Source of the DNA: Promethearchaeota archaeon
GTDB taxonomy: Archaea > Asgardarchaeota > Thorarchaeia > Thorarchaeales > Thorarchaeaceae
Assembly (NCBI GenBank): GCA_027031765.1
Contig: JALVPN010000066.1
Location: 1 to 16,162 of the forward strand
Direction: 5' to 3'
Length of the DNA stretch: 16,162 nucleotides
Shown here: in pieces, positions 1 to 16,162 of the stretch
Layout: each line of letters opens with the position of its first letter
Position numbering within the stretch: the first letter of the stretch is position 1
Translations under genes and position numbers: made by a program
The notes under the pieces: generated by a model
Told to the model about the DNA's origin: nothing
What the model saw: only the letters and a program-made list of their open reading frames with translations
Databases searched by the model: none

Positions 1-533
1 ACGGCAACGGCGCCCACGGCACTACCTGCAAGGACGAACGTCTCGTCACCGAGAGGCAGACGGGCGACCCATGTCGACACCGCTGACACGAGAGTGCCAG
101 CAGCCACAAATGCGAGTTCAATGACCCATGGCGGTACACGCACGACAGGAGCTACCGCACGTGTCCTGAGCACAGCATATAGCAACGAGAGCAGACCGCT
201 TGCTGCAAATGCGACGAGGTTCACGAACACGCCAGCCGTTTGTACGTGGGCTACGGTGCCCCCGGCTTGCAGCAGGTTCAGTGCTGCAGAACCACCGAAT
301 ACGACCGCTCCGTACCCCGCAGTGCCCGTGAGAACAGCGTTCGCCGGCGAGTCGTCAATGCGTTCAAAGACCTTGAGGGACACGGTGAGGGTGACACACA
401 GGAATGCAAGGGCTGAGTATATCGCAGCTGCACCCCTTGCAGAGTCCCACCTCGGGCCACTGGCATAGAAGAGGTAGACCAACAGTGACATTACGACCAT
501 GCCGATGACGCTACGCCTATACTCGGTGCCCAT
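1..533 (-). CDS. Multi-pass membrane protein, N-terminal part only (runs off the left edge; not in the supplied ORF track)
   Basis: My translation from ATG at 533 is open to the edge: MGTEYRRSVIGMVVMSLLVYLFYASGPRWDSARGAAAIYSALAFLCVTLTVSLKVFERIDDSPANAVLTGTAGYGAVVFGGSAALNLL... It has about 5-6 hydrophobic segments in 177 codons. SD-like GGAGTG at 548-543. Function cannot be assigned from this fragment. Confidence 0.8.
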   Translation of the reverse strand, partial: MGTEYRRSVIGMVVMSLLVYLFYASGPRWDSARGAAAIYSALAFLCVTLTVSLKVFERIDDSPANAVLTGTAGYGAVVFGGSAALNLLQAGGTVAHVQTAGVFVNLVAFAASGLLSLLYAVLRTRAVAPVVRVPPWVIELAFVAAGTLVSAVSTWVARLPLGDETFVLAGSAVGAVA

Positions 534-851
534 GAGATAGCCCACTCCCTACCTCTGTGTGGTGCTGGCCAAAAGTATTGTGGAACAGCCGTCTCCGTAT
601 CTCACTGGCGTCCACTGCGTGGTGATAGTCCCCTTGGGAGTAGCGAGCAAGTTAATAGGGGTCTGACATGGAACCCGGGACCCAGTGATGATGGCACAAG
701 GCCTGCTGCAGCTGTCCGGGCAATGTGTGGATGTCCCGTGACAATGAGACCATCAGTGACGGCCACACTGGCACTGCGTGCGTTAGACAGTGGCCCTGAC
801 AGCGTTGCGGGCGCGCCGAGCAGGAGAGTGTGACTTACGGAAAGGAAACAG

Positions 852-1508
852 GTGTGGAAGCTCGCCATTGTCGCTGCGGTCATGCTGGTGGTCTGCTCCA
901 CGTCGCTACTTGTGTACACGACCTACATGCGTGAACAGTACGTGACATATCGGGAGAGCGGTTCAAGTCCGGACATTTCTGTCAGCACATCCTTGGACGG
1001 TGGACACTCCTACCTTGTGTACGTGACCCTGACCCGTAGTGCGAAGGGGTCAGCATCAGTGCACGGCACGGTGGAAGTGATTGTGAACGGCACGACCGTA
1101 CACACTATGACCCTTAGTGCTACCCGCAGCTCCGGCAAGCCCGCAAAGTCGGTCACAGCAGTGGCCTCAGAGGGGTACGAGCTGGTACTGACGCACACCT
1201 CTGAGCTTGTGGTACGTGGGAACATGACTGTGGGTGATAGCTGGGAGGTGAAGGTGTACGCGGACATCCCGCAGTGGCTGGCCTCCCTGACAACGCAGGC
1301 CATACTGTTCTTTGGTGCCACCGTCGTGTTGCTCATGGGTCTCGGCCTGCCCTACGTAGTGAAGTACCACACCAGGCGAGGTGGACAGCGCACGTTGGTG
1401 TCAACCACTACAGAGGGGCAGCTGATGGGTGACCGGCCAGCCGTAGACGACAAAGGGGCCCTGGCAGACAGCGACAGCAGCTGGGACGAGTGGGACACAG
1501 ATAGGTGA
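852..1508 (+). CDS. Two-TM surface protein with a beta-rich extracellular domain and acidic C-terminal tail; paralog of 9508-10095
   Basis: GTG start, with an in-frame TGA at 831-833. N-terminal TM (WKLAIVAAVMLVVCSTSLLVY), Ser/Thr/Val-rich beta-like middle with sequons NGT and NMT, second TM (AILFFGATVVLLMGLGLPYVV), tail ending DSDSSWDEWDTDR. Shares NGTTV and GxMxxGDSWEVxVYxDxP with 9508-10095. Confidence 0.85.
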   Translation: MWKLAIVAAVMLVVCSTSLLVYTTYMREQYVTYRESGSSPDISVSTSLDGGHSYLVYVTLTRSAKGSASVHGTVEVIVNGTTVHTMTLSATRSSGKPAKSVTAVASEGYELVLTHTSELVVRGNMTVGDSWEVKVYADIPQWLASLTTQAILFFGATVVLLMGLGLPYVVKYHTRRGGQRTLVSTTTEGQLMGDRPAVDDKGALADSDSSWDEWDTDR

Positions 1509-1554
1509 CCGGTCGTACTTCCCAGTCCGGGCACTGACGGAGGACATACTACAG

Positions 1555-2583
1555 TCACTGCTGGTGCCAGCACTCTGGGTCTGGGCCTAGGAAGTCACCA
1601 CCGTAGTAGTACGCGTTGCCCCTGCAGCCCCAGCATATGCTGTTGTACTTGCAGTTGCGGCAGGCAGCCGACAGGTGTGAGGGGTCACGGAGTGGTACCT
1701 TGAGGAGGAGCTCTTTCGCGGACTCAAAGGGGCCGGCGAAGTCGGAACCATTGAGCCGTGCCACAGGGTGGCGGATCCTTGCACAGGGCGTCAGCTCGCC
1801 CCCAATGGTCACCGCGCAGGTCGTCCCGCAGTAGAACTTGCTGACGCAGTTAGGGATGACCGGCATCTCCCCGTTGAACACAGTGTCACTTATGGTCTGG
1901 TATGCCTGTCGTATCTGTCCTCTGGTGGGGACGTATCTGTCTGCATCGGGGACACCTGGGGCCGGTTTGAAAGGGACAATGCCAGATGCAATGCCGTACT
2001 CGTGGAAGAGTCTCTCCACGGTTCGTTCGAGGTCACCGTCGGCCTGTAAGCGGGTGAAGGTCATACAGTTGTTCAGCCTTGCCGGGTCCACGCCCATGTC
2101 GAGCAGTGTGCGTACGTTGGAGAGCACCCTGTCAATGTAACTGCTGGCGCCTGCCAGCTGACGGTAGAGCTCGGGGTCGAGAGTGTCCAAGTGGAACGAT
2201 ACGAAGCCCTGCGTGTGTTCCTCGAGCAGGAAGTCCACCACCGTGTCGGACAGCAGCATGTCGCCCGAGCTCCAGATGTTGTTCGTCAGGCCCAGGGCTG
2301 TGCTGGCGGCTAGCAGCTCTTCGAAGGACGGGTGCCTCACTGGGTCGCCGCCCAGCCACTCAATTACCCTCACGCCCACGTCAGCAGCCTGTTCCAGCAC
2401 GGACAGTACGAGCTCGCCGTCCATGTGGGTCACAGGCTGTCCGGGAGTGCGCACGTAGCAGAACTTGCAGCCCTGACCACATGCGGTCGTTATCTCCAGC
2501 TGGAGCGAGTAGAGCTGCTGTTTTTCGAAGTACTCGACCATGGTACTGTTGAAGAAGTAACCATCGATATCGGTCACACTCAT
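1555..2583 (-). CDS. Radical SAM protein with C-terminal SPASM domain (PqqE/NirJ/AhbC-D-like architecture), substrate unknown
   Basis: CxxxCxxC motif CGQGCKFC, WLGGDP strand motif, auxiliary-cluster motifs C..CGTTCAVTIGGELTPC and CRNC-x5-CWGCRGNAY...GD...DPEC. Start moved to ATG 2583 (MSVTDID, 342 aa) because GGTGA lies at 2598-2594; the ORF-track start at 2682 is probably too long. Confidence 0.92.
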   Translation of the reverse strand: MSVTDIDGYFFNSTMVEYFEKQQLYSLQLEITTACGQGCKFCYVRTPGQPVTHMDGELVLSVLEQAADVGVRVIEWLGGDPVRHPSFEELLAASTALGLTNNIWSSGDMLLSDTVVDFLLEEHTQGFVSFHLDTLDPELYRQLAGASSYIDRVLSNVRTLLDMGVDPARLNNCMTFTRLQADGDLERTVERLFHEYGIASGIVPFKPAPGVPDADRYVPTRGQIRQAYQTISDTVFNGEMPVIPNCVSKFYCGTTCAVTIGGELTPCARIRHPVARLNGSDFAGPFESAKELLLKVPLRDPSHLSAACRNCKYNSICWGCRGNAYYYGGDFLGPDPECWHQQ

Positions 2584-2712
2584 CTGGGGCCCCTCACCAG
2601 ACTGCGGGACGGCGGTGTTGCAGCCGTTCAGTTGCCATGCAGTCGTTGTCCTCGACTCACTTATCTCTCGCGCTCGGGGCACGCTACCGGCCCTGTCGAA
2701 TGGACGTGGTCC

Positions 2713-3771
2713 TCATCCGGAGAAGTACCTTGTGAGGAACATGTCAACCCAGTCGTAGAAGGAGCCGAGCATCTCCCTCACAAGGCCTACGCCGAGACGC
2801 CGACGCAGGATCGTGTCGACCACTGCCTTTCTGAGGAATGGGTAGTAGTGTGGCAGTGGGAACACGTTCAGTGGAAACTTCTGGTGCCTGGTGAGGAAGA
2901 TGTTGACCCGCTCGACCCAGCGCGCGTTCACGACATCCTCGGTGTACGCGGTGGGGTCCTGCACTACGAGTGACTCGAGCTCGGCAAGCATGGGTGAGAA
3001 TATCTCGCGCTGCACTTCGTCGAAGGAGAAGCCCTGTGGGCGCATCTCTGGTGAAGTGGCGAGCCGCCTGTAGAGGTCGGCCAGGTCGTCGGAGCCGGGC
3101 ACCGTGTAGACCTCGCGCCGGAGCCGGACCAGCCGGGAGAACTCTGTGGACAGCCCCCTGTCCTTCTCGAGGACAGAGAACACATGGACGAAGTGAGTAC
3201 TGTCCCATGTGTCGTCACCGAACAGATCCTTGAACATTGTCACTGTCGTGCGGTAGGCACCCGGTATGCGCAGCTCGTGGGGACTCGTGATGCTCCAGAT
3301 GTTCATGAAGACAAATGGTGGCATGCCGAGGTCACGTGGTGCATCGGGCCGGTAGCTTGGGAAACAGTAGTTCCCATCGACCACTATCAGGTCCGGCTGG
3401 AATCCCTCGACGCCACGCTCGACGGCATACGAGACCGCAGCCTCCCGGAGGAGCTCGAACACCTGTTCAGGACCGAGGGGGCTGAACTCCCGTGGCCTGA
3501 CGAGGTGCAGTTGGTCGGTCACGGGCAGGTAGTATGCTGTCCCCACAGAGGGTAGTGAGAAGGCGGTCTCAAAACGCCGTTCAGCACCGTCACGCAGGTC
3601 GCGCAAGGCCTGGAAGAGGTCCTGGTTCGTGTGGTTGATGTCCACAGCCAAGACTCTGAGAGGTGGGGATCTTGACAGCGCCCACATGACCAGCGCAATG
3701 GCCAGTGGTGTCTTCCCACTGCCACCCTTGTTGCTCGTCACAATGACCGTCTGTGGTGTCTTGATCTGCAT
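2713..3771 (-). CDS. Divergent ParA/MinD-superfamily (SIMIBI) P-loop ATPase
   Basis: Deviant Walker A TSNKGGSGKT near the N-terminus, Walker A'-like RVLAVDINHTNQDL, Walker B-like PDLIVVDG, and a C-terminal LPHYYPFLRKAV segment resembling the ParA IP...v..A region. ATG directly abuts the upstream TGA. Confidence 0.85.
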   Translation of the reverse strand: MQIKTPQTVIVTSNKGGSGKTPLAIALVMWALSRSPPLRVLAVDINHTNQDLFQALRDLRDGAERRFETAFSLPSVGTAYYLPVTDQLHLVRPREFSPLGPEQVFELLREAAVSYAVERGVEGFQPDLIVVDGNYCFPSYRPDAPRDLGMPPFVFMNIWSITSPHELRIPGAYRTTVTMFKDLFGDDTWDSTHFVHVFSVLEKDRGLSTEFSRLVRLRREVYTVPGSDDLADLYRRLATSPEMRPQGFSFDEVQREIFSPMLAELESLVVQDPTAYTEDVVNARWVERVNIFLTRHQKFPLNVFPLPHYYPFLRKAVVDTILRRRLGVGLVREMLGSFYDWVDMFLTRYFSG

Positions 3772-4731
3772 TCATATCACCGTCCAATCAAAACTGCCAC
3801 TCAGCACACCGATCACAAATGAGAGGACCGTACCCCAGCCGACATATAGGATGAAGTCCGTAAAGAACTGCAATATGACCACCCCTACGAAGGTGAGGAC
3901 GAGTTTCCGGATGATGGGACTTGGTGTGGCAAGTTCGTTCAGGTCACCGCGTGCGGCCTCTAAGAGGCGGAGGTTCTGACGCATGTCCCTTGTCGCGTCC
4001 TCCAGCTTTGCCTTGATGTACCCGGCCTCATCCGACAGCAGGCCCTCCTCAAGGACAATGCTACTGTTCTTCCAACGCCTGAGGAACTCGTCGATTGCAG
4101 CAAGGATGTCAAGCCGGTTGTGCTCTACCATGTCCTCGTACCGGCGCACCTCGTACACGACCACCTTTATGATGCTTGCAAGGATGATCAGTGTGCTCAG
4201 GTTCAGTACGTTGCTCAGGAAGAACGGCACCTTGAGGAGTGGGCTGCCCGGGAAGAACTCCTGGACTATCGTCAGTCCTCGCAGTCCCGTGGCCTTGTAC
4301 AGTGCAATGAACAGTGTCAACTTGAGTGTCAGGTACAGGCGGGACAGGGCCTGTCTGAGATAGCTCCGTGTTGCCTTGTCGTCCCCGACCTTGAAGGGCC
4401 TGTGCACGAACACAGAGTAGATGGTACCACCGATGTTCAACATGAACAGGAATGACACCAGCAGGAGGGCCAGCCCAAGGGCCAGTCGCACCCACCCCTC
4501 GACACTCATCACGCCCTCGTCAATCTGTTCCACAATCTCCTGTACCGTGATGAAGTCGCGCTGCCACACAGCTGCGAAGAGCCTGTCCATGAGCGCCTGG
4601 TCTGTAAGGAGGTAGCCCGCAAAGAAGAACCCGTACACAACGATTACCGTGAACGACGCAGCACTCACTGAGAGGAAAAAGGTGTCTAACCACCGTTCAT
4701 TGACGTGCGTGCCGCGGCCGTTCACTGACAT
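3772..4731 (-). CDS. Membrane protein of unknown function, about 5-6 TM helices with an internal coiled-coil-like helical segment
   Basis: 319-aa ORF with hydrophobic segments at about aa 17-42, 80-110, 132-147, 170-193 and 277-313. A charged heptad-like stretch (YIKAKLEDATRDMRQNLRLLEAARGDLNEL) lies before the last hairpin. The TGAATG stop/start junction with the ATPase suggests translational coupling. Confidence 0.82.
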   Translation of the reverse strand: MSVNGRGTHVNERWLDTFFLSVSAASFTVIVVYGFFFAGYLLTDQALMDRLFAAVWQRDFITVQEIVEQIDEGVMSVEGWVRLALGLALLLVSFLFMLNIGGTIYSVFVHRPFKVGDDKATRSYLRQALSRLYLTLKLTLFIALYKATGLRGLTIVQEFFPGSPLLKVPFFLSNVLNLSTLIILASIIKVVVYEVRRYEDMVEHNRLDILAAIDEFLRRWKNSSIVLEEGLLSDEAGYIKAKLEDATRDMRQNLRLLEAARGDLNELATPSPIIRKLVLTFVGVVILQFFTDFILYVGWGTVLSFVIGVLSGSFDWTVI

Positions 4732-5020
4732 CTACGCGCCCCCATAACGGGCCACTACTATTGCCGCAGTGACCACTAATAGTATTTCCTATCATGTCGT
4801 ACTCATAACCACCCTGCATGAACACGAGGTGACACCAACACTCGCGCCACCGCCCAGACTACTGGCTGACACAGACTGGGAGAGGTATCGTACCTCCCCG
4901 AAACAGGACACGGCACACACCGGGCAATCGTAGCTCACGGGATGGGATACTTGAAATGCCCAGCCAACCTGACTGGCTGCTGGTTGGTCCAGTCCGTACG
5001 CCACAAGCGTCCCGATGGCG

Positions 5021-8000
5021 TTAGGTCGGCCTACGACCGGACTGCGTGGACTCTGGATTTGATAGGCGGAGCACCATTGAGACCCAAGTGCAAGGCTTGG
5101 TTGTCGCTGTTGTGGAACCCGAGCCGCTACTATTCCCACCACCAGTCCGGTCTGCAAAGCAGTCACGGTAGCACGGCCCCGACACGGATGCAACAAGCAC
5201 TTCCAGTACAAACTGTGTGTTGTCTGCCGACCCCTCCATTCCCTCCATTTCTATGAGCCGTCCACCTGGTTTCCCAAGCTGTTTGAGTAGCAGGTCATAG
5301 GACGCCGCGAAACACAGCAAGTTGTTCGTCCCAAACCTCGCTTGCAACCCCATGTTGTCCATAGTCCTGTAGGCTGCAGCAGGACACAGCCGGGTGTCCA
5401 TGTTAGTATCCAGACGCTTGGACACTCTGCTTCCCTGAGGTGTGTACTGGGCGATTGGGGCAATCTTGATGTAGACTCCGCCGTTACTCTCGGTCACTTT
5501 CAAGCCCAGCTCAGAACCAAAGCGACTGGCAATCTTCACAAACCTGCTCGCAATGTGCGACCAGACGGACTTACCACCTTCGTCCGTTACAATGTAGGCA
5601 GTCTTGATCCACGGAAGACCAGCCTCACTCTCAGTGCCCTCACCATCCCCAGTGTCCTCAGTGCCCTCACCATCCCCAGTGTCCTCAGTGCCCTCACCAT
5701 CCCCAGTGTCCTCAGTGCCCTCACCATCCCCAGTGTCCTCAGTGCCCTCACCATCCCCAGTGTCCTTAGTATCCACATAGTCCCATACCGCTTGGACAAT
5801 CGCACGGGGTTCCCACTGGTTGCATGGGACAATGGTGAAGGTGAGAAGGTTCTTTGTTGGAGTGCCACTCGGTCGGTCCGAAATGTCCATCCCAACGGTG
5901 CCTGCAAGGGTTTCCAAAAGCCGGATGAAAGACCCTGGTGCGTCGTTCATGCACACCGCAAGATGAGCAACAGACCACTTACGTGGGTACTCGCTGGTCG
6001 GAGGATGTGAACCAGACTCGCTCCCAGTCATTTCGTCACCTTGACGGTCATAGATGAGGTGACGCAGCATCAACACCAAGGGTATGATATTGGGACTTGA
6101 GCAGCCATACGTCACACGGCCCCTCACAAGACCCCGTGTGACAAGGAGGTAGTCAGGATGTAGGATCCAATGGAACCCCATTGCGTTCTCGTCTGGGTTC
6201 TTTGCAATCTGCCTCCCTGCATGACAGTGAATCCTACAATGAGGTAGCCGGACATCGTGTTCATCCTGGCGTGGCGTGACTGGTTCATCGTGTCGGGATG
6301 GGTGTTCACCATATCGGGCTATTGCTGACAACATGGATGCCACCAGTTGGGGGCGGGGCACTATTGTCGGGATTAGGTGGATGTGGCCGCAACTCCTCAT
6401 TGTCCGGGCCAGTGTTTCGATGCAGGTGCGTGCTTGGTTTGCATCCTCTGTTTCAATCACCAATCTAATCGTATGTTCCACATGTGGGAAGTCGTGGTCG
6501 GCCGAGCCGCCGCTGCTGGGCCCTCCGCCAGTCTGCTGGCTGGTGCGAAACTGCAGCACCCTCATGAGCCACTTTGTGACCATGAATGGGTCCACTTCAC
6601 TCCCATCAATCGAAACGACTTGCATGTTGTGGACAACGTTGTGGAGTACACCTTGATGTGGCTGCCCAATGAAGACGTCCAACCATTTGACCAACGGGGC
6701 CTCGTCCTCCGAAGTCCCCAAGGAGTCACGGAAGTGCAGGGGCACAAGTCCGGTTACCAAGGCATCATGCCGCGGCCGATAGACAAATGCCTCCCATCTA
6801 TCTGGACGCACCATGTATGCAGAAATGGACGCCAGTTCCTTCTCGGCCTCCTTTTTGAAGGCGGATTTGTTTCCCCCGTTCATGGTGCTGACCAGCCCCC
6901 ACACCATGGTCTCGAGCGCATAGAACAGCCTGCGTGACGGCTCCCCCACAGATACTATGTCCGCATCGAGTAGTGCGGGGTAGTCTGCCCCACTCTCTCC
7001 GTGACGCGCAGGGGCCTCTGTTGCACCACTCCCAGTTATCCGACGCGCATTGGGTAGGGCCCACCCGATGAGGGCAAAAGCACCGGTGAATGAGGCAAGC
7101 CACCTGTTTGGGAAGACCGGTACCGTATCAAGTCTGGGGCTGCCAGCCGCCGTGATAGTATTCTCCCGCATCACGAGTTGTACAGTATTCGAAGAGTCAA
7201 CCACCGTGACCAGGACAGGCCAGGTGCGGTTGAAGTCAATCGGCCTGTCACGCAGACTGCGGGCGTGCTGCAACATTGAGAGCATTGCTGTGCGGTTGAA
7301 CGGTGTGTAGACGACAATCTTGGCATACCTCATGAACCTGCGCGCAATGGGGTTGCGGGAAACATCCTCAACTATTGCTGGCACGAGCAACACCATGTGT
7401 CTGGGCGAGTCGAGTGCGATCTCAAGGACCCCGTAGGTCCCGAGGTGTGGATGAGTCCCCATTGTCCGAATCGTCTGTGCCGAGTCTATTACCGCCATCC
7501 CTTTGACAATGTATATCCAGGTATCGGGACGAGTGGGGGAGCGCGGAAGGGCTTGGAGTGAAATGCCGGTCTTGCGACTCACGAGCACAGGGTACCCTTT
7601 GTCTATGCCTTCCAGCAGATCTTCTTGGAACAGTGTCCTCGACACTACATCTATGACGAAGAACTCAGCCACTTTTCCACTCCCGACCAGCAGGTAGGCA
7701 TACGTGCCTGATGACAGCGCCCGTGTCACCACATTGCCTATGAAGTCACTCTCTTCCGAGTACCTCGTGAAACTTGACAGGACCATGGCATAGAAGGGCA
7801 CAGCCATGCCGAGGTCTATCGCCATCAACAGGCTCGGATTTGTCAGGGAGCTCGGGCCCGGTGTGATGGGGAAGAACACCATCTGGGCAATGTAGACATA
7901 CTTTGTGAACATGGCCATGAGGAGTACAATCAACTGGGTCCTAAAGTTGAGCCTGAGGATGTGGGAACCATATACGGACTCGGGCCCCCTCAACATGAAG

Positions 8001-9115
8001 AACATACACAGAAGACCGAGGAGCAGACTGGCAGCCACTACGTACGACGCGCCAACGAAACATGCTTTCAGGTATAGCGTAGCGTCAGCCTTCGCAACTA
8101 GTGGGGCGGCCTCCTGTAGTGTTGGGATTGAGAGGAGTGCCATTGCCATTATGCAACCCGCGTAGAACACGAACCTGTTCGCAATACGGTTGTTGCCGCT
8201 GAGTGTGACGTAGCTGAGCAATATGTCCTTCAAGTCATGGATGCCGCGGATTCGAAGACCTTCCGTTCTCTTTGGTACCCCTACAATGGTCCAGACAATC
8301 GCTGCTACCAGCCACCCGATGAGTACCAGTACGATGACGGCCGGCATGACGAGTAGTAATGACCATGTGATGGACACGAGAAGTGTGATGTCGGGGAGGA
8401 GCACACTCGCCAAGGGCAAGTAGAACATGATACACGGGGCCACAACGCATGCCATACAGAGCCCCAGTGCTGTGTGGCAAGCGATGTCGGTCTTGTCGGA
8501 ACCAGTCAGAGCAGCATGCTGCCTCGTGCGCCAAAAGTGGACCAAGTACATGCACCACACAAGCGACAACACGACCAAGTACCTCTGCACGAGAACGCCA
8601 TCAGGGACTATCTGTGAGGGTGTACTTCCATAGACCAAGATATGTATGGCCTCACGGACGAAAGGGGCACTGAATGTGCACATGGCGATAGACAACACAG
8701 CTAGAATCTCGACAGCATGCCTCACGAAGGGCAAGAATGTCCATCCAGTAGGCGAGCTGGTGGCCGACTCGGCGCGCCTCTGCATGTTCCACCCCCGCAT
8801 GAAATTGTCTATTGCCACAGCAACAAAGGTCGGCAGGCCAATGAATGTTGTCACAATCACTGCCCAAACGGGTGTGAATCCCAGTTCGCATAACAAGGCC
8901 TCCAGGAAGGTCAAGTAATACAGTTCGCCATACGTGCAGTACAACACGACCCTAACAATCATGGCGGCCAGGGGCAAGAACCAGCCGATGAGTGCAAACA
9001 CCACACAGTACAAGAGAAACTTGCCTCGCTCCGCGTGCCCAGTCGAATGTTTCGTCGTGGCCAAGACAGATTGCCTCCCGCATGGCATGCGAGACCAGAC
9101 GGGCAGCGTGCCCAC
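5021..9115 (-). CDS. 1364-aa membrane protein: about 10 TM helices, divergent RCK/TrkA-N-like domain(s), ACT-like domain(s), acidic tandem-repeat insert
   Basis: About 10 hydrophobic segments in the first 460 aa. YAYLLVGSGKVAEFF (aa about 472) resembles the Rossmann GxGxxG start of TrkA-N. ARSL...VLVTVVDSSN...VFPNRWLAS resembles the RCK-N ending, and a second similar ending occurs at IRLVIETED...IVPRPQLVASML. HLAVCMNDAPGSFIRLLETLAG resembles the ACT beta1-loop-alpha1. The ORF is high confidence; the domain calls are moderate. The GTG start is uncertain by a few codons. Confidence 0.75.
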   Translation of the reverse strand: MGTLPVWSRMPCGRQSVLATTKHSTGHAERGKFLLYCVVFALIGWFLPLAAMIVRVVLYCTYGELYYLTFLEALLCELGFTPVWAVIVTTFIGLPTFVAVAIDNFMRGWNMQRRAESATSSPTGWTFLPFVRHAVEILAVLSIAMCTFSAPFVREAIHILVYGSTPSQIVPDGVLVQRYLVVLSLVWCMYLVHFWRTRQHAALTGSDKTDIACHTALGLCMACVVAPCIMFYLPLASVLLPDITLLVSITWSLLLVMPAVIVLVLIGWLVAAIVWTIVGVPKRTEGLRIRGIHDLKDILLSYVTLSGNNRIANRFVFYAGCIMAMALLSIPTLQEAAPLVAKADATLYLKACFVGASYVVAASLLLGLLCMFFMLRGPESVYGSHILRLNFRTQLIVLLMAMFTKYVYIAQMVFFPITPGPSSLTNPSLLMAIDLGMAVPFYAMVLSSFTRYSEESDFIGNVVTRALSSGTYAYLLVGSGKVAEFFVIDVVSRTLFQEDLLEGIDKGYPVLVSRKTGISLQALPRSPTRPDTWIYIVKGMAVIDSAQTIRTMGTHPHLGTYGVLEIALDSPRHMVLLVPAIVEDVSRNPIARRFMRYAKIVVYTPFNRTAMLSMLQHARSLRDRPIDFNRTWPVLVTVVDSSNTVQLVMRENTITAAGSPRLDTVPVFPNRWLASFTGAFALIGWALPNARRITGSGATEAPARHGESGADYPALLDADIVSVGEPSRRLFYALETMVWGLVSTMNGGNKSAFKKEAEKELASISAYMVRPDRWEAFVYRPRHDALVTGLVPLHFRDSLGTSEDEAPLVKWLDVFIGQPHQGVLHNVVHNMQVVSIDGSEVDPFMVTKWLMRVLQFRTSQQTGGGPSSGGSADHDFPHVEHTIRLVIETEDANQARTCIETLARTMRSCGHIHLIPTIVPRPQLVASMLSAIARYGEHPSRHDEPVTPRQDEHDVRLPHCRIHCHAGRQIAKNPDENAMGFHWILHPDYLLVTRGLVRGRVTYGCSSPNIIPLVLMLRHLIYDRQGDEMTGSESGSHPPTSEYPRKWSVAHLAVCMNDAPGSFIRLLETLAGTVGMDISDRPSGTPTKNLLTFTIVPCNQWEPRAIVQAVWDYVDTKDTGDGEGTEDTGDGEGTEDTGDGEGTEDTGDGEGTEDTGDGEGTESEAGLPWIKTAYIVTDEGGKSVWSHIASRFVKIASRFGSELGLKVTESNGGVYIKIAPIAQYTPQGSRVSKRLDTNMDTRLCPAAAYRTMDNMGLQARFGTNNLLCFAASYDLLLKQLGKPGGRLIEMEGMEGSADNTQFVLEVLVASVSGPCYRDCFADRTGGGNSSGSGSTTATTKPCTWVSMVLRLSNPESTQSGRRPT
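5630..5764. repeat. Perfect tandem repeat, 5 x 27 bp (CTCAGTGCCCTCACCATCCCCAGTGTC), coding (DTGDGEGTE)x5 on the minus strand
   Basis: Identical units at 5630, 5657, 5684, 5711 and 5738, with no spacers. In frame with the 1364-aa CDS. Confidence 0.97.
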
Positions 9116-9163
9116 CCAGGCGCCCGACAGCCCCTTTTTGAAAAAGGTCAGGTCTTGCGCACG

Positions 9164-9170
9164 TATATAA
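9164..9170 (-). promoter_or_regulatory. Candidate archaeal TATA box (TTATATA) for the 1364-aa gene
   Basis: Rare AT-only heptamer in GC-rich sequence, about 49 bp upstream of the GTG at 9115. Matches the archaeal TATA consensus; position-based inference only. Confidence 0.5.
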
Positions 9171-9507
9171 GAATAGCGAAGCTCCTCCGTGGCCCTCTCA
9201 CGGCCGGCCTGTGCCAGATGTCTATGTTCCTAGAACCAGTGCGGGCTTTCATGGCTACAAGAAGACCTGTGCCTGGAGTTTCTTGGGAGCCACAACACAA
9301 TGCCTTTGCATGGTCAGACCCGCCTGTGATGTGCATGGGTGGTACTCTCCATTTCCGGGTCACAGGACGCTGACTGCCGATGGAGTTGCAGTGCGCTGAA
9401 GGGTACACTGACGCCTCCTTGTCCTAGCACGGAGGGCCGGCACTGTCCGCATGCTGATTGACAGCATGGCGTGATACCGCGACCCACTCGATGGCGAGTC
9501 GAGTCAT

Positions 9508-10095
9508 TCAGGTCTCGGGGCTCCCACTCGTGGGTGCCGTTTCCTTGGTGGCGGAGCGCCCAGAGAGATCCCAGTAGGTCGCGTACTTTGCGAGAGCAAT
9601 GACTGTCAGGATGCCGGTCACACCTATTGCGACTACAGAGTACGTGACTAGGGCCTGCGCCTCTGGTGGGACATCCTGATAGACACGCACCTCCCAAGAG
9701 TCGCCCAGTACCATGTGGCCTGTGACACGCACCTCCGTGGCCCCTGTCGCATTGAATGAGTAGAATGCCGTTGCCTGTGCACGGCTGGACGACCCGCTGG
9801 AGGACTCTGTGTCTAGGACAGTGGCATTGTAGACCGTGGTACCATTGAGGAGGATGATCACGTCCCCTTTTGCGGTCGCTATGCTGCCGCCGCTGCGATA
9901 GATGTCCACGCGGATGGTGTACGCATGGTCGCCTTCGACGGTCGTCGTGAAGACAAAGTCATCTTCCAGGCCCGTGTCGTAGCCAGCAACGTACTGTTCG
10001 AGGTTGAGGTTGGCAAGGACAAAAGTGCAGACTGAAAGGGCCAGCGCTGCGATACAGACGACTGTCACTCGCTTCCAGAATGTCTTCGTACCCAT
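9508..10095 (-). CDS. Two-TM surface protein with a beta-rich extracellular domain; paralog of 852-1508
   Basis: Perfect GGAGGTG at 10108-10102 supports ATG 10095 (MGTKTFWKR, 195 aa) over the GTG at 10104. TM1 VTVVCIAALALSVCTFVLA; sequons NGT, NAT, NAT; GDSWEVRVYQDVP; TM2 LVTYSVVAIGVTGILTVIALA. Confidence 0.85.
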   Translation of the reverse strand: MGTKTFWKRVTVVCIAALALSVCTFVLANLNLEQYVAGYDTGLEDDFVFTTTVEGDHAYTIRVDIYRSGGSIATAKGDVIILLNGTTVYNATVLDTESSSGSSSRAQATAFYSFNATGATEVRVTGHMVLGDSWEVRVYQDVPPEAQALVTYSVVAIGVTGILTVIALAKYATYWDLSGRSATKETAPTSGSPET

Positions 10096-10432
10096 TATGT
10101 GCACCTCCCACGCACGGCCCAGAGGCGACCTGCGGCGACCACAGGCCGACGGACGGGCGCGGGTCTGCAGACCGGGCGGGTACTATGGACTACCACTCCC
10201 CGGGCCATGCCGGGTCATTGCGGTAAGTCGTGGTCCCAGACACTTAAGTCATGTGGCAGTCCATACTGGCACCGGGCCTGTTGCTACATGGGCACTGCTC
10301 GCTGGGTGGCGGCTGCCGCGCTACAATAGCGGGCCCCGCATCACCTCTCATATATGTAGTAGACACACCGTCAGGACGTTGGCCGGGCGTCGCTGACATC
10401 TCCCGCTCCACCAGCAGGCAGGTGGTGTCTGT

Positions 10433-10465
10433 AGGGAGAAGGAAGAGGGGAAAAAAAAAAGAGGT
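10433..10465 (-). terminator. Oligo-T (T10) pyrimidine-rich archaeal-type terminator candidate
   Basis: A10 at 10451-10460 on the plus strand inside a purine tract, i.e. CCTC-T10-CCCCTCTTCCTTCTCCC on the minus strand, about 85 bp after the stop of 10544-11110. Confidence 0.65.
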
Positions 10466-10543
10466 GGTGACCGTCGTAAGGCGTGCGCCTTTTCGAGGCC
10501 ACCGGGGTACCCAGTCTGGGGCACGTAGGAATCACTAACGAGT

Positions 10544-11110
10544 CTAGTAGTACTTCGGTACGAAGTAGAGATGTGTCGTGTAGAATGTCTTTGCATACGT
10601 GGAGAAGCCGCCGCAGTAGTAGTAGCCATTGGCGTCAATGCGGACCAGGAGGTAGCAGATGCGCTCATTGTACCAAGTGCCGTAGCGGCCCTGGTCGTCA
10701 TAGCCGGACCAGTACGACTTGAGGATTCTGTCCTTGAACACCCAGGTCACCCGCCTGTGTGTCGCGCTGTATGTCGTGTAGGTATGGCTATGGGTAAGAG
10801 TGGGGCTAATCGGGTCGTCAAGGTCGAGGTCAGTTGAGATGGACGTGATCCCTCTGCGACCTACTGTCATGCGGACATAGATACGCCACTCACATGCGTA
10901 GACCTTTCTGATATCCACGGCGCCCCTGCAGATGTACGAAACAAACACGGGGTTTGTCCAGGCCCGACGCACCTTGCTGGCATCGATGTGTACAGTATAC
11001 TCCTCCACACCGCTGGCTTCGCTAGTGGGCGTCATCCACAGCGGTGCCACTGCCATGAAGACAATGGCCGCGGTGGCAAGGATGAGGATGGTCTTCTTTC
11101 TCAAGTCCAT
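10544..11110 (-). CDS. Secreted or membrane-anchored Tyr-rich, basic, beta-rich protein of unknown function
   Basis: Signal-peptide-like N-terminus: MDLRKK, hydrophobic TILILATAAIVFMAVAPLW, possible cleavage at SEA-SG. 19 Tyr and 4 Cys in 188 aa. Followed by a T-tract terminator. Confidence 0.8.
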   Translation of the reverse strand: MDLRKKTILILATAAIVFMAVAPLWMTPTSEASGVEEYTVHIDASKVRRAWTNPVFVSYICRGAVDIRKVYACEWRIYVRMTVGRRGITSISTDLDLDDPISPTLTHSHTYTTYSATHRRVTWVFKDRILKSYWSGYDDQGRYGTWYNERICYLLVRIDANGYYYCGGFSTYAKTFYTTHLYFVPKYY

Positions 11111-11296
11111 ACCAAAGCCACCCGACCCGGTCGCTTGTCTGTCGACTTATGAGGTTTCCGCTCGACTGGGCACCATCAGGGCTGCTGCAGTCCTCTGGAG
11201 CCATCCACCCCAGACTTGCCAACGTCAACTGGCATGAGCCCTGCTGTGGACTCGACATGGGACAGGAGGACAGGCACACGCATGTGGAAACGCAGG

Positions 11297-11923
11297 TCAC
11301 AGTCCAGCATCGGACCGCAGTTCTTGGAGGAGTTCCTGCAACTCGCCACGCTCAGGGATGTGTGCAGCTTTGGCCTCGTCACCAAGGACCACGAGGTAGA
11401 TGACTGCCGGCCCGGAAACGTAAGCACACGAGTCCGTGGGCACGGTGGCCCGTCCACGAGACCGATAGACCGGGAAGCCGGCAACGGCAGTGGGCTCCGG
11501 ACGCCCATCTGGCTCGATGTGCCACATACCGTCGGGAGGTGACTCTGCGGACTCCACCTCACCGGTCATTGCGACCAGTGTCAACAGTCCTGTAGACGGC
11601 TCCTTGAGCACATAGAGCGGGTGCATGTCGAGTACTGCGGCCTTCCCACACACCCTTGCAGGCACCTGCAGCCGCTCGGCAAGTGTTTCAGTGTCAGCAA
11701 CGAAGTTGAGCCGTACCTGGTAGCGCATCGTGGTGCAAAGGCCCACAATGAAGAGGGCAAGCAGGTACACAGTAAAGGCCACCACCGACAACGCGTCCAC
11801 CGGCGGGAAGAACAGGAGCCATACCAGGCCCAGTCCAAGGCCCACGACCTCCACAATGACACCGACCAGCCGGCCGGCCTTGGCGTTCTCCCTCTGTGCA
11901 GCCAACTCGTATTGTCTATACAA
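11297..11923 (-). CDS. Small membrane protein: N-terminal two-TM hairpin plus soluble domain, unknown function
   Basis: TM1 LVGVIVEVVGLGLGLVWLLFF, TM2 ALSVVAFTVYLLALFIVGLC, then about 140 aa of mixed alpha/beta sequence. TTG start is uncertain. Divergent from the zinc-finger gene. Confidence 0.72.
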   Translation of the reverse strand: MYRQYELAAQRENAKAGRLVGVIVEVVGLGLGLVWLLFFPPVDALSVVAFTVYLLALFIVGLCTTMRYQVRLNFVADTETLAERLQVPARVCGKAAVLDMHPLYVLKEPSTGLLTLVAMTGEVESAESPPDGMWHIEPDGRPEPTAVAGFPVYRSRGRATVPTDSCAYVSGPAVIYLVVLGDEAKAAHIPERGELQELLQELRSDAGL

Positions 11924-11961
11924 CTGTGCAAGCCACCATGCAGGCCCCCGGCCGGTATGCC

Positions 11962-12043
11962 AATAAGTGTTGCGAGCCCCAGACTGGCCCGCTCAGACAC
12001 AAACCAGCCCTCTCACGTCCGCAATGTCCCGAGAACACTTATT
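11962..12043. promoter_or_regulatory. 10-bp inverted repeat pair (AATAAGTGTT at 11962-11971 / AACACTTATT at 12034-12043) in the divergent intergenic region
   Basis: The two 10-mers are exact reverse complements, 62 bp apart, between divergently transcribed genes. AT-rich and promoter-like. Function is inferred. Confidence 0.45.
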
Positions 12044-12126
12044 TGTGTGCCCACCCAACCGCACAGGAGGTGGACAGACAAGATACCAGGGACGAATACA
12101 GGTATCCGGTCGGAGGATGTGCAACA

Positions 12127-14268
12127 TTGACACGCTACAGGGGAGCCGACCCGGTCGTTGACCTTGTCTATGAGGCCATGACACGGAGAAACAAACTGGC
12201 GTTCAAGTTGTTCTCGCACGCAGAGAGCGTCGTGATCCGACTTGAGGAGGTGGTCGAGGACGCCGCCTTCGGGGTAGCGGTCACCAGCGAGTACGAGCAC
12301 TACCACAAACGGGCCCACTGTGAACCCGGCTCTGACCTCTCCAGTGTCCACACATACTCATTGCAGGGGACACGCGTACCACCAATGCGGCCCACTTCGT
12401 TCACAACACGCTACGACGAGTTCCCACGGGAGGGCAGCGTGCTCACGGAGGCCTGTAGGTGTGGTGGCCGACCAGTGACATGTCCCAACTGTTCTGGCAC
12501 CCGTGTTGTCACCTGCCCCAAGTGCTACCAACCGCGGAGTGGCAAGTGTAGAAACTGTGCCGGTAGCGGCCTCGTGGACTGCCCACAGTGTGGTGCGACC
12601 GGGCGTTGCAGTGGGTGCGGGGGCTCTGGCACAGTGCGGTGTCCAGAGTGTAGTGGGAGGGGCACCGTGCTCAGGGAGTGGAAAGAGAGGCGCACCTGCA
12701 GGGCGTGCAGTGGTAGGGGCTACGTGAGCGGCTATCCGTGTACCAACTGCTACACCACGGGTGTTGAGACCGTGACTCGCTCCGAGTATGTCACCTGCTC
12801 GCGTTGCGGTGGTGAGGGCCGTGTGCCGCACAGCAAGTGCGGTGGGACTGGCAAGTGTACACGCTGTGGGGGTGAGGGGCATGTGCCTTGCGAAGTATGT
12901 CACGGCACGGGCATCTGCCAGTTCTGTGATGGTGCTGGCACCAAGACCTGTCCAACGTGCGGGGGCGGTGGTACAGTGACGTGCCCGGTCTGCGAGGGGG
13001 TTGGCAGCCTCCTCCTCTACGTCTCTGACTGTTACGAGTACGAGCCCATCTGCGACGACGACCGTGTTGTGCCGGGGTACTTCAAAGATGTGCGTGACAG
13101 GCTCGACAGCAGCCTTGCAGTGGCAATGGAGCGCCTCGACGCGGACGACCTCTACTCCGCCATCGGGCTCAGCAACAACCGCATGCTGGGCACCCTCGAC
13201 AGGGCAAAGGAGCTGCACTCGGGCCTGATAGCAAGGGCGAAGGGACGCCAGTTCAACACCGGGAGCACCGACCCCGACAGTGCTCTCAGAGCGGAGGCAC
13301 GTTCAAAGGTGGAGTCCGAAGTCGACAGGGACTGGGCTGCCAACAACAGTGACTCGTACTACGCATCCTACCTGCTACATGTGCCCGGCAGCGCCCGCAG
13401 TACGGACTCGGACCGGTACTACACCACAATAATCGCCATGAAACACGACTTCAAGACGTGGCCGCTCGGGCTTGTCAACTACACTGCTGGTGGGAAGCCG
13501 CGCACAAGGTACGTAGTCGGTACGAAGGAGGCCTCTGTGACAACTGAGAAAGGGGCGAGCAGACGCGCCCTGGGTAAGGTCCTGGCCTTCGTGGTCGGCG
13601 TCTTCACACTATCAGTACTCCTGCTCAACCAGTTCACCAGTTACCAGTTCTACCCCGCCTACGGTTCCCTCTGGCTGGCCCTTGCTCTCGTGTCATGGGC
13701 ATCATATTTCGCCCTCCTATACCGTACTGTGAGCACCCAGACCGAAGAGCTGGTCGTCGTCACGAGTACGGACGACCTTGACGGTCTGACGTTGGTAGCG
13801 GCACTGGCCCACTGTGCAGCCGAGGAGGACGCTGCGGTCCCCGAAGACCCCATATGCGAGAAACTGACCGCGCACCTCCTTGGAGACCGCCTCGTGCTCG
13901 GCTCATCGGTCTGTTACACACTCTCAAGGAGCACCGGACGCGGTGTCCGCGTGCTGTACATGTCAGGGGCCACGGTCAGGACTCCGACCGCAGCGGCACG
14001 GGCACTCGTATCACTGGCAAGCAAGGTGATTGTCGTGGTCTCAGCAGGTGCGGACGGGGCAGACCTACTAGACAGCATTGTTGCTCTGGTGAAGGACGCC
14101 ACATCTCAGAAGCTGCTCGTGGCCCCTGAGGGCGTGCCAGTGCCTGACGACATCGGGGGAAAAAAGGTCAACATGGACCTCAGTGCGGTCAGGGGCATGT
14201 TGGAAACGGCATCGGACAGTGCGACGCGCACCCTAAGACCGCTACTGTCCCAGGTGATCGGTGACTGA
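12127..14268 (+). CDS. SSUH2-like protein with an expanded CxxCxGxG zinc-knuckle array, two TM helices and a C-terminal degenerate GTPase-like domain
   Basis: 14 CxxC + 1 HxxC + 1 CxC motifs at 12454-13005. Flanking segments PTSF...FPREGSVLTEAC, CEGVGSLLLY and IIAMKHDFKTWPLGLVNYTAGGKPRTRYVVGT recall SSUH2-family sequences. Two TMs at about 13567-13722. C-terminal strand order fits a small-GTPase fold lacking GKS/T. No J-domain. Start taken as TTG 12127 (GGAGG at 12112-12116; 713 aa); ATG 12178 or GTG 12070 are alternatives, and the track start at 11896 overlaps the divergent gene. Confidence 0.78.
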   Translation: MTRYRGADPVVDLVYEAMTRRNKLAFKLFSHAESVVIRLEEVVEDAAFGVAVTSEYEHYHKRAHCEPGSDLSSVHTYSLQGTRVPPMRPTSFTTRYDEFPREGSVLTEACRCGGRPVTCPNCSGTRVVTCPKCYQPRSGKCRNCAGSGLVDCPQCGATGRCSGCGGSGTVRCPECSGRGTVLREWKERRTCRACSGRGYVSGYPCTNCYTTGVETVTRSEYVTCSRCGGEGRVPHSKCGGTGKCTRCGGEGHVPCEVCHGTGICQFCDGAGTKTCPTCGGGGTVTCPVCEGVGSLLLYVSDCYEYEPICDDDRVVPGYFKDVRDRLDSSLAVAMERLDADDLYSAIGLSNNRMLGTLDRAKELHSGLIARAKGRQFNTGSTDPDSALRAEARSKVESEVDRDWAANNSDSYYASYLLHVPGSARSTDSDRYYTTIIAMKHDFKTWPLGLVNYTAGGKPRTRYVVGTKEASVTTEKGASRRALGKVLAFVVGVFTLSVLLLNQFTSYQFYPAYGSLWLALALVSWASYFALLYRTVSTQTEELVVVTSTDDLDGLTLVAALAHCAAEEDAAVPEDPICEKLTAHLLGDRLVLGSSVCYTLSRSTGRGVRVLYMSGATVRTPTAAARALVSLASKVIVVVSAGADGADLLDSIVALVKDATSQKLLVAPEGVPVPDDIGGKKVNMDLSAVRGMLETASDSATRTLRPLLSQVIGD

Positions 14269-14503
14269 CCTGACAGGACCCCGGGGCAACAGGCCGGAGC
14301 ACGCTGGCACCACGACACCTGTTGGACACGTGGTCTGGTAAGTGCGCGACTGGCGAGCACAGGAGCACACGGTACATGGCCGCAGTGGGGTCCCAGCTCC
14401 GGGAGGCACCAGCACAGGACTGAGATACCACCCACACAGGCTACATTGAAATAGTGGCGGGGTGACCAGTCCGTATCAGCACAGCGGGGGCAGTGGACGG
14501 ACA

Positions 14504-15328
14504 ATGGTAGCTACGCGCTTGCCGGCAGTGGTCGTGGGCACCATCATCTTCTCGCGGCGACGCAAGGTCCCGGTGGTGGGAGTCCACGGTGCGGGCAAGT
14601 CGTGTCTGTTGTTGAGCATGGCCTACGTGGTCTCCAAGATGGGATGGGGCCACGTGAACACCGAGTCCATGGACTACTTCAACAGTGCCCTGCGCTATGT
14701 CCTTGCGGGACAGCAGCTACCTCCGACGGTGGCCACGCAGGACATCCGGATCATAGTGAAGGACATGGAGATCGATGAGCGCAAGTACCGGCCTTTCGTG
14801 CTCAGCAGTTCGGACTACTCCGGTGCAATGTTCGAACGCGTGATGGAAGAGTACCGGCTGATGGACAGGCAGGTGCCTGTAGCGGACGAGACAGCGTCAT
14901 TCCTGAAGCTCTTCGAGCGTTCCAGTTGCCTGGTTGTCGTAATCGACCTTGTGAGAGGGCTCGGTGCCGAGGAGTTCAGGGCGGACATCGAGGCTGGCAT
15001 GCGCAAGGCTTTCTCGGAGCAGCTGGTGCCAGTGTCACGGGCAATAGAGCACGCCGTGGCCCGCAGGGGCCTCAGCAACCGGCCGGTCATGTTCGTCTTC
15101 AGCAAGGCGGACCTGCATGGACTCACAGTGGACGAGATACGACCGTACTTCGACAGGGTGATGGCCATAACCCTTGGCAGGCTTAGGCGGCTGGGCACAC
15201 CGGTCAACCTCTACACCACGGTGGCCACGGGCTGGGGCCGCGATACTACCGAGGACCAGTGGCTCCATGCCCTTGAGGCAAAGGGCGTCACTGACCTGCT
15301 GACCGGCATTGCCCGTGCTGTGGCATAG
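14504..15328 (+). CDS. TRAFAC-class small GTPase, similar to 'double-GTPase' (DO-GTPase) family members
   Basis: G1 GVHGAGKS (14579-14602), G2 PPTVAT, G3 DYSG (14813-14824), beta4 CLVVVID, G4 SKAD (15101-15112), G5-like YTTVATG. Helical insert between G1 and G2. Start is ATG 14504 or GTG 14462; an AT-rich TTGAAATA at 14446-14453 slightly favours 14504. Confidence 0.9.
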   Translation: MVATRLPAVVVGTIIFSRRRKVPVVGVHGAGKSCLLLSMAYVVSKMGWGHVNTESMDYFNSALRYVLAGQQLPPTVATQDIRIIVKDMEIDERKYRPFVLSSSDYSGAMFERVMEEYRLMDRQVPVADETASFLKLFERSSCLVVVIDLVRGLGAEEFRADIEAGMRKAFSEQLVPVSRAIEHAVARRGLSNRPVMFVFSKADLHGLTVDEIRPYFDRVMAITLGRLRRLGTPVNLYTTVATGWGRDTTEDQWLHALEAKGVTDLLTGIARAVA

Positions 15329-15437
15329 ACCCTGTTGCTGCACCATGACAACACGGGGGCCGGCCAATGACGGGGAGCACCTACGCCACTGGGGCCCCAC
15401 ACGATATCGCACAGGAATGAGGTGGTGACAGATAGAG

Positions 15438-16162
15438 ATGGGGACTGACATCGATACTGTGTCTGTGGTATACCAGGAAACCGTTGTGAGCAGCGTGGCT
15501 CTTGGACATGGAGAAGAAGCGTTCCTCCGTACCGGGCTGTTCCCAGCGTATCCGGCCCCCGACTTCGCCATGAGGGCCTACACAGCAGCAAAGGTGGTGT
15601 CACGGGGCGACTGGTTGTACGTGTCAGTGATTAGGGGTGGCCAGACTGCTGACAGCTTCGGCCGGCCCACACTCGTTGCAAGGGCTGCGAGGGTACCCCT
15701 CGTCGAGGCCGCAGTAAGACCACTCGACTGGACACGACTGTTCAGTGCACTCAGCGAGAAGACGGGGGCTGCGACACCTGCAGCTGTCCGTGTGCCCGAA
15801 CTCGACCGCGGCAAGCTCGTAGCGGCCACCCGTCCGTATCGACAACTCCTCCCCAGAGTGCTGGCCGCGGCCATGGACAAGACGCCCGCACTATGTCGTG
15901 CGCCAGACTACGGGACGGCAATACGGCTACTGTGTGCGTTCCTACTCCTTGCTCCACGCGTGGTCATGGCCAGGTCGCCCATTGCCACGGACTGTTCCAG
16001 TCCGGGTGCCAAGGGTGCAGAGCACCTCGTAGTCCAACCGGAGGTAGCCCTGACAGGAGGCACCCAGCACGAAAGACTCATCGCCGGACCACCGGGGAAA
16101 CGGAGCGCTGGACGCAAGGTGCTGACATTCGACATCAGGAGGCCTGGTTCCGGCCCCCACCC
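15438..16162 (+). CDS. GAP1-N2/GAP1-M-like (possibly DENN-like) GTPase-associated protein, N-terminal part (runs off the right edge; not in the supplied track)
   Basis: ATG 15438 preceded by GAGGTGGTGA (15419-15428), open for 241 codons: MGTDIDTVSVVYQETVVSSVALGHGEEAFLRTGLFPAYPAPDFAMRAYTAAKVVSRGDWLYVSVIRGGQTADSFGRPTLVARAARVP...LLPRVLAAAMDKTPALCRAPDYGTAIRLLCAFLLLAPRVVMARSPIATDCSSP... The ORF is solid; the family call is by motif recall. Confidence 0.72.
   Translation, partial: MGTDIDTVSVVYQETVVSSVALGHGEEAFLRTGLFPAYPAPDFAMRAYTAAKVVSRGDWLYVSVIRGGQTADSFGRPTLVARAARVPLVEAAVRPLDWTRLFSALSEKTGAATPAAVRVPELDRGKLVAATRPYRQLLPRVLAAAMDKTPALCRAPDYGTAIRLLCAFLLLAPRVVMARSPIATDCSSPGAKGAEHLVVQPEVALTGGTQHERLIAGPPGKRSAGRKVLTFDIRRPGSGPH

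Follow-up and report, generated by a model that had tools for sequence, protein, structure and literature searches.

The three co-directional genes at positions 12127-16162 of a contig from a Promethearchaeota archaeon (assembly GCA_027031765.1, contig JALVPN010000066.1, 16,162 nucleotides) probably make up a divergent prokaryotic GTPase-centric system of the DO-GTPase plus GAP1 type, built as a membrane-anchored switch. Systems of this type have been described by Kaur, Burroughs, Iyer and Aravind (2020, eLife 9:e52696, PMC7159879; Pfam PF19975, PF19993 and PF20012-14), and the module reads as a variant of these, not as the new kind of GTPase system that an earlier note on this DNA had put forward. 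The arrangement given in that note, with three genes in one direction, is borne out by the open reading frames, which like all features described below lie on the + strand. Since the window, by which is meant the whole 16,162-nucleotide stretch analysed, is the entire contig (C66), gene 3 is left open at its 3' end. Within the window, genes 1 and 2 are separated by ca 190-250 bp and genes 2 and 3 by 109 bp, with no overlaps; the GC content of the module region does not stand out, the flanks of this copy contain no known defence genes, and none of the three proteins reaches the cut-off of any Pfam, NCBIfam or PADLOC model. Nevertheless, features and gene order are kept in homologues of all three genes, which argues for more than a chance assembly.

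Gene 2 (15328 at its end, with possible starts at GTG 14462, ATG 14504 and TTG 14519) encodes a small GTPase from a divergent branch of the DO-GTPases, and is intact, as had been claimed: a G1 or P-loop motif, GVHGAGKS (14579..14602), a switch-I threonine, a G3 motif, DYSG (14813..14824), and a G4 motif, SKAD, followed by a family-invariant histidine (15101..15118), are all present. In 28 family members the G, G and K of the P-loop, G102 of G3 and K196, D198 and H200 of the G4 region are invariant and D99 is nearly so; in all, the G1, switch-I, G3 and G4 positions are invariant or near-invariant in the family. The family itself is rare, with 65 cluster representatives among 1.8 billion. The match of gene 2 to Pfam DO-GTPase2 (E 0.004, 17.3 bits) lies below the gathering cut-off of 27, and 17 of the 28 family members match the same model at E<=0.01, the best at 1.1e-6. 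The same genome carries a canonical DO-GTPase/GAP1 copy on contig C118, the GTPase of which passes Pfam itself, and hhalign aligns the gene 2 family with this canonical DO-GTPase1 over 213 columns (probability 96.9%, E 2e-10). These sequence comparisons support a grouping of gene 2 with the DO-GTPases, closer than to Rab, Arf or Rag. DO-GTPases have a Walker B motif with a conserved glutamate (Kaur et al. 2020, PMC7159879), which in the canonical C118 protein takes the form DVSGE, with the Glu at G+1; in the gene 2 family the motif is D[YIF]SGxx[FY]E, or with R as the last residue, such that the Glu stands at G+4 and not at G+1.

Gene 1 (12127..14268) encodes a protein of 713 aa, in which an N-terminal region, a zinc-knuckle array, a middle region, a hairpin of two TM helices and a C-terminal pseudo-GTPase follow one another. 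Its TTG start at 12127 is the one called in a public collection (713 aa), and the N-terminus conserved in homologues is situated upstream of the ATG at 12178. Full-length homologues, of 27-31% identity, are found at loci L026 (740 aa), L053 (713 aa) and L055 (653 aa), together with a partial one in the same identity group at L054; the 536-aa protein of L060 matches the gene-1 profile. The earlier note had described a degenerate GTPase fold behind two TM segments, and both elements are upheld. Two hydrophobic helices (13570..13719; aa 482-500 and 513-531, Kyte-Doolittle windows 2.37 and 1.64), which recur at the aligned position in homologues, are predicted to form a membrane hairpin. The domain behind them (13723..14265; aa 533-713) gives a confident model (pLDDT 84), for which the best 50 VIA-align matches are G-domain proteins, the best PDB matches are GTPases and the nearest Atlas clusters are DO-GTPase2 (TM 0.73 and 0.70); hhalign relates it to the gene 2 family with E 4.6e-5. 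It contains no GxxxxGK[ST], DxxG or NKxD motif, and the nucleotide-binding motifs are equally missing from six of six aligned homologues.

The zinc-knuckle array of gene 1 is of the DnaJ/BSD2 type (12454..12993), with 14 strict CxxC motifs between aa 119 and 289, ten of them CxxCxGxG by regular-expression count. Searched against the PDB, the gene 1 family profile picks out the DnaJ cysteine-rich domain and BSD2, and Pfam GRXCR1-2_C and DnaJ_CXXCXGXG match the array below threshold; the library matches to the N-terminal half of gene 1 are DnaJ_CXXCXGXG, GRXCR1-2_C, BSD2_CRD and zf-AtTam37 only, and the SSUH2 family, after which the earlier note had named this part, is not among them. Across gene 1 homologues the CxxC copy number runs from 0 to 14, the array being short or absent in many, and a gene 1 homologue is missing altogether from 6 of 13 loci. 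The zinc array is not a defining part of the module; it may act as a sensor or effector arm, as the earlier note has it.

What does recur is the pairing of the GTPase with gene 3. A gene 3 homologue lies directly downstream of the GTPase gene in 13 of 13 loci, the stop codon of the one often overlapping the start codon of the other, and a gene 1 homologue is present in seven of these. Moreover, genes 1 and 2 are naturally fused: protein P0028 (849 aa) joins a gene-1-like protein to the GTPase, its N-terminus aligning to gene 1 with E 4e-15, and P0025 is a similar fusion, while at other loci TM segments are fused straight onto the GTPase. The three genes thus co-occur elsewhere, as a conserved system would require. 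The distribution is sparse, with strong matches in only 3 of 400 genomes searched within the phylum, in two different families. Homologues are also found in a Nitrososphaerota MAG and at loci where the neighbouring genes are of bacterial type, as on a contig that carries LamB among others; the module is not restricted to archaea, and its description as an archaeal variant is not supported. No FNIII, GASH, GAP1-C or recognisable effector domains are present in the loci seen. A HEAT-repeat protein follows the gene 3 homologue in L051, L052, L053, L055 and L059; in the window copy, the position corresponding to the HEAT gene lies beyond the contig end.

Gene 3 (15438..16162), with a GAGGTGGTGA motif shortly upstream of its ATG, is seen over 241 aa and is a predicted minimal GAP1, consisting of a longin-type N domain and a GAP1-M/cDENN-like domain. 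Its relatives (n=13) are 280-350 aa long, with a short helical tail at the C-terminus, apart from one further fusion of 681 aa, such that little of gene 3 is likely to be missing; neither GAP1-C nor a C-terminal effector or adaptor is found in the relatives of 280-350 aa, the window copy itself being cut short. The DxxGRP motif from which the protein had been singled out is indeed present (D..GRP, 15651..15668), with R76-P77 unchanged and D72 almost unchanged across 13 relatives. In the AF2 model (pLDDT 74, pTM 0.76) it lies in the beta4-beta5 hairpin of the longin-type domain, which makes it a candidate GTPase-contact or arginine-finger site.

The GAP1/DENN-like character ascribed to gene 3 is favoured by four lines of evidence. 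Pfam GAP1-M matches weakly over aa 132-211 (E 0.11); hhalign places the gene 3 family on the GAP1-M part of the C118 protein, a canonical GAP1, weakly but in consistent register (E 5.2e-5, probability 67%); the best ten family-bearing language-model neighbours are all GAP1-N2, GAP1-N1 or GAP1-M clusters (top 0.95, 201 of 256 features being common to both); and a comparison by shape gives GAP1-N1/N2 clusters as neighbours (TM 0.53-0.64 across 164-207 aa). In the PDB the model matches TagF, DENND1A/B-Rab35, FLCN/FNIP, C9orf72-SMCR8, the GATOR1 longin and a Lokiarchaeota longin, and its N-terminal part is predicted to be a longin (u-DENN) domain. The profile searches suggested in the earlier note gave a mixed return: weak matches to DO-GTPase2 and GAP1-M were obtained, but all fell below cut-off, and neither GAP1-N nor DENN was matched. 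Specifically, GAP1-M is matched, even weakly, by only 1 of 13 relatives in Pfam, GAP1-N (N1/N2) by neither gene 3 nor any of the 13, and none of 13 gene 3 members gives a Pfam DENN match at E<=1; d-DENN is unseen, gene 3 being cut off before its C-terminus in the window and its relatives having only a short one.

Co-folding of gene 2 with gene 3 gave an ipSAE of 0.35 (median of three runs) against 0.00 for the best control, with at least 63% of contacts common between runs and a partner pLDDT of at least 79. Of 80 solved complexes, 58 reached the mark used, as did 2 of 110 mismatched pairs; at scores <=0.60 it was reached by only seven of the 80, together with both mismatches. At this level the models hint that the two proteins may form a complex.

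Set against the published systems, the resemblance lies in the overall plan. Kaur et al. (2020, PMC7159879) describe paired DO-GTPase paralogues with GAP1 encoded downstream of the GTPase, zinc ribbons at the N-terminus of 60% of DO-GTPases, and TM segments; the present module likewise has two paralogous TRAFAC G domains, with zinc and TM elements on one of them, a GAP1-type protein directly downstream, and a patchy occurrence across bacteria and a few archaea. It differs in several points. One G domain has lost its motifs and is predicted to be nucleotide-dead; the zinc part is a long DnaJ-type array and not one or two ribbons; GAP1 is cut to about 300 aa (N + M), without GAP1-C or a fused effector; FNIII and GASH are lacking, the Walker-B Glu is shifted, and all Pfam scores are below cut-off.

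On this assignment, the gene 1 product would sit in the membrane through its two-helix hairpin, with both ends predicted to be cytoplasmic, and would present a G domain of DO-GTPase type in which the residues for GTP binding are gone. Gene 2 would be the live paralogue, and it probably forms a pair with the dead G domain of gene 1, as the two paralogous DO-GTPases are proposed to do; such pairing would keep the active GTPase membrane-bound. Gene 3, with N and M domains only (a predicted longin domain and a DENN/TagF-like alpha/beta domain), is the probable binding partner of the live GTPase, whose nucleotide state it would control, either by serving as an exchange factor in the manner of DENN modules or by activating the enzyme with the invariant Arg76. 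The input is possibly a ligand of the zinc array, and the output may pass to the HEAT-repeat protein that comes next in several relatives. Provided that the module is correctly assigned, the chances of a role in conflict, defence or stress signalling are about even, such a role being favoured by the patchy, cross-domain distribution. The surroundings of this copy, with no known defence genes and an unremarkable GC content, give no sign of a defence role.

Other readings of the locus have to be weighed. The first is a native Asgard regulatory or trafficking switch of eukaryotic character, in which a DENN-type exchange factor and a small GTPase work on a membrane anchor, akin to the roadblock-Rab-DENN operon or to FLCN/Rag modules and not as a conflict system. 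The structural matches of the gene 3 model, from DENND1A/B-Rab35, FLCN/FNIP and C9orf72-SMCR8 to GATOR1 and Lokiarchaeota longins, speak for it. In contrast to the eukaryotic DENN modules (DENND1A/B-Rab35; FLCN-FNIP, C9orf72-SMCR8), however, the module has no sequence-level DENN match in Pfam and no Rab-, Arf- or Rag-like GTPase, gene 2 being nearest to DO-GTPases, and the likeness of gene 3 is one of the fold of a predicted model. The likeness to TagF, a type VI secretion accessory protein (PDB 9t0n, 6iz8 and 2qnu), is also structural only: the host is archaeal, the TagF Pfam family is not among the matches and there are no T6SS genes or families among the window proteins. TagF is not known to act with a GTPase. 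DENN operons and expanded DENN paralogue families have been reported in Asgard archaea (Liu et al. 2020, bioRxiv preprint 10.1101/2020.10.19.343400), which adds to the appeal of a trafficking switch, and the roadblock-Rab-like-DENN operon, like the module, brings together a small GTPase and a protein resembling DENN; the module differs in its rarity, in the lack of a roadblock gene and in its DO-type GTPase pair. With strong matches in so few genomes of the phylum, and homologues in the Nitrososphaerota MAG and on the LamB-bearing contig, a trafficking switch is unlikely.

A separate matter is whether the GAP1-N + GAP1-M head, and TagF, are true homologues of the eukaryotic longin-DENN core, with cognate DENN-type regulator/GTPase pairs widespread in bacteria and archaea before eukaryotes, and the module corresponding, in prokaryotes, to heterodimeric Rag-type GTPases and their FLCN-FNIP-type regulators. 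We consider this possible, if some way short of probable. If true, pairs of DENN-type regulator and GTPase would predate eukaryotes in bacterial and archaeal systems, and dead and live G domains on a membrane with a DENN-like partner would amount to a Rag/FLCN-FNIP counterpart in a prokaryote.

It is as unlikely as a trafficking switch that the module serves membrane-associated protein quality control or ubiquitin-like tagging, in which the zinc knuckles would bind non-native proteins and the GTPase pair would control the passage of these to a HEAT-ubiquitin-like protein acting together with E1-like and JAB enzymes. The match of the zinc array to the DnaJ cysteine-rich domain and BSD2 agrees with such a function, as do the HEAT proteins at five loci, those of L051 and L053 ending in a ubiquitin domain (E 6e-10 and 9e-10), with ThiF adjoining the module at both loci and Prok-JAB genes confirmed beside that of L053. 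Moreover, HSP70, GrpE and DnaJ-domain themes are reported in 14% of GAP1-N2 neighbourhoods (Kaur et al., PMC7159879). Against this, L051 and L053 belong to two Asgard genomes that are related to each other, and the E1 and JAB link is confined to them; the zinc array is missing or short in many homologues; and the window holds no HEAT-ubiquitin, E1 or JAB gene, nor does the rest of the assembly hold a convincing one with the queries used.

Finally, that the three genes are unrelated neighbours, with resemblances that reflect generic P-loop and alpha/beta similarity, is hardly credible: the sub-threshold library HMM matches and the non-overlapping gaps in the window would allow it, but the reading is already contradicted by the synteny of GTPase and gene 3 at 13 of 13 loci and by the natural gene 1-gene 2 fusion, and the hhalign match to the canonical DO-GTPase extends across the whole G domain.

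The three same-strand ORFs at the right end of the window (12127–16162) probably form a divergent, stripped-down DO-GTPase/GAP1 module, in which a protein that joins a zinc array to a dead G domain (gene 1, 12127–14268, +, 713 aa) precedes a live GTPase (gene 2, start at 14462, 14504 or 14519, end at 15328, +) and a minimal GAP1 protein (gene 3, 15438–16162, +). The fold assignments, the family relationships and the linkage of the three genes are established by the analysis. Gene 3 is visible over 241 aa and has no stop codon because its 16,162-bp contig, which the window covers in full and which is one of 229 in an assembly of 2.95 Mb, ends there. No other contig end of the assembly overlaps the right end of the window and, in tblastn searches of the same assembly, the tail of gene 3 was not found on other contigs, while neighbour proteins used as queries (HEAT-ubiquitin, HEAT, 560 aa and 374 aa) returned short, weak matches only. 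Rfam, tRNA and tandem-repeat scans of 12127–16162 gave nothing except the coding zinc-knuckle repeat.

Gene 2 carries the motifs GVHGAGKS, a switch-I Thr, DYSG and SKAD-H. Against the library HMMs it stays below threshold, both for DO-GTPase2 (E 0.004; 17 bits, where the cut-off is 27) and for DO-GTPase1 (E 0.04), and a PDB sequence search gave P-loop-level matches only. Word-indexed searching, which is nearly blind to the families of both gene 1 and gene 2, recovered a single relative among 5.8 billion proteins. An exhaustive profile search picked out 65 of 1.84 billion cluster representatives at E ≤ 1e-3, 26 of them at E ≤ 1e-30. The gene-2 family is real, yet rare. Among its 28 aligned members, DO-GTPase2 is matched at E ≤ 0.01 by 17 and DO-GTPase1 by five; no Ras-type family comes near that number, Arf being matched by one member. 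The canonical DO-GTPase1 elsewhere in the same genome (contig C118) aligns with the gene-2 family by hhalign over 213 columns (96.9% probability, E 2e-10); the canonical protein reads DVSGE, the gene-2 family having a conserved Glu four residues past the Gly.

Residues 119–289 of the gene 1 protein contain 14 CxxC motifs, 10 of which are CxxCxGxG, and the sole matches to this zinc part are DnaJ/BSD2-type cysteine-rich domains. Two hydrophobic helices follow (aa 482–500 and 513–531) and make up a predicted membrane hairpin. Full-length homologues lie at 27–31% identity, with a CxxC count ranging from 0 to 14; a language-model search with the N-terminal half (0.83) gives a lead only, and a word-indexed search with the C-terminal half finds only the protein itself. 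The model of the C-terminal 181 aa, built from an alignment with five homologues, has a pLDDT of 84 and a pTM of 0.83, and Foldseek returns 124 PDB matches for it at E ≤ 1e-3, those among the 50 listed all being GTPases. Among ESM Atlas models, DO-GTPase2 clusters lie closest to it (TM 0.73 over 171 aa), and hhalign places β1–loop–α1 in register with the gene-2 family (E 4.6e-5, probability 68%). This domain lacks the P-loop Lys/Ser as well as DxxG and NKxD, and its loop is acidic in the window copy. Given the GTPase fold matches together with the lost motifs, the pseudo-GTPase call made in the earlier note is accepted.

The family of gene 3 comprises proteins of 280–350 aa, invariant at Q13, F35-P36, K52, S63, R76-P77, D97, L105, P173 and E195. 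Pfam GAP1-M reaches it at E 0.11, in the window copy only, and a PDB sequence search found nothing. Three further lines of evidence point to GAP1: an hhalign comparison with the head of the C118 GAP1 protein, in which the gene-3 family matches the GAP1-M region in a consistent register (E 5.2e-5); the language-model neighbours, which are GAP1-N2/N1/M clusters (0.95); and the shape of the AF2 model (pLDDT 74, pTM 0.76), to which the nearest Atlas shapes are GAP1 clusters (TM 0.53–0.64). Compared with the PDB, the model consists of a longin-type domain and an alpha/beta domain. We read gene 3 as a minimal GAP1 whose predicted fold is DENN/TagF-like. The DENN scores of the model lie in a range that fold likeness alone can produce. 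DENN, longin and TagF are not mentioned in the source description of the DO-GTPase/GAP1 systems (Kaur et al. 2020, PMC7159879), and no paper coupling GAP1-N2 with DENN was found in the literature searched. An Asgard roadblock–Rab–DENN operon is rejected as the identity of the locus because the roadblock gene is absent and the type of GTPase does not fit, and a T6SS TagF-like function for gene 3 is rejected because the window has no T6SS genes. A regulatory activity of gene 3, a heterodimer and the topology, input and output of the module are inferred. Co-folding of gene 2 with gene 3 scores 0.35 against 0.00 for the best control, a weak support; by the calibration of the tool, most passes this low are wrong if the pairing was not already likely.

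To our knowledge, DO-GTPase/GAP1 systems have been defined by sequence analysis only, and the literature searched yielded neither experiments on GAP1 nor structures of it. The systems described by Kaur et al. (2020, PMC7159879) combine two paired GTPase paralogues with zinc ribbons, TM segments and a GAP1 protein encoded downstream, and the window module shares a GTPase paralogue pair, zinc motifs, TM segments and a downstream GAP1. Unlike those systems, however, it has a dead paralogue, a long DnaJ-type zinc array and a minimal GAP1, and is without FNIII, GASH and GAP1-C parts. On C118 (4289–12956, −; locus L023) the canonical DO-GTPase1, incomplete where the contig stops, stands next to a 1553-aa GAP1-N2 and GAP1-M protein, followed by a 982-aa FG-GAP-repeat protein; with the window module, therefore, the genome has at least two GTPase-centric systems. 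Same-family genomes also hold clusters of two to three adjacent GTPase genes (L034–L050; G011 C30, G012 C22, G026 C128 and G035 C165), distant from gene 2 (E 1e-9 to 1e-12) and some divergently oriented, which may be another DO-GTPase lineage.

The three-gene set of the earlier note is confirmed. Loci for comparison were drawn from one MAG, from metagenome contigs and from two further genomes of the phylum. A gene-3 homologue directly follows the GTPase in all 13 loci, the stop codon often overlapping the next start codon, and a gene-1 homologue is present in seven of the 13. This count, like the gene-1 alignment A6, excludes a 737-aa protein upstream in L024, a polytopic membrane protein without the zinc array in the alignment. 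In two proteins, P0028 and P0025, the gene-1 architecture and the GTPase form a single polypeptide, and in other loci TM segments are fused straight onto the GTPase. Within the phylum, strong matches occur in three of the 400 genomes searched, from two families; further relatives are in one Nitrososphaerota MAG and on one contig with bacterial-type genes such as LamB. The earlier interpretation is supported in part: its pseudo-GTPase and its GAP1-like partner stand. A conflict or stress role is favoured here because the distribution is patchy and crosses domains, but nothing in the window's own neighbourhood supports it.

A HEAT-repeat protein follows the module in five loci. In two other Asgard genomes, G168 and G169 (L051 4383–11077; L053 906–8712), it measures ~250 aa and carries a ubiquitin domain at its C-terminus (E 6e-10 and 9e-10, respectively), and a ThiF/E1-like gene adjoins the module in both, two Prok-JAB genes being confirmed beside it in L053. 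In L051 the neighbour of ThiF is a 165-aa gene. G168 has a second module copy (L052 3674–5719, −), whose gene-3 homologue is fused to a ~330-aa coiled-coil tail with a weak ATG17-like match (E 1e-4). In L059, where TM segments are fused to the first of two GTPases, a second, more distant DO-GTPase2-like gene lies past the HEAT gene (5688–6737), and the system can therefore hold two live GTPases.

The module is the smallest form found here, with a GTPase of ~270 aa, a GAP1 of ~300 aa and a dead G domain that can be separated, and so offers biochemical and structural work a convenient starting point. Its pseudo-GTPase and live GTPase, once split and once fused, illustrate clearly how nature may retain a dead paralogue as a scaffold. 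Of greatest interest is a possible true homology of GAP1 heads with DENN and TagF. The predicted longin-plus-DENN/TagF-like fold ties bacterial conflict systems, in a way that can be tested, to a T6SS regulator and to the regulators of eukaryotic GTPases. The module comes from an Asgard genome, where connections of this kind inform the origin of GTPase regulation.

Elsewhere in the window, two small, apparently paralogous proteins (852–1508, +; 9508–10104, −), neither with a family match, have a hydrophobic segment at both N- and C-terminal ends and share motifs such as NGTTV and GDSWEV.VY. A radical SAM enzyme (1555–2682, −; Pfam E 2e-17) adjoins a ParA/MinD-like P-loop protein (2713–3771, −), these and the next two genes being an apparently separate co-directional unit. 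The weak, generic PADLOC pVip matches of the former, made through its radical-SAM core, and the sole PADLOC match of gene 2 (mad8, E 0.0012, over the P-loop half) are not taken as a sign of a defence island. A 1364-aa multi-TM protein without Pfam assignment (5021–9115, −) has in its gene 5.2 copies of a 27-bp unit (5630–5770, 99% match), a repeat that encodes an acidic Asp/Gly/Glu/Thr nonapeptide repeat.

Follow-up and report, generated by a model that had tools for sequence, protein, structure and literature searches.

A distant archaeal relative of SSUH2 carries a putatively inactive GTPase domain beside DO-GTPase-like and GAP1-like genes

We found that a 713-aa protein encoded by an Asgard archaeon is a real but distant relative of eukaryotic SSUH2 (C3orf32), a conclusion supported at the level of its family, through which the link runs, and that its predicted C-terminal domain is a pseudo-GTPase related to the product of the next gene (Table 1). 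The gene lies in the window, by which we mean the whole 16,162-nt stretch of DNA analyzed here, contig C66 of a 2.95-Mb host genome that is 95% complete. The gene content of this genome suggests a Thorarchaeia-like Asgard archaeon, and a hydrothermal-vent sequencing run that contains the DNA may be its source. A preliminary description had treated the first 478 residues as an apparently complete SSUH2-like module. The blocks it listed are indeed present and in order (the motif entering the array spans aa 89-110, the one leaving it aa 286-298, and the closing strand block aa 435-466), while an insertion, an oversized zinc rod and the C-terminal pseudo-GTPase were missing from it.

Architecture and likeness to SSUH2

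The gene begins with a TTG codon 10 nt downstream of a GGAGG site, and an identical product is called in a public assembly. The protein is laid out as a 109-aa N-terminal region, a zinc array spanning aa 110-293, and a post-zinc region that extends to approximately aa 470. The array comprises 14 strict CxxC motifs together with one CxC at aa 110 and one HxxC at aa 235, and nested pairing of these half-sites would yield the zinc content given in Table 1. Like the DnaJ zinc finger and plant BSD2, it presents CxxCxGxG zinc sites in a beta-hairpin ladder, but it has approximately four times the zinc sites of DnaJ and no J domain, and is thus a J-less array of the DnaJ type. Rod length differs among homologs, from about 4 to 16 half-sites, and the insertion at aa 377-432 is absent from SSUH2 and from proteins P0093, P0095, P0115 and P0116.

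Table 1. Positions in the window of the 713-aa gene, its parts and the two genes downstream.
Feature	Position	Strand	Remarks
713-aa gene: SSUH2-family module, two membrane helices, predicted inactive GTPase domain	12127..14268	+	one open frame
SSUH2 core, N-terminal half (helices, long strand)	12127..12453	+	E57, P67, P89, F92 conserved in archaea, bacteria and eukaryotes
DnaJ/BSD2-type zinc rod inserted in core	12454..13005	+	16 half-sites, probably 8 Zn
Core strand and helices past zinc rod	13006..13254	+	
Insertion of ~55 aa (aa 377-432)	13255..13422	+	confined to one archaeal sub-branch
SSUH2 core, terminal beta-hairpin	13423..13536	+	P446, G465 conserved in all groups
Two membrane helices with short loop (aa 480-535)	13564..13731	+	hydropathy; helices in predicted model
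Putative pseudo-GTPase domain (176 aa), paralog of next gene	13738..14265	+	Walker A and G4 lost
Predicted active DO-GTPase-like TRAFAC GTPase, 274 aa	14504..15328	+	G1, G3 with Glu, G4 intact
GAP1-like protein, cut by contig end	15438..16162	+	homologs ~305-337 aa

The likeness to SSUH2 survived removal of the CxxC repeats, the test that the preliminary description had named as able to refute it. With the zinc array cut from all sequences, HHalign compared a 14-member profile of the family with a 15-member eukaryotic SSUH2 profile. E-values were 1.4e-4 for the N flank and 3.1e-6 for the C flank, and the two flanks taken together matched at prob 94% (E = 1e-7, score 56.6); pairing the N flank of either profile with the C flank of the other gave no match. 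As controls for the joint score, the best of 100 block shuffles reached 19.5 and reversal reached 10.8. A zinc-free HMM built from eukaryotic sequences alone placed ten family members above all 11,062 genome-ORF decoys and 500 shuffles, and the reverse search placed ten SSUH2 sequences within the top eleven places. A zinc-free HMM of prokaryote-type proteins gave SSUH2 88-144 bits and family members up to 53.5 bits, the value of P0078. Residues E57, F92 and G465 were each at least 87% conserved in all three groups (archaea, bacteria and eukaryotes). Because the profile used to collect the eukaryotic set, in which proteins carry their NCBI and UniRef names, contained archaeal fragments, scores against that set may be somewhat inflated. 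It could be argued that the likeness consists only of CxxC repeats and low complexity, with flanks that are unrelated, and the 713-aa protein taken singly does score weakly on both zinc-free HMMs (13.6 bits, E = 0.019 among approximately 11,600 sequences, on the eukaryote-only HMM, and 9 bits on the prokaryote-type one). We regard this argument as extremely improbable in light of the separate and ordered flank matches, the decoy and shuffle comparisons, the scores of P0078 and SSUH2, and the residues shared by all three groups.

Structure prediction also retrieved SSUH2. An AlphaFold model of aa 1-475 from a 94-row alignment (pLDDT 93, pTM 0.74; pLDDT 35 from the single sequence) showed long strands arising from both flanks and a zinc rod folded as a hairpin ladder. 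A search of the Atlas with this model matched the chordate ‘protein SSUH2 homolog’ cluster at a TM of 0.42 over 250 residues spanning 2-472, with predicted models on both sides and the value lying below 0.5 because of the longer rod in the 713-aa protein; bacterial clusters sharing the same build were returned as well. The structural matches extend over residues 2-475, which fits a single core formed by the N and C flanks and split by the inserted zinc array. Matches in the PDB (Foldseek, VIA) covered the rod only, namely BSD2 and DnaJ, and none was clear for the domain that hosts the rod. An ESM Atlas feature search with the 713-aa protein returned weak zinc-array clusters only, and the same search with P0007 returned an SSUH2 cluster at 0.78, which we treat only as a lead.

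Eukaryotic SSUH2 (for example XP_068940145.1, XP_063797347.1 and XP_077980843.1) resembles the 713-aa protein in its split alpha/beta core with a DnaJ-type rod at the same place, in the absence of a J domain, in its conserved non-zinc residues, and in carrying a predicted membrane tether right past the core. The two differ in zinc sites (4-6 CxxC per module in SSUH2 against 16 half-sites), in the insertion of approximately 55 aa, and at the C-terminus, where two membrane helices and the putative pseudo-GTPase stand in place of a cysteine-rich, CaaX-like end, with a cysteine four residues from the terminus in 13 of the 16 eukaryotic sequences. Identity is approximately 20%, mostly in the zinc rod.

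The pseudo-GTPase and its partner genes

The C-terminal domain aligned to the GTPase family of the neighboring gene (HHalign prob 92.6%), and an HMM of the domain found, outside its own family, partner GTPases as the sole matches among approximately 11,600 sequences. Walker A is kept in one of 19 family members (P0093) and G4 in none, and the 713-aa protein has neither. We take these alignments to show that the domain is a GTPase predicted to be dead, and a paralog of the adjacent GTPase, which is predicted to be active. Six of ten partner GTPases matched Pfam DO-GTPase2 and DO-GTPase was the best family, with all matches falling below the cut-off, and PADLOC gave only a weak mad8 match. Within the host genome, the partner GTPase has a single paralog match, a canonical DO-GTPase encoded on contig C118. 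That locus (L069:4289-12956) holds a second, canonical DO-GTPase system. Its DO-GTPase scores above the Pfam cut-off and is accompanied by a GAP1-N2/GAP1-M protein of 1552 aa and an FG-GAP propeller protein of 980 aa.

The family of the third gene matched the GAP1-M region in the canonical GAP1-N2 protein of the C118 locus (prob 63%, E = 7e-5); the gene itself matched Pfam GAP1-M at E = 0.11, below the cut-off, with the GAP1 N and C domains unmatched. By eye, its product resembles a longin + DENN module, a likeness for which neither Pfam nor PDB sequence searches gave a match. Co-folding of the GTPase with the pseudo-GTPase gave 0.47 against 0.00 for the best control, which lends weak support to their contact, since passes at or below 0.60 came from 7 of 80 solved complexes and from both mismatches that passed, and are oftener wrong than right unless the pairing is likely beforehand. 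The calibrated mark was reached by 58 of the 80 solved complexes and by 2 of 110 mismatched pairs; co-folding runs shared at least 68% of contacts, with partner pLDDT of at least 81.

Genes for the zinc protein, the DO-GTPase-like protein and the GAP1-like protein stood together in 8 of 11 loci examined (the window, L002, L007, L028, L032, L034, L036 and L037), adjacent in several gene orders and at GC contents of 34-64%. Three loci from an Asgard sub-branch and one more long-type locus (L090-L092) had no GTPase or GAP1 gene nearby, and in two GTPase/GAP1 loci (L029 and L030) the zinc protein was not found within the stretch examined. Of the 87 genomes in the host's class, 86 belong to a single family; among 85 genomes of that family, neither the zinc protein nor a close GTPase ortholog was present (two weak GTPase matches only). 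Locus GC (0.62) is close to the genome mean (0.59). We consider this distribution to show that the predicted three-gene GTPase module is spread patchily, across domains. Its neighbors vary, and include CHAT proteases, HEAT-ubiquitin, E1/E2-like/JAB-like genes, UEV-EAP30, TPR, HepT/nucleotidyltransferase and AbiEii. No effector gene is visible in the window, because the contig ends inside the GAP1-like gene, and no GASH or FNIII Pfam match was found among the called genes of the loci, several of which lie on cut contigs.

Some of these loci had further features of their own. In another Asgard family, GTPase/GAP1 genes are accompanied by HEAT-ubiquitin fusions, E1, E2-like and JAB-like genes (L028:266-8712 and L029:4817-12077). 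A fusion of UEV with an EAP30/Vps36-family domain is encoded in the module operon at L032:7151-7999, where it adjoins the only homolog with an intact Walker A. At L007:4108-11138, two GTPase/GAP1-like pairs flank a zinc-protein homolog with several frameshifts, which could reflect assembly error or decay.

Bacterial relatives and the eukaryotic-signature question

Word-based searches identified two true homologs and an acidic, halophile-like short form, and with the zinc-free C-terminal part as query they returned nothing but the 713-aa protein itself. Genome searches added a further Asgard homolog and a Chloroflexi-type kinase fusion with just four CxxC. Pattern scans of genome contigs gave no match, a metagenome pattern scan gave mostly DnaJ plus one kinase-SSUH2 fusion, and shallow profiles compared between archaea and Chloroflexi gave weak matches only. 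A mixed profile of the homologs found, with a short zinc array, was searched against 1.84 billion representatives and detected 2,553 clusters with an E of 0.001 or better, a number that may include zinc-only matches. The best 150 of the 2,553, which we examined, contained named SSUH2 proteins of marsupials, frog, fish and a hemichordate, an unnamed choanoflagellate protein, and many bacterial-type proteins; about 20 were long like the 713-aa protein, one of them named as from a Nitrososphaerota archaeon.

The preliminary description had cautioned that bacterial homologs may exist and that the module is not necessarily a eukaryotic signature, and both cautions were well placed: the many bacterial homologs are much closer to SSUH2 than is the 713-aa family, and bacterial-type proteins outscore that family on the eukaryote-only HMM. 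On this HMM, 97 prokaryote-type proteins, mostly bacterial and including one amoebozoan recognized later, had a median of 53 bits (61 of 97 at 40 bits or more), while the best score was 18.6 bits in the 713-aa family and 15.6 bits among 24 further SSUH2-like proteins of Asgard archaea. In a zinc-free tree that included bacterial hits, as had been suggested (154 rows, 209 columns, LG+G4, quick search), the 713-aa family formed a single clade (SH-aLRT 98), with which other Asgard forms grouped (99), and eukaryotes nested among bacterial-type rows (SH-aLRT 99), of which two of those nearest to eukaryotes have bacterial neighborhoods; one bacterial cluster is Microcystis. Neither the HMM scores nor the tree placed Asgard proteins as the closest prokaryotic relatives of eukaryotic SSUH2. 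AU tests, for which five long branches and 45 random rows were dropped from the tree set, did not reject trees in which eukaryotes group with the archaea-rich clade (p = 0.57 when three near bacterial-type rows were included and 0.21 without them), nor those in which they group with the 713-aa family plus the near rows (p = 0.07).

These AU results, and the fact that 62 of 400 genomes from the phylum carry SSUH2-like genes, are what would favor viewing the 713-aa protein as a eukaryotic-signature protein of Asgard archaea that lies on the line to SSUH2, with a GTPase partnership ancestral to SSUH2 function. The low Asgard bit scores, the nesting of eukaryotes with bacterial-type rows in the free tree, and the presence of a GTPase domain in none of the eukaryotic sequences retrieved weigh against this, and we consider it very unlikely. 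On present evidence, the 713-aa protein should not be counted as an Asgard eukaryotic signature, although an archaeal origin is not rejected by the trees.

Proposed function and wider relatives

We see about an even chance that the 713-aa protein is a membrane-tethered sensor or scaffold serving as the third component of an undescribed variant of DO-GTPase/GAP1 conflict systems. Starting from the architecture, paralogy, gene linkage and patchy spread documented above, we infer the remainder as follows. The two-helix hairpin would place the zinc rod and the pseudo-GTPase on the cytoplasmic side, where the pseudo-GTPase, as the second copy of a ‘double GTPase’, would dock the active GTPase and keep it at the membrane. 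The GAP1-like protein would govern the nucleotide cycle of the active GTPase, the SSUH2 core and length-variable rod would bind, at the membrane, a protein that signals an invader or stress, and this cue would trigger the variable neighboring outputs (caspase-like CHAT, ubiquitin-like ligation genes, UEV-EAP30 and TPR proteins). The ‘GTPase-centric’ systems described by Kaur et al. (2020; PMC7159879) similarly comprise a TRAFAC GTPase with Glu after G3 and a GAP1-like gene, bear zinc and membrane segments on one of the GTPase copies, and are mobile with variable neighbors, and the variable neighbors and shuffled three-gene loci fit that description. Two paralogous GTPase copies, a trait of 38% of known systems, are present here as well. 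They differ in that the second copy is apparently dead and fused to an SSUH2 module, the GAP1 is short (approximately 310 aa) and below Pfam cut-offs, and GASH and FNIII are not found. SSUH2 and DnaJ were not found in the accessible part of the supplement of PMC7159879. Counted against the conflict reading are the sub-cut-off Pfam hits, the partnerless loci L090-L092, the zinc-less L029 and L030, and the near-mean GC; the defense role of DO-GTPase systems is, moreover, itself a prediction (PMC7159879). The locus would add a third component and a pseudo-GTPase to these predicted systems.

A family consisting of a zinc ribbon, core and membrane helix, which shares the build of Bacillus subtilis YdjG and may be YdjG-like, is encoded by tandem genes on host contig C49 (L068:1214-3245) and in 35 of 36 relatives from the host's family. 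HHalign matched its core to the zinc-free profile of the SSUH2 superfamily at prob 91% over 187-215 columns, and its direct comparison with the 713-aa subfamily gave prob 0.3%; unlike the 713-aa protein, it has neither an inserted zinc rod nor a GTPase context. In L087, though not in the other genomes fetched, a C49-type pair precedes an SPFH (Band_7_1) gene. YdjG (SamG) belongs to the pspA-ydjGHI operon (PMC8581546, PMC13713150), and the SPFH gene in L087 is YdjI-like.

The same genes lend themselves to a different account, possible if somewhat doubtful, in which the 713-aa protein is a membrane quality-control or assembly scaffold whose rod, as a J-less and GTPase-switched holdase, would pass clients to ubiquitin-like or ESCRT-related machinery. 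This would agree with the BSD2 and DnaJ matches of the rod, with the HEAT-ubiquitin, E1, E2-like, JAB-like and UEV-EAP30 neighbors, and with the near-universal zinc-less family of matching core that adjoins an SPFH gene in one genome; but the patchy cross-domain spread, shuffled gene order, CHAT, HepT/nucleotidyltransferase and AbiEii neighbors suit a conflict system better, and J domains and Hsp70 genes are absent from the loci examined.

SSUH2 has been linked to dentin dysplasia type I and to muscle traits, with no mechanism given in the literature we found (PMC7818184, PMC12036297), and our search found no paper on prokaryotic SSUH2 homologs. The preliminary description had suggested that the GTPase context could hint at what SSUH2 does. 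This was not borne out, as the pseudo-GTPase fusion and the GTPase/GAP1 operon occur only in a single divergent subfamily that is distant from the eukaryotic sequences; the other prokaryotic members stand alone or are fused to kinases or proteases, and no GTPase is annotated beside the nearest bacterial SSUH2 relatives examined. The GTPase context is private to the 713-aa subfamily and says little about animal SSUH2. The feature common to most homologs is instead a predicted C-terminal membrane tether directly after the core, where 83 of 95 prokaryote-type proteins have a membrane helix, and the CaaX-like end of eukaryotic SSUH2 may correspondingly be prenylated. This large prokaryotic family, with its conserved residues to mutate and shared tether theme, offers tractable models.

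The worm SSUH2 homolog, ssu-2, is a stomatin suppressor, although our literature search retrieved no paper confirming this link. An unlikely but broader reading joins it to the above: SSUH2 would be the eukaryotic branch of a so far unrecognized prokaryotic superfamily of membrane-tethered sensors or scaffolds, in which one branch, that of the 713-aa protein, would work with a GTPase/pseudo-GTPase pair and with a GAP1 regulator, possibly DENN-like, and a second, zinc-less and YdjG-like, would recruit SPFH proteins. If this were true, animal SSUH2 would be a lipid-anchored partner of stomatin-type membrane scaffolds.

Several minor observations accompany these results. An amoebozoan (Rhizamoeba) SSUH2 homolog, P0156, has a C-terminal membrane helix as in prokaryotes and no CaaX-like motif. 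At L008:1345-3330, one fusion protein, from a sizeable family, combines a Chloroflexi-type Ser/Thr kinase with an SSUH2 module and ends in a membrane helix. Elsewhere in the window, a 1364-aa multi-pass membrane protein (5021-9115, minus strand) matches no convincing Pfam family; it has a large soluble part, and around aa 1120-1160 it carries a short tandem repeat that is acidic. Two alike small proteins (852-1508, plus strand; 9508-10104, minus strand), each with a membrane helix at either end and a beta-rich middle, are likely paralogs, and a single run on the minus strand (1555-4731) encodes a membrane protein, a ParA/MinD-like NTPase and a radical SAM protein.
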